Shown here piece after piece: positions 1-64,000 of a DNA stretch of 64,000 bases. The position numbers and the translations under genes are program-made. The stretch is taken from assembly GCA_045577755.1 (NCBI GenBank), contig JAZNJA010000090.1:2144-66143 (forward strand), given 5' to 3'. Each line of letters begins with the position of its first letter. Within the stretch, counting starts at the first letter, position 1. The notes under the pieces are model-generated. The model searched no databases. It had not been told where the DNA came from and worked only from the letters and a program-made list of their open reading frames with translations. This stretch comes from Eubacteriales bacterium. GTDB taxonomy: Bacteria; Bacillota; Clostridia; Oscillospirales; CAG-272.

Positions 1-683
1 TCGGGGAGCTGATAATCTCCCAATTTATTGTACCACGTGATCGTACGGTAGCCTTCGTATTTTATTACAGAAAACTCATAGGAATCGAAATCGGCAAAAT
101 CAGCCATGGCTTGTTCAACAAGTTGGATCAATTCTGCATCATTATTGGCCGCAGTCACATCTACATGAGCCATGTAGAAAAAGCCTGTTCGGAAAAGAGT
201 TCCGTCATCCGTCAGCAAAACATACGGAGAGTCACTTTTACTCCACCCTTCTATATCGAGGTAATACTCGTGTACCAAAGCATCCTGTCTTGGGTAGAAA
301 TAGGATTGATTATAGGTCAACGGATATTCCACCCCATTCAGAACAAACACCTGCCCCTCGGGATGCTCGGCCCAGTCCACCGCCTGTACGTACATATTGG
401 TGGCTCCATCGGGCCCCCACGCCTCGTCGGAATAGTGGGATTTATACACCCGTTGCAGAGAAAAGCGAGAGGTCTCGGCGGGCGCGGCCGGCTCCTTCAT
501 CAGCATGGGTGCCACTACAGCCCCCACCGCCACCACCACAGCCAGAGCGGCCGCAACGGCAGCCAACCGCAGGAATTTTGTCCTTCGTCCCACCGCGACC
601 GGCGCAGCCGCATCAGGCGCGGCCTCCAGAATATACCGAGGGTCGATGCCCTCCATAGCATTGAATGCGGTCTTTCCTTTCAT
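1..683 (-). CDS. sigma-associated single-pass membrane protein (putative anti-sigma partner); C-terminus lies beyond the window edge
   Basis: Hand translation from ATG 683..681 gives MKGKTAFNAMEGIDPRYILEAAPD..., then a hydrophobic helix (LAAVAAALAVVVAVGAVVAPMLM) and an open frame down to position 1. The start overlaps the sigma-factor stop in an ATGA junction. Absent from the ORF track because it is truncated. Confidence 0.6.
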   Translation of the reverse strand, partial: MKGKTAFNAMEGIDPRYILEAAPDAAAPVAVGRRTKFLRLAAVAAALAVVVAVGAVVAPMLMKEPAAPAETSRFSLQRVYKSHYSDEAWGPDGATNMYVQAVDWAEHPEGQVFVLNGVEYPLTYNQSYFYPRQDALVHEYYLDIEGWSKSDSPYVLLTDDGTLFRTGFFYMAHVDVTAANNDAELIQLVEQAMADFADFDSYEFSVIKYEGYRTITWYNKLGDYQLP

Positions 684-1222
684 AACTTGTAACCCCTTTC
701 TTCCAAAAATTTTCGGAGCTTATTTCTTGTCTTGTAGAGCTTCACCGTGACGGCGTTGACGGTCATGCCCTCCGCTTTCGCCAGCTCGGCGGGCATCATG
801 GCGTACCAGTAGCGGCGGACGAAGAGACGGCGGTCGGTGTCCTTCAGCCCCGCCAGGAACTCGTTGAGCAGCTCGGGCAGCTCCTCCGCCGCCTCCTCGG
901 GGGCGGGGATGCAGGCCTCCAGCTCCTCGAAGGCCACCTCCAGCTCCCGGTTGCGCTTGGCGGCGCGGCTCTCGTGGTAGCGGTTGATGGACAGGCGGCG
1001 GGTCAGGACGGCGACGTAGGCCTTGAGGGAGGACGGCTCGTCGGGCGGGATGCTGTTCCACGCCTTGAGGTAGACGTCGCTGACGCACTCCTCGGCGTCC
1101 TGCTCGCTGTCCAGGATGTCCCGAGCGATGGTCATGCAGTATCTGCCGTACCGCTCCGCCGTCTCGGCGATAGCCCGCTCGTCACGGGCGAAAAACAGGC
1201 GGATGATGTCGCTGTCGGTCAT
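680..1222 (-). CDS. ECF-type RNA polymerase sigma-70 family factor (180 aa)
   Basis: Start trimmed to MTDSDIIRLFFARDERAIAE (ATG 1222..1220) with GAAAGGAGAG RBS upstream. Region 2 (YLKAWNSIPPDE) and region 4 HTH (AELAKAEGMTVNAVTVKLYKTRNKLRKFL) are recognisable. Confidence 0.85.
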   Translation of the reverse strand: MTDSDIIRLFFARDERAIAETAERYGRYCMTIARDILDSEQDAEECVSDVYLKAWNSIPPDEPSSLKAYVAVLTRRLSINRYHESRAAKRNRELEVAFEELEACIPAPEEAAEELPELLNEFLAGLKDTDRRLFVRRYWYAMMPAELAKAEGMTVNAVTVKLYKTRNKLRKFLEERGYKL

Positions 1223-1283
1223 GGTCTCTCCTTTCTCGGGGCGTCCCCCGAAAAATTGATTTGTATACGGTCGGGAGGGTTTC

Positions 1284-1457
1284 AAATTGCAGTTTATCGG
1301 TCTGTCTTTCGCCCACTTTTGGGCTGTCATCCTGAGCGGAGCCGCTTGCGGCGGAGTCGAAGGATCTCCTTTGCCGACAAGAGATCCTTCGACTCCGGGC
1401 TTCGCCCTCCGCTCAGGATGACAGCCCCAAAAAACAGTTCGACAAACCCAAATTTGA
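1284..1457. repeat. MITE-like intergenic palindromic element, copy 1 (imperfect terminal inverted repeats around a nested palindrome)
   Basis: 5' end AAATTGCAGTTTATCGGTCTGT and 3' end AACAGTTCGACAAACCCAAATTTGA match the ends of the 10832-11144 element and are imperfect inverted copies of each other. The core 1326-1422 (GTCATCCTGAGCGG...GTCGAAGGATCTC / GAGATCCTTCGAC...GCTCAGGATGAC) recurs at 30430-30536. Confidence 0.6.
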
Positions 1458-1570
1458 CCTCCCACAAGACCGATACACTCTGAATGAACGCGTTCACCGT
1501 GAACGGCTCTTTATCAGCCGTCCATCTACAAGGACAGGAAAAATTTCGGATTCTGTCCGTTTTCTCAAAA

Positions 1571-1609
1571 CTTTTTTCAAAAAACTTGGGACGGCATTTC
1601 TGCCGTCCC
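1571..1609 (-). terminator. rho-independent terminator downstream of the 1630-4902 gene
   Basis: Minus-strand hairpin GGGACGGCA-GAAA-UGCCGUCCC followed by AAGUUUUUUG. Confidence 0.65.
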
Positions 1610-1629
1610 GGGGGGGTAGGGGTGTTGGA

Positions 1630-4600
1630 TCAATTCAACTGCTGGATGGTGATAGACCCGATGAGATACTCCACGGTGGTCAGGCCGTAGAACAAGAGAT
1701 CGTCGGTGCCGCCGGGGGTGTTGGTATCGAAGGTGACGGTCAGCAGTCGGCTGTTGTCGGGATCCGCCTCGATCTTGTAGCTGACCTCGGCGGAGTTCTG
1801 GACGCCGCCCTGCATATGGAGCAGGACGAAGGCGCCGCGAGGCAGGGTGGTGGCCAGGTTGCCCAGCACGTCGTAGACCTGCATGGTGATGCGGAACTTG
1901 CGGCCGCCCGTCAGGTTGTTGGGAAGCGAGCCGAAGGTGAGGTTCTCGCCCGCGTAGTAGAAGGTATCGCCGAAGCCGTTTTTGCGGAGGAGCTCGGCGG
2001 TCTTCTCGGGCAGGAGGGCGGTGGAGGCGTAGGCACCCACGCCCGTATTCATGAGATTGCCCTCGGTGAAATCGAAGGTGTAGCCTGCCTTCAGCTCCTC
2101 CTGGGTCAGGGTATGGAAATCGTTGCGGGAGAGGAAGACGTCGGGCTTGAGGGAGCGCGCCATGGTGATGGTGAAGTCACCGATGTAGAGATCGGCATAG
2201 GCAGTGGGGTTGTTGTTCAGGAAGAACTTCAAGGACTTCTCCCCGGTGTCGCCCACGGTCCAGTCCATCTCGAAGTGGTAGAAGCCCTCGCCCGTGAAGA
2301 GGCCCTCGGCGAGCACGCGGTTACCGGGGGTGCTGTCCATGGCCAGGAGGTAGATCTTGGTGCCGTCCTTGGGCACCATGGGGGAGGCGATGTAGGCGTC
2401 GATGGAGATGTGGTAGGTCTTGCCCTGGACGTAGTAGCCCTTATCGGTGAATGCGGTGAAGTCGCCCATGTCACCCTTGACGTGGAGCACCGTACCCGAG
2501 GTAAAGCCGCTCTCGGCGTTCAGGATGGCGTTCTTGACCGTCTCGTCGGGGATGGCGTCGTAGGTCAGAGCCTCGCCATTCTTGCCGATGGTGATCTCCT
2601 TGTTCCAGGGGAAGGTATGGCCGTTGTAGAGCTGGTCCGTCGAGGGGTTCGCCCAGGAGGTGGCGGTGACGTTCACCATACCGATGTACACCGTAGCCCC
2701 CGCGGGGATATCAATGTAGAAGCCGGTGTTGCCATCCTCGGAATCGTACAGGCAGGCGGCACTTGCGATGGCGTTGGCCTGCTCGAAGAGGGTACCGTTC
2801 ACAGGAGTGGCGGTGTCTCCCGTGAGGAAGCCGGCGGCGCCGCCCGCGGCGGTGGCGTAGTAGTTGATGGAGAACATATAGGACTTGCCCGGGGTATGGA
2901 AGTGGTAGAGGAAATCAGCGGACAGGCCGTTCAGGATATAGCGGGTGCCGCTCTCACCGCCCGTCAGCACCAGCACGCGGTCCATGAAGCCCGCGTTGGC
3001 GGCCAGGGCGTCGCGGATGGCGGTATCCTCCAGCTTGGAGAGGGGCAGGATCCGACCGCCCTCCACCTGCATCATGATATAGGTCCAGTCGTAGGTGACG
3101 GTATTGACGAAGTCCACCTCGGTAGGCTCAATGACTACGGGGACGCGGGTCATCTTGCGGTTTTGGTAGGTGAACAGGCCCTCCTCGGTCCAGGTCTCGG
3201 ACTCGGTGACCTCCACGTTACGGCCCTTGGAGATCTTGGCGCCGTCGTTGAAGGTACAGCCCCAGAAGCCAATATCCTTGATGGCGCCGCGTATGGAAGC
3301 GCCGGCCGCGCCGATGTCCAGGCTGCCGCCGTTGAAGGTGCAGCCCACGTAGTCGATGTTACCGGGGATGGGACCCTCCACGCTGCCGTCCTCGCGGATC
3401 CAGGTGATGAGCATATCGAAAACGCAGTTCTCGATGCGGATCTCACGGCGGAAGCGGAAGGTACCCGTGAAGCGGGAGTTGGTGACGGTGGAGCCGGGGG
3501 CGCAGGTGTCACGGTTGCCCACGAGCCAGCCCTCCTCCATCTTGCGGAGGCTCTCGCCGTAGTCCAGCACGATATCCGTGGTGCCGTTGGGGTTCTGGAC
3601 CACGCGGCGGACGGTGGCCTTGCCCGCGTACACGCCCTTGGAGCTGAACACCTCGATGACGTCGCCCTCGCGGCAGTTGAAGGGATGGTAGGAGCCGTGG
3701 GTGTACATCTCGTACTGGGTGACGGTGAACTGGTTGCCGTTCTTGACCGAGGTGATGTAGCCCAGGGTATTGCTGACGTTGAAGACGTCGTCGAACAGAA
3801 CCCCCACGTCGCACTCGTTCCAATGGATGGGACGGCGGTTGTCCTTGACGTGGTAGCCGTCGCGCCAGGAGACCATCTTGATCTCGCGGTCGTTCTCCTC
3901 GCCGGGGATGTAGTCCACGTTCTCGAAGTAGATCTCGGCGTCGTTGTCGCGGACGTTGGCGATGAAGCTGGGGGCCGCCCAGACCTCGATGTTCTCAAAG
4001 ACCATACAGCCCGTATTGGAGGCGATGTACATGATCTCGCTCAGGGCGTTACCGATACCGGGGTTGGGCAAAAATACCTTGTCCCCCACCGCGTAGCCGT
4101 GGCTATCGGTCTGGTACTCCACCTTGACCTCCTTGGAGGCGGTTTTGGTCATGGTATTGATGAACCGGTGAGGTCTCTCCTGCTTGCCCTCGTTGTACTC
4201 GATGGAGAAATTGGTATAGCCGCGGCTGTCGTTGAATCCCTGGTTGGGCTCGATGTCGGTGGTGTAGGTGACGTGCGCGCCGTTCACCGCCTTGACGGTA
4301 CCCACCAGGTAGGGGGAGACTGCCAGATCCAGCTTCATGTTGCAGATGCGGATATCATTACAGTTCAGCATGGCATAGTAGCTGATACCGGGGGCGAAGC
4401 GGAAGACGGATCCGCCGCCGTCAACGGTGACACCGTCGGCACCGGTCATGGCGAAGGGAGAGCCAAAGGGGCCTGTGCTGCGGTCGGTGGTGCCGATGTA
4501 GTAGACCTTGCCCGACTCGAACTGCAGGGTGGCCTGCTGCTCCATGGCCGCCACGATGGCGCGGCCAATGGCGGGGCCGTCGTCGGTCTTACCGTCGCCC

Positions 4601-4902
4601 TTGACACCGAAGTCGGCGGCCTTCAGGACCACCTCGGACTTGGCGCCCGCCTGCTCCTTAGGGTACTCGGAGCGGTTGATGGGCTCGGGGACGGGATCGG
4701 TCTCGGGCTCGGTGGGAGCCTCGGTGGGCATCTCGGTGCCTTCGTCTGTGGGTGCTTCCCCACTCTCGTCGGGGGTGTCGGGAGCCACGGTGGATCCGTC
4801 GGTGGTGTCGGTGGTGGGATCGTCACCTCTACAGGCGACAAAGCCCAGGCAAAGGGCGAGGGTCAAAAGCGCGATCAGGAACAAGATGCTTTTGCGCTTC
4901 AT
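1630..4902 (-). CDS. secreted lipoprotein with pectate-lyase-3/GH28-like right-handed beta-helix and three C-terminal beta-sandwich (CBM-like) modules
   Basis: Signal peptide with lipobox (LALCLGFVAC), a Thr/Pro/Glu-rich linker, then LKAADFGVKGDGKTDDGPAIGRAI, typical of the Pectate_lyase_3 N-terminus. AGGAG RBS upstream of the ATG. Confidence 0.85.
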   Translation of the reverse strand: MKRKSILFLIALLTLALCLGFVACRGDDPTTDTTDGSTVAPDTPDESGEAPTDEGTEMPTEAPTEPETDPVPEPINRSEYPKEQAGAKSEVVLKAADFGVKGDGKTDDGPAIGRAIVAAMEQQATLQFESGKVYYIGTTDRSTGPFGSPFAMTGADGVTVDGGGSVFRFAPGISYYAMLNCNDIRICNMKLDLAVSPYLVGTVKAVNGAHVTYTTDIEPNQGFNDSRGYTNFSIEYNEGKQERPHRFINTMTKTASKEVKVEYQTDSHGYAVGDKVFLPNPGIGNALSEIMYIASNTGCMVFENIEVWAAPSFIANVRDNDAEIYFENVDYIPGEENDREIKMVSWRDGYHVKDNRRPIHWNECDVGVLFDDVFNVSNTLGYITSVKNGNQFTVTQYEMYTHGSYHPFNCREGDVIEVFSSKGVYAGKATVRRVVQNPNGTTDIVLDYGESLRKMEEGWLVGNRDTCAPGSTVTNSRFTGTFRFRREIRIENCVFDMLITWIREDGSVEGPIPGNIDYVGCTFNGGSLDIGAAGASIRGAIKDIGFWGCTFNDGAKISKGRNVEVTESETWTEEGLFTYQNRKMTRVPVVIEPTEVDFVNTVTYDWTYIMMQVEGGRILPLSKLEDTAIRDALAANAGFMDRVLVLTGGESGTRYILNGLSADFLYHFHTPGKSYMFSINYYATAAGGAAGFLTGDTATPVNGTLFEQANAIASAACLYDSEDGNTGFYIDIPAGATVYIGMVNVTATSWANPSTDQLYNGHTFPWNKEITIGKNGEALTYDAIPDETVKNAILNAESGFTSGTVLHVKGDMGDFTAFTDKGYYVQGKTYHISIDAYIASPMVPKDGTKIYLLAMDSTPGNRVLAEGLFTGEGFYHFEMDWTVGDTGEKSLKFFLNNNPTAYADLYIGDFTITMARSLKPDVFLSRNDFHTLTQEELKAGYTFDFTEGNLMNTGVGAYASTALLPEKTAELLRKNGFGDTFYYAGENLTFGSLPNNLTGGRKFRITMQVYDVLGNLATTLPRGAFVLLHMQGGVQNSAEVSYKIEADPDNSRLLTVTFDTNTPGGTDDLLFYGLTTVEYLIGSITIQQLN

Positions 4903-5004
4903 AGGCGGTCTCCTTTCTCATGCCCCGCGGCGGGGGTATGGACAGAGGACAGTCCGGGGGAAAATACCCCTCGGAGCAGGTCTTCCTTCCGTCGATATAG
5001 CACT

Positions 5005-5033
5005 ATTATAGCATAACCCCTCGCAAAATGCAA
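5005..5033 (-). promoter_or_regulatory. candidate sigma-A promoter for the beta-helix lipoprotein gene
   Basis: Minus strand reads TTGCAT, a 17-nt spacer, then TATAAT. Confidence 0.5.
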
Positions 5034-5149
5034 GATTTTTTTATGAAATATATATAAAGGTAAGCAGGCTTTTCCGCCCTCTCTTGAAAATCATCACCTT
5101 GCACAAAATCAGTGCGCTCTTTTCGTGCAAACCGCCTCTTCTTTGGGGC

Positions 5150-5178
5150 TTGACAAATCCGCCGTTTTGTATTATAAT
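5150..5178 (+). promoter_or_regulatory. candidate sigma-A promoter of the his operon
   Basis: TTGACA (5150-5155), 17-nt spacer, TATAAT (5173-5178), about 50 nt upstream of the first gene. Confidence 0.6.
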
Positions 5179-5228
5179 GGTGCAATAGTTTTTACTACAC
5201 TAAAGTGATAAAGGAGACCGAACGTCCC

Positions 5229-5534
5229 ATGAAGCCTCTTCATAATCCCGACGTGGACGCCCTTTTCGAAGCTATCCTGGCCATGAAGACCGTGGAGGAG
5301 TGCTACGCCTTCTTCGAGGACGCCTGCACCATCAAGGAGATCCTCGACGTGTCCCAAAGACTCAAGGCCGCCAAGATGCTCTCCTCGGGGGCCAACTACG
5401 CCGACATCAGCCGTGAGACCGGCATGAGCACCGCCACCATCAGCCGCGTGTCCAAGTGCCTGGAGTACGGCGCGGGGGGCTACCGACTCGCCATCGAGCG
5501 GGTGGGAGCGTTCCCTTCGTCCGATTCGGAATAA
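5229..5534 (+). CDS. YerC/YecD family TrpR-like DNA-binding protein, candidate histidine-operon repressor (HisR-type)
   Basis: MKPLHNPDVDALFEAILAMKTVEECYAFFEDACTIKEILDVSQRLKAAKML...TGMSTATISRVSKCLEYG is the YerC/YecD signature. ATG 5229 chosen over GTG 5205 because AAGGAG lies 9 nt upstream. Sits 25 nt upstream of hisZ. Confidence 0.8.
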   Translation: MKPLHNPDVDALFEAILAMKTVEECYAFFEDACTIKEILDVSQRLKAAKMLSSGANYADISRETGMSTATISRVSKCLEYGAGGYRLAIERVGAFPSSDSE

Positions 5535-5559
5535 CTACTGTCAAATAAGGATATTTACC

Positions 5560-6666
5560 ATGAACGTCACCTATCTCAAGCCGGAGGAGCGAGCCGTATT
5601 CGCTCTGCGGGAGCTCTACCGCGGCTATGGCTATCTGCCCTTCAAGATGAGCAAATTTGAGGAGTATGACCTCTACGTCCGCAACAAGGATTTTCTGGTC
5701 AGCGACCGTGTCATCACCTTCACCGACATGGGCGGTAAGCTCCTGGCCCTCAAGCCCGACGTCACCCTCTCCATCATCAAGAACGGCGAGGACCGACCCG
5801 GGGAGAAGCAGAAGGTCTGCTACAACGAGAACGTCTACCGCGTGTCGGGGAGCACCCACCACTTCAAGGAGATCCTGCAAACGGGCCTGGAGTGCATCGG
5901 GGACCTGGATGCCTACGATATCTGCGAGGTGGTGACCCTGGCCGCCGCTTCCCTTTCCACCGTCTCCCCGGATTTCGTGCTGGATATCTCCCACATGGGT
6001 ATTCTGTCGGCCCTGCTGGACGACGTCACCGCCGAGAAGTCGGTGCGCCGTGAGATCGCCCGCTGTATCGCCGAGAAGAACACCCACGACCTCACCCGCA
6101 TCTGCGCCGAGGCCGGCATCGGGGAGGAGGACACCGCCACCCTGAAGGAGTTCGTAGGCATCTACGGCGACATGGACACGGTGCTGGATCGCCTCACCCC
6201 CCTCTGCCGCCGCTACGAAGCGGTGGCCATCGCCCACAGTGAGCTGACGGGCCTGCGGGATCACCTGAAAAAGACCCCCTACGCCGACCGCGTGCGGTTC
6301 GATTTCTCCATCATCAACGATATGTCCTACTACAACGGCGTGGTCTTCTGTGGTTTTTTGGACGGCATCTGCGAGTGCGTGTTGTCGGGCGGCCAGTACA
6401 ACAAGCTCATGAAGCGCATGGGACGCAAGTCGGGGGCCATCGGCTTTGCCCTGTACCTGGACCTTCTGGAAGGGCTTCCCCGTACCGCTCCCGCTTGCGA
6501 CGTGGACGTCCTGGTGCTGTACGACAGCCGTACCCCCGCCGAGACCGTCACCGACACGGTGGAATCCCTCCGCAACCAGGGCAAGACCGTATCCGCCCAG
6601 CGAAGCGTCCCCGAAAAGCTCCGCTACGCCGCCCTCTGTGACCTGAGAAAGGAGGCGACCAAATGA
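5560..6666 (+). CDS. hisZ: ATP phosphoribosyltransferase regulatory subunit
   Basis: HisRS-like, lacking an anticodon-binding domain (ERAVFALRELYRGYGYLPFKMSKFEEYDLY). Overlaps the short-form hisG. Confidence 0.9.
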   Translation: MNVTYLKPEERAVFALRELYRGYGYLPFKMSKFEEYDLYVRNKDFLVSDRVITFTDMGGKLLALKPDVTLSIIKNGEDRPGEKQKVCYNENVYRVSGSTHHFKEILQTGLECIGDLDAYDICEVVTLAAASLSTVSPDFVLDISHMGILSALLDDVTAEKSVRREIARCIAEKNTHDLTRICAEAGIGEEDTATLKEFVGIYGDMDTVLDRLTPLCRRYEAVAIAHSELTGLRDHLKKTPYADRVRFDFSIINDMSYYNGVVFCGFLDGICECVLSGGQYNKLMKRMGRKSGAIGFALYLDLLEGLPRTAPACDVDVLVLYDSRTPAETVTDTVESLRNQGKTVSAQRSVPEKLRYAALCDLRKEATK

Positions 6667-7292
6667 TCAACGTTGCGCTTCCCAAGGGCAGACTGGGAGA
6701 AAAGGTTTACGCCATGTTCGCCGAGGCGGGCTATGAGTGTCCCGCCCTGCTGGAGCCCTCCCGCAAGCTCATCTTTGAAAACCCCGAGGCAGGGGTCCGC
6801 TACTTCTGGGTCAAGCCCTCCGACGTGGCCATCTACGTGGAGCGAGGCGCCGCCGATATCGGCGTGGCGGGCAAGGATATCCTCCTCGAATACGAGCCCG
6901 ACGTCTTCGAGCTTCTGGACCTGGATCTCGGTAAATGCCGTATGGCGGTGGCCGCCAAGTCCGATTTCTTCGACGACGGCACCCGCACCCTCCGCGTAGC
7001 CACCAAATTCACCAATATCGCTGCCCGCTATTACGCGTCCAAGTGCCGCGAGATCGACATCATCAAGCTCAACGGCTCCATCGAGATCGCCCCCATCCTG
7101 GGGTTGTCCGACGTCATCGTGGACATCGTGGAGACGGGCAAGACCCTGGTGGAGAACGATCTGGAGGTCAAGGAGACCATCCTCCCCATCTCGGCCCGCC
7201 TCATCTGCAACAAGGCCGCCTTCCGCTTCAAGACCGCGGAGATCGAGAAAATCACATCCTATATGAAAGCCCAGGTAGAAACCCATGATTAA
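6663..7292 (+). CDS. hisG: ATP phosphoribosyltransferase, short form
   Basis: MINVALPKGRLGEKVY..., 209 aa. ATGA overlap with hisZ. Confidence 0.95.
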   Translation: MINVALPKGRLGEKVYAMFAEAGYECPALLEPSRKLIFENPEAGVRYFWVKPSDVAIYVERGAADIGVAGKDILLEYEPDVFELLDLDLGKCRMAVAAKSDFFDDGTRTLRVATKFTNIAARYYASKCREIDIIKLNGSIEIAPILGLSDVIVDIVETGKTLVENDLEVKETILPISARLICNKAAFRFKTAEIEKITSYMKAQVETHD

Positions 7293-8571
7293 GATCTACA
7301 AGTACGGCGAGGTATCCAACGACGAGATCTTCGCCCGTGACAATATCGCATCCAACGTCGAAGGCGTCGTGACCGGCATCATCGCCGACGTCATCGCAAA
7401 CGGCGACAAGGCTCTGTACGCCTACGCCAAGAAGTTCGACAAGGCCGACCTGACCTCCCTGGAGGTCACCCCCGAGGAGATCGAGGAGGCCGTGGCATCC
7501 GTATCCCCCGAATTCCTGGATATCCTCCGCGAGGCCGCCGTCAACATCCGCGCCTTCCACGAAAAGCAGGTCAGAAACAGCTTCATCATCAGCGAGTGTG
7601 ACGGCGTGGTGGTGGGCCAGAAGGTGACCCCCATCGAGAAGGTGGGCCTCTACGTTCCCGGCGGCACCGCCGCTTACCCCTCCACCGTCCTCATGGACGC
7701 CATCCCCGCCAAGATCGCGGGCTGCTCTGAGATCGTCATGGTGACGCCTCCTTCCGCATCGGGCAAGGTCAACCCCGTCATCCTCGCCGCCGCCAAGGTA
7801 GCGGGCGTGACCCGCATCTTCAAGATGGGTGGCGCCCAGGCCATTGCCGCCCTGGCCTACGGCACCGAGAGCGTCCCCCGCGTGGACAAGATCGTAGGTC
7901 CCGGGAACGCCTACGTGGCCGAGGCCAAGAAGCAGGTCTTCGGCAGAGTCTCCATCGACATGATCGCCGGCCCCAGCGAGATCCTGGTGGTGGCCGACGC
8001 TACCTGTAACCCCAAGTTCGTGGCCGCGGATCTTCTGTCCCAGGCCGAGCACGACCGCATGGCAAGCGCGGTGCTGGTCACCGACACCTATGAGCTGGCC
8101 GAGGCCGTCTCCGCCGAGCTGGAGCGCCAGATCCCCCTGCTCCCCCGCGCCGACATCGCCCGCGAGTCCATCGACAAGAACGGCAAGATCATCGTGGCCG
8201 AGGGCAACCTCATGCTGGCCATCGACATCGCCAACGAGATCGCTCCCGAGCATCTGGAGCTGTCCATGGACAACCCCTTCGACTATCTGGACAAGGTCAA
8301 GCACGCCGGTTCCATCTTCATGGGCAAGTACTGCCCCGAGGCCCTGGGCGACTACTTCGCCGGCCCCAACCACACCCTGCCCACCAGCGGCACCGCCCGC
8401 TTCTCCTCCCCCCTGTCGGTGGATGACTTCGTCAAGAAGTCCCAGTTCACCTACTACACCCGCGACGCCCTCGCCAAGGTGGCCTACAAGGTGGCCTACT
8501 TTGCCGAGCGGGAAGGCCTCTCCGCCCACGCCAGAAGCGCCACGGTGCGCTTTGAGGGGGACGCCGAATGA
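7285..8571 (+). CDS. hisD: histidinol dehydrogenase
   Basis: 428 aa with conserved SQAEHD and GDYFAGPNHTLPT motifs. Confidence 0.95.
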   Translation: MIKIYKYGEVSNDEIFARDNIASNVEGVVTGIIADVIANGDKALYAYAKKFDKADLTSLEVTPEEIEEAVASVSPEFLDILREAAVNIRAFHEKQVRNSFIISECDGVVVGQKVTPIEKVGLYVPGGTAAYPSTVLMDAIPAKIAGCSEIVMVTPPSASGKVNPVILAAAKVAGVTRIFKMGGAQAIAALAYGTESVPRVDKIVGPGNAYVAEAKKQVFGRVSIDMIAGPSEILVVADATCNPKFVAADLLSQAEHDRMASAVLVTDTYELAEAVSAELERQIPLLPRADIARESIDKNGKIIVAEGNLMLAIDIANEIAPEHLELSMDNPFDYLDKVKHAGSIFMGKYCPEALGDYFAGPNHTLPTSGTARFSSPLSVDDFVKKSQFTYYTRDALAKVAYKVAYFAEREGLSAHARSATVRFEGDAE

Positions 8572-9635
8572 GCCGCTTCTTCACCAAACGGCTTGATAAG
8601 CTGACCCCCTACACCCCCGGCGAGCAGCCTCGGGATATGCAGTACATCAAGCTCAACACCAACGAGTCTCCCTTCCCTCCCTCCCCCGCTGTCATCGAGG
8701 CGGCCAAGACCGAGGCGGGACGGCTCCGGCTCTACTCCGACCCCACCTGCCGCGAGCTGACCGACAAACTGGCCTCCCTCTACGGCGTTTCCCCCGATCA
8801 GGTCATCCTCACCAACGGCTCCGACGAGGTGCTGAACTTCGCCTTCATGGCCTTTGCTGACGAGGATCACCCCCTGGTCTTCCCCGCCATCACCTACGGC
8901 TTCTACCCCGTCTTCGCCGAGTTGAACCGTATCCCCTACGAGGATATCCCCCTGAAGGAGGACTTCTCGGTGGACTACCGCGACTATCTGAATTTGGGTG
9001 GAAAAACCATCGTCATCGCCAACCCCAACGCCCCCACGGGACTCTGCCTGACCCTCGGCGAGATCGAGGAGATCGTGAGATCCAACCCCGACGGCGTGGT
9101 GGTGATTGACGAGGCCTACGTGGATTTCGGCGCCGAGAGCGCGGTGAAGTTGGTGGATCAGTATGATAATCTTCTGGTCACCCAGACCTTCTCCAAGTCC
9201 CGCTCCCTGGCGGGTGCAAGATTGGGATTCGGCATCGGTAACAAGGCACTGATCGCCGACCTCCACACGGTGCGCTACTCCACCAATCCCTACAACGTCA
9301 ACCGCATGACCGCCGCCGCGGGCTACGCCGCCCTCTGCGACAACGATTACTATATGCTAAACTGCCGTACCATCATGGAGAATCGGGCATACACCACCGA
9401 GGCTCTCCGCGATCTGGGCTTTGAGGTACTTCCCTCTCTGACCAACTTCGTCTTCGCCAAGACCGATAAGATCGGCGGTGAGGCCCTCTACCTGGAGCTG
9501 AAGCGCAGGGGCATCCTGGTGCGCCATTTCGGCAAGGCAGAGATCACTGACTACAACCGCATCACCATCGGCACAAGAGAGCAGATGGAGGCGTTCATTT
9601 CTACCGTTAAAACCATTCTGGAGGAGCTGTCATGA
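8568..9635 (+). CDS. hisC: histidinol-phosphate aminotransferase
   Basis: 355 aa, class II aminotransferase. KLNTNESPFPPSP and TFSKSRSLAGARLG (PLP lysine) motifs. Confidence 0.95.
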   Translation: MSRFFTKRLDKLTPYTPGEQPRDMQYIKLNTNESPFPPSPAVIEAAKTEAGRLRLYSDPTCRELTDKLASLYGVSPDQVILTNGSDEVLNFAFMAFADEDHPLVFPAITYGFYPVFAELNRIPYEDIPLKEDFSVDYRDYLNLGGKTIVIANPNAPTGLCLTLGEIEEIVRSNPDGVVVIDEAYVDFGAESAVKLVDQYDNLLVTQTFSKSRSLAGARLGFGIGNKALIADLHTVRYSTNPYNVNRMTAAAGYAALCDNDYYMLNCRTIMENRAYTTEALRDLGFEVLPSLTNFVFAKTDKIGGEALYLELKRRGILVRHFGKAEITDYNRITIGTREQMEAFISTVKTILEELS

Positions 9636-10222
9636 GAACCTCAACCATCAACCGCAAGACCGCCGAGACCGATATTTCCCTGACCCTGAATCTGGACGGG
9701 TCGGGTGTATCCACCATTGATTCGGGCTGCGGCTTCCTCGACCATATGCTCACCCTGTTCGCCCGTCACGGCGGCTTCGACCTGACCCTCACCTGCAAGG
9801 GCGACACCTATGTGGACGACCACCACACGGTGGAGGACATCGGTATCTGCCTGGGCAAGGCCCTGACCGAGGCCCTGGGGGACAAGCGGGGCATCAAGCG
9901 CTACGGCGACCGCATCCTCCCCATGGACGAAACCCTCATCCTCTCGGCCGTGGATATCTCGGGCCGCGGCGGGTGCTTCATGGATATGAGCATCCCCACC
10001 GAGAAGGTAGGCACCTTCGACACCCAGCTCTGCGAGGAGTTCTTCATCGCCCTGGCCCAGAACGGCGGGCTGACCCTCCACGTCCGCCAGCTGGCGGGCC
10101 GCAACAGCCACCACATTATCGAGGGCACCTTCAAGTCAGTGGCCAGGAGCCTCGGCGAGGCTGTTTCGATCGACGAAAAGAACGCCGACTCCATCCCCTC
10201 CACGAAAGGACTGCTGGAATGA
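9632..10222 (+). CDS. hisB: imidazoleglycerol-phosphate dehydratase
   Basis: 196 aa with RKTAETDISLTLNLDG and DDHHTVEDIGI motifs. Confidence 0.95.
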   Translation: MRTSTINRKTAETDISLTLNLDGSGVSTIDSGCGFLDHMLTLFARHGGFDLTLTCKGDTYVDDHHTVEDIGICLGKALTEALGDKRGIKRYGDRILPMDETLILSAVDISGRGGCFMDMSIPTEKVGTFDTQLCEEFFIALAQNGGLTLHVRQLAGRNSHHIIEGTFKSVARSLGEAVSIDEKNADSIPSTKGLLE

Positions 10223-10833
10223 TCGCTATTATCGACTACGGAGTGGGCAATCTCTTCTCCCTTTGCTCCTCCCTGAAAAGCATCGGCGCCGAGGCGGTGG
10301 TGACCCCCGATCCCGCTGTCATCCGCGCCGCCGACCGCATCATTCTCCCCGGTGTAGGTGCCTTCGCCGACGCCGCCGAAAAGCTCCGCGCCACGGGGCT
10401 GGATCAGGTCCTTCTGGAGGAGGCCGCCAACGGCAAGAAGATCATGGGTATCTGCCTCGGTATGCAGATGCTCTTTGAGGAGAGCCATGAGTACGGCATT
10501 CACAAGGGACTGGGCCTCATCCCCGGGCGGGTGGTCCCCATGGCGGGATACATCCCCGAAGGCCTGAAGATTCCCCACATCGGCTGGAATCCCCTGATTC
10601 TCAAGGGGGAGAGCAAGCACCCCCTGCTCAAATACGTGAACGAGGGAGACTGCGTGTATTTCGTCCATTCCTATTTCGCTGCCGACTGTCAAGAGTCGGT
10701 GATCGCTACCGCCGAGTACGGTAAGGAGCTGACCGCCGCCGTGGCAAAGAGTAACGTCATGGGTTGCCAGTTCCATCCCGAGAAGAGCGGGGGCGTCGGG
10801 TTGTCTATTCTGAAAGCATTCTGCGAGCTGTAA
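10219..10833 (+). CDS. hisH: imidazole glycerol phosphate synthase, glutaminase subunit
   Basis: Start trimmed to MIAIIDYGVGNLFS (ATG 10219, ATGA overlap with hisB). GICLGMQ active-site Cys and a C-terminal QFHPEKS motif. Confidence 0.95.
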   Translation: MIAIIDYGVGNLFSLCSSLKSIGAEAVVTPDPAVIRAADRIILPGVGAFADAAEKLRATGLDQVLLEEAANGKKIMGICLGMQMLFEESHEYGIHKGLGLIPGRVVPMAGYIPEGLKIPHIGWNPLILKGESKHPLLKYVNEGDCVYFVHSYFAADCQESVIATAEYGKELTAAVAKSNVMGCQFHPEKSGGVGLSILKAFCEL

Positions 10834-11144
10834 ATTGCGGTTTAACGGTCTGTTTATTTGTGCTGACCCTTGGATGTTGCCCTCTCACCCGCCTTCGGCG
10901 GGAGCTGTCTCGCTTCGGCTCGGTCACGACACGGCTCTGACTGCCACCGGCAGTCATTCACTACCGTGTCGCCGCTTCGCTACCCAGAGGGGGAGCCTTT
11001 CGTGCCTCGTTTATGAGTTTCCCTTATCCGACAAGACTTATAGGCTCCCCCTCCGGGGGAGCTCCGCGAAGCGGTGAGAGGGCAAATAACGCACGCAAAC
11101 CACGACCGCCCCCATTTCAAACAGTTCGCCAAACCCAAATCTGA
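10832..11144. repeat. MITE-like intergenic palindromic element, copy 2 (about 313 bp), inside the his operon
   Basis: Ends AAATTGCGGTTTAACGGTCTGT ... AACAGTTCGCCAAACCCAAATCTGA match copy 1 (1284-1457). Interior has nested inverted repeats (GCCCTCTCACC ... GGTGAGAGGGC; CGACACGG ... CCGTGTCG; GGGGGAGCC ... GGCTCCCCC). Confidence 0.6.
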
Positions 11145-11164
11145 AAACCAAGGAGGTTCCCATC

Positions 11165-11377
11165 ATGAAGCCCATCAAATCCAAGCGTTTCGTCTGCACC
11201 GAGATCTCCGGCGGTGGCTTTGACGGCACCCAGAGCCGTGTCCTGGTGGACCGCAAGACCGGCGTCAACTACCTGTGGACCGCAAGCGGCTACGCGGGCG
11301 GTCTGACCGTCCTGGTGGACGCCGAGGGCAAGCCCATCGTTACCCCCGTCCCCGCCGATGACGAGGACGAAGACTAA
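11165..11377 (+). CDS. small conserved protein (resembles the DUF6440 family), 70 aa
   Basis: AAGGAGG RBS 7 nt upstream. KRFVCTEISGG...RVLVDRKTGVNYLWTASGYAGGLTVLVDAEGKPIV matches a small-protein family common in Clostridia. GC3-rich codon usage like its neighbours. Confidence 0.6.
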   Translation: MKPIKSKRFVCTEISGGGFDGTQSRVLVDRKTGVNYLWTASGYAGGLTVLVDAEGKPIVTPVPADDEDED

Positions 11378-11396
11378 ACCAAGAGGTTCCATTCCT

Positions 11397-12113
11397 ATGT
11401 ATATTTTCCCCGCAATCGATCTGTACGACGGCAAGGCCGTCCGCCTCTTCAAGGGGGACTACCAACAGATGACCGTCTACAGCGAAAACCCCATTGAGAT
11501 CGCCCGTGACTTTGAAGCCAAGGGGGCGAGATTCATCCACATGGTGGATCTGGAGGGTGCCCGCGACGGCTCCACCCCCAATCTCTCCACCGTGGCCGAC
11601 GTGGCGCAAAATACCTCCCTGTTCGTAGAGATCGGGGGCGGCATCCGCGACATGGAGACGGTTGAGAAGTACCTGTCCGCGGGCGTGTCCCGTGTCATTC
11701 TGGGCACCGCCGCCGTCAATAACGAGGCATTTCTCCGCGAGGCCGTGGAGAGGTACGGCGACAAGATCGCCGTGGGTGCTGACGTCAAGGACGGCTACAT
11801 CGCCATCAAGGGGTGGCTTGTGCAGTCGGCCTACACCCCGGAGGCCTTCATGGAGAAGATGCAGAGTATCGGTGTCAAGACCGTCATCTGCACCGACATC
11901 TCCAAGGATGGTGCCATGAAGGGCACCAACCGCGAGCTGTACCGTGAGTTGTCCGCCAAGTTCCACATGGATATCGTGGCCTCGGGGGGCGTCTCCGACA
12001 TGGAGGACATCCGCGCCCTGACCGCCATGGACCTCTACGGTGCCATCATCGGCAAGGCCTACTACACGGGCGCCATCGATCTGGCAGAGGCCATCAAGGA
12101 GGCAAGCAAATGA
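11397..12113 (+). CDS. hisA: ProFAR isomerase
   Basis: Start trimmed to MYIFPAIDLYDGKAVRL (ATG 11397, AAGAGG upstream). Confidence 0.93.
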   Translation: MYIFPAIDLYDGKAVRLFKGDYQQMTVYSENPIEIARDFEAKGARFIHMVDLEGARDGSTPNLSTVADVAQNTSLFVEIGGGIRDMETVEKYLSAGVSRVILGTAAVNNEAFLREAVERYGDKIAVGADVKDGYIAIKGWLVQSAYTPEAFMEKMQSIGVKTVICTDISKDGAMKGTNRELYRELSAKFHMDIVASGGVSDMEDIRALTAMDLYGAIIGKAYYTGAIDLAEAIKEASK

Positions 12114-12871
12114 TCACGAAGAGAATCATCCCCTGTCTGGACGTCCGAAACGGACGGGTGGTCAAGGGCGTCAACTTTGAGGGAGTCCGCGACGTGTCCT
12201 CCCCCGTGGAGTTGGGCAAATTCTACTCCGACAGCGGAGCCGACGAGCTGGTGTTCTACGACATCACCGCCTCGGTGGAGGGCCGCGCCCTGTTCACCGA
12301 TATTCTCCGCGAGGTGGCCTCCACCATCTTCATCCCCCTGACCGTGGGCGGCGGCATCAATACCCTGGAGGACTTTGATCGGGTGCTGAAGTGCGGCGCC
12401 GACAAGGTGTCGGTCAACTCGGGCGCCATCCGCAACCCCAACCTGGTCTACGAGGCCGCCCAGCGCTACGGCGACCAGTGCGTAGTCCTCTCCGCCGATA
12501 TCAAGCGGGTGAACGGTGAGTTCCGCGTGTTCGCCAAGGGCGGCCGCGAGGACACGGGCATGGAGGCCATTGAGTGGATCAAGCGCTGCGTCGGCAACGG
12601 CGCGGGCGAGGTGGTGGTGAACTCCATCGACACCGACGGCGTCAAGAAGGGCTTTGATATCGAGATGCTCCGCGCGGTCTGCGACGCGGTGAACGTCCCC
12701 GTCATCGCCTCGGGCGGCGCGGGATGTGTACAGGACTTCATCGACCTGTTCCACAAGGTCCCCGATATCGACGCGGGCCTGGCCGCCTCGGTGTTCCACT
12801 TCGGTGAGATCGCCATTCCCGACCTGAAGCGGACGTTGTCTGCCGAGGGAATCAACATGAGACTGATCTAA
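12110..12871 (+). CDS. hisF: imidazole glycerol phosphate synthase, cyclase subunit
   Basis: MITKRIIPCLDVRNGRVVKGVNF; 253 aa; ATGA overlap with hisA. Confidence 0.95.
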   Translation: MITKRIIPCLDVRNGRVVKGVNFEGVRDVSSPVELGKFYSDSGADELVFYDITASVEGRALFTDILREVASTIFIPLTVGGGINTLEDFDRVLKCGADKVSVNSGAIRNPNLVYEAAQRYGDQCVVLSADIKRVNGEFRVFAKGGREDTGMEAIEWIKRCVGNGAGEVVVNSIDTDGVKKGFDIEMLRAVCDAVNVPVIASGGAGCVQDFIDLFHKVPDIDAGLAASVFHFGEIAIPDLKRTLSAEGINMRLI

Positions 12872-12883
12872 GGAGCTAAAACT

Positions 12884-13531
12884 ATGCTGAACATTGATGA
12901 ACTGAAATTCGACGAAAAGGGTCTCATCCCCGCCGTGGTGGTGGACTCCATCACCAAAAAGGTGCTGACCGTGGCCTACATGAACCGCGAAAGCCTCGCC
13001 ATCTCCATGGAGAAGGGCAAGACCTGCTTCTGGAGCCGCTCCCGTCAGGAGCTGTGGCTCAAGGGGGAGACCAGCGGTAACTACCAGCACATCGTCTCCA
13101 TCACCGCCGACTGCGACAACGACGCCCTGGTGGTCGTGGTGGAAAAGGACGGCCCCGCCTGCCATCTGGGTACCGATTCCTGCTTTACCAAGCCCGTATA
13201 TCAGAGCGAGGAGCTTCACGAGTTCACTCTCCAGGGTCTGGCCGATCTGCTCCAGGGCCGCATGGAGGAGCGCCCCGAGGGCTCCTACACCACCTACCTC
13301 TTCGACAAGGGTCTGGACAAGATCCTCAAGAAGGTAGGCGAGGAATGCACCGAGGTCATCATCGGCGCCAAGAACGGCGACAAGAAGGAAACCGTCTACG
13401 AGATCGCAGATCTGGCCTACCACGTCATGGTGCTGATGACCCAGATGGGCATCTCGGTGGAGGACGTCCACCGCGAGCTGGCCTCCCGCCACGTCATCGA
13501 CCACAAGGTCAAGCAGGAGAAGATGGTCTGA
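12884..13531 (+). CDS. hisI: bifunctional phosphoribosyl-AMP cyclohydrolase / phosphoribosyl-ATP pyrophosphatase
   Basis: 215 aa. N-terminal HisI (GLIPAVVVD...WSRSRQELWLKGETSGN) fused to C-terminal HisE (YTTYLFDKGLDKILKKVGEE). Confidence 0.93.
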   Translation: MLNIDELKFDEKGLIPAVVVDSITKKVLTVAYMNRESLAISMEKGKTCFWSRSRQELWLKGETSGNYQHIVSITADCDNDALVVVVEKDGPACHLGTDSCFTKPVYQSEELHEFTLQGLADLLQGRMEERPEGSYTTYLFDKGLDKILKKVGEECTEVIIGAKNGDKKETVYEIADLAYHVMVLMTQMGISVEDVHRELASRHVIDHKVKQEKMV

Positions 13532-13558
13532 GCCGTCCTTCCCAAGAAAGGAGTAGAC

Positions 13559-14140
13559 ATGGATCACACCGCAAGCTCCCTCCCCTTCGCCGTGGGGGAT
13601 TGGGTCACCCAATACAGCGCGGGATACTGGAAGGTCGTAGCCATCTATGACAAGTACGCCGACGAGGACGATTGGCGGAATCCGCCGACCTACCGTAAGG
13701 GGGATCACATCAGCTACTGGGTGGTCCTCAAAAAAGGCTTTACCCCCAAGATGAAGTGGAGCAACGCCTGCGAGTGCGTGGACGGATACTGGTGCGCCCC
13801 CGTCTCCCCCGAGGAAAAGGCCGCCATTGAGCAAGCCTTCGAGGCCGAGCCCGCCAAGGCGGGGAAATTCGAGGCCGCCACGAGTGAGCCCCGCCCCGGT
13901 ATCCAGAACTGCTGGATCACCCTCCCCGAGGAGCGCATTCCCCAACTGAAGGAGGAACTGGCCACCCTGCCCCCTCGGTTCACAGGAGAACAGTTGGAAG
14001 AGGTCCTTGGCCGAGTCCCCGAGCTGGCCGTGGGCGTTCCCCCCTCCACCGTTCTGTTGAATCTGTTGCTCCATCCCTACGAATTGGATGAGAGTCTGGA
14101 GTTCATCTACTGCGGGTATTCGCTGGAACCACTTGATTGA
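13559..14140 (+). CDS. hypothetical protein (193 aa), last gene of the his transcription unit
   Basis: AGGAG RBS. Co-directional, 27 nt after hisIE, and followed by a terminator. I recognise no family. Confidence 0.55.
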   Translation: MDHTASSLPFAVGDWVTQYSAGYWKVVAIYDKYADEDDWRNPPTYRKGDHISYWVVLKKGFTPKMKWSNACECVDGYWCAPVSPEEKAAIEQAFEAEPAKAGKFEAATSEPRPGIQNCWITLPEERIPQLKEELATLPPRFTGEQLEEVLGRVPELAVGVPPSTVLLNLLLHPYELDESLEFIYCGYSLEPLD

Positions 14141-14150
14141 CACACCCCAA

Positions 14151-14180
14151 AGGCATCCCGCGCGGATGCCTTTTGTATTT
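14151..14180 (+). terminator. rho-independent terminator ending the his unit
   Basis: AGGCATCC-CGCGC-GGATGCCT followed by TTTTGTATTTT. Confidence 0.7.
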
Positions 14181-14193
14181 TCCACAAATTCTC

Positions 14194-14222
14194 TTGACAA
14201 ATTTTCCCCAATAAGATATAAT
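14194..14222 (+). promoter_or_regulatory. candidate sigma-A promoter
   Basis: TTGACA, 17-nt spacer, TATAAT, about 30 nt upstream of ATG 14254. Confidence 0.6.
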
Positions 14223-14253
14223 GTATACAATCCAACCAAGAAAGGAACGCACC

Positions 14254-16935
14254 ATGAAAACCAAACGCTTCCTCTCCGCTCTGCTGGCCGCCCTGATGCT
14301 GGCCGCCACTCTGCTCTCGGGCGTCATCCTCCCCGCCGCCGAGGAGAGCGCTCCCGAAGATGCCGCCCCCGCCACCTACGTCACCGACGGCCTGGTCTCC
14401 CTCTACAAGGGCGAGGGCAACTCCCCCGACGCCACCGTCTGGGAGGACTCGGTGGGTGACAACGATCTTCCCATCGCCAAAGACGACAAGAACTACTTCA
14501 CCGACACAGGTCTCGCCGCCGAGGGCGCCCAGCACTACTTCCCCCGGGCCGTCGTGGATCTGGTCAACGGCAAGGCCTTCACCGTGGAGATCGCCTTCGG
14601 GGACTTCACCTCCATCGGCGGGGACTTCAACACCTTCATGAACTCCGCAAACGATAACTTTGCCCTGTTCCGCCGCAACTCCAACGATAACCTGGAGTTC
14701 AAGTGGGCGGGCAAGCCCGGCACCAGCCGTCCCATGGTGGGCGACGGCCTTGAGCTGATCGACAACGGTGTCATTTCCGTCACCTTTGAGGTGGGCGGCT
14801 CCTGCTGTATCTACGTGGACGGCACCATTGTGGCCAAGGTGTCCTGCGACACCGCCATGGGCGCCGACAACCTCTTCATCGGTCACGCCGCGGCCAACAA
14901 GAAGTATTCCACCACCTACAAGTCCATCCGCTTCTATGACCGCGCCCTCACCCCCGAGGAGGTGGCCAACAACGCAAAGGTGGACGGCGCTACCGTCGTC
15001 GCCCCCGCCGACAAGCCCAAGAGCAATATCACCGTAGCCCAGCCCCAAACCAACATCGTGGGTGATATCTCCATGATCCGCGAGGTGAACTCAAAGGCCG
15101 AAATGGAGTCCATGATTGCGGCTGAGAATCTTCCCGCCACTGCCCTCTACACCATCAACGAGAAGCTGGAAGCGCTGGACGGCGAGGGCACGGCCTTTGC
15201 CACCGTCGACGAGATCTTTGCCGCCCACGACTGCAAGATCATCTCCGCCTTCCGTGTTTCCGACAAGGCGGCTGCCGATGCCCTTCTGAAGCACCTCAAG
15301 GATATCCGTTTTTACGATTGCTTCGTGGTCTCGAAGGATCCTGCCATCGTGAAGGATTTCCGCACCGTCCTGCCCCAGGTATCGGGTGTCATCGACTACA
15401 CCGAGGTCTACGAAAACGCCCTTGAACTTCCCTGCACGGACATTCGCCGTTCCATGAAGGAAAATAACGGTACCGTCGCCCTCCTTCCCGATGCCGGGCA
15501 TGTCAGCCACACCCAGGTACAGTACCTCTACGACCGCCAGGTCAACGTGTGGATCCTGTCCTCGGACGGTCCCGGCGAGCTCATGCAATACCGTAACCTG
15601 CTCTCGGGCGCCATTGGCGTGGTGTCGGATCAAACCGAGGCCCTTCTGGATATCGCCTGCAACAAGCTCCCGAAAAACACCCTGACCCGCGTTCCCCTGA
15701 ATATCGGTCACCGCGGCATTCCCGCCAACGCCCCCGAAAATACCGTGGAAGGGTCCCTGTTCGCCTACGAGCAGGGGGCGACCGTCATTGAGCTGGACGT
15801 CTACCTCACCACCGATGGCGAGGTAGTGGTCATGCACGATGGCACCACAGGACGCACCTGCAACCAGGATCTGAACGTAGAGGCCTCCACCCTGGCCCAG
15901 CTCAAGGAGCTCTACGTCAATAAGGGCTACGAGAATCACGCCAAGTATAAGAACTGCCGCATTCCCACCCTAAAGGAGTATCTGGAGGCCTTCAAGGGCA
16001 AGGACTGCCAACTCTTTATCGAGATCAAGTCGGGCAAGACCGCTATTGTCAAGGCCGTGAAGGAATGTGTGGACGAGTACGATATGTACGACCAGTGCTC
16101 GGTCATCACTTTCAACGAGCCCATCATGGCCGCCATGCGCCGCGACTACCCCGAGATGAGCGTGGGCGCTCTCTGCGGCGGCTACATGAACGGTCTGGAT
16201 CCCGAGGCGGATCTCCGCTCGGCCATGACCTTCATCGGCAAGTACAACGCCACCCTGAACCCCTCCTACGGTGGGTATGAAGCGAATGACCTCCGCGCCG
16301 CCCTCATGCGGGGCATCAGCATCTATCCCTGGACCTTCCGCGGGGATCTGAACACCTACAAGAATCACTTCCTGTGGGGCTACTCGGGTTTGACCGGAGA
16401 CAACGCCAACGTATTCAAGCGGCTAGTCAAGAGTATACAGTACCATACCGCCGAGGAGGCCAATCCCATCCTCATAGACGTGACCTACTACAATCACACC
16501 GTCAAAACCGAGAATCCCTCGGTCGTCATTTCCCTGTCCGGCGACGACAAGATCCGGGAGGAAAACGGCGTGTTCACGGCTCTGGGCGGCTCCGGCAACC
16601 TGCTGATCATTCCCGGTCTGGAAGTCAAGATCGGCGCCGAGACTTACACGCTGTTCGGAGACGTGGTCAGCCTGGAGCCCATGGGCGGCATTCCCGAGCC
16701 CGAAACCGAGACGACTGCGCCCGATACCGAGCCTGTGACTGACGAGCCTACCACCGAGGCACCAACTGCCACCGAAACCACCCCCGATACCGACAAACCC
16801 GCCGAGGGCGACGGCACCGCCGCCGACTCCGAGACCGAGGCCCCCAAGGGCGGCTGTAAGTCGGCTCTGGGCGGCATGGCACTGTTGCTGGTCGCAGGCG
16901 CGGCTTTGGTGCTGGGGAAGAAGAAGGATCGATGA
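14254..16935 (+). CDS. secreted LamG/concanavalin-like plus glycerophosphodiester phosphodiesterase (GDPD) domain protein with a C-terminal membrane anchor (893 aa)
   Basis: Start trimmed to MKTKRFLSALLAALMLAA (signal peptide). GDPD motif GHRGIPANAPENTVEGS...ELDVYLTTDGEVVVMHD. Thr/Pro/Glu-rich linker, then GGCKSALGGMALLLVAGAALVLGKKKDR. Confidence 0.85.
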   Translation: MKTKRFLSALLAALMLAATLLSGVILPAAEESAPEDAAPATYVTDGLVSLYKGEGNSPDATVWEDSVGDNDLPIAKDDKNYFTDTGLAAEGAQHYFPRAVVDLVNGKAFTVEIAFGDFTSIGGDFNTFMNSANDNFALFRRNSNDNLEFKWAGKPGTSRPMVGDGLELIDNGVISVTFEVGGSCCIYVDGTIVAKVSCDTAMGADNLFIGHAAANKKYSTTYKSIRFYDRALTPEEVANNAKVDGATVVAPADKPKSNITVAQPQTNIVGDISMIREVNSKAEMESMIAAENLPATALYTINEKLEALDGEGTAFATVDEIFAAHDCKIISAFRVSDKAAADALLKHLKDIRFYDCFVVSKDPAIVKDFRTVLPQVSGVIDYTEVYENALELPCTDIRRSMKENNGTVALLPDAGHVSHTQVQYLYDRQVNVWILSSDGPGELMQYRNLLSGAIGVVSDQTEALLDIACNKLPKNTLTRVPLNIGHRGIPANAPENTVEGSLFAYEQGATVIELDVYLTTDGEVVVMHDGTTGRTCNQDLNVEASTLAQLKELYVNKGYENHAKYKNCRIPTLKEYLEAFKGKDCQLFIEIKSGKTAIVKAVKECVDEYDMYDQCSVITFNEPIMAAMRRDYPEMSVGALCGGYMNGLDPEADLRSAMTFIGKYNATLNPSYGGYEANDLRAALMRGISIYPWTFRGDLNTYKNHFLWGYSGLTGDNANVFKRLVKSIQYHTAEEANPILIDVTYYNHTVKTENPSVVISLSGDDKIREENGVFTALGGSGNLLIIPGLEVKIGAETYTLFGDVVSLEPMGGIPEPETETTAPDTEPVTDEPTTEAPTATETTPDTDKPAEGDGTAADSETEAPKGGCKSALGGMALLLVAGAALVLGKKKDR

Positions 16936-16968
16936 TTTGATTCCCTGTCACAAAACCGAGTGATCTGT

Positions 16969-17005
16969 TACTCACGGAGGTCTGTATGTCCTCCGTGAGT
17001 TTTTG
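16969..17005 (+). terminator. rho-independent terminator
   Basis: ACTCACGGAGG, 9-nt loop, CCTCCGTGAGT, then TTTTTG. Confidence 0.75.
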
Positions 17006-17040
17006 ATTCATTTCAATTGGGTAAAATGTACGGTATAGGC

Positions 17041-17069
17041 TTGAAATTTACGCACTCTTGTGCTATAAT
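17041..17069 (+). promoter_or_regulatory. candidate sigma-A promoter
   Basis: TTGAAA, 17-nt spacer (ending TGC, an extended -10), TATAAT. Confidence 0.5.
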
Positions 17070-17117
17070 GAAACAGTAGTATCCATACAATGAAATCAAA
17101 AACGGAGGGCATTTAAA

Positions 17118-17768
17118 TTGCTGAAAGAATTCTTGCATCCCCGGGATACGGACGATTCCTCGGGTTTCTTCATACATATTCGGGTACAACACAGGCGGTA
17201 CAACCTGCGGTCGAGCATCGCCTTCGGTGGCACCGCAATCATGCTCTTGCTTCTTGCTTTTCTCATTGGCTTCTCTTTCGACTCGAATATCGTCTTAATA
17301 GGGTTCATCCCCGTGGCGGACATTACTCTTTCCTGCACAACGTTAGCCTTTTTCGGAATAAGTGCCTGGGGGTGCTGCACGAGTCTGAAGGCTATCTTCG
17401 ACGAAACGGAATACCATCAAATGATGCGCGCCATAAAGAAGCTGGGCGACCCCGGAGTCATTGGCAAGGAACTGCAAGCCATATGCCCGAGTCCATATGT
17501 ATTAAAGGGGGAGCTTCGCTTCAACGAGCGTATCCTGTTTTTCAGCAGTAATGATTTCACCAGGGTAATCGATCCTGTTACCATTCGAAATATTGAATCA
17601 TCGACATCGGTCAACACATACCGTCGCACCGTATCCCACTGTATCACGATCCACTATGAACTGCAATCCAGCAGACTGTTGGATAGAATCTATATTTCTG
17701 TGGATAAGGAGGGGATTCTGCCTTTAATGGAGGAGCTGAACCGCCTGTATCCAACTCATAAAGAATAA
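17118..17768 (+). CDS. hypothetical membrane protein (216 aa) in a low-GC islet
   Basis: TTG start 8 nt after GGAGGG. Two predicted TM helices (AIMLLLLAFLIGFSF; ITLSCTTLAFFGISAWG). Visibly more AT-rich than its surroundings. Confidence 0.5.
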   Translation: MLKEFLHPRDTDDSSGFFIHIRVQHRRYNLRSSIAFGGTAIMLLLLAFLIGFSFDSNIVLIGFIPVADITLSCTTLAFFGISAWGCCTSLKAIFDETEYHQMMRAIKKLGDPGVIGKELQAICPSPYVLKGELRFNERILFFSSNDFTRVIDPVTIRNIESSTSVNTYRRTVSHCITIHYELQSSRLLDRIYISVDKEGILPLMEELNRLYPTHKE

Positions 17769-17883
17769 TCAGGATTCCCCACGGAGGGTGGTAGAGCTTT
17801 CCGTGGGGAATTTCATAATTCTCCATTTTTTTTGCAACCAATCCCCCCTTCCCCACACTATATGACCGAAAGGAGTGAGGAAC

Positions 17884-19506
17884 ATGACCGACAACCGCCG
17901 CCTCGCCGAGACCTACGGCCAGGAATACATGGGCAAGATCTTTTACTACTGCCTCCGCAAAACGGGGGATTCCCATGAGGCCGAGGAGCTGGCGTCCGAC
18001 ATTACGCTTCAGATCCTGACCGCCCTTCACGAGGGCGTGGAGATCCTGAGCTTCCCCGCCTGGGTATGGCAGATCGCGCGCAACCGCTATGCCCTGTGGG
18101 CCAAGACCAACCGCCGCCGCGGGGAAAACGAGTCCTTCATTGACCCCGACGATCCCGAGACCGAAAACATCCTCACCGCGGGGGGCTATAACACCACCCC
18201 ATCCGTGGCTGAGGCATACGCCCGCGACGAGGAGATGGCCGTCCTGCGCCGTGAGCTGGCCTTTCTGGGTCGTGACTATCGTGAGATCGTGGTATCCTAC
18301 TATATCGAGGACAGATCGGTGGGGGATATCGCCCGCGCCCTGGGTCAACCCGAGGGCACGGTGAAATCCCGTCTGTTCCGCTCCCGTAATCTTCTCAAGG
18401 AGGGAATGAAAATGGCAAGAGAATTTGGACCCAAGAGTTATAAGCCCGAGGAGGTGCGCTTCGTATCCAGCGGAGGCCAGATCAGCGGTCTGCCCTGGTC
18501 GGCTGTTCAGCGTATGCTCCCCAAGAATATCCTGCTGGAAGCAGGCAACAACCCGTCTACCGCAGAGGAGCTTTCGGTGGCCGTAGGCGTGGCGATGCCC
18601 TACATGGAGGAGGAGATCGCCGCCCTTGTGGACGCGGGGCTTCTCAAGGAGGTGGGCAACCGCTACGTCACCAACTTCTTCATCGAGAGCCGCGACTTGC
18701 AGGTAGCCATCCGCAACGAGCTACTGCTCATGACCCGTGACTGGGCGGAGCGGTACAATGCCCTGATGGACAAAGCCATCCCCATCTACCGCAAGGGATG
18801 CTTCATCCCCGAGGCCATGACCGACAGGGACTTGAAGTGGCACCTGGCCCTGGAGCTGCTGGATCAGCTGGTCCATAACTGTAAGGGCCACACCCACGAT
18901 TTCCCCGTGAAGCACAAGCACCCCGAAGACAGCTGGGGCTTCATCGGCTACGAGGGAGAGGGCATCGAGGAAGAGTGGTTCGTGGGACAGACCGGCTCCA
19001 TGATGGAGACCGGCACCCAGTTCTGGAGCTACCAGATCGGCAAGTGGGATATGTGGAACCGCGCCGCCACTTGGAACTCCCCCGCCATCAAGCTCATCGG
19101 CGACATGATCCGCGAGGGCAGACGGGCGGACACCCTGACCCCCACCGAGCAGGAGATCTTCGACCGCCGCAACCCCTACACCTTCTCCATCAGCGAGGAA
19201 GGCCGTGTGATCCCCAACATCATCACCTTCCGCGGCGAGGAAAAGGAGGCCATCCGCCGAGAGATCGCCGCCCTGCCCGAGTATGCTTCCCTCCAGGAGG
19301 CCGTCCAAGCCGTCTTTGACCGCGTGGTGGCTATGCTCCGCCGCGAGGGCCACGCCGTTCTGGAGGATCAGCTCCCCTACTGCGCCTCCTCCACCATGTG
19401 GAAGATCCGCGGTATCCTGCTGGATTCCATGGTGGACAAGGGTATTCTCGAGATCCCCGCCGAGCCCGCCATCAGTACGGTGGCCATGGCGCTGACCGTC
19501 CGGTAA
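17884..19506 (+). CDS. ECF-like sigma-70 family factor with an approximately 350-aa C-terminal extension (540 aa)
   Basis: ATG 17884 lies 9 nt after AAAGGAG. Region 2 (FPAWVWQIARNRYALW) and region 4 HTH (RSVGDIARALGQPEGTVKSRLFRSRNLLKEG) are followed by a long soluble extension with no TM helix. Confidence 0.8.
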   Translation: MTDNRRLAETYGQEYMGKIFYYCLRKTGDSHEAEELASDITLQILTALHEGVEILSFPAWVWQIARNRYALWAKTNRRRGENESFIDPDDPETENILTAGGYNTTPSVAEAYARDEEMAVLRRELAFLGRDYREIVVSYYIEDRSVGDIARALGQPEGTVKSRLFRSRNLLKEGMKMAREFGPKSYKPEEVRFVSSGGQISGLPWSAVQRMLPKNILLEAGNNPSTAEELSVAVGVAMPYMEEEIAALVDAGLLKEVGNRYVTNFFIESRDLQVAIRNELLLMTRDWAERYNALMDKAIPIYRKGCFIPEAMTDRDLKWHLALELLDQLVHNCKGHTHDFPVKHKHPEDSWGFIGYEGEGIEEEWFVGQTGSMMETGTQFWSYQIGKWDMWNRAATWNSPAIKLIGDMIREGRRADTLTPTEQEIFDRRNPYTFSISEEGRVIPNIITFRGEEKEAIRREIAALPEYASLQEAVQAVFDRVVAMLRREGHAVLEDQLPYCASSTMWKIRGILLDSMVDKGILEIPAEPAISTVAMALTVR

Positions 19507-19518
19507 AGGAGGACAAAT

Positions 19519-19794
19519 ATGGAAGAGACCAAGCTGACCGCCCAAGAGATCTTCACCCAGATCGCCGTCCTGCAAAAGCACCTGACCGAGGAGGACGGAA
19601 GCTCCCTCCGTCACCTGACCAACGCCCTCGCCATGCTGGACGGGGAGGAGGACGAGAAAGACCGAAGCGAGTCCCGTAAAGCGCAGGTAGAGGCCGTGTG
19701 CGATGTCTTCAAGACCCGCGAGCTGAACTTCATGGAGATGCTGGAGCTGTATAAGAGGATGTACGACGATCTGTCCAAGGATGAGGATAACTGA
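19519..19794 (+). CDS. small acidic hypothetical protein (91 aa)
   Basis: AAAGGAGG RBS, 12 nt after the sigma stop. Helical, Glu/Asp-rich sequence. Confidence 0.55.
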   Translation: MEETKLTAQEIFTQIAVLQKHLTEEDGSSLRHLTNALAMLDGEEDEKDRSESRKAQVEAVCDVFKTRELNFMEMLELYKRMYDDLSKDEDN

Positions 19795-19811
19795 CCCATT
19801 CCCATAGCAAA

Positions 19812-19838
19812 ACCCACCCGCCATGCAGACGGGTGGGT
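19812..19838. terminator. bidirectional hairpin between convergent genes
   Basis: CCCACCCG, 9-nt loop, CGGGTGGG, with U-rich flanks on both strands. Confidence 0.6.
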
Positions 19839-19843
19839 CATTT

Positions 19844-20884
19844 TCATGCCATTTTCTTCTTTTCGCGGATATACCTGACCCCCATCTGCCCGAGGTACAC
19901 CGTCTCGTAAATGACAAAGGAAATCAAAAACACCGCCAGCGATTGTAGGTAGAGATTCTCCATCTCCACGAACCGCGAAAGCGTCACCGCTACCGCCATG
20001 TGGAGTATGTAGACGTAGAAGGGCGCGGATTTGCCGATCCACTTGTAGTAGAAGCCGCACTCGGCGCGGCGGATGCAGAGGAAGAATTGGAGCAGGCACA
20101 CGGCGGCAAGGACACCGCTGACGTACATCTCGATCTTGCAGTTGGGGGTGCGCCACAGGGAGTCCTCCACCATCTGCAAGGCGAAAAATCCCACGCCCAG
20201 CACGCCGTAGATGATCTGTGCCAAACGGCTACGGGGCCACTTGATCCCCGCCAGCAGATACCCCAGACCGAAGCAGGGCAGGCCGAAGAACCAGGCGTTG
20301 CGCATGTACCGCATCTGCACCGAGGTCTCGGGCTGGAAGAAGTAGACCCCCGCCGTAAAGAAGAAGTAGCAGACGAAGCACACGGGAACCATCCACTTGT
20401 ACCACCACAGCTTCCCGCTCTTCGCCAGCAGGTAGTGAACCAGGGACACGGTGAACAGGGCGATGAGGAACCACATCTGCGCGCCCACGGTGTAGTAGGG
20501 AATGGGGGCGTTCTCAAAGAAGAAGCGGAACCAGAACAGGGAGGGGTCGTCGTAGAACAGGGTGGTCAGCAGCCAGCCCACGCTGGTGCCGTCTACAAGG
20601 TAGGCGATGACCTCATACACCGAATGGATGGCGATGCCCACCGCCATGTAGGTGGCGCACCGACGGATGAAGCCGGGGGCGCGGCCCTTGGCCTTGTCGG
20701 GATCGGGGGTGTAGAGGAAATACCCGCTGATCAGAAAGAACATGGGCACCGACAGGCGGTACAGGGGGTAGATGGGGTAGTCCATCTGCACCAGATGGAT
20801 GCAGATAACCATGTAGCAGAGGAAGAATTTGAAGAGATCGAGGTATACGTTGCGCCCCGAGGGCTTGGCTTGAGCGACGGTCAT
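19844..20884 (-). CDS. acyltransferase family 3 integral membrane protein (346 aa)
   Basis: Start trimmed to MTVAQAKPSGRNVYLDLFKFFLCYMVICIHL (AAGGAGG RBS). About 10 TM helices; the N-terminal RN.Y.D..K motif is typical of Acyl_transf_3. Confidence 0.8.
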   Translation of the reverse strand: MTVAQAKPSGRNVYLDLFKFFLCYMVICIHLVQMDYPIYPLYRLSVPMFFLISGYFLYTPDPDKAKGRAPGFIRRCATYMAVGIAIHSVYEVIAYLVDGTSVGWLLTTLFYDDPSLFWFRFFFENAPIPYYTVGAQMWFLIALFTVSLVHYLLAKSGKLWWYKWMVPVCFVCYFFFTAGVYFFQPETSVQMRYMRNAWFFGLPCFGLGYLLAGIKWPRSRLAQIIYGVLGVGFFALQMVEDSLWRTPNCKIEMYVSGVLAAVCLLQFFLCIRRAECGFYYKWIGKSAPFYVYILHMAVAVTLSRFVEMENLYLQSLAVFLISFVIYETVYLGQMGVRYIREKKKMA

Positions 20885-21014
20885 GTCGTCGTTCCTCCTT
20901 GTGCAAATATCCGCCGCTCGGATCACGCGGGTGGGGGGCGATTCGGGCGGCGGTATGGATCTGCTATGGAATTGCGGGGGGATCTGCGGGGATGCGCGTG
21001 GATGTGCGGTGGAT

Positions 21015-21887
21015 TCAGCGGATGGAAAACACCTTTTCGGCGTTCTCCGAAAGAATCATGCGGTTTTCTGCGTCGGTCAGCCCCATCTCAAAGAAGACGG
21101 CCAGATCGTCGGCCTGGGACCACATGGGGTAGTCGGTGCCGAACAGCACCTTCTCCGCGCCCCATCGGCGGATGAGAGCGGCGGTATGGGCAGGGGTCAG
21201 GGAGGTGACGTGAGGCTCAATGCCGTAGTCCTTCACCGCCGTGGCCATGCTGGAGGAGGTGTCCACATAGAGGTTTTTGAAGTCGGAGAGCCTGTCGCAA
21301 GCGTAGTCCCAGTTGGCCCAGCCTCCCATGTGGGCGCCCACCACCGTAAGGGTGGGGAAGTCGGTCAGTACGCGGTAGAGGCGGTCGGGATGGGAGTAGT
21401 CGAAGCGGGGATCCCCCATGTGCATGAGGATGGGGAGGCCATGCTCCGCGCAGAGCGTATAAATGAGGTAGGCGCGCTCATCGTCGATATGGAACTTCTG
21501 CATATCGGGATGGAGCTTGACCCCGTGGAGGCCGTGGGAGACAATATCCTCCACCGCCCCCTTCAAGTCGGGATGATCGGGGTGGAGAGTCCCCAGCCCC
21601 GTCAGCTTGCCGCTGTTTCCTTGGCTCTCGGCCTCGGATATGTCCGCGGCAATAGCTGCAGCGATGAAGCGGTTGATGGACTCCACGTGATGGGGGGTGG
21701 AGGCCACCGACTGGATCACGTAGCCGTCAACTCCTGCCGCTCCGCCAACCATCAGCAGGTCGGGTACGGTTCCCTGCCCGTGGGCGTGGGTATTGTAGAA
21801 ATGATCGGTAGACTCCACCGCACGGGCCGCGATCTTCTCGGGGTACACGTGGCAATGGGAGTCGATAACGGAATATTGACGTATCAT
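21015..21887 (-). CDS. amidohydrolase-2 family metal-dependent hydrolase (TIM barrel), 290 aa
   Basis: N-terminal VIDSHCHVYP (HxH metal motif) with later conserved His/Asp residues (e.g. LMHMGDP, GTDYPMW). Confidence 0.8.
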   Translation of the reverse strand: MIRQYSVIDSHCHVYPEKIAARAVESTDHFYNTHAHGQGTVPDLLMVGGAAGVDGYVIQSVASTPHHVESINRFIAAAIAADISEAESQGNSGKLTGLGTLHPDHPDLKGAVEDIVSHGLHGVKLHPDMQKFHIDDERAYLIYTLCAEHGLPILMHMGDPRFDYSHPDRLYRVLTDFPTLTVVGAHMGGWANWDYACDRLSDFKNLYVDTSSSMATAVKDYGIEPHVTSLTPAHTAALIRRWGAEKVLFGTDYPMWSQADDLAVFFEMGLTDAENRMILSENAEKVFSIR

Positions 21888-21898
21888 AGTGCTTGGTT

Positions 21899-22008
21899 AA
21901 GATACAAAGATACAAGATACGAGATACAAGATAGAGGCGGTTCTCCGGCCATTTTCTATCTTGTATCTTGTATCTGCCGAGCCCTGCTCGGCGTGTATCT
22001 TGTATCTC
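21899..22008. repeat. GATACAA heptad repeats arranged as a long palindrome
   Basis: Left arm GATACAAAGATACAAGATACGAGATACAAGATAG. Right arm CTATCTTGTATCTTGTATC. An embedded GC hairpin GCCGAGC-CCT-GCTCGGC, then TATCTTGTATC again. Confidence 0.7.
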
Positions 22009-22021
22009 TTTTTGTCCTATT

Positions 22022-24538
22022 TTATTTTTTCAGCCCCAGTCTCTCGGCGGCCTCTTCCCTCATCTTGTACTTGAGGATCTTACCCGCGGCGTTCATGGGG
22101 AACTTCTCCACGAAGTCGATATAGCGGGGCACCTTGTGGCGGGCCATGTGGTCCAGGATGTACTGCTTCATCTCCTCCACGGTCATGGTCTCACCCTCAC
22201 GGAGGATGATGCAGGCCATGATCTCCTCGCCGTACTGCTTATCGGGCACGCCGATGACCTGGACGTCCCGCACCTTGGGATGGGTGTAGATGAACTCCTC
22301 GATCTCCTTGGGGTAGATGTTCTCACCGCCACGGATGATCATGTCCTTCAGGCGGCCCGTGATGAGGTAGTTCCCGTCGGGACGGCGGCAGGCCAGGTCA
22401 CCCGTGTGGAGCCAGCCGTCGTCGTCGATGGTCTCGGCGGTGGCGGCGGGCATCTTGTAGTAGCCCTTCATGATGTTGTAGCCGCGGGCCACGAACTCAC
22501 CGTTGACCCCGTCGGGGCAGTCCAGACCCGTCTCGGGGTCGATGATCTTGCACTCCACGTTGGCAAAGGCGGAGCCCACGGTCTCGGTGCGGACCTCCAG
22601 GCTGTCGTAGTAGCTGGACATGGTACAGCCGGGGGCGGCCTCGGTCTGACCGTAGACCGACACGATCTCCCGCATATTCATGACCTCGGGCTGTGCGGCC
22701 TTCTTCATCAGATCCGCGGGGCAGTTGGCGCCCGCCATGATGCCGATTCTCATGTAGGAGAAGTCGGTCTTGGCAAAGTCCTCGTGCTGCATCATAGCGA
22801 TGAACATGGTGGGCACGCCGTTGAAGGCGGTGATGTGCTCGTTGTGGACGCAGGCCAGAGCGGGCTTGGGGGAGAAGTAGGGCAGGGGGTACATGGTGGT
22901 ACCGTGGGTCATGGAGGCGGTCATGGACAGCACCATGCCGAAGCAATGGAACATGGGGACTTGGATCATCATGCGATCGGCGGTGGACAGCTCCATGTGG
23001 TCGCCGATGTACTTACCGTTGTTGACCACGTTGTAGTGGGTCAGCATGACGCCCTTGGGGAAGCCCGTGGTGCCCGAGGTGTACTGCATATTGCAGACGT
23101 CGTCCTTGTGAACGGCGGCGGCCATGCGGTGGACCTCCTCCACAGGGACCTGGACTGAACGAGCCACAGCCTCGTGCCACTCCATACAGCCCTTCTGGCG
23201 GTAGCCTACGGTGATGACGTTGCGCAAGAAGGGCAGACGGCGGGCGTGGAGGGGGGTGCCGGGGCGGAGGGTCTCCAGCTCGGGGCAAAGCTCGGCCACG
23301 ATCTTACCGTAATGGCAGTCCTTGGCTCCCTCGGTCATGATGAGGGTATGGGTATCCGACTGGCGGAGCAGGTACTCCACCTCGTGGATCTTGTAGGCGG
23401 TATTGACGGTGACCAGCACCGCGCCCAGCTTGACGGTAGCCCAGAAGGCGATGTACCACTGGGGGACGTTGGAGGCCCAGACCGCCACGTGGGTACCGGC
23501 CTTCACACCCATGGAGATCAGGGCGCGGGCGAAGGTGTCCACGTCGTCGCGGAACTCGGAATAGGTGCGGGTGTAGTCCAGGGTGGTATACTTGAAGGCG
23601 TACTGATCGGGGAACTCCTCCACCATGCGGTCCAGCACCTGGGAGAAGGTGAGATCAATGAGCTGATCCTTTTCCCAGACGTACTCGCCCGTGTGAGCGC
23701 GGTTGAAGTAGAGGGTGCGGCGCTTCTTGGAGGGATCGTCAAACTGCTTCATGAAGCTGCCGAACTGGGAGAGGATGATCTCCATATCATCCAGCTCCTC
23801 GCACCACCGGGGATCCCAGACCAGGGAGATGTAGCCGTCGTAGTTCACCGAGCGCAGAGCCAGCATGATCTCGGAGATGGGCAATTCACCCTCGCCCGCC
23901 AGGCAGAACTCCAGGCCGTCCTCGGTTCTGCGGGTGTCGCAGAAGTGGACGTGACGGACGTAGGCACCCAGATTCTTGATGATCTCCTCGGGAGTCTCAC
24001 CGCCACCGAAGTTGGCGGCGGACAGCTGCCACAGAGCGCCGAAGCTGTCGCTGGCAAAGCGGTCCAAGAGGTCGCGGAGGGCCACCGACTTGCAGAACAG
24101 ACCCGAGGTCTCCATGAGGAGACACACCCCGCCTGCCTCGGCCTCGGGGAGGACACGGGCAATCAGAGCGGCCACGTTCTCGATGGCGGCCTCCACCTCT
24201 CCCTCGGGAGCGGCGGCGGTGCGGAGACGGATATTGGGGATATGGAGGCTCTCCGCCACGTCCATGCAATGGAGGATCTCGGCCTCGGCCTCGGCAGCGG
24301 TGGCAGCGTCCGAGGGATCAATGAGGCAGTCAATACAGGGGACGGTCAGCTTCTTCTCATAGAGACGGCGGAGGGTAGCGGCGGCGGCATAGTCGTAAAA
24401 CGCGCCGTCACGGCTGACGAACATGGGGCCGTGGATGTTGTGGATCTCCACGCCGGCATAGCCCAGAGAGGAGGCCATGTCGCAGAACTCGTCGAAGGTA
24501 TGATTATGCCACCCTTTGGTGGAAAAAGAGAGTTTCAT
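22022..24538 (-). CDS. fusion protein: N-terminal xylose-isomerase-like TIM barrel (sugar phosphate isomerase/epimerase family) plus C-terminal AMP-dependent acyl-CoA synthetase/ligase (838 aa)
   Basis: Residues 1-~275, MKLSFSTKGWHNHTFDEFCDMASSLGYAGVEIHN..., look like an AP_endonuc_2-type barrel. From about residue 290: FadD-like adenylating enzyme (YTSGTTGFPKGVMLTH, GEFVARGYNIMKGYY, TGDL, PMNAAGKILK). Confidence 0.85.
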   Translation of the reverse strand: MKLSFSTKGWHNHTFDEFCDMASSLGYAGVEIHNIHGPMFVSRDGAFYDYAAAATLRRLYEKKLTVPCIDCLIDPSDAATAAEAEAEILHCMDVAESLHIPNIRLRTAAAPEGEVEAAIENVAALIARVLPEAEAGGVCLLMETSGLFCKSVALRDLLDRFASDSFGALWQLSAANFGGGETPEEIIKNLGAYVRHVHFCDTRRTEDGLEFCLAGEGELPISEIMLALRSVNYDGYISLVWDPRWCEELDDMEIILSQFGSFMKQFDDPSKKRRTLYFNRAHTGEYVWEKDQLIDLTFSQVLDRMVEEFPDQYAFKYTTLDYTRTYSEFRDDVDTFARALISMGVKAGTHVAVWASNVPQWYIAFWATVKLGAVLVTVNTAYKIHEVEYLLRQSDTHTLIMTEGAKDCHYGKIVAELCPELETLRPGTPLHARRLPFLRNVITVGYRQKGCMEWHEAVARSVQVPVEEVHRMAAAVHKDDVCNMQYTSGTTGFPKGVMLTHYNVVNNGKYIGDHMELSTADRMMIQVPMFHCFGMVLSMTASMTHGTTMYPLPYFSPKPALACVHNEHITAFNGVPTMFIAMMQHEDFAKTDFSYMRIGIMAGANCPADLMKKAAQPEVMNMREIVSVYGQTEAAPGCTMSSYYDSLEVRTETVGSAFANVECKIIDPETGLDCPDGVNGEFVARGYNIMKGYYKMPAATAETIDDDGWLHTGDLACRRPDGNYLITGRLKDMIIRGGENIYPKEIEEFIYTHPKVRDVQVIGVPDKQYGEEIMACIILREGETMTVEEMKQYILDHMARHKVPRYIDFVEKFPMNAAGKILKYKMREEAAERLGLKK

Positions 24539-24563
24539 GGTAATTTCCTGCTTTCAGAAAGGA

Positions 24564-25946
24564 TCAGACGGACTGCTCGAAGACAATCTTGTTGACGGCG
24601 CTGAGGTAGGCGCGAATGGAAGCACCGATGATGTCGGTGGAGATACCCGTACCGGCGTAGAGCTTGCCCTCGGCGCGAAGCTTCACCAGAGCCGAGCCCA
24701 TGGCCTCCTTGCCCTCGGTGACGGCCTGGATCTGGAAATCGTCCAGCTCAAAGTGACATCCCATGATCTGCTCCAGCGCCTTGATCGCGGCGTCGATGGG
24801 GCCGTCTCCCATGGAGATGCCCTGGAGCTGCTCTCCCTTCTTGTCCAGCACGATCTGGGCAGAGGCGGCGAGAGCGTTTCCGCCCGAGCTGTTGACCATG
24901 TAGCTGACCAGCGTGTAGGTGGGAGGCACCTGCATAGCCACGCCCGAGACAATGGCCTCCAGCTCCTTGGCCCCCACGGTCTTCTTGGCGGCCACGCGGA
25001 CGAACTCGTTGTACACGGCCTCCACGTCCTCCTCGGACAGGTCGTAGCCCAGCTTGGCCACGGCGGCGGATACGGCATCCTTGTCATCCTGAGCGTCCAG
25101 AGTAAAGCCGCTCTCGGAGGGGGAGGCGATATTGACCGAAGCGGCGCGGTCGATGCCCTTCCCCGCTACCACGCGGGAGATCTGGCGGAGGATGCGGTGG
25201 TACTCGGTGAGCTGGAGCCCTGCGGTGAAGCCGTAGTGGTTGCCGCAGTTGCGGATGATGCCGCAGAAGTCCTCCAGAGACACGCAGGCGCCCTCCACGG
25301 CGGTCTTGACGGTGTCGGCACCCATGCGGACGGCCAGGATGGCGGCGGCGGCGGCCATGGCGTTCTTGTCATCGCAGGAGACCCCCACGGGGACGGTCAC
25401 GGTGTCCATGACCCCCTTCACGAAGGCGGCGAACTCATCGGGCATCTTCTCCCCCGTGCTGTCGCAGACGGTAACGGCGGTAGCCCCCGCCTCCACGGCG
25501 GCGGTGAGGACGGCGGTCAGGAAGGCGGGCTCGGCGCGGGTGGCATCCACGGCGCAGAACTCCACGTCGGCGCAGACCGCCTTGGCTTTCGCCACGGTAG
25601 CGGAGACCCACTCGATCATCTTGGGAGGCTTCTTATGGGCGCTATACTCCATGCCCACGGGGGACACGGGCACCTCCACGCGGAGGCGGGGGTGCTTGGC
25701 GGCGGAGATCGCCTGTACAGCGTGGTCGAAGCTCTCGGCGGTCATGCCCACGCAGACCGACAAGACACCGGCCCCCGCGAAGGAGGAGGCGGTGCGGACG
25801 AAGAGGATATCGGTCTTGGGGTTATCAATGGCGGGCAGCTCGATGACGTCTACCTTCAGCTTTTCCAGCTGGCGGCAGATCTCGATCTTTTCCTTGAAGC
25901 TGAAGGCGCAGTTTTCACGGCACAGGGTACGGTCGGCGATTCTCAT
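24564..25946 (-). CDS. 2-isopropylmalate synthase/homocitrate synthase-family protein with degenerate catalytic motifs and an intact LeuA-type C-terminal regulatory domain (460 aa)
   Basis: HMGL-like barrel plus LeuA_dimer-like C-terminus (GDGPIDAAIKALEQI...AVTEGKEAMGSALVKL). The N-terminal motif is IADRTLCRENC rather than DTTLRDGEQ, and VSCDDKNAMAAA replaces the HxHND metal site. Confidence 0.8.
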   Translation of the reverse strand: MRIADRTLCRENCAFSFKEKIEICRQLEKLKVDVIELPAIDNPKTDILFVRTASSFAGAGVLSVCVGMTAESFDHAVQAISAAKHPRLRVEVPVSPVGMEYSAHKKPPKMIEWVSATVAKAKAVCADVEFCAVDATRAEPAFLTAVLTAAVEAGATAVTVCDSTGEKMPDEFAAFVKGVMDTVTVPVGVSCDDKNAMAAAAAILAVRMGADTVKTAVEGACVSLEDFCGIIRNCGNHYGFTAGLQLTEYHRILRQISRVVAGKGIDRAASVNIASPSESGFTLDAQDDKDAVSAAVAKLGYDLSEEDVEAVYNEFVRVAAKKTVGAKELEAIVSGVAMQVPPTYTLVSYMVNSSGGNALAASAQIVLDKKGEQLQGISMGDGPIDAAIKALEQIMGCHFELDDFQIQAVTEGKEAMGSALVKLRAEGKLYAGTGISTDIIGASIRAYLSAVNKIVFEQSV

Positions 25947-25974
25947 GGGAAGTCTCCTTATTCAAATTATATTG

Positions 25975-26051
25975 GGGCTCTGCCCCAAGCCCCGCACGAA
26001 ACCCTTTTTGAAAAAAGTGTTTCGTGGCTTCCCAAAAACTTTTGGAAAAGG
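25975..26051. repeat. intergenic palindromic repeat, family 2, between the T-box terminator and the start codon
   Basis: GGGGCTCTGCCCC; hairpin CACGAAAC...GTTTCGTG enclosing CTTTTTGAAAAAAG; CCCAAAAACTTTTGG. Related modules at 1561-1590 and 27635-27744. Confidence 0.4.
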
Positions 26052-26079
26052 CTCTTGCAGAGTTATGAAACGTATGACC

Positions 26080-26350
26080 AAAACAAAAACCCCGAATGTA
26101 CAAACGTACATCCGAGGACGAAATTCATTCGCGGTACCACCTCGGTTATCTCAAAGCGAGATCACCTTATCGGAGCCCATCAGCTCCTCTGTCTTGTAAC
26201 GGGACAAACCGGAGAGACTTACTTCTTTCGGTTGGGTCTCTCTGCTCGGGAATGAGACTTACTTCACCCTCTCTATCGGCTCGCACCAACCGCCGACTCT
26301 CTGAAAGCAGGACAGGCAAAGAATAATTCCTTCATTGCATTTCTGTGATG
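26080..26350 (-). promoter_or_regulatory. T-box riboswitch leader 1 (inferred Leu specifier CUC)
   Basis: Minus-strand RNA has AGAGAG, a distal loop GGUUGGUGCGA, the T-box sequence GGUGGUACCGCG (26142..26131), and a terminator CCUCGGAUGUAC-GUUU-GUACAUUCGGGG followed by UUUUUGUUUU (26117..26080). Specifier slot CUC-A at 26256..26253. Confidence 0.8.
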
Positions 26351-26356
26351 TGGTGT

Positions 26357-26385
26357 ATTATAGCACACTTTTCCCTCTTTGTCAA
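26357..26385 (-). promoter_or_regulatory. consensus sigma-A promoter driving T-box 1
   Basis: Minus strand: TTGACA, 17 nt, TGC-TATAAT (extended -10). Confidence 0.7.
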
Positions 26386-26446
26386 GGGGTTTCGCGATAT
26401 TTTCGGCAACTTTTTATCCAAGTAAAATGTATTTGATGGAGAAAGG

Positions 26447-26472
26447 AAAACCGCGCCACAAGGCGCGGTTTT
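26447..26472. terminator. rho-independent terminator after ilvE (symmetric A/T flanks)
   Basis: AAAACCGCGCC-ACAA-GGCGCGGTTTT. Confidence 0.75.
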
Positions 26473-26487
26473 CGCGTAGAAAATTGA

Positions 26488-27552
26488 TCAGTCGATAGCC
26501 AGAGTCCAACCGAACTTGTCCTCGATCTTGCCCCACTGGATACCCGTCAGAGTATCGTACAGGTGCTGGGTGACCTCGCCGATCTTGCCACCGTTTACGG
26601 TGTACTTCTTATCCTTGTAGCACAGCTCGCCGATGGGAGAGACCACGGCGGCGGTACCGGTGCCCCAGGCCTCCTCCAGGGTGCCGTTCTCCATGGCCTC
26701 GGCCAGCTCGTCCACGCTGATGAGACGCTCGCTGACCTTGTAGCCCTCGGAGCGCAGGACCTCCAGGCAGGACATACGGGTGATACCGGGCAGGATGGAG
26801 CCCGAGAGCATGGGGGTCACGATCTCGCCACCTATTTTGAACATGACGTTCATGGCGCCCACCTCCTCGATGTACTTGCGGTGGACACCGTCCAGCCACA
26901 GCACCTGGGCATAGCCCTTCTTCTCGGCGCGTGCACCGGCACGGTTGGAGGCGGCGTAGTTACCGCCGCACTTGGTGTAGCCCGTACCGCCCTTGACGGC
27001 TCGGACGTCCTCGTCCTCGATCATGATACCAACGGGGTTGATGCCCTCCTTGTAGTAGCTGCCCACAGGAGAGGCGATGATCATGAAGGTGGTGTGATGG
27101 ACGGCGTGCACACCCAGGGTCTCGTCGTTACCGAACATCAGGGGACGGAGGTAAAGAGAGGTACCGGGGGCGGAGGGAGTCCAATCCTGCTCCATGTTCA
27201 CGAAGGCGGTCAGCACCTCCATGCCCAGCTCCTCGGGGATCTCGGGCAGGCACAGACGCTCGGCGGAGCGGTTCAGACGGCGGATGTTCTCAATGGGGCG
27301 GAAGAGCTGGACCTTACCGTCGGTGCGGCGGTAGGCCTTCAGACCCTCGAAGATCTCGGAGCCGTAGTGCAGGACCGTAGCGGCGGGATGGAGGGACAGG
27401 TTGCCGAAGGGGACGATGCGGGCGTCGTACCAGCCACGCTCGGGCTCGTACTCCATGAGGAACATATGGTCGGTAAAGATCTTACCGAAGCCCAGGGTGG
27501 AAGCGTCGGGCTTCTCCTTGGGGCAGGCGGTCTTGGTGATGGAAATATTCAT
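26488..27552 (-). CDS. ilvE: branched-chain amino acid aminotransferase
   Basis: 354 aa, class IV aminotransferase. LGFGKIFTDHMF, EGLKAYR, GGTGYTKCGGNYAAS. Confidence 0.92.
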   Translation of the reverse strand: MNISITKTACPKEKPDASTLGFGKIFTDHMFLMEYEPERGWYDARIVPFGNLSLHPAATVLHYGSEIFEGLKAYRRTDGKVQLFRPIENIRRLNRSAERLCLPEIPEELGMEVLTAFVNMEQDWTPSAPGTSLYLRPLMFGNDETLGVHAVHHTTFMIIASPVGSYYKEGINPVGIMIEDEDVRAVKGGTGYTKCGGNYAASNRAGARAEKKGYAQVLWLDGVHRKYIEEVGAMNVMFKIGGEIVTPMLSGSILPGITRMSCLEVLRSEGYKVSERLISVDELAEAMENGTLEEAWGTGTAAVVSPIGELCYKDKKYTVNGGKIGEVTQHLYDTLTGIQWGKIEDKFGWTLAID

Positions 27553-27634
27553 GACGGTGATTCCCTTTCATGTATGATTACCGAATGGGGCAGGGGCCCC
27601 ATGGGGGTTGCCAATATCCTTACGGGTATCGACT

Positions 27635-27744
27635 TTTTCCCAAGTACTTTTTTGAAAGTTTTGGGGATCCTTAAGGGACTTTTCTCAAAAGTCCCTTAAG
27701 CGGGTCAAGGGCAGAGCCCTTGTGGGGGGCAGGGGCAAAGCCCC
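27635..27744. repeat. intergenic palindromic repeat, family 2, between the oxidoreductase gamma gene and ilvE
   Basis: TTTTCCCAAGTACTTTTTTGAAAGTTTTGGGG; perfect hairpin CTTAAGGGACTTTT-CTC-AAAAGTCCCTTAAG (27670-27700); GGGCAGAGCCC; GGGGCAGGGGCAAAGCCCC. Confidence 0.45.
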
Positions 27745-27761
27745 TCGTTCTCCCGTTCTCC

Positions 27762-28295
27762 TCAGTAGTTCGCACCCAGCTCCAGAGCCTTGTAGTTCAG
27801 CTCCAGCATATCGGCGCGCTTGGCGGAGATGACCTTGGCGAGGGCGGCGTTGACGCCCTCCTCGTTGTACTCGCCCAGAGCGGCCAGAATCTTGCCCACC
27901 AGGATCATATTGCCCAGGGTGGGGATACCGTTCTCACCGGCCATGCGGGTGGCGGGGATGGCGTAGGCCTTGACGTCGGTGCGCTTCAGGGGGCGCTCGA
28001 TGAGGGAGGAATCGTAGAAGATCATGCCGCCCTTCTTGACGGCGGCCTCGTAGCGATCCAGAGAAGGCAGATTCATGGCCACCAGCACGTCGGGCTTAGC
28101 CACGATGGGAGAGCCCACCGCGCCGTCGGAGATGATGATGCCGCAGCTGGCGGTACCGCCGCGCATCTCGGGGCCGTAGGAGGGGAGCCAGCTCACGTTC
28201 TTGCCCTCGGTCAGGCCCTTGTAGGCTATGAACTTACCTGCGAACAGGATGCCCTGTCCGCCGAAGCCGGAAAAGAGAAATTCCTTGGTACTCAT
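27762..28295 (-). CDS. 2-oxoacid:ferredoxin oxidoreductase, gamma subunit
   Basis: 177 aa. [14 protein letters not shown] motif. Abuts the beta gene. Confidence 0.88.
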
Positions 28296-29063
28296 TTAGT
28301 TTTCCTCCTTCTTGGCTGCCTCGGCAGCGGCGGTTCTGTCCTTGTACACGCCCAGAGGGTAGTAGGGGATCATCTTGTCGTCGATCCACTTCAACGCCGC
28401 CTGGGGAGTCATGCCCCAGTTGGTGGGGCAGGTAGAAAGGACCTCGATCAGCGAGAAGCCCTTGCCCTCCACCTGATTCCGGAAGGCTTTCTTGATGGCC
28501 TTCTTGGCGTTGCGGATCTGCTTGACGTTATTCACGGTGACGCGCTCCAGATACTCGGGGCCGTCCAGGGTGGCCAGCATCTCGCAGACGCGGATGGGGA
28601 AACCGCACTGCTTGACGTCACGGCCGTAGGGGGAGGTCTGGGTCACCTGACCGGGCAGGGAGGTGGGGGCCATCTGACCGCCGGTCATGCCGTAAATGGC
28701 GTTGTTGACGAAGATGACGGTGATGTTCTCGTTACGGGCGGCGGCGTGGACCGTCTCGGCCATACCGATGGAGGCCAGGTCGCCGTCACCCTGGTAGGTG
28801 AAGACGATGCTGTCGGGCAGGGCGCGCTTGACACCCGTAGCGATGGCGGGAGCGCGGCCGTGGGCGGCCTCGATCATATCGCAGTTGAAGTAGTTGTAGG
28901 CCATGACCGAGCATCCCACAGGGGCGATGCCGATGGCGTTACCTTCGATCCCCAGCTCGTCCATGACCTCGGCCACCAGACGGTGGATGATACCGTGGGT
29001 ACAGCCGGGGCAGTAGTGGAAGGGGATATCGTTCAGGGCATGAGGTTTATCGAAAACGACCAT
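28296..29063 (-). CDS. 2-oxoacid:ferredoxin oxidoreductase, beta (TPP-binding) subunit
   Basis: 255 aa. YCPGCTHG and GDGD...NN TPP-binding motifs. Confidence 0.9.
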   Translation of the reverse strand: MVVFDKPHALNDIPFHYCPGCTHGIIHRLVAEVMDELGIEGNAIGIAPVGCSVMAYNYFNCDMIEAAHGRAPAIATGVKRALPDSIVFTYQGDGDLASIGMAETVHAAARNENITVIFVNNAIYGMTGGQMAPTSLPGQVTQTSPYGRDVKQCGFPIRVCEMLATLDGPEYLERVTVNNVKQIRNAKKAIKKAFRNQVEGKGFSLIEVLSTCPTNWGMTPQAALKWIDDKMIPYYPLGVYKDRTAAAEAAKKEEN

Positions 29064-30136
29064 TAGTTGTTACCTCCGATTCTGGCGGCGGTCTCCTTGA
29101 TGCTCTCCAGCACCTGCTCGGGGGAGGGGATCATACCGCCGACGCGGTTGCAAAGGGTGACGGGGGCCTTGCCCTCGGTGGCCAGCATCACGTCCTCGAT
29201 CATCTGACCCATGGACAGCTCCACCGAAATGTAGGCCTTACAGGTAGCCAAAGAATCCTTGAACGCCTTCTTGGGGAAGGGCCACAGGGTGATGGGACGG
29301 ATCATGCCCACCTTGATGCCCATCTCGCGGGCGGCGTCCACGGCGTTGCGGGAGACGCGGGAGGCGATGCCGAAGGCGGCGATGCAGATCTCGGCATCCT
29401 CCATGCGGTAGGTCTCGTACATGACCTCGTTCTCTTCAATCACCTTGTAGCGCTCGTAGCGGGCAAAGTTCAGCTCCTCCAGCTCCTCGGGAACCAGGGA
29501 CAGGGAGTTGACGATGTTGTGGACGCGCTCCAGCTTGGTGCCGGTGGTAGCCCAGGGCTTCTCGATCTTCTCGCCCACCTTCAGGGCGTCCAGAGCCACA
29601 GGCTCCATCATCTGACCCATGGTACCGTCGGCAAGGATCATGGAGGTCATGCGGTACTTGTCGGCCAGATCGAAGCCGTGGACGGTGAGCTCGGCCATCT
29701 CCTGCACAGAGGAGGGGGCCAGGACGATCATGTGGAAGTCACCGTGACCGCCGCCCTTGGTGGCCTGGAAGTAGTCGGCCTGGGAGGGCTGGATACCGCC
29801 GAGACCGGGGCCGCCGCGCTGGACGTTGACCACCAGAGAAGGCAGATCAGCGCCCGCCAGGTAGGACAGACCCTCGCTCTTGAGGGAGATTCCGGGGGAG
29901 GAGGAGGATGTCATGACACGGGTGCCGGTGGAGGCCACGCCGTAGACCATGTTGATGGCCGCGACCTCGGACTCTGCCTGGAGGAACACGCCGCCGATCT
30001 TGGGCAGCCGCTTGGCCATGTAGGCCGCGATCTCGGTCTGGGGGGTGATGGGGTAACCGAAGTAGTGGCGGCAGCCCGCGATGATGGCGGCCTCCGCGAT
30101 GGCCTCGTTACCCTTCATAAGTACCTTATCTGCCAT
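29063..30136 (-). CDS. 2-oxoacid:ferredoxin oxidoreductase, alpha subunit (VorB/KorA-like)
   Basis: Start trimmed to MADKVLMKGNEAIAEAAIIAGCRHYFGYPITPQTEI (AAAGGAGAG RBS). 357 aa. Confidence 0.9.
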   Translation of the reverse strand: MADKVLMKGNEAIAEAAIIAGCRHYFGYPITPQTEIAAYMAKRLPKIGGVFLQAESEVAAINMVYGVASTGTRVMTSSSSPGISLKSEGLSYLAGADLPSLVVNVQRGGPGLGGIQPSQADYFQATKGGGHGDFHMIVLAPSSVQEMAELTVHGFDLADKYRMTSMILADGTMGQMMEPVALDALKVGEKIEKPWATTGTKLERVHNIVNSLSLVPEELEELNFARYERYKVIEENEVMYETYRMEDAEICIAAFGIASRVSRNAVDAAREMGIKVGMIRPITLWPFPKKAFKDSLATCKAYISVELSMGQMIEDVMLATEGKAPVTLCNRVGGMIPSPEQVLESIKETAARIGGNN

Positions 30137-30141
30137 GTCGG

Positions 30142-30360
30142 TCACTCTCCTTTCTCTACCTTGATGATGCAGTCGGGGCACATGGTGGCGCAGAAGGCGC
30201 AACCAATGCAGGCCTCGATGTTCTCTGCCACCACGGGGTGGTGACCCTTCTTGTTGATCTGATCCTCAGCCAGTGCCAGCACGTGCTTGGGGCAGACGTC
30301 CACGCAAAGGCCGCAGCCCTTGCAGTTGTCGGTTTTGAAGGTCAATTTACATTTTGCCAT
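30142..30360 (-). CDS. 2-oxoacid:ferredoxin oxidoreductase, delta subunit (2x[4Fe-4S] ferredoxin)
   Basis: Start trimmed to MAKCKLTF (AAGGAG RBS). CKGCGLCVDVCP and CIGCAFCATMCP cluster motifs. 72 aa. Confidence 0.88.
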   Translation of the reverse strand: MAKCKLTFKTDNCKGCGLCVDVCPKHVLALAEDQINKKGHHPVVAENIEACIGCAFCATMCPDCIIKVEKGE

Positions 30361-30429
30361 ATGTTTACTCCTTGTTTCATTGAGCAAATTACACGGAATT
30401 ATTGGGACGGCACCCGCCTTCACGGATCC

Positions 30430-30536
30430 GTCATCCTGAGCGGAACGGAGCGCAGCGGAGTGCAGTCGAAGGATCTCTTCTTCCCCACAAGAGATCCTTC
30501 GGCTACGCGCGCGTCACGCGCTTTGCTCAGGATGAC
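30430..30536. repeat. palindromic module shared with the core of the 1284-1457 element
   Basis: GTCATCCTGAGCGG...GTCGAAGGATCTC / GAGATCCTTCGGC...GCTCAGGATGAC. Same arms as 1326-1422 but without the outer terminal repeats. Confidence 0.6.
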
Positions 30537-30568
30537 TCTTACCGGATCGGGGCATGATTTGAAGAGAA

Positions 30569-31237
30569 TCAAAGATACTTGTTTTTCTGCAGGCCCAGGG
30601 GGAACGCATTCGGCACCTTCCCTGCCACGGCGGGGTACAGCTCCTGTCTCACGGTGGTCATGACCACGGGAAGACCCGAAAGGCCGCTGACCTCCTCGGC
30701 GTAGGCCCCGGAGGCGAGGATATCCTCGGCGGTGGTCATGGCACCCAAGTTGGAGTTGTTGATCAACCCCGTGAAGCGGATGCCCCCCGCGAACTCGATC
30801 TCCCGCAGGACCTCCATGGTGGAGGCGGCGTCGCGGGTGAGAGGGCGGTAGCAGTTGATGACCATGAGCATCTCATAGTCGTTCTCCAAAAGGATCTTGG
30901 GAGCCAGACGGCCCAGCACCAAAGCTCCGCGGTCATCGCCGCCGATATCCAGGACGGCGGTCATGGAGCGGTCGTCGGTGAGGGCGTACATCTCCTGGGG
31001 AAGGGCGGGGATATCCACGTTACTGTTGGCGTAGGCCGAGCAGATGAGGCGGATGCCCTGCTGTTCAAAGAAGGCCGCGCTGTCCTTGGTGCGGAAGTAG
31101 GGGTTGACGATATCCAGATCCGCCACGGTGACGGTGTCGCGGGACTTCTTCAGCTCGGCGGCGATGTTCACCGCCACGTTGGTCTTGCCGCTGCCGTAGT
31201 GGCCGCAGAGGATGGTCAAGCGTTTGAGGGGATACAT
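30569..31237 (-). CDS. P-loop NTPase of the MinD/ParA/CooC-like (SIMIBI) type, 222 aa
   Basis: Start at MYPLKRLTILCGHYGSGKTNVAVNIA (deviant Walker A), GGGAGG RBS 7 nt upstream. 14 nt after the synthetase stop. Confidence 0.75.
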   Translation of the reverse strand: MYPLKRLTILCGHYGSGKTNVAVNIAAELKKSRDTVTVADLDIVNPYFRTKDSAAFFEQQGIRLICSAYANSNVDIPALPQEMYALTDDRSMTAVLDIGGDDRGALVLGRLAPKILLENDYEMLMVINCYRPLTRDAASTMEVLREIEFAGGIRFTGLINNSNLGAMTTAEDILASGAYAEEVSGLSGLPVVMTTVRQELYPAVAGKVPNAFPLGLQKNKYL

Positions 31238-31251
31238 GAGGTTGCCTCCCA

Positions 31252-33579
31252 TCACAGCTTATTGCGCTGGATCTTACCGCTGGTGGTCTTGGGCAGCTCG
31301 TCGCGGAAGACCACGATACGGGGATACTTGTAGGGGGCGGTGCGCTCCTTGACGTAGCGCTGGATCTCGCGCTTCAGCTCCTCGGTAGGCTCGGTTCCCT
31401 TCACCAGCACGATGGAGGCCTTGACCACCTGGCCGCGGACCTCGTCGGGCTCGGCGGAAACGCCGCACTCCAGGACGAAGGGCAGCTCCATGATGACAGA
31501 CTCGATCTCAAAGGGCCCGATGCGGTAGCCCGAGGACTTGATGACGTCGTCCACGCGGCCAACGAACCAGTAGAAGCCGTCCTCGTCCTTCCAGGCGGTA
31601 TCACCGGTATGGTAGTAGCCGTCGTGCCAGACCTCGGCGGTCTTGTCGGGAGCGTTGTAGTAGCCGGTGAACAGACCGCAGGGGGCGCCGTCAGCCACGC
31701 GGATGCAGATCTCGCCCGTCTCACCCACGGGAACGGGCTTACCGTCGGCATCCTGCAGTTCCACCTCGTAGATGGGGGCAGGCTTACCCATGGAGCCGAT
31801 CTTGTGGGGGGCGCCGGTGAGGTTACCGATGATCATGGTGGACTCGGACTGACCGAAGCCCTCCAGGATCTGGAGTCCCGTGGCCTTCTCGAACTGGCGG
31901 TAGACCTCGGGGTTGAGGGCCTCGCCCGCGGTGGTCATGTGGCGCACCGAGGAGAGGTCGTACTTGGAGATATCCTCCTTCACCATCATGCGGAGCATGG
32001 TGGGAGGGGCGCAGAAGGTGGTGATCTGGTGCTTGGCGAACATAGGAAGAATATCCGCCGCGTCGAAGCGGTCGAAATCGTAGACGAAGGTGGCCGCCTC
32101 GCAAAGCCACTGTCCGTAGAGCTTACCCCACATGGACTTGGCCCAGCCCGTGTCGGAGATGGTCAAATGGAGACCGTCGGGATGGACGTTGTGCCAGTAG
32201 CGGGCGGTATGGAAGTGACCCAGGGGGTACTTGTGGTTGTGAGCCGCGATCTTGGGGTAGCCCGAGGTGCCCGAGGTGAAGAACATGAGGAGCAGATCGT
32301 CGCCGCAGGGGGAGTCCTCGGTGCGGTTGAAGTGGGAGGAGAACAGGGTGTACTCCTCGTCAAAGGTACGCCAGCCCTCTCGCTCGCCGTTCACAATGAT
32401 CTTGTGCTTGAGGGTAGGACAATGCTCGGCGGCCAGATCCACCTGATGGGCGGTGTCGCCGTCGGCGGTGCAGAGGATAGCCGAGACACCCGCGGAGTTG
32501 AAGCGGTACTCGAAGTCATGCTCCTGGAGCTGGTTGGTAGCGGGGATGGCGATGGCACCCAGCTTATTCAGACCCAGCATGGCGAACCAGAACTGGTAGT
32601 GGCGCTTCAGCACCAGCATGACGCGGTCGCCCTTCTTGATGCCCAGGGACTTGAAGTAGTTAGCGCACTGGGCGGAGGCCCGCTTCATGTCCTTGAAGGT
32701 GAAGCGACGCTCGGTGTGATCGCGGGAGACGTGGAGCATGGCCAGTTTCTCAGGATCCTTCTCGGCCACGGCGTCCACCAGGTCGAAGGCGAAGTTGAAC
32801 TTATCGGTGTTCTTGAAGGTAATGGAGGTAGGCGTACCAAGAGCGTTCTCGGTGACGTCGATGAACTTACGCCAGACGCGGTCGCTCTGCTGGTCGCGGT
32901 GGACCGTGGTCTCCTTCTTGGTGGCGGGGACCGCCTCGGTGGGAGCCAACTCGGGAATAGGCTCGCCCGTGGGGTTGAGGACGATGGCGTAGAACACGCA
33001 GTCCTGACCGCCCACGGCGATCATACCGTGAGGGGTATCGGAATCGTAGTAGATGGTATCGCCCGCGCTGAGCACCTCGGTATGCTCGCCCACCTGGACC
33101 ATGAGCTTACCCTCGATGACGATATCCAGCTCCTGCCCCGCGTGGGTGGTCAGCTCGATGTCGCGGTGCTGGGCCTCCTCGGAGTAGGCGGAGCGCACGA
33201 ACAGAGGCTCGGCAATACGGTTCTGGAAGGCGTAGGCCATGTTGTAGTACACCATGCCGTGGGCCTTGGCGATCTCCTGCCCCGCACCCGCGCGGGTGAC
33301 GGTGTAGGACTTCAGCTTGGGGCTGTAGCCTTCAATAATTTCGGTGACGTTGACGTTCAGCGCCAGGGCGCAACGGTAGATGAACGCGAAGTTGAGGTCG
33401 CTCTGACCGCTCTCGCAGAGGAGGTACTCCTCCACCGACACGCCGGTCTTGGCGGCCATCTGCTGGGGCTCCAGCCCCTCGATCTCACGGAGGGCGCGGA
33501 TTCGACCCGCCATCTCCTTGATCTTAAAATCCAATCCGGACATGGAGGAGGGCTCCATCGTTTTGGTTATCTGATCCAT
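31252..33579 (-). CDS. fusion protein: XRE-type HTH plus cupin plus AMP-forming acyl-CoA synthetase (775 aa), paralog 1
   Basis: Start trimmed to MDQITKT (GAAAGGA RBS). HTH (LEPQQMAAKTGVSVEEYLLCESGQ). Cupin (HAGQELDIVIEGKLMVQVGE...GDTIYYDSDTPHGM). Synthetase (FFTSGTSGYPKIA, TGDTAWKDEDGFYWFVGRVDDVIKSSGYRIGPFEIES, PKTTSGKIQR). Confidence 0.88.
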   Translation of the reverse strand: MDQITKTMEPSSMSGLDFKIKEMAGRIRALREIEGLEPQQMAAKTGVSVEEYLLCESGQSDLNFAFIYRCALALNVNVTEIIEGYSPKLKSYTVTRAGAGQEIAKAHGMVYYNMAYAFQNRIAEPLFVRSAYSEEAQHRDIELTTHAGQELDIVIEGKLMVQVGEHTEVLSAGDTIYYDSDTPHGMIAVGGQDCVFYAIVLNPTGEPIPELAPTEAVPATKKETTVHRDQQSDRVWRKFIDVTENALGTPTSITFKNTDKFNFAFDLVDAVAEKDPEKLAMLHVSRDHTERRFTFKDMKRASAQCANYFKSLGIKKGDRVMLVLKRHYQFWFAMLGLNKLGAIAIPATNQLQEHDFEYRFNSAGVSAILCTADGDTAHQVDLAAEHCPTLKHKIIVNGEREGWRTFDEEYTLFSSHFNRTEDSPCGDDLLLMFFTSGTSGYPKIAAHNHKYPLGHFHTARYWHNVHPDGLHLTISDTGWAKSMWGKLYGQWLCEAATFVYDFDRFDAADILPMFAKHQITTFCAPPTMLRMMVKEDISKYDLSSVRHMTTAGEALNPEVYRQFEKATGLQILEGFGQSESTMIIGNLTGAPHKIGSMGKPAPIYEVELQDADGKPVPVGETGEICIRVADGAPCGLFTGYYNAPDKTAEVWHDGYYHTGDTAWKDEDGFYWFVGRVDDVIKSSGYRIGPFEIESVIMELPFVLECGVSAEPDEVRGQVVKASIVLVKGTEPTEELKREIQRYVKERTAPYKYPRIVVFRDELPKTTSGKIQRNKL

Positions 33580-33610
33580 GTTTGATCCTTTCTCGGGTGT
33601 CGCGAGGCGC

Positions 33611-33920
33611 ACCAAAAGCAAAGCAAGCGCACCCGTCCCAAAGTTTCGTTACTTTGAGACGAGTGCGCATAAATCATTTATACAGCACCCGCGGTACCAC
33701 TCAAATTGCGGAAAGCTCCGCCACTCAGTCGGGTCCATCAACCCGTAGACACTAACGCGGTCTGACTCGGAGCGGGTCTACTCTCACGGGATTTTTCCCA
33801 CGGTGATTTCTTCCGCTCGGCTCGGGAGCTACAAATACCGCGACCGTGTCGGTAGCTTACACCAACCGCTACCTCTCTTTGGACCGTGCCGTGGCATCCT
33901 CTCCGTCAATGCCTTTGATA
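33611..33920 (-). promoter_or_regulatory. T-box riboswitch leader 2 (inferred Val specifier GUA)
   Basis: AGAGAG, then GUAGC-GGUUGGUGUAA-GCUAC. T-box AAUUUGAGUGGUACCGCG. Terminator GCGCACUCGUCUCAAAGU...ACUUUGGGACGGGUGCGC followed by UUGCUUUGCUUUU. Specifier slot GUA-G at 33832..33829. Confidence 0.8.
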
Positions 33921-33926
33921 CAGATA

Positions 33927-33955
33927 ATTATAACACAACTTTGTTTGTTTGTCAA
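33927..33955 (-). promoter_or_regulatory. consensus sigma-A promoter driving T-box 2
   Basis: Minus strand: TTGACA, 17 nt, TGT-TATAAT. Confidence 0.7.
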
Positions 33956-34035
33956 TTATTTTATTTGGGTAAAACCACGCAAAATTTCCTGTCATGACAA
34001 GTAATTTTTTGTAGTATTTCACACCTTCCCGCGGC

Positions 34036-36369
34036 TTACAGCTTGTTGCGCTGGATCTTGCCGCTGATGGTCTTGGGCAGCTCGTCGCGGAAGACCACGA
34101 TACGGGGGTACTTGTAGGGAGCGGTGTTCTTCTTGACGTAGTTCTGGATCTCCTTCTTCAGCTCCTCGGTGGGCTCGGTACCCTTCACCAGGACGACGGA
34201 GGCCTTGACCACCTGGCCGCGGACCTCGTCGGGCTCGGCGGACACACCGCACTCCAGGACGTAGGGCAGCTCCATGATGACAGACTCGATCTCGAAGGGC
34301 CCGATGCGGTAGCCCGAGGACTTGATCACGTCGCCCACGCGGCCCACGTACCAGTAGAAGCCGTCCTCATCGCACCAAGCGGTGTCGCCGGTATGGTAGT
34401 AGCCGTCGTGGAGGACCTCGTCGGTCTTCTCCTGGTTGCGGTAGTAACCCAGGAAGAGGCCGCAGGGAGCCTTGTCGCCCACCTTGATGACGATCTCGCC
34501 CGTCTCGCCGTCGGGGACGGGGTTGCCGTCGGGATCCACCAGCATCATGTCGTACAGGGGCGAGGGCTTACCCATGGAGCCTACCTTGTGGGGATTGCCC
34601 ATGAGGTTGGCGATGGACAGGGTAGTCTCGGTCTGGCCGAAGCCCTCCTTGATCTGGAGGCCCGTAGCCTTCTCGAACTGGCGGTAGACCTCGGGGTTGA
34701 GGGCCTCGCCCGCGGTGGTCATGTGGCGGACAGAGGAGAAATCGTACTTGGAGATGTCCTCCTTGATCATCATGCGGAGCATGGTGGGAGGCGCGCAGAA
34801 GGTGGTGATCTGGTACTTGGCAAACATGGGGAGGATCACCGAGGCGTCGAAGCGGTCGAAGTCGTAGGTGAAGACCGCGCCCTCGGCCAGCCACTGACCG
34901 TAGAGCTTGCCCCACAGAGCCTTGCCCCAGCCCGTATCCGAGATGGTGAAGTGGAGGCCGTCCTCGCTCACACCGTGCCAGTACTTGGCGGTGATGTAGT
35001 GGCCCAGAGCGTACTTGTAGCTGTGGGCGGCGATCTTGGGATAGCCCGTGGTGCCCGAGGTGAAGAACATGATCATGGGATCGTCACCGCAGGGGGTGTC
35101 GTCGCCGCGGTAGAAGTGAGCGGAATAGAGGGGGAACTCCTTGTCGAAGTTGCGCCAGCCCTCGCGGTCGCCGCCCACCAGGATCTTGGTCTTGAGGGAG
35201 GGAGACTCGACCTCGGCCAGCTCCACCTGACGGGCTACGTCACCGTCGGCGGTACAGACGATGGCAGACACCTCGGCGGCGTTGAAGCGGTACTCCAGAT
35301 CGTGCTTGACCAGCTGGTTGGTGGCGGGGATGGCGATGGCGCCCAGCTTATGGAGGCCCAGGATGGCGAACCAGAACTGGTAGTGGCGCTTGAGCACCAG
35401 CATGACGCGGTCGCCCTTTTGGATGCCCAGAGACTTGAAGTAGTTGGCGGCCTGGTTGGAGGCGCGCTTCATATCGTTGAAGGTAAAGCGGCGCTCCACC
35501 ATGTCGCGGGAGATGTGGAGCATGGCCAGCTTGTTGGGATCCCGCTTGGCGAGGGCGTCCACCACGTCGAAGGCGAAGTTGAACCGATCCTCGTTCTTGA
35601 AGGTGATCTTCTGCAAAGCCCCGTTCTCGTCCACCACGGTGTCGATGAAGGGGGTGGTGACCGTCTCGGTGGCGGGGAGCGCCTCGGTATGGACCTGGCG
35701 CAGAGTCTCCTGCACCAGCTCGGCAGACAGGGCGCTCTCACCGGGGAGGACCACCGCCATGAAAAGGCAATCCTGGCCGTCCACGGCGATCATACCGTGG
35801 GGGGTGGAGGAATTGTAGTAGATGCTGTCGCCGGCCTCCAGGTACTCCACGTTGGAGCCGACCTGGACCTTCAGCTTGCCCTCCAGCACGAAGTCGAACT
35901 CCTGACCCGCGTGCTTGACGAGATGGATGGGCTTGTTCTGCAGCTCGGGGTCGTACTCGTAGCGGACGCGGTAGGGCTCGGCGATCTTCTTGCGGAAGAG
36001 GGGGGCCACCGACATGATGCTGATGCCCGCCTCCTTGGCGGTCTCCTGGCCCTCGCCCTTGCGGGTGACGGTGTAGGAGGACAGATGGGCGGAGCGACCC
36101 TCCAAGAGATCGGTAATACCAATGCCGAAGGCCTGGGCGCACTTGTGGATGAATGTGAAGGGGAAGTCCAGCTCTCCCGCCTCGTAGGCCACGTAAGCGG
36201 CGTTGCTGACCTCGGTCTTCTCGGCCATCTCGGCTACGGTGAAGCCGCAGATATCACGCATCTCGCGGATACGGATCGCGACCTCCTGGAGCTTCGCCCG
36301 GTCGTTCGCTCGGGCATTGGCCGAAGCGGCGACCGTATCTACGGCATTCGTTCTTGTTTCTTTTGCCAT
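34036..36369 (-). CDS. fusion protein: XRE-type HTH plus cupin plus AMP-forming acyl-CoA synthetase (777 aa), paralog 2
   Basis: AAGGAGG RBS. Same architecture as 31252-33579. The C-terminal ~110 aa are nearly identical between the two. Confidence 0.88.
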   Translation of the reverse strand: MAKETRTNAVDTVAASANARANDRAKLQEVAIRIREMRDICGFTVAEMAEKTEVSNAAYVAYEAGELDFPFTFIHKCAQAFGIGITDLLEGRSAHLSSYTVTRKGEGQETAKEAGISIMSVAPLFRKKIAEPYRVRYEYDPELQNKPIHLVKHAGQEFDFVLEGKLKVQVGSNVEYLEAGDSIYYNSSTPHGMIAVDGQDCLFMAVVLPGESALSAELVQETLRQVHTEALPATETVTTPFIDTVVDENGALQKITFKNEDRFNFAFDVVDALAKRDPNKLAMLHISRDMVERRFTFNDMKRASNQAANYFKSLGIQKGDRVMLVLKRHYQFWFAILGLHKLGAIAIPATNQLVKHDLEYRFNAAEVSAIVCTADGDVARQVELAEVESPSLKTKILVGGDREGWRNFDKEFPLYSAHFYRGDDTPCGDDPMIMFFTSGTTGYPKIAAHSYKYALGHYITAKYWHGVSEDGLHFTISDTGWGKALWGKLYGQWLAEGAVFTYDFDRFDASVILPMFAKYQITTFCAPPTMLRMMIKEDISKYDFSSVRHMTTAGEALNPEVYRQFEKATGLQIKEGFGQTETTLSIANLMGNPHKVGSMGKPSPLYDMMLVDPDGNPVPDGETGEIVIKVGDKAPCGLFLGYYRNQEKTDEVLHDGYYHTGDTAWCDEDGFYWYVGRVGDVIKSSGYRIGPFEIESVIMELPYVLECGVSAEPDEVRGQVVKASVVLVKGTEPTEELKKEIQNYVKKNTAPYKYPRIVVFRDELPKTISGKIQRNKL

Positions 36370-36395
36370 GGTAGTGTCCTCCTTGGGATCGTTTA

Positions 36396-36687
36396 CGAAT
36401 AAAAAAACACACCTGCCTCAAAACACTTTGAGACGGGTGCATAACACTCGCGGTACCACTCAAATTGCGGAAAAGCTTCCGCCACTCTTCGGAATCCAAT
36501 AATTCCTATGCTCTCACGCGGCATCCACGGGAGTCTCTACTTTCATCCATGGGACGGGTTCAAGTCCTCCGGCTCGGAAGGGATGGGTCTCTCAGGGGAA
36601 TACCGTCTGCTCGCACCAACCGCCGACTCTCTGTACGCATCCGACCTTGACCGTCTTCGTCATAGCCTTTGTCTTTTTATTCGATTG
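36396..36687 (-). promoter_or_regulatory. T-box riboswitch leader 3 (inferred Ile specifier AUC)
   Basis: AGAGAG, then GGUUGGUGCGA loop. T-box AAUUUGAGUGGUACCGCG. Terminator hairpin followed by UUUUUUUAUU. Specifier slot AUC-C at 36584..36581. Confidence 0.75.
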
Positions 36688-36692
36688 CGCGT

Positions 36693-36721
36693 ATTATAGC
36701 ACAATTTCGTTGACTTGTCAA
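36693..36721 (-). promoter_or_regulatory. consensus sigma-A promoter driving T-box 3
   Basis: Minus strand: TTGACA, 17 nt, TGC-TATAAT. Confidence 0.7.
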
Positions 36722-36846
36722 TAGGTTTGCGGAAATTTTCACGGCAAATTCCCGCATTTTTTGAGGTTTTTCCCTTCCCTCCCGCCTCAAGGAAGAGCGC
36801 ACCCCGCAAAAGCAGGGCGCGCGTGAGATCGTATGGGAAAAGAGAC

Positions 36847-39045
36847 TCAATCCTTCCGCTTCCCGCAGGCCACGGCGGCGGCGATGGCGGTCAGCAGGAC
36901 GCCCGCGGAGACGGTCACGGCCGAGCCGCAGCCGCTCTTGGGCGCCTCAGTCTCGGGAGCCTCGGTCTCGGGGGCCTCGGTGGGCATCTCGGTGGGAGCC
37001 TCGGTAGGCTCCTCCGTAGGCTCTTCGGTAGGCTCCTCGGTGGGACCCTCGGTAGGCTCCTCGGTAGGCTCCTCGGTGGGGGCCTCGGTCTCCTCTGTGT
37101 AGCGGGTCACCTTCTCGATAGTCAGGTAGTGGAGCAGCTTCTCGGCGTTGCCCGCGGCGGCCACGGCCACGTAGACGGTGAAGCTGTCGCCCTCCTCCTT
37201 GGAGAGGTCAACGGTCAAGCCCTCAAAGCGGCCCTTCTCGGCGGTGGGGAGCTTCATGTTGCCCTCATTGGTGGCCTTGTCCAGGATGGCCTGCTCGGCA
37301 TCGGTGAAGGTGCCGTCAGTACATTCGTACCAATGGAGCCTGTCAATAGACCAGTAGTGCTTGCTCTGACCGCCGTTGACCTGGGCCCAGCCCTTCAGGA
37401 CCAGCTTGCCGTCCTCGGTGAGCATCAGCTCGGACAGAGTGGCGGGCCGGATGGCGGCGGCCTTCTGCTCGGCGGACCAGGAGGAGGTGTAGGCGGGATC
37501 GCGGCGGCCGATGAGGTCGGTGTAGTCCACGCCGTTGACGTTCTCCACCTGAGCCATATAGCCATAGGCGTAGGAGGGCTCCACCTTGAGGTCAGCGCCG
37601 TCGGTGTCGGGAGGCTCGGGAGCCGAGAGGCCGATGCCGGGGAGGGTATAGGTGGCGGCGGTCTCCAGGTTCTTGGGCTCGATGTCAACCCCCTTGTAGA
37701 CGATTCCCATGCCATGGATAACGGCGCGGACGCTGTTGTTTCCGTCCACAGCCGAGGAGCGGCGGACGTAGTTACTGCCCGACAGGGTCACCATGGTGGT
37801 GGATCCGCCTCCGTCCATGAGGATGGCGGTGTACAGCCCCAGCTCCTTGCAGAGGGAGGGGAGGTCGGTCATCTTGCAGGCGTTGCGGGTGCCGTCCACG
37901 GTGGCGGTGGTGGCGATCATGACCACGGTGCCGTCCTTCTTCATGCCCAGGATGGTGCAGGGATAGTGGGTGTTGTTGCCGGGCTGGCCCGTGGCGTTGC
38001 CCTTCTGCATGAGGGTGAAGAAGCCCGCCATGGCCTCGGTGACGCCCGCCCAATCCGCCTTCTGGGAGGAGGTCATCATATCCGAGAGAACGTTGGGGGT
38101 CATGGTAACGGTGTCGCCCACCTTGAACTTGTCGGTGACGCGGTTGACGGCGCTGCCGCGGGCGGAGATGACCACGGTCTTTTCGGTGATGGCGGGGCGC
38201 TCGGCCTTGTCACCGCTCTTGAAGACGGCGACCACCTTACCCCGGGTCTCCTTGCCGATGCGGAAGGCGGAGTCGGAGCACTCCAGATACACCTCGTAGG
38301 CGTCCTCAAAGGCGAAGGACTCGGTGCCGCAGCGCTGATTGTAGAGGATCACCGAATTGGGGGCGGGGAGGCGGTTGATGCCGTTGGCCGTCACCGAGGT
38401 GTTGGTGGTGACGTTCTTCATGGCGATGGTGATGGTGGGCTGACCGATCATGGCGGTGCCGTCGGCCTTGATGGCGAAGACGGGACCGCGGGAGGCGCCG
38501 GTGCCTCGCTCCACGTTGTCGTTGCGGGCCAGGTTGTTCTCGTCGTCGATCTGGTGGGAGGCCCACAGCTCGCCCCCGATGATCATGGTACCGCGGGAGA
38601 CGCTGACGTGCTTGACCGAGGGGCCGGTGGCCTTGACGCCGTCGCCGTCGTAGTCGGTGTGGTGGACGATCCAGGGATCGCCGTTGATGGCGGCGATGAC
38701 GGTGCCGTCGCTGTGGGCCTTGTTGTAGGCCACGGCGTTACTACCCATGGTACCCTTGGTCCAGGTGTATTCACCGCCGTTGAGCACGGCCATAGTGAGC
38801 TTATCCGAGGGGATGAACTCGATGACGTTCAGAAGGCCGTCGGCGGCGGAGCTGTACTTGGAGCCCTTGCTGAGCAGGTACTGGGTCAGGGCGATACCCG
38901 TGTCGGTGCCGTCGATCTGGATGGCCTGGGTGTCGGTCTTGACTGCCCCCGTCACGGCGGGCGCGGCGGAAACCGTCACGGCGCAAAGCCCCGCCAGCAT
39001 GGAGAGGCAGAGGAAGAGAGAGAGGATCCTGACTGAAAGCTTCAT
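36847..39045 (-). CDS. secreted phosphodiester glycosidase (NAGPA/DUF2233-like) family protein with a C-terminal membrane anchor (732 aa)
   Basis: Signal peptide MKLSVRILSLFLCLSMLAGLCAVTVSA. AAINGDPW and ILMDGGGSTTMV motifs. (PTEE)n linker, then SGCGSAVTVSAGVLLTAIAAAVACGKRKD. Confidence 0.8.
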   Translation of the reverse strand: MKLSVRILSLFLCLSMLAGLCAVTVSAAPAVTGAVKTDTQAIQIDGTDTGIALTQYLLSKGSKYSSAADGLLNVIEFIPSDKLTMAVLNGGEYTWTKGTMGSNAVAYNKAHSDGTVIAAINGDPWIVHHTDYDGDGVKATGPSVKHVSVSRGTMIIGGELWASHQIDDENNLARNDNVERGTGASRGPVFAIKADGTAMIGQPTITIAMKNVTTNTSVTANGINRLPAPNSVILYNQRCGTESFAFEDAYEVYLECSDSAFRIGKETRGKVVAVFKSGDKAERPAITEKTVVISARGSAVNRVTDKFKVGDTVTMTPNVLSDMMTSSQKADWAGVTEAMAGFFTLMQKGNATGQPGNNTHYPCTILGMKKDGTVVMIATTATVDGTRNACKMTDLPSLCKELGLYTAILMDGGGSTTMVTLSGSNYVRRSSAVDGNNSVRAVIHGMGIVYKGVDIEPKNLETAATYTLPGIGLSAPEPPDTDGADLKVEPSYAYGYMAQVENVNGVDYTDLIGRRDPAYTSSWSAEQKAAAIRPATLSELMLTEDGKLVLKGWAQVNGGQSKHYWSIDRLHWYECTDGTFTDAEQAILDKATNEGNMKLPTAEKGRFEGLTVDLSKEEGDSFTVYVAVAAAGNAEKLLHYLTIEKVTRYTEETEAPTEEPTEEPTEGPTEEPTEEPTEEPTEAPTEMPTEAPETEAPETEAPKSGCGSAVTVSAGVLLTAIAAAVACGKRKD

Positions 39046-39133
39046 GAGCGTATCCTTTCTTGGTTGGGATGGTGAGACCGCGCAAGTCGGAAAAGGGCTT
39101 GCGCGGTAACGATTTTTGGAATGAGTGAATGCT

Positions 39134-39421
39134 TTACGCGAAGAATCCGAGAATGACCCAGATGAGGAAGAAGACCACCGACATTCCCCCCAGAAAGATC
39201 AGCATGGGGCCGATCATGGAGCGGACGGCGGAGACGTAGGTCTGCCAGATGCTTCCCGCTCGGGTAGTGGGCTGACGCTTTTGCTTCTTGTAGGAGGGCT
39301 GTACAGGACGGCGCAGGGGGGTATTCCCCCGCACCCCCGACATATCGGCCACGGTGGAGCCGTCGTCGATATACGTGATCTTTTCCTTCTTCTTCTTGGG
39401 CTGCTTGCCGTCCTTTCCCAT
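39134..39421 (-). CDS. small basic tail-anchored membrane protein (95 aa), hypothetical
   Basis: Starts 6 nt after the oppF stop. Lys-rich N-terminus, one C-terminal TM helix (MLIFLGGMSVVFFLIWVILGFF). GC3-rich codons. Weak RBS. Confidence 0.5.
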   Translation of the reverse strand: MGKDGKQPKKKKEKITYIDDGSTVADMSGVRGNTPLRRPVQPSYKKQKRQPTTRAGSIWQTYVSAVRSMIGPMLIFLGGMSVVFFLIWVILGFFA

Positions 39422-39427
39422 AGCAGA

Positions 39428-40441
39428 TCAGACCTTGTGGCAGGCCACGAAATGGCCCGGCTCCACCTCGCGGTAGACGGGAGCCTCGGCGCCGCACGCA
39501 TCACAGGCCTCGGGGCAACGGGTATGGAAGCGGCACCCCGCGGGAGGATTGGCGGGAGAGGGGATATCCCCCTTCAGCACGATTCGCTCCATCTTCTTAT
39601 CGGGATCGGGGTTGGGAATGGCCGAGAAGAGGGCGCGGGTGTAGGGGTGGAGGGGATTGCCGAAGATGTCCTTCTTGGCGCCGAACTCCACCATGTTGCC
39701 CAGATACATGACGCCGATCTTGTCCGAAATGAACTTGACCACCGACAGGTCGTGGGAGATGAAAAGGTAGGTGAGGCCTCGCTCCTTCTGGAGCTTTTTC
39801 AGAAGGTTGATGATCTGAGCCTGAATGGACACGTCCAGTGCCGACACAGGCTCGTCGCAGACCACCAGCTTGGGGTTGACCGACAGAGCGCGGGCGATAC
39901 AGATACGCTGGCGCTGGCCGCCCGAGAATTCATGGGGGTAGCGCTCGTAGTAGTAGTCCCGGAGACCGCACTGCTCCATGAGGTCGATGACGTAGTCCTT
40001 GACCTGGGAAGGAGGCACGATCTTGTGGACCTTCACAGGCTCCGAGAGGATGTCGCCCACGGTAGCGCGGGGCGGCAGGGAGGAGTAGGGGTCCTGGAAG
40101 ATGATCTGCATCTCGGTACGGAGGGAGCGCATCTGGGTCTTGGAGTAGTTCGTAATATCGTTGCCGTCGTAGATGATCTGTCCGCCGTTTGAGGGGTGGA
40201 GCTTGAGGATGGTACGGCCCAGGGTGGTCTTGCCGCAGCCCGACTCGCCCACGATACCCAGGGTCTCGCCGGGGTAGAGGTCGAAGGAGACGTTGTCCAC
40301 GGCGATCAGCTCCTGCTGGACCTTGCCCGTCAACGACTTCTTGATGGGGAAGGCCTTGCGGAGATCCTTCACCGAAAGGAGGGGCTTGCGCTCATCGGCG
40401 GTCTCAGCGGCCTCTGCCGTCATATTCTTGGTATCAGCCAT
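39428..40441 (-). CDS. oppF: oligopeptide/dipeptide ABC transporter ATP-binding protein
   Basis: Walker A GESGCGKTT, signature FSGGQRQR, and the C-terminal oligopeptide-type extension with Cys residues. Confidence 0.9.
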   Translation of the reverse strand: MADTKNMTAEAAETADERKPLLSVKDLRKAFPIKKSLTGKVQQELIAVDNVSFDLYPGETLGIVGESGCGKTTLGRTILKLHPSNGGQIIYDGNDITNYSKTQMRSLRTEMQIIFQDPYSSLPPRATVGDILSEPVKVHKIVPPSQVKDYVIDLMEQCGLRDYYYERYPHEFSGGQRQRICIARALSVNPKLVVCDEPVSALDVSIQAQIINLLKKLQKERGLTYLFISHDLSVVKFISDKIGVMYLGNMVEFGAKKDIFGNPLHPYTRALFSAIPNPDPDKKMERIVLKGDIPSPANPPAGCRFHTRCPEACDACGAEAPVYREVEPGHFVACHKV

Positions 40442-41657
40442 GGCTCTCCTCCTCTCCGTACAGGTGACAGGACACGAAATGGGTGGGGCTGACCTGCACC
40501 ATGCAGGGGTAGTCCCCGCCGCACTTCTCGATGCAACGGTCGCAACGCTCCTTGAAGTAGCAGTGGTTGGGCATATTCACAGGGTTGGGGACGTTGCCGG
40601 GGATGTTGAACAGGGTATCGCTGTCGGAGTCCATGGTGGGCTTGGACTTCTGCAGGCCGATGGTGTAGGGATGGCGGGGATCGTGGAAGATCTCGGCCAC
40701 GGTGCCCATCTCGATGACGCGGCCCGCGTACATGACCACCACGAAGTCGGCCATCTCGGCGATGACGCCCAGGTCGTGGGTGATCAGCAGGATGGAGCCG
40801 TCCATCTTGTCCTTCAGGTCGCGGAGCAGATCCAGGATCTGAGCCTGGATGGTCACGTCCAGAGCCGTGGTGGGCTCGTCGGCGATGATGAGGCGGGGGT
40901 TGCAGGCCAGGGCCATGGAGATCATGACGCGCTGACGCATACCGCCCGACAGCTCGTGGGGGAATGCCTTGTATACCCGCTCGGGGGCGGCGATACCCAC
41001 CAGGGAGAGCATCTCCATGGAGCGGGCCCGGGCCATCTCCTTGGTGGCCCCGGGGACGTGGATGAAGGTCACCTCGTCCAGCTGCTCACCGATGGTGAAC
41101 ACGGGGTTGAGGGAGGTCATAGGCTCCTGGAAGATCATGGCGATCTGACGGCCGCGGATGCGGTGGATCTCATGGATGGGCATGGAGGCGATGTCGAAGA
41201 CCTTGTCCTCCATCTCAAAGAGAGGAGTGCCGTTGTGGTCCGCCTCACCCGTGGGGATGAGGTTGCCGTGGCTGTCCCGCTTGAAGTCGTGGGAATTGAA
41301 GCGGATAGCGCCCGAGACGATCTGTCCCTGGGGGCCCTGGAGCAGCTGCATGACCGACATGGAGGTCACGCTCTTGCCGCAGCCCGACTCGCCCACGACG
41401 CCAACGGTGGCGTTCTTGGGGACGTTGAAGGACACGCCGTTTACGGCCTTGACCACGCCCTGATCCGTGAAGAAGTAGGTGTGCAGATCCTCGATCTCCA
41501 GGATGTTGGCGGGATCCTTCATCTCGGTGGTGAACTCGGATTCGTCGGCCCGTCTGTGCTTGCGCTTCTCCAGGGCGTTCATGATCTTGCGATTCTCCTT
41601 GGCGATGGCGCGGACCTCTTTACCCGAGAGGTAATGGGAGCTTTTCTTTTCTGCCAT
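40434..41657 (-). CDS. oppD: oligopeptide/dipeptide ABC transporter ATP-binding protein (with N-terminal extension and an insertion after Walker A)
   Basis: [18 protein letters not shown]. 407 aa. Overlaps oppF by 8 nt. Confidence 0.9.
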
Positions 41658-41661
41658 GGTA

Positions 41662-42735
41662 TCACCTCCTCATCTTGGGGTCGAGGGCGTCACGCAGGCC
41701 GTCGCCTACGAAGTTGAAGCCCAGCACCGCCAGTATGATGCAGAGGCCGGGAGGGCCCCAGACGTTGAAGAAGTTCTCCAGGATGTACTGGTCCTCGGCC
41801 ACGATGTTGATCATGGTACCCCACGCGGCGTAGGGAGCGCGGACGCCCATGTTCAGGTAGGACAGGGAGGCCTCGTAGAGGATCATGCTGCCCAGGGACA
41901 GGGTCATGGAGACGATGAGCTGGGGCATGACGTTGGGGACCAGATGCTTGAAGATCTTGCGGGGGGTGGAGTAGCCCATGGCCTCGGCGGCCACCATGTA
42001 CTCCTGCTCGCGGAGGGACAGGATCTGACCGCGGACCAGTCGCGCCGTTCCCGGCCAGGAGAACAGGGTCAGGTAGGCCATCAGATAGTAGATACGAAGC
42101 TGGGACGGGACTCCCATGGAATCCAGGAGAGTACCGATGATCAGCAGAATGGGGAAGCCGGGCAGACACATGAGAATGTCGCAGATTCTCATGATGACAC
42201 CGTCCACAGCCCCGCCGAAGTAGCCCGAGATACCGCCCAGCACCACGCCGAAGATTGTGATGGCGAAGACGGCGATGAAGCTGACGGTCAGGGAGATGCG
42301 GCCGCCGTACATGAGACGGGTGAAGACGTCACGGCCGTCCTTGTCGGTGCCCAGGATGTGGTTTTTGTCAGGCTTGGCCAGGGAGTTGATGGTCTTGTTG
42401 GTCTCCACCACCTGGTAGACCGTCACTTCCTTGCCGTCCACCATCATGGTGATGGGCTGCCGGGTGTACTCTACCTTGCCCGACTTATCCTGGGTGGTCT
42501 CTCCCCACTGGGTGTAGACCACGGGGCCCAGCCAGCAGAAGAGGAACAGGGCCACGATCATGACAAGACCCGCCACGCTCAGCTTGGAGCGGAAGAAGCG
42601 GCGCATGACCATGCGGGTGGGGGACATGAGGCGGACGTTCTTGTCCAAAGGCTCGTCGGTGTCGGCGGTGTCGGCGGCCTTGACCTCGGTCTCCTCGGCT
42701 ACGGTCTCAAGGGATTGATTCTTATTTTCTTCCAT
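41662..42735 (-). CDS. oppC: oligopeptide ABC transporter permease
   Basis: BPD_transp_1 family permease with an acidic N-terminal extension. 357 aa. Confidence 0.88.
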   Translation of the reverse strand: MEENKNQSLETVAEETEVKAADTADTDEPLDKNVRLMSPTRMVMRRFFRSKLSVAGLVMIVALFLFCWLGPVVYTQWGETTQDKSGKVEYTRQPITMMVDGKEVTVYQVVETNKTINSLAKPDKNHILGTDKDGRDVFTRLMYGGRISLTVSFIAVFAITIFGVVLGGISGYFGGAVDGVIMRICDILMCLPGFPILLIIGTLLDSMGVPSQLRIYYLMAYLTLFSWPGTARLVRGQILSLREQEYMVAAEAMGYSTPRKIFKHLVPNVMPQLIVSMTLSLGSMILYEASLSYLNMGVRAPYAAWGTMINIVAEDQYILENFFNVWGPPGLCIILAVLGFNFVGDGLRDALDPKMRR

Positions 42736-42757
42736 AGTATCAGACCTCCTTGCCGTA

Positions 42758-43750
42758 TCAGGTGAGCTTGACGCGGGGATCCACCACCGCGTACATCAGG
42801 TCGGCCAGCAGCACGCCCAGGACACTCAAAAGCGCCAGGAACATATTGTAGCCCATGATGAAGGGAATGTCAGCCACGATCATGGCTTTGTAAGCCACGT
42901 TACCGATACCGGGGAGGTCGAAGACCTGCTCGGTGATGATGGCACCCGAGAACAGGGAGGGCAGAAGCCCCGCCAGAGAGGTGACCAGAGGGATCATGGT
43001 ATTGCGGAAGGCGTGCTTGTAGACCACGACACGCTCCGAAAGGCCCTTGGCGCGGGCGGTACGGATGTAGTCGGAGCTCAGGACCTCCAGCATATTGGTA
43101 CGGGTCATTCTCATGCGTCCGCCGATGGACAAAATGACCACGGTCAGGACGGGGATGAACATATGCTTCAGGTAGTCCAGAAGCAGGTAGATGCCCGTGT
43201 AGGACTGGGAGGCGTCGGTCATGCCCGACGGCGGGAACCAGCCCAGCTTGTTGGCGAACAGGTCCTTGAGCACCTGTCCGAAGAAGAAGGCGGGGAGGGA
43301 GATACCGATCATGACCAGAACGGTGACGATATAGTCTCTGGCCGAATACTGGTGGGTGGCGGCGGTAATACCCAGAGGAATGGCGATGAGGAACTCCAAT
43401 ATCACCGCCACAAAGGCGATGGCAAAGGACACGCCCATGTGATCGCGGATGACGTCGATGACGGGGGCGCCGTACTTGAAGCTGGTACCGAAGTCGAACT
43501 GCACCAGCTTGCCCAGCCAGTTGACGTAGCCCTTCAGGATACCCACAAAGCTGTCGTCCTCCAGACCGTAGAGCTTTTTCATGCTCTCCACCGTCTCCTC
43601 GGGGATGGTGGCGCCGCCCTGGTTCATCTCGGCGATCTTGCCCTCGATGAAGCTGACGGGCATACATCTGACCAGAACGTAAATGATGAGAGATACGCCC
43701 AGAAGGATCAGCACCGCCAGACCGAGACGTTTCAAAATATACTTTAACAT
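42758..43750 (-). CDS. oppB: oligopeptide ABC transporter permease
   Basis: MLKYILKRLGLAVLILLGVSLIIYVL is a typical OppB/DppB N-terminus. 330 aa. Confidence 0.9.
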   Translation of the reverse strand: MLKYILKRLGLAVLILLGVSLIIYVLVRCMPVSFIEGKIAEMNQGGATIPEETVESMKKLYGLEDDSFVGILKGYVNWLGKLVQFDFGTSFKYGAPVIDVIRDHMGVSFAIAFVAVILEFLIAIPLGITAATHQYSARDYIVTVLVMIGISLPAFFFGQVLKDLFANKLGWFPPSGMTDASQSYTGIYLLLDYLKHMFIPVLTVVILSIGGRMRMTRTNMLEVLSSDYIRTARAKGLSERVVVYKHAFRNTMIPLVTSLAGLLPSLFSGAIITEQVFDLPGIGNVAYKAMIVADIPFIMGYNMFLALLSVLGVLLADLMYAVVDPRVKLT

Positions 43751-43771
43751 AATGACACCTTATCTTATCAT

Positions 43772-46342
43772 TTAGTTAGCAAATTCGATCTCCCAGATCT
43801 TGTCCAGGGGAGAGGTGTAGGGGTTGATCTCCTCGGGGAGGGAGGAGGACTTGATGACGCCCGCGTTGTAGGCGTACAGCACGTCACGCTGGTAGACGGG
43901 CATCTCCACGGCCAGATCCAGGACGTAGCCCATGGCCTCCTTGTACAGCTCGGAGCGGATCTCCTGGTCGTCGGTCTCGCGGGCCTCGTCGATGACGGCG
44001 GAGAGATCGTTCAGGACGGCGTTCTCGTACTGGTACAGAGCGGGGGAGGCCAGGATCTCACGGTAGCCCCAGGCCAGGGTAGAGGTGGCGGTGGAGTTCT
44101 TGTGGTAGACCTGGTACATATCGGGGTCGATGGTGGAGCCCCAGGCGGCGGCCCAGACGGCCAGGGAGCCGGTGGACAGCTTGGTCAGTGCCTGGGTGTC
44201 AGGCACCACCTCGATGTCCCAGCCGCACTCGTTGAGGAGGTCGGCGGCGTTCTGGAAGGTCTGGTAGGTGGGGTGGTCGGTGAGGTTGGAGCCTGCGATG
44301 GTGAACTTGATGGACAGGGCAGCGTCACCTGCGGAGACACCTGCCATCTCCATGAAGGACTTGATGGAGGCCATGGCGTCCTCGCGGTTCCAGTTGATGG
44401 CGATGTAGTCGCTGTGGAGGTTGTCACGGCTGTTGTTACCGCTCTCGTCCTTGGGGTATGCCCAGGAGACGGTGGACATGGGCCAGTAGATGGTCTCGGC
44501 GGTACCCGTGGAGTAGTAGGACAGCGCCAGGCTGGTATCCATGGCGCACATGATGGCCTTGCGGATGTTGATATCCGGCACCTTGCCCGCGTTGATACCG
44601 ATGTAACCGTAGCCCAGCTGACGGGTAGAGGTCTTCTCGATGCCCTTGGCGGCCATGCCGTTGAGCTTGTCGATGTTGTTCTGGGTGAACTGGGGGGTGA
44701 CGAAGTGGACCGAACCGCTCTCCAGCACGTTCAGGGCGTTGGAGGAGGAGACCACCTGGTAGCGGAGCTTCTCGATCTTGGGGGCTCCCATGAGGAAGTT
44801 ATGGTTGGCCTTGAAGTAGACCACGTTGTTGCTGAAGAAGGCGGTACCCTCGGGGTTGTCGCCGTTGTTCGCGTCGGTGGCCTTGTAGGCGCCCGCGCCC
44901 ATGGGGACCTTGACGTTGCGGGGAGACTGGATGACGGTGGTCATGAACTCGTAGGAGGCGTACTCCACACCGAACTGATTGTTGGGAATGTCCACGGTGT
45001 AGCCCTCGGCGTAGTAGTGCTGGGGCGCCACCGAGAAGGCGAAGTTCCAGATGGCCTTGGGGTCGGTGCCCTTGACCGTGATCTGGAGCACGTCGTACTC
45101 GTCGGGGTTCACGGGGGTGCCGTCGGCGTTATGGTCGTGAGCCACGGTGTAGCTGCCGTTCTTGGCGTAGGCGACGGTCTCGTCGGTGGTGTGGCCCAGG
45201 GAGACGATACCCGCGATGTTGGGCACGGCCAGCTGACCGTCCTTCACACCCGCGTGGAGGATGACCTCCTTGGCGGCGGCGGTGTAGCCGGTGGAGAGCT
45301 TCTGAGCGGTGGCCCAGTACATGAGGATCATGTGCAGCTCCTGCTCCACCTTGGAATCGTAGACGTACTGGATGGCGGAATCCTTATCCACCACCACGTC
45401 GGCGTTGTAGTTGCGGATGACCTTCTTGATCCGGGACTTGATGTCCTTGTTGTTCTCGTCCTTCTCGTACTCGATGGTGACGTAGCCCTCGGCGTACATG
45501 AAGGAGGTGACCTCGTCGAACTCACCCGTGGACTTGTAGGGCTCCTCCAGGTAAGCCTCCTTGGCGGAGACGTAGTCGGTGTTCAGCTCTTCTCGGAAGT
45601 ACTTCAGGGTCAGCTCATAGTCGGCCAGCAGGTTGTCCACGGTGACCTCGGAGGGATCGTTGGAAATAGCCTCTCTGTAGCCGCTGGACAGGCTGTGGCT
45701 CTGGATGGCGGCCACCATCTGGTCGTAGGTGGCGGAGTAGGTACCCTGGGTAGCGGTCTGACCCACCTGCTTGTAGAGGTTGATCAGCTCGTTGATGCGG
45801 TTCTTGGCTCTGTCGCCTGCCTGCTGGGTGATCCGGTCGTCGGCGCCGTTGTCCCCCGAGCTGACGGTCTGGGTGCGGTAGTCCTTCAGACCCAGGATGT
45901 CGGTGGAGTACATGGTAGAGGAGCCGGTGTAGACGGGATCCAGGTACACGTACAGGTTGAACAGCACGTCGTTTATGGTCAGGGGCTTGCCATCCGAGAA
46001 GGTGATGCCGTTCTTGATGATAAAGGTGTAGACGGTATTGTCGGCGGCGCTGTCGTAGACCACGTCGTAGTCCTTGACCACCACGGCGTGCTCGTCGCCG
46101 CAGGCCACGATGACCTCACCGTTCACGTAGTCGGTGCCCAGCATACCGATCTGGGTCATGGACACGATGGTACCGTCGGCGGCGGTGGTGGAGAAGAAGG
46201 GGTTGAAGAGACCGTCCAGCTCCTCGGTCATGATGACCAGGGCGTCGGGTCTTCCTCCCCCGCCCCCGCAGGAAGCGAACACGGCGACCGTGCTGAAGCA
46301 CATCAGAGCGGCCAGCACGACCGAAAGGATTTTCTTACTCAT
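43772..46342 (-). CDS. oppA: family-5 solute-binding lipoprotein (OppA-like), unusually large (856 aa)
   Basis: Lipobox VAVFASCGGGGG. SBP_bac_5-like core (ITFSDGKPLTINDVLFN). AGGAGG RBS. Confidence 0.85.
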   Translation of the reverse strand: MSKKILSVVLAALMCFSTVAVFASCGGGGGRPDALVIMTEELDGLFNPFFSTTAADGTIVSMTQIGMLGTDYVNGEVIVACGDEHAVVVKDYDVVYDSAADNTVYTFIIKNGITFSDGKPLTINDVLFNLYVYLDPVYTGSSTMYSTDILGLKDYRTQTVSSGDNGADDRITQQAGDRAKNRINELINLYKQVGQTATQGTYSATYDQMVAAIQSHSLSSGYREAISNDPSEVTVDNLLADYELTLKYFREELNTDYVSAKEAYLEEPYKSTGEFDEVTSFMYAEGYVTIEYEKDENNKDIKSRIKKVIRNYNADVVVDKDSAIQYVYDSKVEQELHMILMYWATAQKLSTGYTAAAKEVILHAGVKDGQLAVPNIAGIVSLGHTTDETVAYAKNGSYTVAHDHNADGTPVNPDEYDVLQITVKGTDPKAIWNFAFSVAPQHYYAEGYTVDIPNNQFGVEYASYEFMTTVIQSPRNVKVPMGAGAYKATDANNGDNPEGTAFFSNNVVYFKANHNFLMGAPKIEKLRYQVVSSSNALNVLESGSVHFVTPQFTQNNIDKLNGMAAKGIEKTSTRQLGYGYIGINAGKVPDINIRKAIMCAMDTSLALSYYSTGTAETIYWPMSTVSWAYPKDESGNNSRDNLHSDYIAINWNREDAMASIKSFMEMAGVSAGDAALSIKFTIAGSNLTDHPTYQTFQNAADLLNECGWDIEVVPDTQALTKLSTGSLAVWAAAWGSTIDPDMYQVYHKNSTATSTLAWGYREILASPALYQYENAVLNDLSAVIDEARETDDQEIRSELYKEAMGYVLDLAVEMPVYQRDVLYAYNAGVIKSSSLPEEINPYTSPLDKIWEIEFAN

Positions 46343-46377
46343 TTTCTGTATTCCTCCTAATTATATACGCGGCCCGA

Positions 46378-49300
46378 TCACTCGGCGAAGGTCAGAGTGA
46401 CCTCGCCGGTTTCGGGGTTCACCTCCACGCGGGCGGTGTTGTTGTCGGGATCCTCGACCGTGACGGTGATGCCGCTCATGTCGATGCCCTCGACCTTGCC
46501 GCTTCCGCAGAGCAGGCCGATGTTGTAATCGTTGGGACGGTAGCAATCCTTACCGATCTCAATGGTACCCGTGACGGTGACGTTCTGAAGAGTCGCGCCC
46601 TCCTGAACGGTACCCGCCAGCAGACCGTAGTTGGTTCCCTGCATACGGGAGCCCGCCACGACGCGGAAGGTGATGTTCTCCAGGCGGAGATCGGTGACGG
46701 AGGAGGAAGCCCCCAGCACGCCGAAGAGACCGCCGTTGATCTTGGAATTATCGCCCTGCAGGACGGTCACATTGGAGATGGTGTGGCCGTTACCCACGAT
46801 GGAGCCGGTGAACTCACCCGTGGACATGACCGTAGGCCACAGGAAATTTGAGAAGTCCAGATCTGCCTCGATGAGGTAGCTGCCGCCCAGGCGGGCATTG
46901 TCGTAGAACTGCTTGGGGGTGGAGATGCGGAACCAGGTTCCCTCCATCCAGGTGGTGTAGAGGCGGATGGTACCGTCGCTCTCCACCGTACCCGTGGCAT
47001 AGTCCACGGCGCCGCTGACCTTGCCCTCGGCGGGGATGGTCATGGCCTCATCCAGGAAAGCGGACTCGAAGGTCATGCCCTCTACGGAGGGGAAGTCCTT
47101 CATATCCAGCTTACCGGTGCGCTGGTTCCACACGGGCAGGTCGATGGTGACCAGCTGCTTGGTCTCGATCAGGGAGAAGGAGCCGTCAGCCTCTGCGGCG
47201 TAGAACTCGAAGTTGAAGTAGGGGACCCAGGCGGCGTAGAGGGTGATCTCATTCTCCGCGGAGCCCTTTGTGCCGTTGGGGTCAACGGCGAGACGGTCGG
47301 TCTTGAAATCCCACTTGCCGCTGTAGGTGTAGCCCTGAGGACGGCCGCTCACGGCGGTGGGCTGACCGTACTCGTCCAGAGGCTGGCCGTTTTCGTCCAC
47401 GCGGAGGGTGCGCTCGGTGTACCAGCCCGCCAGGAAGTGGCCGGTGTTGGACACGGGGAAGGCGCTGTCCTTGCGGATAGGATCGTCGGGGGCGATCAAG
47501 GCGATCTGAGCCTTGCCCTCAGCGTCGGTCTTGTAGTCGGCGGGGTTGAAAACGTCCACGATGTAGACCTCGTTGGGGGATCCCGCGAAGGAGCCGCCGC
47601 CTGCGTCAAAGCGGACGCTGACGGTGTAGCCCTCCTCGTCCATGCCGGTGTAGGGGGTATCCCACAGGGACATACCGCCCACGATGGCCAGCACGCCGAA
47701 GACCAGGGCGGCCACGGCCAGGACAATGACGATGGCCAGGGTCACGGCGGGAGGCAGACTGAAGTGGATGGGCGCGCGGGTCTTACCGAAGGACTTCAGA
47801 TTGGTCTTGGGACGGCTCTTGCGGGCCTTCTTGGGCTTCTTGGCCTTGACAGGGGCTACCGCAGGAGCCTCAGCGGGAGCCTCGGCAGGAGCCTCCTCGG
47901 AGGACTTGGCGGGAGTCTCGGCGGGAGCCTCGGCAGCCGTCTCCTCGGTGGGAGCGGCATCCGCGCCGGGCGCGGGAGCGGCCACAGCACCATTGGCACC
48001 AGCGGCGGCCAGAGCCTTGCGCTTGCTCAGATACAGGCAGGCAAAGACGATGGCGGCGGTCAGGAACAGGATGGACAGCACACCAAGAGCGATGGCGGAG
48101 GCGGGGATCCCCTCAAAGAATCCGCCGTTCTCCACAGGCTCGGTATCGGTCTCGGTCCCGTCGCCGTTCTCCAGATACTCCAGATCCTTGATACGCTTCT
48201 CGGCCTGCTCCAGCTTGGAGTAGTTGGTGACCAGAGCGCGCTGCTCGATGGTGGAGATCCTGTCGTAGGCCTCGCGGGCGGCGATGACCAGGGGCTTGTC
48301 CGCCAGGGAGACCTTGTCGGGCAGAGCGTTGATGGCGGCGATGGCGGCCAGGGTCACCTCGTCGGCGGCGGCGGCGCCGTCCACCACGGTGGCAAAATAC
48401 CGGCCCCAGATGAAGGAATCGTACTGACGGCCGTTGACGGGACGGACGATGACCAGGTCTCCGTCATAGAGACCCACGTAGTCCACGAAGTTCGCGCCAT
48501 AGTAGACATTGGAGGGGGTATCGGCAGCGTTCCACATGAAGTAAGGCACGATGCCGAGACCGTCGTGGTAGATCTCCTCGCCGTCGGTGTTGGTGAAGGA
48601 ATACTGACCCGTAGCCGGAATGTGATCCTTGCTGTTGAACAGCTCGGCGTCATAGGCCTCCTCCAGGGCGGGAGCGACGTAGGAAGCGAAGGACAGCATG
48701 GACAGCTTCTCACAGCCGTAGAAGGCCTTGTGGCCCACCGACTTCAGGGTGTAGGGCGTCACCACCTGGCGAACAGGGGCACCCGCGAAGGCCATGTCGG
48801 CGATGCGGACGGTGCCGTCGGCCACGGTGACCACGGAAGCGTCACCCGCATAGGCGATCAGCTCCAGACCCGTGGGAACCACGCGGTAGAGGTGGCCGTC
48901 GATGACGCGGACGGTATCGCTGATGGCGAAGGTCAGGGTCTCGGTGCCGTACTCGGAGCCGTTGAAGGTCTCGGTCTCGGTGGACTTGAAGGCCTCCAGA
49001 CGGCAGTTGGCGAAGGGATTGTCACCCAGATCGGCCAGAGCCGAGCCGAGGGTCACGGTGAAGTCGGTCATCTCCTCCTTCAGGAACGCGTGGGTACCCA
49101 GGTAGGAGGCAGACTCCAGATCAGCCGAGGTGATGGCGGTGTAAGCGAAGGCGTAATCCCCCACGGAGGTGACCTTGTTCAGGTTCTCCGCGGATGCCAG
49201 GGCGTTACAGTAGGAGAAGGCGCCCTCACCCAGGGTGGAGCCGTTGGGATTCAGGATCACGGCGGTCAGACCCTCGTTGTAGACGAAGGCGTAGGTGCCG

Positions 49301-52300
49301 ATATCCGCGGCGGCGGAGAGATCGACAGCGGTCAGGGCGGTGCTGTTGAAGGCGTTGGTGCCGATGGACTCCACGCCCCTCAGGTTGATATCGGACAGGG
49401 CCTCGCAGTAGAAGAAGGCCTGGGCGGGGATGGCGGTAATGCTGCTGCCCAGCTTGACCGAGGTCAGCTCCTTACAGTAGGCGAAGGCGGACTCGCCCAT
49501 GGATGCGGCGGCGGAGAGATCCACCGACCGGAGATCCGCGGCGTAGTACAGGTAGACGTACATACCCTCGCCGTCGATGACGGGGATGGTCAGGCCGCTG
49601 TTGGAGAAGAGGTAGAGCATATCGCCCGAGAAGGCGGACTCACCCACCGACAGGGCGGCGGAGAGGTCGATGCTCTCCAGCTCGGCGGCGTTGTAGAAGG
49701 CGAAATCGCCGATGACAGCATTCTTGCCCAGGGTCACGGTCTCCAGCTTGGAGGCGCCGTAGAAGGCGGAGTTACCGATCTGCACGTTCTCGCCGATCGT
49801 AAGCTCCAGTAGGGGAGAGGTGAGGACGTAGTGGTAGAAGCGGATATCGTTCTCCTCGTAGAAGGTGGCCTCGTAGTTGCTGTCGATGTCCAGACGGAAG
49901 GCGGAATCACCGATACCGGCGTTGTTTCCGATCTTCACAGACTTGAGAGCCTTGCACTCGCGGAAGGCGGAGGCCCCCACGGTCACGCCGTCGGGGATGA
50001 CCACGCTCTCAACAGAGGAGCGGGCGAAGGCGTAGTCACCGATCACAGCCACGCCCGACAGGTCGGGGGTCGCCTTGATGGCGGTGCGGTAGAAGGAATG
50101 GTCGGCGATGGTAGTGAGCTTACCCAGCTTGATCGTCTCCAGACGGGAGCAATCAGCGAAGGCATAGGCTCCCACAACGGTGACCTGGGGCATAGTGACC
50201 GTGGTCAGCTGCTTGTTGCCCGAGAAGGCGCCCGTACCGATGGCGGTCACCTTGGAGTCAGAGAGCTCGAAGGAGCCCTTGACACCGGGAGCCACCAGGA
50301 TCAGGGTGTTTCCTTCTTTGTTGAGCAGGTAAGGCTTCCCTGCCTGGACGGTGAAGGCGGTGTTGCTCTCGGCCACGGTGAAGGCGTTCAGGGCGGTACC
50401 GCGGAAGGCGTACTCGCCGATGACCGCCACGTCCTTGCCCAGGGTCACGGAGGTCAGAGCCGCACAGCCGTCGAAGGCGCCTGCGGGCACGACGGAGGCG
50501 TTGACGGAGATCGTGGGCAGAGCCTTACAACCGCTGAATGCGTAACGGCCCAGCTTGATCTTCTCGGCGGGGATGCTCACCGAGGTCAGGGATTCACAGC
50601 CCGCGAAGGCGTATGCACCCACCGACTGGGTAGAGGCAGAGAGGGTCACGCCCTTCAGAGGGGCGTTGCCGAAGAAGGCGTAGTCAGCCAGAGCCACCAC
50701 GCTGTCCAGCTTGATGGAACCCTCCAGAGCGCAGTCGGCGAAGGCGTTCTGGTTGATGAACTTGACACTGCCCAGGCCCTCCACGGTCTTAAGGGCGGTA
50801 CAGCCGTAGAAGGCGCCCTGGTCGATGCGCTCCAGGGTGGAGGGCAGGACCACACGCTTCAGGGCGGTCAGGTTGGCGAAGGCGAAGGGACCGATGGTCT
50901 TGACGCCCTCGGGGATGATGACCTCCTCGATGGTATCGTCACCGATGAACCAGATCTTGGTGGTCTCGGGGAGGTCCTCCGAGATCTCGTCCTCGGGGCC
51001 CTTGGGGATATAATCGAAGTTGGAGAAGGCGTACTGTCCGATCTCGGTGATGGACAGGGAGGCGGGGATGTTGACCACGCCGCCCAGACCGAAGTAGTGG
51101 GTCAGGGAGGGGCCGGTGGTCACGTAGGGATCCTTGACGCTGATGCTGATGGACTTAGAGAAGTAGGTGGCCTGGTCGTCCATGAAGACCTTGACGGCGA
51201 TGGAGGCGAAGCCCTCGGCCACGGCGGTGATGGCGCCGTTTTCATCCACGGTGACGATGTTCTCGTTGGAGGATTCGAACACCACCTTGGTATCCTCGGG
51301 GAAGTAGGCGTCCAGGCGGTAGCGCAGGGTCACCGACTCGGAGGGGAACATGGAGAGGGAGTAGTTCTCGCCCACGAACTTCATCTCGTCCCCGGTCACA
51401 CCCAGGTCTCGCTCCTCGGAGGAGAGGAAGTAGTAGGCCTTGTCGACGCGGTAGCCCGTCAGGGTGAAGTTCTCGGCCACGGGCTTGTCGTAGCGCACGT
51501 AGCCCTCGTCCCCCTCGCCCCGCACCGTCAGGGTGAAGGAGGCGGTCTTCTTGGTCACGGGGTCGCGGGCCACGATGCGGGACACACCGGGAGCGATGGC
51601 CACCAGCTTATCGCCCACCACAGTAGCCACGTCCATGTTGGCGGAGTAGTACTCCAGAAGCTCGGGCCACTCGGTGGCGGGATACACCAGAGGCTTGAGA
51701 TCGTAGACCTCGTTGGGAGACAGGGTCAGCTCGGACTCGGTGAAGTAGAAGTCGGTGTAGTCATCGGGCAGGGGGATCTCGTAGGCGGCCTGGTTCAAGG
51801 CGTAGTCGTAGGTGACCACGGTGATGCAGTTGCCGTTAGCGGAGTTCATGCGGATCTCGTCCACGTAGTCGGTCAGCTCGTAGATGACGGTAGTGGTGGA
51901 GTTCTCCTCGGAGTAGACGGGGGTCATGTACTTGTCAAAGGCCTTGACCATGTAGCCGTCCTGCTCCAGGGCCACGTAGCCCAGCTGCATACACATGGCG
52001 TAGTGGTTGTCGTAGACCGACATCTTGGCGAAGAGGCGGGTCTTCTTAGCCGACTTATCGTACTCGGTGTAGAACTCGCAGTCGGTGACGGCGGGAGCCT
52101 GGAAGTCGGTGACTACGGGGAAGGTGAAGGTGTCGTTGTCATTGACAACGAGGTTGTCGTTGGTCTCGGCGCCGTCGCGGTCGTAGTCCATGTAGGTCTT
52201 GACGGTGACGGTGTAGGAGGAGTTGTTCTTCAGGGCCCGGTCAATGGCCGAGAACTTCACGTCGATGTTGGCGGGGAAAATCGTCGCGCCGTTACTGTAG

Positions 52301-55203
52301 GACTTGCGGATATCCCGATCCACGGTCTCGTACACCACCTCGCCCGTGGCGTCGTCGGTGACGGTGATGACCGCCTCCTTGACGTTACGGAGCAGGCCTG
52401 CCCAAACGTACTGGACGGCGTTGACCGCGCCCTCCTGGTTGGAGATGGAGATGTACTTGCGGTCGGCGGCGATCTTCTTGTCGGCGGGGTTCTGGACGAA
52501 GTAGTAAGCGCCCATGAAGCTGACGTAGTCCCCTTCCACGCGGCCCACGGGGCGGGTGGCGTAGGCATCGGGCAGGGTCTTGTCCAGAAGGTCGATGGAA
52601 TCGTCCAGCTCATCCTTGTTGGTCTGGAAGAAGTCCAGGTCCATGATGGGGGCCTCGGTCCAGTCGCCGTAGAAGGCGAGGTAGGGAGCGCCCAGACTGA
52701 CGGTGCCCTCGGCGGCGGTGAGGGTCACGAAGCCCTCCACGTACATACCGTTCTCGAAGGACTCGTCCATGTACTTCTTGTCCTCATCGCTGAGGGTGAT
52801 GGTGACGGTGAGCTCGGCTACCTTGCCGCCATCCACAGTGACGGTGCTGCCCGACAGGGAGCCGCCCTTGCAGTCGGAGACGACTACCGAGGCACCGCTC
52901 AGGATGTAGCCCTGCTCGGTGACGGTGGTCTCGCCCTGGTTGGTCTTGGTATCGCTGACGCCCTCGGTCATGACGATAGCCGAGACGTCGTAGGTCAGAG
53001 CGGAGGAACCGAAGTTGTTGATGGCGAACTTCAGGGTGTACACGCCGGTGCGGTTGGGATCGTCCCCCAGCTCGATCTTGGACTTATCCATGATCTCGCC
53101 GGTCTTGCGGTCGTAGGTCCGGATGAAGGCCTTGGTGGAGGCGGCGCTGACCAGGTTGGCCAGGCCTGCGCCCTGCTTACGGGGGGAGTAGGGCAGGCCG
53201 TTGGTGTTGTAGACCACGTCGGCGGTGGACATGAGGAGCTGATTAACAAAGGCGGTGACCGCCACGGGGTCGTCGGCCTTGTCGGGGAAGTTCTGCTTGA
53301 CGTACTGGCGGAGCAGCGCGGTCACGCCCGACATATTGGGGGTCGCCATGGAGGTACCCGAGATGCGGTCGTAGGACTGACCGGGGACAGCCGACAGGAT
53401 GGAGCCGCCATGGGCGGTGATCTCGGGCTTCAGCTGGAGATCGGGGGTGGGGCCCCAGGAGGAGAAGTCGGACATGAAGGGACCCGAGGTCTGGGAGCGC
53501 TTCACCGACAGAACACCCTTGCCGGCGGCGGCCAGCATCTCACCGTCGTCCTGGCGGATGGAGGCCACGGCGATGGTGGTGTCGCCCACGTTCATCTTGA
53601 TATCACCCGATACGTTGTTGTAGATGATGATACCCGCCGCGCCCTTCTGCTGGGCCACGTTGGCCTTCTCCTCGAAGGTGGTGGAGCCACGGGCCACCAG
53701 GGCGATCTTGCCCTTGACGTCAATACCCGTGTAGTCGGCGGAGCGGCCCGCGCCGGGGATGGTGATGAATTCGATCTCCAGCTCGTCCACACCGTCGGGG
53801 AGCAGATCGTCGTAGAAATTCTTCTCCTCGGACACACGGTCGGAGGACTCCAGGAAATAGATGATGGTCTCGCCGTAGAGCAGGTAAGGAGTCTTGGTAC
53901 CGCTGATGGACGCCACGGACAGGGCGCCCTTGTAGGTAGAGGGAGAGCCGACGGTAGCCGAGTCGGGGTTGGAGGTCAGGCCCAGGTTACCGTTCTTCTC
54001 GGAAGAATATGTAGAGTTATAGCTGTTGGAGGCGGCGGCCACGATGGAGATACCCGCGGCGCGGATGCGGTCGTACACGCCCGAGATGGCTTCCTTGTCC
54101 ATCTCGCGGGAGAAGCCGCAATCGGTACCCAGGGACATATTGATGACGTCCACGCCGATGACCACGCAGTCGTCCAGAGCCGCCAGGATCCAGGCAGAGC
54201 GGGCGGAGGTCTCCACGTCCGAGAAGGTCTTCATGATGCAGAGCTGGGCGTTGGGGGCCACACCCGTGATGGTGTCGTCCTTGCCCGCGATGATGCCCGC
54301 CACGTGGGTACCGTGGTCCGAGGCGATGGGGTAGACGTCGGAGTCCCCGTCGGCGTAGTCGAAGCTGAAGGGCACCTTCTCGTTGATGTACACGTCGGAG
54401 GCGGTCAGGTTCGACTGCATCCCCGAGGCGCGGGTGTCGCTAATGAGGGCGGCGACCTCGTCGAAGGTCAGGCCCAGCTTGCTGCGGTCGGCGGTGAAGT
54501 TATCCAGGGAGAAGGCGGAGTGGTAGTAGTCCAGACCCGTGTCCAGGACCGCCACCACGGTGCCGGTGCCGTCGTACGCAAAGCCCGAGCTGTTGAAGAT
54601 ACCCGTGGGGTAGACGTTGACGGTGTTCTCCACCAGCTGAGTTCCCTCGGACTTGGTCTCCTCGGGCTTGTAGACCTCACCGATGATGGTGGTGCCTCGG
54701 TCGCCCACGGTCTTGACGAAGGACTCAAAATCCCCCGCCTTGATGAGGATCTCAAAGCCGCTCATGACGTTGGTGTAGCTCTTACCCGTCGCGTACTTGA
54801 GCTCAGCCTTGTTGAAGTCGGAGAGCAGAGCGTCCTTCTCGGCGGCGATGCGGCCGCGGATGGCGGCGGCCTCGTCGGAGAGGGCGTACTCAGTGAAGCT
54901 CATACCCGAGGAGGCCCCGGGGTACTGCTCCAGAAGGGACTTCTCCTTGACCTCAATGATGACCGAGATCTCGTCGGTCTCCTTGATGGTCTCGGGAAGC
55001 TTGTAGATCACCGAGCTGTCGTAGTAGTTCTCCTTGTTGGTGATGAGATCCTTGTCAAGGAGATGGATCCCGCCCCCGCCCGGAGAGCTGTCGGGGATCA
55101 GCCAACCGATGACGGCGGCGGCCGCGGACAGGATCATCACGGCGGCCAGTACCACCGTCAGGACGCGGATCGTAGTCTTTTGCTTTGCGGAATTTGCGAA
55201 CAT
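46378..55203 (-). CDS. giant multidomain cell-surface protein (2941 aa): signal anchor, S8 subtilisin-like protease with PA insert, Ig-like (Big_2) domains, about 30 BspA-type leucine-rich repeats, two internal TM helices, and a C-terminal Listeria-Bacteroides-repeat/GLUG region
   Basis: Start trimmed to MFANSAKQKTTIRVLTVVLAAVMILSAAAAVIGWL (ATG 55203). Catalytic triad contexts VVAVLDTGLD, SDHGTHVAG, SGTSMATPNMSG. PA domain GKIALVARGSTTFEEKANVAQQKGAAGIIIYNN. LRRs of the form IGxxAFxxCxxLxxVxL. TM helices at about 48020-48115 and 47665-47760. GLUG-like GGLFGVLG / GLLAGTV. Confidence 0.85.
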   Translation of the reverse strand: MFANSAKQKTTIRVLTVVLAAVMILSAAAAVIGWLIPDSSPGGGGIHLLDKDLITNKENYYDSSVIYKLPETIKETDEISVIIEVKEKSLLEQYPGASSGMSFTEYALSDEAAAIRGRIAAEKDALLSDFNKAELKYATGKSYTNVMSGFEILIKAGDFESFVKTVGDRGTTIIGEVYKPEETKSEGTQLVENTVNVYPTGIFNSSGFAYDGTGTVVAVLDTGLDYYHSAFSLDNFTADRSKLGLTFDEVAALISDTRASGMQSNLTASDVYINEKVPFSFDYADGDSDVYPIASDHGTHVAGIIAGKDDTITGVAPNAQLCIMKTFSDVETSARSAWILAALDDCVVIGVDVINMSLGTDCGFSREMDKEAISGVYDRIRAAGISIVAAASNSYNSTYSSEKNGNLGLTSNPDSATVGSPSTYKGALSVASISGTKTPYLLYGETIIYFLESSDRVSEEKNFYDDLLPDGVDELEIEFITIPGAGRSADYTGIDVKGKIALVARGSTTFEEKANVAQQKGAAGIIIYNNVSGDIKMNVGDTTIAVASIRQDDGEMLAAAGKGVLSVKRSQTSGPFMSDFSSWGPTPDLQLKPEITAHGGSILSAVPGQSYDRISGTSMATPNMSGVTALLRQYVKQNFPDKADDPVAVTAFVNQLLMSTADVVYNTNGLPYSPRKQGAGLANLVSAASTKAFIRTYDRKTGEIMDKSKIELGDDPNRTGVYTLKFAINNFGSSALTYDVSAIVMTEGVSDTKTNQGETTVTEQGYILSGASVVVSDCKGGSLSGSTVTVDGGKVAELTVTITLSDEDKKYMDESFENGMYVEGFVTLTAAEGTVSLGAPYLAFYGDWTEAPIMDLDFFQTNKDELDDSIDLLDKTLPDAYATRPVGRVEGDYVSFMGAYYFVQNPADKKIAADRKYISISNQEGAVNAVQYVWAGLLRNVKEAVITVTDDATGEVVYETVDRDIRKSYSNGATIFPANIDVKFSAIDRALKNNSSYTVTVKTYMDYDRDGAETNDNLVVNDNDTFTFPVVTDFQAPAVTDCEFYTEYDKSAKKTRLFAKMSVYDNHYAMCMQLGYVALEQDGYMVKAFDKYMTPVYSEENSTTTVIYELTDYVDEIRMNSANGNCITVVTYDYALNQAAYEIPLPDDYTDFYFTESELTLSPNEVYDLKPLVYPATEWPELLEYYSANMDVATVVGDKLVAIAPGVSRIVARDPVTKKTASFTLTVRGEGDEGYVRYDKPVAENFTLTGYRVDKAYYFLSSEERDLGVTGDEMKFVGENYSLSMFPSESVTLRYRLDAYFPEDTKVVFESSNENIVTVDENGAITAVAEGFASIAVKVFMDDQATYFSKSISISVKDPYVTTGPSLTHYFGLGGVVNIPASLSITEIGQYAFSNFDYIPKGPEDEISEDLPETTKIWFIGDDTIEEVIIPEGVKTIGPFAFANLTALKRVVLPSTLERIDQGAFYGCTALKTVEGLGSVKFINQNAFADCALEGSIKLDSVVALADYAFFGNAPLKGVTLSASTQSVGAYAFAGCESLTSVSIPAEKIKLGRYAFSGCKALPTISVNASVVPAGAFDGCAALTSVTLGKDVAVIGEYAFRGTALNAFTVAESNTAFTVQAGKPYLLNKEGNTLILVAPGVKGSFELSDSKVTAIGTGAFSGNKQLTTVTMPQVTVVGAYAFADCSRLETIKLGKLTTIADHSFYRTAIKATPDLSGVAVIGDYAFARSSVESVVIPDGVTVGASAFRECKALKSVKIGNNAGIGDSAFRLDIDSNYEATFYEENDIRFYHYVLTSPLLELTIGENVQIGNSAFYGASKLETVTLGKNAVIGDFAFYNAAELESIDLSAALSVGESAFSGDMLYLFSNSGLTIPVIDGEGMYVYLYYAADLRSVDLSAAASMGESAFAYCKELTSVKLGSSITAIPAQAFFYCEALSDINLRGVESIGTNAFNSTALTAVDLSAAADIGTYAFVYNEGLTAVILNPNGSTLGEGAFSYCNALASAENLNKVTSVGDYAFAYTAITSADLESASYLGTHAFLKEEMTDFTVTLGSALADLGDNPFANCRLEAFKSTETETFNGSEYGTETLTFAISDTVRVIDGHLYRVVPTGLELIAYAGDASVVTVADGTVRIADMAFAGAPVRQVVTPYTLKSVGHKAFYGCEKLSMLSFASYVAPALEEAYDAELFNSKDHIPATGQYSFTNTDGEEIYHDGLGIVPYFMWNAADTPSNVYYGANFVDYVGLYDGDLVIVRPVNGRQYDSFIWGRYFATVVDGAAAADEVTLAAIAAINALPDKVSLADKPLVIAAREAYDRISTIEQRALVTNYSKLEQAEKRIKDLEYLENGDGTETDTEPVENGGFFEGIPASAIALGVLSILFLTAAIVFACLYLSKRKALAAAGANGAVAAPAPGADAAPTEETAAEAPAETPAKSSEEAPAEAPAEAPAVAPVKAKKPKKARKSRPKTNLKSFGKTRAPIHFSLPPAVTLAIVIVLAVAALVFGVLAIVGGMSLWDTPYTGMDEEGYTVSVRFDAGGGSFAGSPNEVYIVDVFNPADYKTDAEGKAQIALIAPDDPIRKDSAFPVSNTGHFLAGWYTERTLRVDENGQPLDEYGQPTAVSGRPQGYTYSGKWDFKTDRLAVDPNGTKGSAENEITLYAAWVPYFNFEFYAAEADGSFSLIETKQLVTIDLPVWNQRTGKLDMKDFPSVEGMTFESAFLDEAMTIPAEGKVSGAVDYATGTVESDGTIRLYTTWMEGTWFRISTPKQFYDNARLGGSYLIEADLDFSNFLWPTVMSTGEFTGSIVGNGHTISNVTVLQGDNSKINGGLFGVLGASSSVTDLRLENITFRVVAGSRMQGTNYGLLAGTVQEGATLQNVTVTGTIEIGKDCYRPNDYNIGLLCGSGKVEGIDMSGITVTVEDPDNNTARVEVNPETGEVTLTFAE

Positions 55204-55271
55204 GTTCCTTACCTTTCTGACGCTTTTCGGCGTATTTTCGACACAAATAAAAAAGTCCATGCGTAAACAGT

Positions 55272-55300
55272 ATTTTATCACATCGAGATGGATAATTCAA
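55272..55300 (-). promoter_or_regulatory. candidate sigma-A promoter of the giant protease/opp unit
   Basis: Minus strand: TTGAAT, 17 nt, TAAAAT, in an AT-rich divergent intergenic region. Confidence 0.45.
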
Positions 55301-55453
55301 GAGCAAATTGTAAACATATATCATTAATAATAAAAAATCCGGAAACCCCCTTGATTTTTTCCGAAGTTTGTGGTATGCTATACGATGTTGTTCTATGCTC
55401 CTTTGTAGCCCATCACATACATAGCGAACAAAATCCCTGATAGGAGAAAAAAC

Positions 55454-58288
55454 ATGAAGAATCTGCGCAAGTCCCTCGCCCTCATCCTGGCGTTGCTCAT
55501 GCTGCTGGCGTCCTTTGCCGCCTGCAATCCGAACAACGGACCCGATGAGACCACCGGCGAGACCACCCAGCCCAACACCCCCTCCGAGACCAAGCCCGGC
55601 AGCTCCGAGGCCAAGGCCGAGTACTCCATCACGGTCAAATCTGCGGGCGGTCTGGCTCTTTCGGGCGTCAACGTCTATATCTACACCGACGACACCCTGG
55701 AGGATCTGGTCAACTACACCACCACCGATGCCGCGGGTGTGGCCAAGATCACCCTGAAGAAGAGCGACAAGTACGTGGCGGTCCTCTCGGGCATGCCCGA
55801 GGGCTACAAGACCGAGGCCTGCTATCCCCTGTCCGGCACGGCTACCGAGATCGCCCTCACCTCCGCCGTCATCGACAACACCGACCACAGCGGTAAGTCC
55901 TACCAGCTGGGCGACGTCATGCGGGACTTCTCGGTGGTGGACACCGACGGCAACACCCAGAAGCTCTCCGAGCTCCTGAAGACCAAGAAGATGGTGCTGA
56001 TCAACTTCTGGTATACCACCTGCTCCTGGTGCGTCAAGGAGTTCCCCTATATGGACGCCGTGTATCAGCAGTTCAAGGACGACATTGAGATCGTAGCCCT
56101 GAACCACTCCACCCTCAGCGGCGACTCTGAGGAGGGCATCAAGAAATTCAAGGATAACTTCTACACCGACTACGTGGGCGAGGGCGCCGAGGGCGGCCTG
56201 TCCTTCCCCATGGCCAAGGATTACACCAACATGGGCCCCGCCTTCAACATCCAGGGCTACCCCACCTCGGTGCTGGTGGACCGCTACGGCGTCATCTGCA
56301 TGATCGAGGCGGGCGGCATCGTCAGCGACGCTCCCTTCGTGGCCATGTTCGAGCATTTCACCGCCGAAAGCTACGAGCAGAAGCTCTTCCACAGCCTGGA
56401 CGAGCTCATGCCCGCCGAGAAGCCCAACGTCTCCATGCCCTCCTCCGACGAGATCGCGGGGGTCTTCAACCAGGGTGAGATCACCGTCACCTACCGCCCC
56501 GAGACCGAGGACGAGAACGCCGAGATGTACTGGCCCTTCATCATCAAGGAGAAGGACGGCGAAAAGGTCATCGTCCCCGCCAACTCCGGCAAGGACGGCA
56601 GCTTCTCCATCATGTACGCCGACGTCACCATGAAGGCGGGCGAGGCCCTGGCCTTCGACTACTGGGCATCCAGCGAGCAGGGCGCCGATATCCTCTATAT
56701 GCTGGTGGACGCCAAGGATATCTACCAGATCTCGGGCGAGTCTGACAAGTGGAACACCTGCTTCACCTACGTCGCCCAGAAGGACGGCACCTACGAGGTG
56801 GCCTTCTGCTACTCCAAGGACTCCTCCGACACCGTGGGAGACGATACCGTCTACCTGAAAAACCTCCGCGTGGTCAAGGAAAGTGAGATCAACGTCCCCA
56901 CCTACATTCCCCGCTACGCCGCCACCGACCGCGCCGCCGACGGCTTCGGCTACGAGACCTATATCACCCCCGTCTACAACGAGGAGGACGGCTACTATCA
57001 CGTGGGCGACAAGAACGGTCCCCTCCTGCTGGTGGATCTCATGAAGGCCACCCAGTTCAGTAACCTCCCCATCTACACCCACGCCTACAACGGTCAGATC
57101 GAGATCGACGGCGTCAACTACTACGACGCCATCGTCCAGTACTGCAACTACGCCTCCAACTCCGCCATCTACGGCCTCTGCTCGGTCAACGCCGAGCTGA
57201 AGGGTCTTCTGGAGAAGGTAGCCCAGGCCATCGGTCTGGAAAGCGACAATCCCAATCAGTGGCTCCAGATGTGCTCCTACTACGACGCCTACGGCACGGG
57301 AGGCGTCCACCTGGACGACCCCATCCGCGGTCTGGCGGCCTACTCCGCCTACACCGCCACCGAGGGCGACGACAACCACGTCTACTACGACCGCGTCATC
57401 ATGCCCCGAGGCCTGCTCTATAAGTTCGTTCCCGAGCGCTCGGGCGCCTACCGCATCACCTCCCACAGCGACTGGCAGGTGGACGGCTGGATCTTCAACG
57501 CCGACCGCACCGAGTACTACGTCCACGAGGGCGGCGAGCGTATGTACTACGATCCCGTCAACCTCTCCATGGTGGTCTACTTCGAGGCCGGTAAGGATTA
57601 CTACATCGACATCGCCTTCTACGACGTCTACCAGGTGGGCGGCTTCACCTTCAGCGTGGAGTTCCTGGGCGCTTCCTACGACCACTTCACGGTCTGCGCC
57701 CCCGGCTACTTCACCTTCCCCGACGGTGAGATCGTGGACGACGGTATGAGCGACCTGGCCGAGATCCTCTCGGGCGGTATCAAGATCGCCATGGGCGACG
57801 ACGGCTACTACCACGAGCTCCGCGCGGACGGCTCCCTGGGCTCGGTCATCTACGCTGACTTCATCGGCCTGACCGCCGTGTTCTCCCACTCCGTGGAGGA
57901 AATGATCGGACGCGGTGCCTTCAACTTCGCCGTCACCGAGTCGGACCAGGAGATCCTCAACTACATGGCTCTCTACGGCGACGGTACCCGCGAGAAGCTC
58001 AAGGAGATCTGGGGCGAGGAGTTCGAGGAGCTGGCTGAGATCTACAAGCTGGACGAGGTGCTGGAGGGCAAGACCCACGGCCGCGGCCAGGATCTCACCG
58101 CCGACATCACCGCCTACCTGGACAAGAAGATCCCCGCCTCCGAGGATCACCCCGAGCTGGAGGGCTGCGTCCCCGTGGATGCCCGCCTGGCCGAGCTGCT
58201 CCAGACCCTCATGGACAAGTACACCTTCGCCGGTGTGGACTACTCCTGGGCTAAGCTCTGCTACTATTATCAGCACCTGGGTGCTTGA
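55454..58288 (+). CDS. lipoprotein with a prealbumin-like fold domain, a TlpA/redoxin-type thioredoxin domain (CSWC) and a large C-terminal region including a pre-peptidase-C-terminal-like module (944 aa)
   Basis: Lipobox LLASFAAC. Redoxin block DFSVVDTDGNTQKLSELLKTKKMVLINFWYTTCSWCVKEFPYM. AGGAG RBS. Confidence 0.85.
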   Translation: MKNLRKSLALILALLMLLASFAACNPNNGPDETTGETTQPNTPSETKPGSSEAKAEYSITVKSAGGLALSGVNVYIYTDDTLEDLVNYTTTDAAGVAKITLKKSDKYVAVLSGMPEGYKTEACYPLSGTATEIALTSAVIDNTDHSGKSYQLGDVMRDFSVVDTDGNTQKLSELLKTKKMVLINFWYTTCSWCVKEFPYMDAVYQQFKDDIEIVALNHSTLSGDSEEGIKKFKDNFYTDYVGEGAEGGLSFPMAKDYTNMGPAFNIQGYPTSVLVDRYGVICMIEAGGIVSDAPFVAMFEHFTAESYEQKLFHSLDELMPAEKPNVSMPSSDEIAGVFNQGEITVTYRPETEDENAEMYWPFIIKEKDGEKVIVPANSGKDGSFSIMYADVTMKAGEALAFDYWASSEQGADILYMLVDAKDIYQISGESDKWNTCFTYVAQKDGTYEVAFCYSKDSSDTVGDDTVYLKNLRVVKESEINVPTYIPRYAATDRAADGFGYETYITPVYNEEDGYYHVGDKNGPLLLVDLMKATQFSNLPIYTHAYNGQIEIDGVNYYDAIVQYCNYASNSAIYGLCSVNAELKGLLEKVAQAIGLESDNPNQWLQMCSYYDAYGTGGVHLDDPIRGLAAYSAYTATEGDDNHVYYDRVIMPRGLLYKFVPERSGAYRITSHSDWQVDGWIFNADRTEYYVHEGGERMYYDPVNLSMVVYFEAGKDYYIDIAFYDVYQVGGFTFSVEFLGASYDHFTVCAPGYFTFPDGEIVDDGMSDLAEILSGGIKIAMGDDGYYHELRADGSLGSVIYADFIGLTAVFSHSVEEMIGRGAFNFAVTESDQEILNYMALYGDGTREKLKEIWGEEFEELAEIYKLDEVLEGKTHGRGQDLTADITAYLDKKIPASEDHPELEGCVPVDARLAELLQTLMDKYTFAGVDYSWAKLCYYYQHLGA

Positions 58289-58334
58289 TTTTTAAATCTC
58301 TCGTTTAGAATCAAACGATCTGTTAATAAAATTC

Positions 58335-58373
58335 AGGACCCCTACGGACGCTGTGCCCGTAGGGGTCCTTTCG
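58335..58373 (+). terminator. rho-independent terminator
   Basis: AGGACCCCTACGG, 9-nt loop, CCGTAGGGGTCCT, then TTCGATT (weak U tract). Confidence 0.6.
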
Positions 58374-58495
58374 ATTCCCGGCCCCGTTTCTCGCGGGCCC
58401 CGCCCGAAAGGGCCGGGATCCTCCCCCGCGGCCACGGTTCAGAGGCGAGATCTCCGTTCCTCCGCGCGCCAAATAAAAAACGCACGCGCAAGGTA

Positions 58496-58524
58496 TTGAC
58501 GGAATCCTTTTTTTATGATACAAT
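58496..58524 (+). promoter_or_regulatory. candidate sigma-A promoter of the mannosidase gene
   Basis: TTGACG, 17 nt, TACAAT. Confidence 0.55.
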
Positions 58525-58580
58525 AGAAGCAGATCGGGGGCTCAGTCCCCCGTGATGCCCCCCTGAAAGGAGCCGGTATC

Positions 58581-61136
58581 ATGAAAAAAACCTTACACGT
58601 CATTCCGCACTCCCACTGGGACCGCGAGTGGTATCTTCCCTTCGAGAAGCACCGTGTCCGTCTGGTGGAGCTGTTCGATACTCTGATCGACGTCATGGAA
58701 AAGGACCCCGACTATACCTACTACCACATGGACGGTCAGTACGTGGTCATCGACGATTACCTGGAGATCAAGCCCCATATGCGGGACCGCCTCATGAAGC
58801 TCATCCACGACGGCCGCATCCAGGTAGGCCCCTGGTACATCCTCCAGGACGAGTACCTCACCTCGGGCGAGGCCAACGTCCGCAATATGCTCTACGGTCT
58901 GAAGCTCTGCCGTGAGATCGGTGCCGAGCCCGTGGAGACCGGCTACTTCCCCGATGCCTTCGGCAACATCTCTCAGGCCCCCCAGATCGTCAGAGGCTTC
59001 GGATTTGACAGCGCCGTCTTTGGCCGCGGCATCAACGACGTGGGCGCCGACAACCAGATCGTCAAGCAGAACGGTATCACCAAGAGCGAGCTGATCTGGC
59101 GTTCCCCCGACGGCTCTGAGGTCATGGGCGTTCTCTTCGCGGGCTGGTACTGCAACGCCATGGAGCTGCCCACCGATCCCGACGCTCTCCGCAGCCGCCT
59201 GGCTGATATCGTGGCCTCCACCTCCCGCTTCGCCCTGACTCCCCAACTGCTGGGCATGAACGGCTGTGATCACCAGCCCATTCAGGTGGACCTCCAGCCC
59301 GCCATCAAGCTGGCGAACCAGGTGCAGGACGAGGTAGAGGTCAAGCAGTCCAATTTCAAGGACTACCTGGAGGCTGTCCGCCCCTATAAGGACACCTTCC
59401 CCGTCTACGAGGGGGAGATCAACGGTCAGCTCTCCACCGGCTCCTGCCCCCTGATCTGCACCGCCTCGGCCCACGTGGACATCAAGCAGATGAACCACGA
59501 CACCCAGCACCTCCTGGAACGCCTGGCCGAGCCCGTCAGCGTCCTGTCCTTCCTGAACGGCGGGAAATATGAGCAGGATCTCTTCCTCTACGCCTGGAAG
59601 AAGCTCATGCAGAACCACCCCCACGACTCCATCTGCTCCTGCTCCTGCGACGAGATCTACGAGGAGATGAAGACCCGCTTCGCCAAGGCCTCCGCCTGCG
59701 GCGAGGAGCTGCGGGACGGAGCCCTGGATCACCTGGCCGCCGTGGTGGACACCTCCGCTGTCGAGGGCGACCACGCCATCCTGGTGCTGTCTCTGGAGCC
59801 CAACCGTTCCGTACTGACCGTCAGGGCCAACGTGGACCTGGACCGCAACGATCCCACTACCGACATCGCCATCTTCGACGAGAAGGGCAACGAGGTCCCC
59901 GCCAAGATTCGATATATCCCCAACCAATTCACCTATACCCTCCCCAAGGACCGCTTCCGTCAGCCCCGCTACGTGAATCGCTTCGAGGTGGAGATGCAGG
60001 TTGAGTCCGTTGGTATCGGCTACCGCACCTTCGCCGTCAAGAAGCAGGCTCCCACCGCCAAGACCGCCGTCTGCTACACCGACTCCTCCATGGAGAACGA
60101 GTTCCTTTCGGTGAGCTTCAACGCAAACGGCACCGTGGACGTCACCGACAAGAGGACCGGCCGCGCCTACAAGGATCAGAACCTCTTCGAGGACACCCGC
60201 GATCAGGGTAACCTCTACAACTACGTCCAGCCCGAGGGCGACATGGCCGTCACCACCGCCGACTCCAAGGCCGAGATCTCCCTCCACGAGGTCACCCCCT
60301 GGTCGGTCACCTTCAAGGCCGTGGTCCCCATGGCCATCGATGCCGATATCACCACCTACGTTACCCTCTCCGACAAGGTCGCCCGGGTGGACTTCAGGAC
60401 CGTGGTCGTAAACCGCATGGAGGATCACCGCCTCCGCGCCCTGTTCACCTCGGACATCGCCACCGACTCGGTCTGGGCCGAGGGTCAGTTCGACGTGGTG
60501 CGCCGCGATATTCAGCCCTCCCCCGTCTGGAAAAATCCCTGCAATGCCCAGCGCGTCCAGGCCTTCGTGACCCTGGAGTCCGACAGCGCCACCCATGCTC
60601 TGATGGTGGCTAACCGCGGGCTCTGCGAGTATGAGGTCCTCCGCGACGGACGCAACACCCTGGCCGTCACCCTCCTCCGTGCTGTGGGCGAGATCGGCGA
60701 CTGGGGCGTATTCCCCACCCCCCTGGGACAGAAGAAGGGCACCTGGACCCTGGAGTACTCCCTCATCCCTTACGACACGACCGCTCGTCCCGCCGCCTAC
60801 GCCGAGGGCTACACCTTCGCCTACCCCGCCGCCCTGGCCATCGGCACCACCAAGCACGAGGGTACCCTCCCCGCCGCTCAGGACTACGTCCGCTTCCATA
60901 ACGAGCATATCCGCATGACCGCCCTCAAGAAGGCCGAGGACCGCGACACCGCCATCCTTCGCCTCTTCAACACCGCCGCCGAGACCGTCACCCTCACGGC
61001 AGACCTCTCCGATCGGTTCACGACCGCCAAGCTCACCAATCTGAACGAGGCAGTCGAGGCTGGTCTGGAGATCAAGGACGGCAAGCTGACCCTGGATATC
61101 CCCGCCAAGAAGATCATGACCCTGGAGCTGGCTTGA
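58581..61136 (+). CDS. GH38 family alpha-mannosidase (851 aa)
   Basis: N-terminal LHVIPHSHWDREWYLPFE is the GH38 metal-site signature. Size and C-terminal beta-rich domains fit cytoplasmic GH38 enzymes. No signal peptide. Confidence 0.9.
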   Translation: MKKTLHVIPHSHWDREWYLPFEKHRVRLVELFDTLIDVMEKDPDYTYYHMDGQYVVIDDYLEIKPHMRDRLMKLIHDGRIQVGPWYILQDEYLTSGEANVRNMLYGLKLCREIGAEPVETGYFPDAFGNISQAPQIVRGFGFDSAVFGRGINDVGADNQIVKQNGITKSELIWRSPDGSEVMGVLFAGWYCNAMELPTDPDALRSRLADIVASTSRFALTPQLLGMNGCDHQPIQVDLQPAIKLANQVQDEVEVKQSNFKDYLEAVRPYKDTFPVYEGEINGQLSTGSCPLICTASAHVDIKQMNHDTQHLLERLAEPVSVLSFLNGGKYEQDLFLYAWKKLMQNHPHDSICSCSCDEIYEEMKTRFAKASACGEELRDGALDHLAAVVDTSAVEGDHAILVLSLEPNRSVLTVRANVDLDRNDPTTDIAIFDEKGNEVPAKIRYIPNQFTYTLPKDRFRQPRYVNRFEVEMQVESVGIGYRTFAVKKQAPTAKTAVCYTDSSMENEFLSVSFNANGTVDVTDKRTGRAYKDQNLFEDTRDQGNLYNYVQPEGDMAVTTADSKAEISLHEVTPWSVTFKAVVPMAIDADITTYVTLSDKVARVDFRTVVVNRMEDHRLRALFTSDIATDSVWAEGQFDVVRRDIQPSPVWKNPCNAQRVQAFVTLESDSATHALMVANRGLCEYEVLRDGRNTLAVTLLRAVGEIGDWGVFPTPLGQKKGTWTLEYSLIPYDTTARPAAYAEGYTFAYPAALAIGTTKHEGTLPAAQDYVRFHNEHIRMTALKKAEDRDTAILRLFNTAAETVTLTADLSDRFTTAKLTNLNEAVEAGLEIKDGKLTLDIPAKKIMTLELA

Positions 61137-61160
61137 CCGATCCTCTCCAACCGAAAAAAG

Positions 61161-61201
61161 AAACCGCGCCCACCCCCGTAGGGGGGCGGGCGCGGTTTTT
61201 C
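61161..61201. terminator. bidirectional rho-independent terminator
   Basis: AAACCGCGCCCACCCCC-GTA-GGGGGGCGGGCGCGGTTTTT, with an A tract upstream. Lies between convergent genes. Confidence 0.8.
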
Positions 61202-61277
61202 GTAAGTCGAAGGCAGGAGTACGGGCAAGGCGCCGTGTCCGATGCCGCGGTATCGGGGTCCGACGGTCGGAGGTCTC

Positions 61278-63536
61278 TTACCGCCCTCTGCTGACGATCC
61301 GGAATTGGTTCTCGGTAAGCAGCCAGTACGCGTCGTCCATCAGCTGGTAGTCGTACTTGATCACGTCGGTCTGCAGCTCGTCCAGGCCATCCCGTCGGGC
61401 GATGAGCTTTCTGAATTCCACCAGACCGTCAAAGGTGGTGAGATTTCCATGTCGGCGCAGGGTGTAGTCCTTTCCGTTGTCCTCCCTGTCTGCCAGGATC
61501 TCGGCCTTGCTCGCGGGAACGAAGCCCACGCTCAGCATGAACGAATTCCAGCGGTAATGCTCATGGATCGCCATGGTACGCCTGCGGGATTCCTTGAAAT
61601 CAAGGCCATATCGGATGATGGGCTTACCCTCGGCATCCCGCCCGTCGGAGATGGGGAGATCGTCGGGGGCGTAGCGGTCCAGATAAGCCTTCCGATCCAG
61701 GACCTCGAACCGCCCGTGTCACAGGCGGGAAGGTAATCCAGCCCCATCAGGTGCAGCTTGGCACGCAGGCTGAGGCAAGCGTATACGTTGGACTCCCTCT
61801 CCTTCGGAGTCTTTTTCAGGTACCAATCGCAATCCGCCTGAGCATACACGTCCGACACGGAGACGCCCGTCCCCTTGCCGGTATTGCTTTTGATAGCTTT
61901 TTCCAGGGCGTAGATCCGATCGCGCATTTTCGCCATGGCGGTGGCGGTATGATTGACGATACGATCCACGTTGTAGACGGTCTTCCTCTCGTCGCCGATC
62001 AGGAAGCAGTCGTCCCGTCTGAAGATCTCGTAGGCATCGTTTCCGCTGCACCTTGACGAAAACGTAGGTATTCCGAAGCCCCCACTCCTGTTTCTTCGCC
62101 AGAAGCTTCTGGGCCATATCCTGGTTCTCAAGATCGGTTCCAAAGGCGATGATGATGTAATTGAAGCTCTTCTCACCCGAGAGAGCGGTGCGGATGCTCC
62201 TGTAAAACGCGGGACTGTTTACGTCCAGGACGCCGGGGGTGCTGGTGACTGAGGCGGGCATGGGGAAGGGCAAGTACGGCTGATCCTCCCCTCCTCTTCC
62301 CTGCTTCGCGATCCTGTCCTCGAATTCGTTTTGGAAGCGGCGGTAGCTGTGATTCAGATTCTTGTCGTTCTCGGCGTTCTGCTTGTCAAAAATGTGATAC
62401 CGGACCGACTTCAGAACCGGCGTCCCATTCTCTTCGGTCATGAACTGGTTGTTGGCCACCGAGGTCAAAAAGATCCGTCGGTTGGTCTTTCCAAAGCCGA
62501 TCATGGCCACGTTCACGTCCACGCCGTCACGCAGAAGGGACGTGCCGTAGTCGATCTGCTCCTCCGTCATGAACTGAGTGAGGGGATACCGATCGATGAA
62601 ATCCATCGCGATCCGGCGATACTTGCTCACGTAGTGGATACAGCCGTCCGACGCCTCCACGATGCTGTCGTATACGGTCTCATGGTCGGGGGAGCCAAAG
62701 ACGTATACCTGGGCGCGGCTCAAGAGATGGGCCACCGTTTTCGGATCCTTCCCCTCCAGGAAGCGGCGGCTGCAGGCGATGAGCCTGTGGCAGAGATCGA
62801 TATTGGCCTCGTCGCTTTGGGTATTGATGATCAGCACGCAGGAGCGCCGGCTTTCAGGATCGGACAGGGTATCCCGCAGCAGATCGCAGCAGTACGCCTG
62901 CAGTCTGGTTTCGGAGACGGGCTCTGCCCCCCGGCGGCTCCCGCTCTTTTCCGTGGCGCTCCCCGAAATGAAGTTGATCCTCTTGGCGAACAGCGCGGCC
63001 TTTTCCCCGTCGGAAATATCATCGAGCAGCATGACCCTTCGGTGCTTTTCCGACTCGTATATGCTGAGGTTCGCCTCGTTCAGCCCCACGATCAGCAATC
63101 TTTCCTTTTTACAGCGATTCCACCGTCGGATCTGCCACCATTCCCAAACCTTTTGATACATCAGGGAGGCCACGAACAGCATGGCGTTGACGGCGACCAC
63201 GACGAAGCAGAGGTACATAGCGGCTCTGTAGACGGGGTTATCCCTCATGAGCCCCTCGATATCCTTGGTGTCGTACCGTAAAACCACCAGAGTTACAGCC
63301 TTACTGATAGCCGTGAAGATGGCCATGACCCAATTGGCGGGGTCCTGATAAAAAAGCCCGATCCAATACAGGGGGATCGCCGCCAGGTACACGACGGCGC
63401 AGTTTCCCTTTTTAAACCTTCGGATGAACTCGATATTCTTCCAGGGCGTCCTTCGGTTTCTGCAGAAAATGACCACACACACGGTGACGATGGCCAGCAG
63501 AACCGCTATGCAAACAGCCGACAGTGCGGTATACAT
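61278..63536 (-). pseudogene. frameshifted gene for a membrane-anchored multi-Rossmann-like protein of unknown function
   Basis: One reading frame gives MYTALSAVCIAVLL...TYVFVKV. It continues in another frame as SGNDAYEIFRRDDCFLIGDERKTVYNV...LHLMGLDYLP, and in a third as GRFEVLDRKAYLDRY...MAIHEHYRWNSFMLSVGF...FRIVSRGR. Frame switches are near 62048-62058 and 61705-61725. Good AAGGAGG RBS at the 5' end. Confidence 0.7.
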
Positions 63537-63735
63537 AAGTCCTCCTTGCTCCCGCGCGTCCACGCAACGCGACGGGTTCTTTATGCGGCGGAAGGCAGCT
63601 CCCGCCGGGGTGCTGTCTCATGACGGATACGCTCCTACAGGGAATCAGCCCGAGACCGGGATTCTGACTGGGTCACTTCATTATGCCATAGATCCGCGAA
63701 TATTGCAAGTGCTTTGTGTCCCGATTGCGCCGTAG

Positions 63736-63809
63736 GCGTATTTCACTGCCGCAGGCAATTTCACACGCGCCAGCGTATTTCACTCGTTCCGCAGGAACGA
63801 ATTTCACTG
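63736..63809. repeat. two tandem ~37-bp direct repeats, each with two ATTTCAC boxes flanking a small hairpin
   Basis: GCGTATTTCACTGCCGCAGGCAATTTCACACGCGCCA followed by GCGTATTTCACTCGTTCCGCAGGAACGAATTTCACTG. Confidence 0.6.
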
Positions 63810-63844
63810 AAAAAAGCCATTCGCTTTTGCGAATGGCTTTTTTC
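63810..63844. terminator. bidirectional rho-independent terminator
   Basis: AAAAAA-GCCATTCGC-TTTT-GCGAATGGC-TTTTTTC. Confidence 0.75.
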
Positions 63845-64000
63845 TTGGCACACCCTTTCAAAATCGATCCATACCGCAAGTTTTTTCGAAATCGATCCGT
63901 GGTTTTCGGTTGGTGGGTAGACTTATCCCTTGGCGATGATGGGAGTTGCACTTGACCGCTGTCTTCCGGGGTGCTACTCCATGCGCGCAAACGAAGCTAT

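Follow-up and report, generated by a model that had tools for sequence, protein, structure and literature searches.

The tandem minus-strand genes ACS1 (31252..33579, 775 aa) and ACS2 (34036..36369, 777 aa), located in the window (the whole 64,000-nucleotide stretch of DNA analysed here), each form one uninterrupted reading frame, in which an XRE-type helix-turn-helix (HTH) is followed by a Cupin_2 barrel and then, after a variable linker, by a complete AMP-forming acyl-CoA synthetase of the MacS type. The two proteins are 69% identical. Our preferred reading, to which we assign a probability of roughly 45%, is that the N-terminal HTH-cupin part (hereafter the head) is a former partner subunit that is now a fused metal-cupin sensor, binding a putative ligand and thereby possibly tuning the ligase. 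The initial annotation had proposed this domain content for both polypeptides; it was borne out by a Pfam scan and by AlphaFold (AF2) models, and the peptides quoted there are present in ACS1.

The start of ACS1 is likely ATG 33579, rather than TTG 33621 where the ORF opens, since homologues in the databases are annotated with a length of 775 aa. In ACS2, the scan recovered HTH_3 (26.5 bits, cut-off 23), Cupin_2 (44.5 bits, cut-off 27.2), AMP-binding (225.2 bits) and AMP-binding_C (77.7 bits). In ACS1, Cupin_2 (46.0 bits, cut-off 27.2), AMP-binding (227.6 bits) and AMP-binding_C (76.4 bits) were recovered, whereas HTH_19 (24.5 bits), HTH_3 (19.7 bits) and HTH_31 all fell below their cut-offs. 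The expectation that the N-terminus would score as HTH_3 and Cupin_2 thus held for both cupins and for the HTH of ACS2, but not for that of ACS1. The AF2 models gave five helices, a beta-barrel and a ligase fold. In ACS1 (minus strand), these correspond to an XRE-like helical domain (residues 15–85, 33325..33537; helices 15–34, 38–45, 49–56, 64–74 and 78–83, pLDDT 83–97), the cupin barrel together with the strands leading into it (residues 101–203, 32971..33279), a Pro/Thr/Glu-rich linker (residues 204–245, 32845..32970) and the synthetase (residues 246–775 plus stop codon, 31252..32844). The approximate spans in ACS2 (minus strand) are 36094–36306 for the HTH, 35740–36048 for the cupin and 34036–35652 for the ligase. 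The ACS1 linker varies in length and sequence across the family, with 0% conserved positions and a consensus made entirely of x, and was modelled with low confidence (pLDDT <50 at 205–212 and 226–228). Given these low-confidence linkers and a pTM of 0.66, the full-length model is uninformative on whether the head docks onto the ligase.

A fused frame of this kind could also arise from an assembly error, if a stop codon or frameshift between the ligase and a separate head ORF had gone wrong in the sequence, and versions split into a gene pair are indeed known in other taxa. Against this, ACS1 and ACS2 are each continuous in frame, the same fused ORF recurs on over 60 MAG contigs of independent origin and across thousands of clusters in the database, and the intergenic gap is replaced by a dedicated 40-residue linker. 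Nearly all of the best 80 loci, from independent MAGs, carried a single fused ORF of ~755–770 aa. The fusion is no assembly or frameshift artefact, and we give that explanation a negligible chance of being correct.

The closest solved relative of the ligase part is MacS from Methanosarcina acetivorans (ACS1 versus PDB 3ETC, E = 1e-185, 48% identity, Foldseek TM 0.91), and the core motifs A3, A7, A8 and A10 are readable (TSGTSGYPK, YHTGD, GRVDDVIKSSGYRIGPFEIE and PKTTSGKIQR, respectively). The best NCBIfam model was MbcS (NF047394), with 432.4 and 425.9 bits against an equivalog cut-off of 850; judged by sequence, the ACS proteins are related to MbcS and are not MbcS equivalogs. MacS activates 2-methylbutyrate (PMC10455477), and both MacS and MbcS activate short branched acids of this type (PMC10455477, PMC10026030). 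Both ACS genes are preceded by a T-box leader situated between a predicted sigma-70-type promoter (TTGACA and TATAAT 17 nt apart, plus a TG extension) and the start codon. For ACS1, the promoter lies at 33927..33955 and the leader at 33652..33918 (minus strand), with a specifier read as GUA (Val); for ACS2, they lie at 36693..36721 and 36426..36672 (minus strand), with a specifier read as AUC (Ile). Both leaders are full-length matches to RF00230 (77.6 bits, E = 2.4e-16 and 78.1 bits, E = 1.8e-16, respectively), with scores below the Rfam gathering score of 93. A third T-box lies nearby, with its upstream promoter at 26345–26480.

Downstream on the same strand, a P-loop NTPase-like gene (30569..31255, 228 aa) with weak ParA/CbiA matches overlaps the ACS1 stop codon. 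It is followed by the genes of a VOR-type 2-oxoacid:ferredoxin oxidoreductase (27762..30423; ferredoxin 30142–30423, alpha 29063–30202, beta 28296–29063, gamma 27762–28295) and by a class IV (branched-chain) aminotransferase (26488..27552), which would perform the last step of the proposed route. The P-loop gene was present in 33/80 fused loci, synteny of the neighbouring pathway genes was seen in 27–33/80, and synteny of the P-loop gene with ligase and VOR genes was seen in Clostridia, Dehalobacter and Peptococcaceae (loci L165, L166, L177 and L181). T-box control together with the VOR and aminotransferase neighbours suggests an anabolic use of the ligases. From the T-boxes, this gene context and the characterised relatives, the most likely substrates are isobutyrate for ACS1 and 2-methylbutyrate for ACS2.

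The fusion brought together two genes that form a conserved pair elsewhere. In Clostridia of the gut and rumen the HTH-cupin module is nearly always fused, with a T-box leader ahead of it, and a T-box core was found upstream of most fused homologues. The split form, a 185-aa HTH-cupin gene located ~15 nt (median gap) upstream of the same ligase subfamily, occurs in Dehalobacter, in Peptococcaceae, in a Prolixibacteraceae MAG and in further genomes from the phylum of the window, the breadth beyond Bacillota being the one Prolixibacteraceae cluster. In Dehalobacter restrictus, AHF09990.1 and AHF10206.1 are such separate HTH-cupin proteins, each with a ligase gene downstream. Nineteen of 20 sampled stand-alone HTH-cupin genes were directly upstream of a ligase (48–57% identical). 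The same P-loop and VOR genes stood beside the split pair in 4/20 wider regions, and in two of these four the HTH-cupin gene was mid-operon, between VOR gamma and the ligase; the other 16 sampled pairs had no VOR within about 8 kb. In the tree, 41/42 fused heads formed one clade (SH-aLRT 99), containing both paralog subclades and nested among split forms. An obligate linkage between head and ligase was considered and dropped, as one stand-alone copy (P0161) has no ligase alongside and one genome (G356) carries head-family genes unlinked from ligases, with three or four ligases (≥50% identity) that have no partner. Among proteins of 434–1380 aa, 6,305 clusters at 90% identity matched the N-terminal part, and the HTH-cupin module was found in at least 592 species genomes. 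By frequency, the architecture is therefore far from the unusual one described in the initial annotation, though literature searches for an HTH-cupin-ligase fusion found no paper describing it.

Whilst the XRE fold of the head is retained and its structural Arg and Glu residues are invariant across the family, the head looks, from its sequence, incapable of conventional DNA binding. The canonical recognition-helix contacts ([ST]-x-Q-x-[VI]-S-[KR]-x-E-x-G) were missing in all 86 family members examined. The family instead has [ST]-x-E-E-Y-x-x-[CY]-E-x-G-x-x-D, with an invariant Y...E.G..D where the S-Q and K/R contacts stood, and this helix is acidic (VSVEEYLLCESGQSD in ACS1). Its mean net charge was -3.7 in fused (n = 66) and -3.5 in split (n = 20) members, compared to +0.3 in ordinary, second-tier XRE-cupin proteins (n = 20), -1 in Escherichia coli PuuR and -1 to +3 in the other XRE domains of the same genome. 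The charge of the whole domain (-5 in the family versus +2 in second-tier XRE-cupins) was dropped as a discriminator because the genome's own XRE domains span -6 to +4, and only the recognition-helix charge and motif were relied on. The best PDB sequence match of the head was an annotated regulator, 1y9q. The head profile nevertheless scored far lower than a profile of ordinary XRE-cupins on DNA-binding XRE proteins, as for SinR (27 versus 66 bits). An acidic helix may still be compatible with non-canonical DNA binding. Upstream of 19 split operons, a search for inverted repeats (half-sites k = 5–7, spacer 0–14) found none shared beyond shuffled controls, which is a weak negative. AT-rich palindromes visible by eye near -10 boxes overlap promoter elements and belong to one family only. 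No known leader RNA was found in 14 split loci.

The cupin carries a triad, H146-x3-E150...H184 (ACS1 numbering), that is invariant across the family and is also present in PuuR and ordinary XRE-cupin proteins. Foldseek ranked HppE, Psf4, HEPD and MPnS level with 1y9q, and the head profile aligned to HppE in one continuous stretch (E = 5e-9), including an equivalent helix that is likewise acidic in HppE. A specific relationship between head and HppE was rejected because the control profile of ordinary XRE-cupins matched HppE better (E = 1.4e-13), which confines the likeness to the superfamily level.

The residues that distinguish the two paralogs were concentrated in the head. Fourteen of the 16 positions fixed differently between the paralog groups fell within residues 15–203 (Fisher test, P = 1.4e-5), whilst such positions were rare in the ligase, where A480G, beside a conserved Trp, separates the paralogs; none lay in the recognition helix. 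Group membership matched the T-box specifier in 26/26 Val and 6/6 Ile loci with a parsable specifier. Overall, evolution is quicker in the head than in the ligase, and this raises the number of group-specific substitutions within the head; the enrichment survived normalisation to variable positions.

These observations would fit the following scheme. ACS1 and ACS2 are predicted to act as MacS-type ligases that activate short branched-chain acids to CoA esters, from which the adjacent VOR and aminotransferase would form valine and isoleucine by reductive carboxylation, with a separate T-box leader, Val for ACS1 and Ile for ACS2, probably switching on each gene. The head would be the fused form of the small protein that is encoded separately upstream of the same ligase in many other anaerobes; it appears to keep the XRE fold and the 2-His-1-Glu metal site and to have lost the DNA-reading surface. 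It may bind a small molecule that differs between the paralogs (the starting acid, the 2-oxoacid or the amino acid at the end of the route) and tune the ligase accordingly, adding a protein-level control beneath the tRNA-level T-box. Of the two roles suggested in the initial annotation, a cupin metabolite sensor layered over the T-box fits better in light of the discriminating residues, which are concentrated in the head and track the Val/Ile specifier; a DNA-binding regulator found no support in the recognition helix or in the search of split operons. A narrower and somewhat less probable version holds that this XRE-cupin clade as a whole gave up DNA binding and now supplies the branched-acid ligases with an allosteric subunit that senses the end product, present as a fused domain in Clostridia of the gut and rumen. 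If true, each head would recognise its cognate product at the metal site of the cupin, valine or its 2-oxoacid for the Val head and isoleucine or its 2-oxoacid for the Ile head, and would inhibit the first step, in which ATP is consumed; this would be classical feedback inhibition beneath T-box attenuation.

Other roles for the head have to be weighed against a sensor. It could be purely structural, without any sensing, and serve to oligomerise the ligase or to anchor it on VOR or on the P-loop protein, acyl-CoA channelling being one possible purpose. Cupin and XRE domains commonly dimerise, the linker is flexible, and even in distantly related Firmicutes the module keeps its synteny with VOR and the P-loop gene. 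Yet both paralogs would have to dock onto the same VOR whilst their heads have diverged in a clade-specific, conserved manner that tracks the T-boxes, the invariant metal triad would be needless for docking, and VOR is absent near most of the sampled split pairs; we consider a structural role unlikely. A catalytic role, in which the metal-dependent cupin acts on the acid, acyl-CoA or 2-oxoacid whilst the helical domain oligomerises, would account for the invariant triad and draws on HppE, a homotetrameric Fe(II) enzyme composed of an alpha and a cupin domain (PMC9088020), and on the structural and profile matches to that group. The presence of the triad in ordinary XRE-cupins and the superfamily-level nature of the HppE match count against it, as does the route itself, which runs from acid to acyl-CoA, 2-oxoacid and amino acid without calling for a further reaction. 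Because the hosts live as strict anaerobes, HppE-type oxidative chemistry is unlikely, and catalysis by the cupin appears slightly more doubtful still than a structural role.

Least probable of these three roles, by our estimate, is a trigger enzyme, a bifunctional ligase and transcription factor like BirA, PutA and NadR, whose HTH would act on its own or a neighbouring operator with a DNA affinity set by the cupin or by the acyl-adenylate/acyl-CoA state. The architecture is that of XRE-cupin repressors, and those of Pseudomonas repress neighbouring metabolic genes (PMC7901475). The match to 1y9q and the invariant structural residues of the HTH point the same way, and the split operons, which have no T-box, would require other regulation. 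However, the acidic recognition helix that has lost its contacts in 86/86 members, the weak scores on DNA-binding XRE proteins and the missing common palindrome upstream of the 19 split operons all speak against DNA reading, as does the lack of paralog-specific residues in the recognition helix. Short gene gaps and fusion instead suggest enzyme-level stoichiometry, and the mid-operon position of the gene in two of the four split loci with VOR genes nearby also counts against a regulator.

That anaerobes of the rumen and gut require branched short-chain acids to make branched-chain amino acids has been known since the 1960s, and literature searches brought up no assignment of these genes or of how they are controlled. 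The fusions make strong candidates for the opening step of this route, which consumes ATP. On the preferred reading, the head would represent a new type of second control layer, a transcription-factor fold put to use as the sensor of an enzyme. Proteins that databases call 'XRE family transcriptional regulator' or 'cupin domain-containing protein', in their thousands, may be mis-described. With near-identical paralog ligases carrying diverged heads, and with split pairs in culturable Dehalobacter, the question is directly testable.

Compared to known systems, MacS and Staphylococcus aureus MbcS share the ligase but have no N-terminal HTH-cupin head; as both work headless, the head is dispensable for catalysis. 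The ACS genes also differ from them in being T-box controlled and placed with VOR and aminotransferase genes. The head resembles the XRE-cupin factors PuuR, PauR, PsdR and ErfA (the latter three from Pseudomonas aeruginosa) and 1Y9Q from Vibrio cholerae in its two-domain order, its size (about 185 aa when separate), its H-x-G-x-E...P-H cupin motif and its neighbourhood of metabolic genes (PMC7901475). Unlike these factors, its recognition helix is acidic and devoid of the canonical DNA contacts, its HTH scores at or below Pfam cut-offs, no operator was detected among the 19 split operons, and its gene is closely spaced with, or fused to, that of an enzyme rather than separately transcribed. 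FadD1 of P. aeruginosa, a non-canonical transcription factor (PMC12754631), was set aside as a comparison because it has no HTH. HppE, HEPD, MPnS and Psf4 likewise have a cupin domain with a 2-His-1-Glu site; several of them have a helical N-terminal domain, and the helical domain of HppE does not read DNA (PMC9088020). The ACS heads differ from this group in having no phosphonate context, anaerobic hosts and no sign of catalysis. BirA combines an adenylate-forming enzyme with an HTH, and the covalent union of HTH and enzyme in the ACS proteins is as in BirA, PutA and NadR; these three are known DNA binders, whereas the in silico signs in the ACS proteins point away from DNA binding. IlvN, a small ACT-domain sensor subunit whose gene neighbours that of its catalytic partner IlvB, offers a parallel, except that the candidate sensor in the ACS proteins is a metal-cupin with a vestigial-looking HTH.

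The two fusion genes lie in tandem on the minus strand, with the ACS1 ORF read at 31252-33621 and the ACS2 ORF at 34036-36369, and their products share 69% identity over the full length. ACS1 probably starts at the ATG at 33579, which would give a protein of 775 aa, equal to the length called for database homologues. The initial annotation described an XRE helix-turn-helix (HTH), a cupin and a complete synthetase in both paralogs, and the Pfam scan recovered all four domains in each: Cupin_2 (ACS1 46.0 bits, ACS2 44.5 bits; cut-off 27.2), AMP-binding (227.6 and 225.2 bits), AMP-binding_C (76.4 and 77.7 bits) and the HTH, which scored above the cut-off of 23 in ACS2 (HTH_3, 26.5 bits) and below cut-off in ACS1 (HTH_19, 24.5 bits; HTH_3, 19.7 bits). 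The N-terminal peptides quoted there are present in ACS1. ANL core motifs are intact in both proteins, which are the only MacS-type ligases in this genome. Residues 246-775 of ACS1 match M. acetivorans MacS (PDB 3etc, E 1e-185), on which the AF2 model superposes with a TM of 0.91 at 48% identity; 2-methylbutyrate is a MacS substrate (PMC10455477). The top NCBIfam model was S. aureus MbcS, whose cut-off of 850 bits lies above the 432 bits scored; the ACS ligases are related to MbcS but are not equivalogs.

A separate TTGACA-17-TATAAT promoter, read from the sequence, precedes each gene, as does a minus-strand T-box leader of its own (ACS1, 33652-33918; ACS2, 36426-36672); both Rfam matches are full length, with 78 bits and E about 2e-16, yet fall below the gathering score of 93. 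On the same strand, 3' of ACS1, follow genes for a P-loop NTPase-like protein, a ferredoxin, the alpha, beta and gamma subunits of a 2-oxoacid:ferredoxin oxidoreductase (VOR) and a class IV aminotransferase, and then a third T-box (26111-26344, minus strand), the LeuA-like gene under it (24564-25946, minus strand; HMGL-like and LeuA_dimer domains) and a third ligase (22022-24538, minus strand), a FadD-type AMP-binding enzyme with a xylose-isomerase-like TIM barrel (AP_endonuc_2) fused to it. This third T-box (112 bits) is the only one in the window to reach the Rfam gathering score. The P-loop gene (30569-31255, minus strand; 228 aa) overlaps the ACS1 stop codon and has weak ParA/NUBPL and CbiA matches; its product may help to mature VOR or deliver Fe-S clusters to it. 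A Gut-1 RNA (RF01706) match also occurs at 63735-63809 (minus strand; 56.4 bits, gathering score 50).

A query of residues 15-235 only, searched against full-length proteins of 434-1380 aa, returned 6,305 clusters. The best 120 of these were mostly about 775 aa, with a few truncated, all carried Cupin_2 and AMP-binding, and their NCBI names were 'AMP-binding protein' or 'cupin domain-containing protein'. Relatives occurred in at least 592 genomes of a collection holding one genome per species. Nearly all of the best 80 were MAGs of Clostridia from gut or rumen (Acutalibacteraceae, Oscillospiraceae, Ruminococcaceae, Christensenellales). Almost all loci had a single ORF of 755-770 aa, and in most a T-box core lay no more than about 100 nt upstream; the P-loop gene lay between ligase and VOR genes in 33/80. 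The fusion, initially considered unusual, is therefore real and common. The recurrence of the same single ORF rules out a frameshift, and an artefact retains next to no probability. Literature searches found no paper on the HTH-cupin-ligase architecture, which is already in databases under generic names.

The nearest non-fused relatives of the head, found among cluster representatives, were 185-aa HTH-cupin proteins (33-46% identity), encoded by genes that immediately precede, in the same orientation, a gene for a 550-aa ligase 48-57% identical to the ACS ligase part. This split pair was seen in metagenome contigs and in 19/20 loci of a sample taken across 401 genomes of the phylum, with gaps from -4 nt upward (median about 15 nt). 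Named examples came from Dehalobacter, Peptococcaceae and a Prolixibacteraceae MAG; in every case the annotation is XRE regulator or cupin protein. The same P-loop and VOR alpha, beta and gamma genes form a single string with the pair in four of the 20 wider regions, two of which place the HTH-cupin gene between VOR gamma and the ligase. Among split loci, L165 (Peptococcaceae MAG), L166, L177 (Dehalobacter) and L181 have the P-loop gene next to VOR genes, and at locus L180 (genome G259) a TIM-barrel plus ligase, 38% identical to the 22022-24538 product, lies directly upstream of the split pair. No T-box or other Rfam leader was found at split loci, whereas fused loci have T-boxes. In a quick maximum-likelihood tree of fused and split heads, 41/42 fused heads grouped as a single clade with SH-aLRT 99, which lies within the split forms and contains both paralog subclades; there was therefore one main fusion event, older than the ACS1/ACS2 duplication.

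Linkage between head and ligase genes is strong, not absolute. A few ligases at ≥50% identity lacked an HTH-cupin partner. Genome G356, of the window's class, has two family HTH-cupin genes without an adjoining ligase (L160, contig C17; L161, contig C9), one of which precedes a GH31 glycosidase gene; its two MacS-type ligases are unlinked, on other contigs, and one follows a PEPCK gene. At L096 (G356, contig C17), a promoter-like TTGACA...TATAAT and a GC-rich leader of ~190 nt, without Rfam match, lie 5' of the HTH-cupin gene. A sister ligase subfamily without the module (42-49% identical) is found beside MeaB and CobO genes, in loci L162 (G134:C7) and L163 (G052:C1) directly after genes for a MeaB-like GTPase and a CobO/BtuR-type corrinoid adenosyltransferase, which suggests a link to a B12-dependent acyl-CoA mutase.

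For the helix comparison, one profile was used to align the heads of 66 fusions with 20 split family members and 20 second-tier XRE-cupin proteins (19/20 without a MacS-type ligase within 3 kb). Fused and split members of the ligase-linked family share the recognition helix pattern [ST]-x-E-E-Y-x-x-[CY]-E-x-G-x-x-D, with net helix charges of -3.7 and -3.5, respectively, and invariant Y37, E41 and D46. The corresponding values were +0.3 for second-tier proteins (S-x-S-x-L-S-Q-I-E-R-G), -1 for the canonical helix of E. coli PuuR, and -1 to +3 across some 40 further XRE domains encoded in this genome ([ST]-x-Q-x-[VI]-S-[KR]-[WY]-E-x-G). Whole-domain charge (family -5 vs second-tier +2; p 1e-7 to 1e-11) was dropped as a criterion because the XRE controls from this genome span an overlapping range (-6 to +4). 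On the DNA-binding XRE structures SinR (27 vs 66 bits) and 1y9q (49 vs 99 bits) the family profile scored far below the ordinary XRE-cupin profile, and no inverted-repeat half-site shared upstream of 19 split operons exceeded shuffled controls. Together, the acidic atypical helix, low profile scores and lack of a shared repeat make canonical DNA binding by the head unlikely, and speak against the early proposal of an enzyme moonlighting as a DNA-binding regulator.

The 66 fused proteins were sorted into 54 ACS1-like and 12 ACS2-like members. Sixteen positions were group-specific (≥85% conserved within each group, different between groups), 14 in residues 15-203 and two in the 530-residue ligase, equating to 14/135 versus 2/253 variable positions (Fisher p 1.4e-5; robust to threshold). 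Seven lay in or between strands at 103-142 and 0/16 in the recognition helix. Between-group identity was 43-56% for heads and 72% for ligases; the catalytic domains hardly changed after duplication. T-box specifiers, where parsable with stem I confirmed, were Val in 26/26 ACS1-like and Ile in 6/6 ACS2-like members, and the matching head-concentrated differences indicate that the heads diverged after duplication in a fixed manner, along Val/Ile lines. The one notable ligase difference, among its two group-specific positions, is A480G in DTGW[AG]K, beside a conserved Trp: ACS1 residue 480 (about 32140-32142) and its ACS2 counterpart are Ala in Val-type and Gly in Ile-type proteins, making this residue a candidate determinant of acyl-pocket size (isobutyrate vs 2-methylbutyrate).

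All 69 family members compared retain H146, E150 and H184, which together give a 2-His-1-Glu site. The evidence fits a head that was formerly a partner subunit of the ligase and has since been fused to it, keeping the XRE fold with its DNA-reading surface gone; the metal-cupin pocket would recognise a paralog-specific small molecule and thereby tune ligase activity. The sensor role first proposed for the cupin gains from paralog-specific residues concentrated in the head and tracking Val/Ile, while its ligand, metal and catalytic effect are what we infer.

A docking or oligomerisation module is the least improbable of the alternatives, though still unlikely. The full-length AF2 model (pTM 0.66; flexible, unconserved 40-residue linker) is uninformative on head-ligase docking. 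We consider a catalytic cupin slightly less probable. The N-terminal model (pLDDT 86, pTM 0.55) matches the enzymes HppE, Psf4, HEPD and MPnS and the regulator 1y9q about equally well. A true enzyme/repressor is marginally more doubtful again. XRE-cupin proteins are described as local repressors (PMC7901475), but the helix here is non-canonical.

HppE is a tetrameric Fe(II) enzyme whose helical domain does not read DNA (PMC9088020), and its equivalent of the recognition helix is likewise acidic. The ordinary XRE-cupin profile scores no worse on HppE than the head profile does, and HppE was therefore rejected as a specific relative of the head and taken as a precedent within the superfamily.
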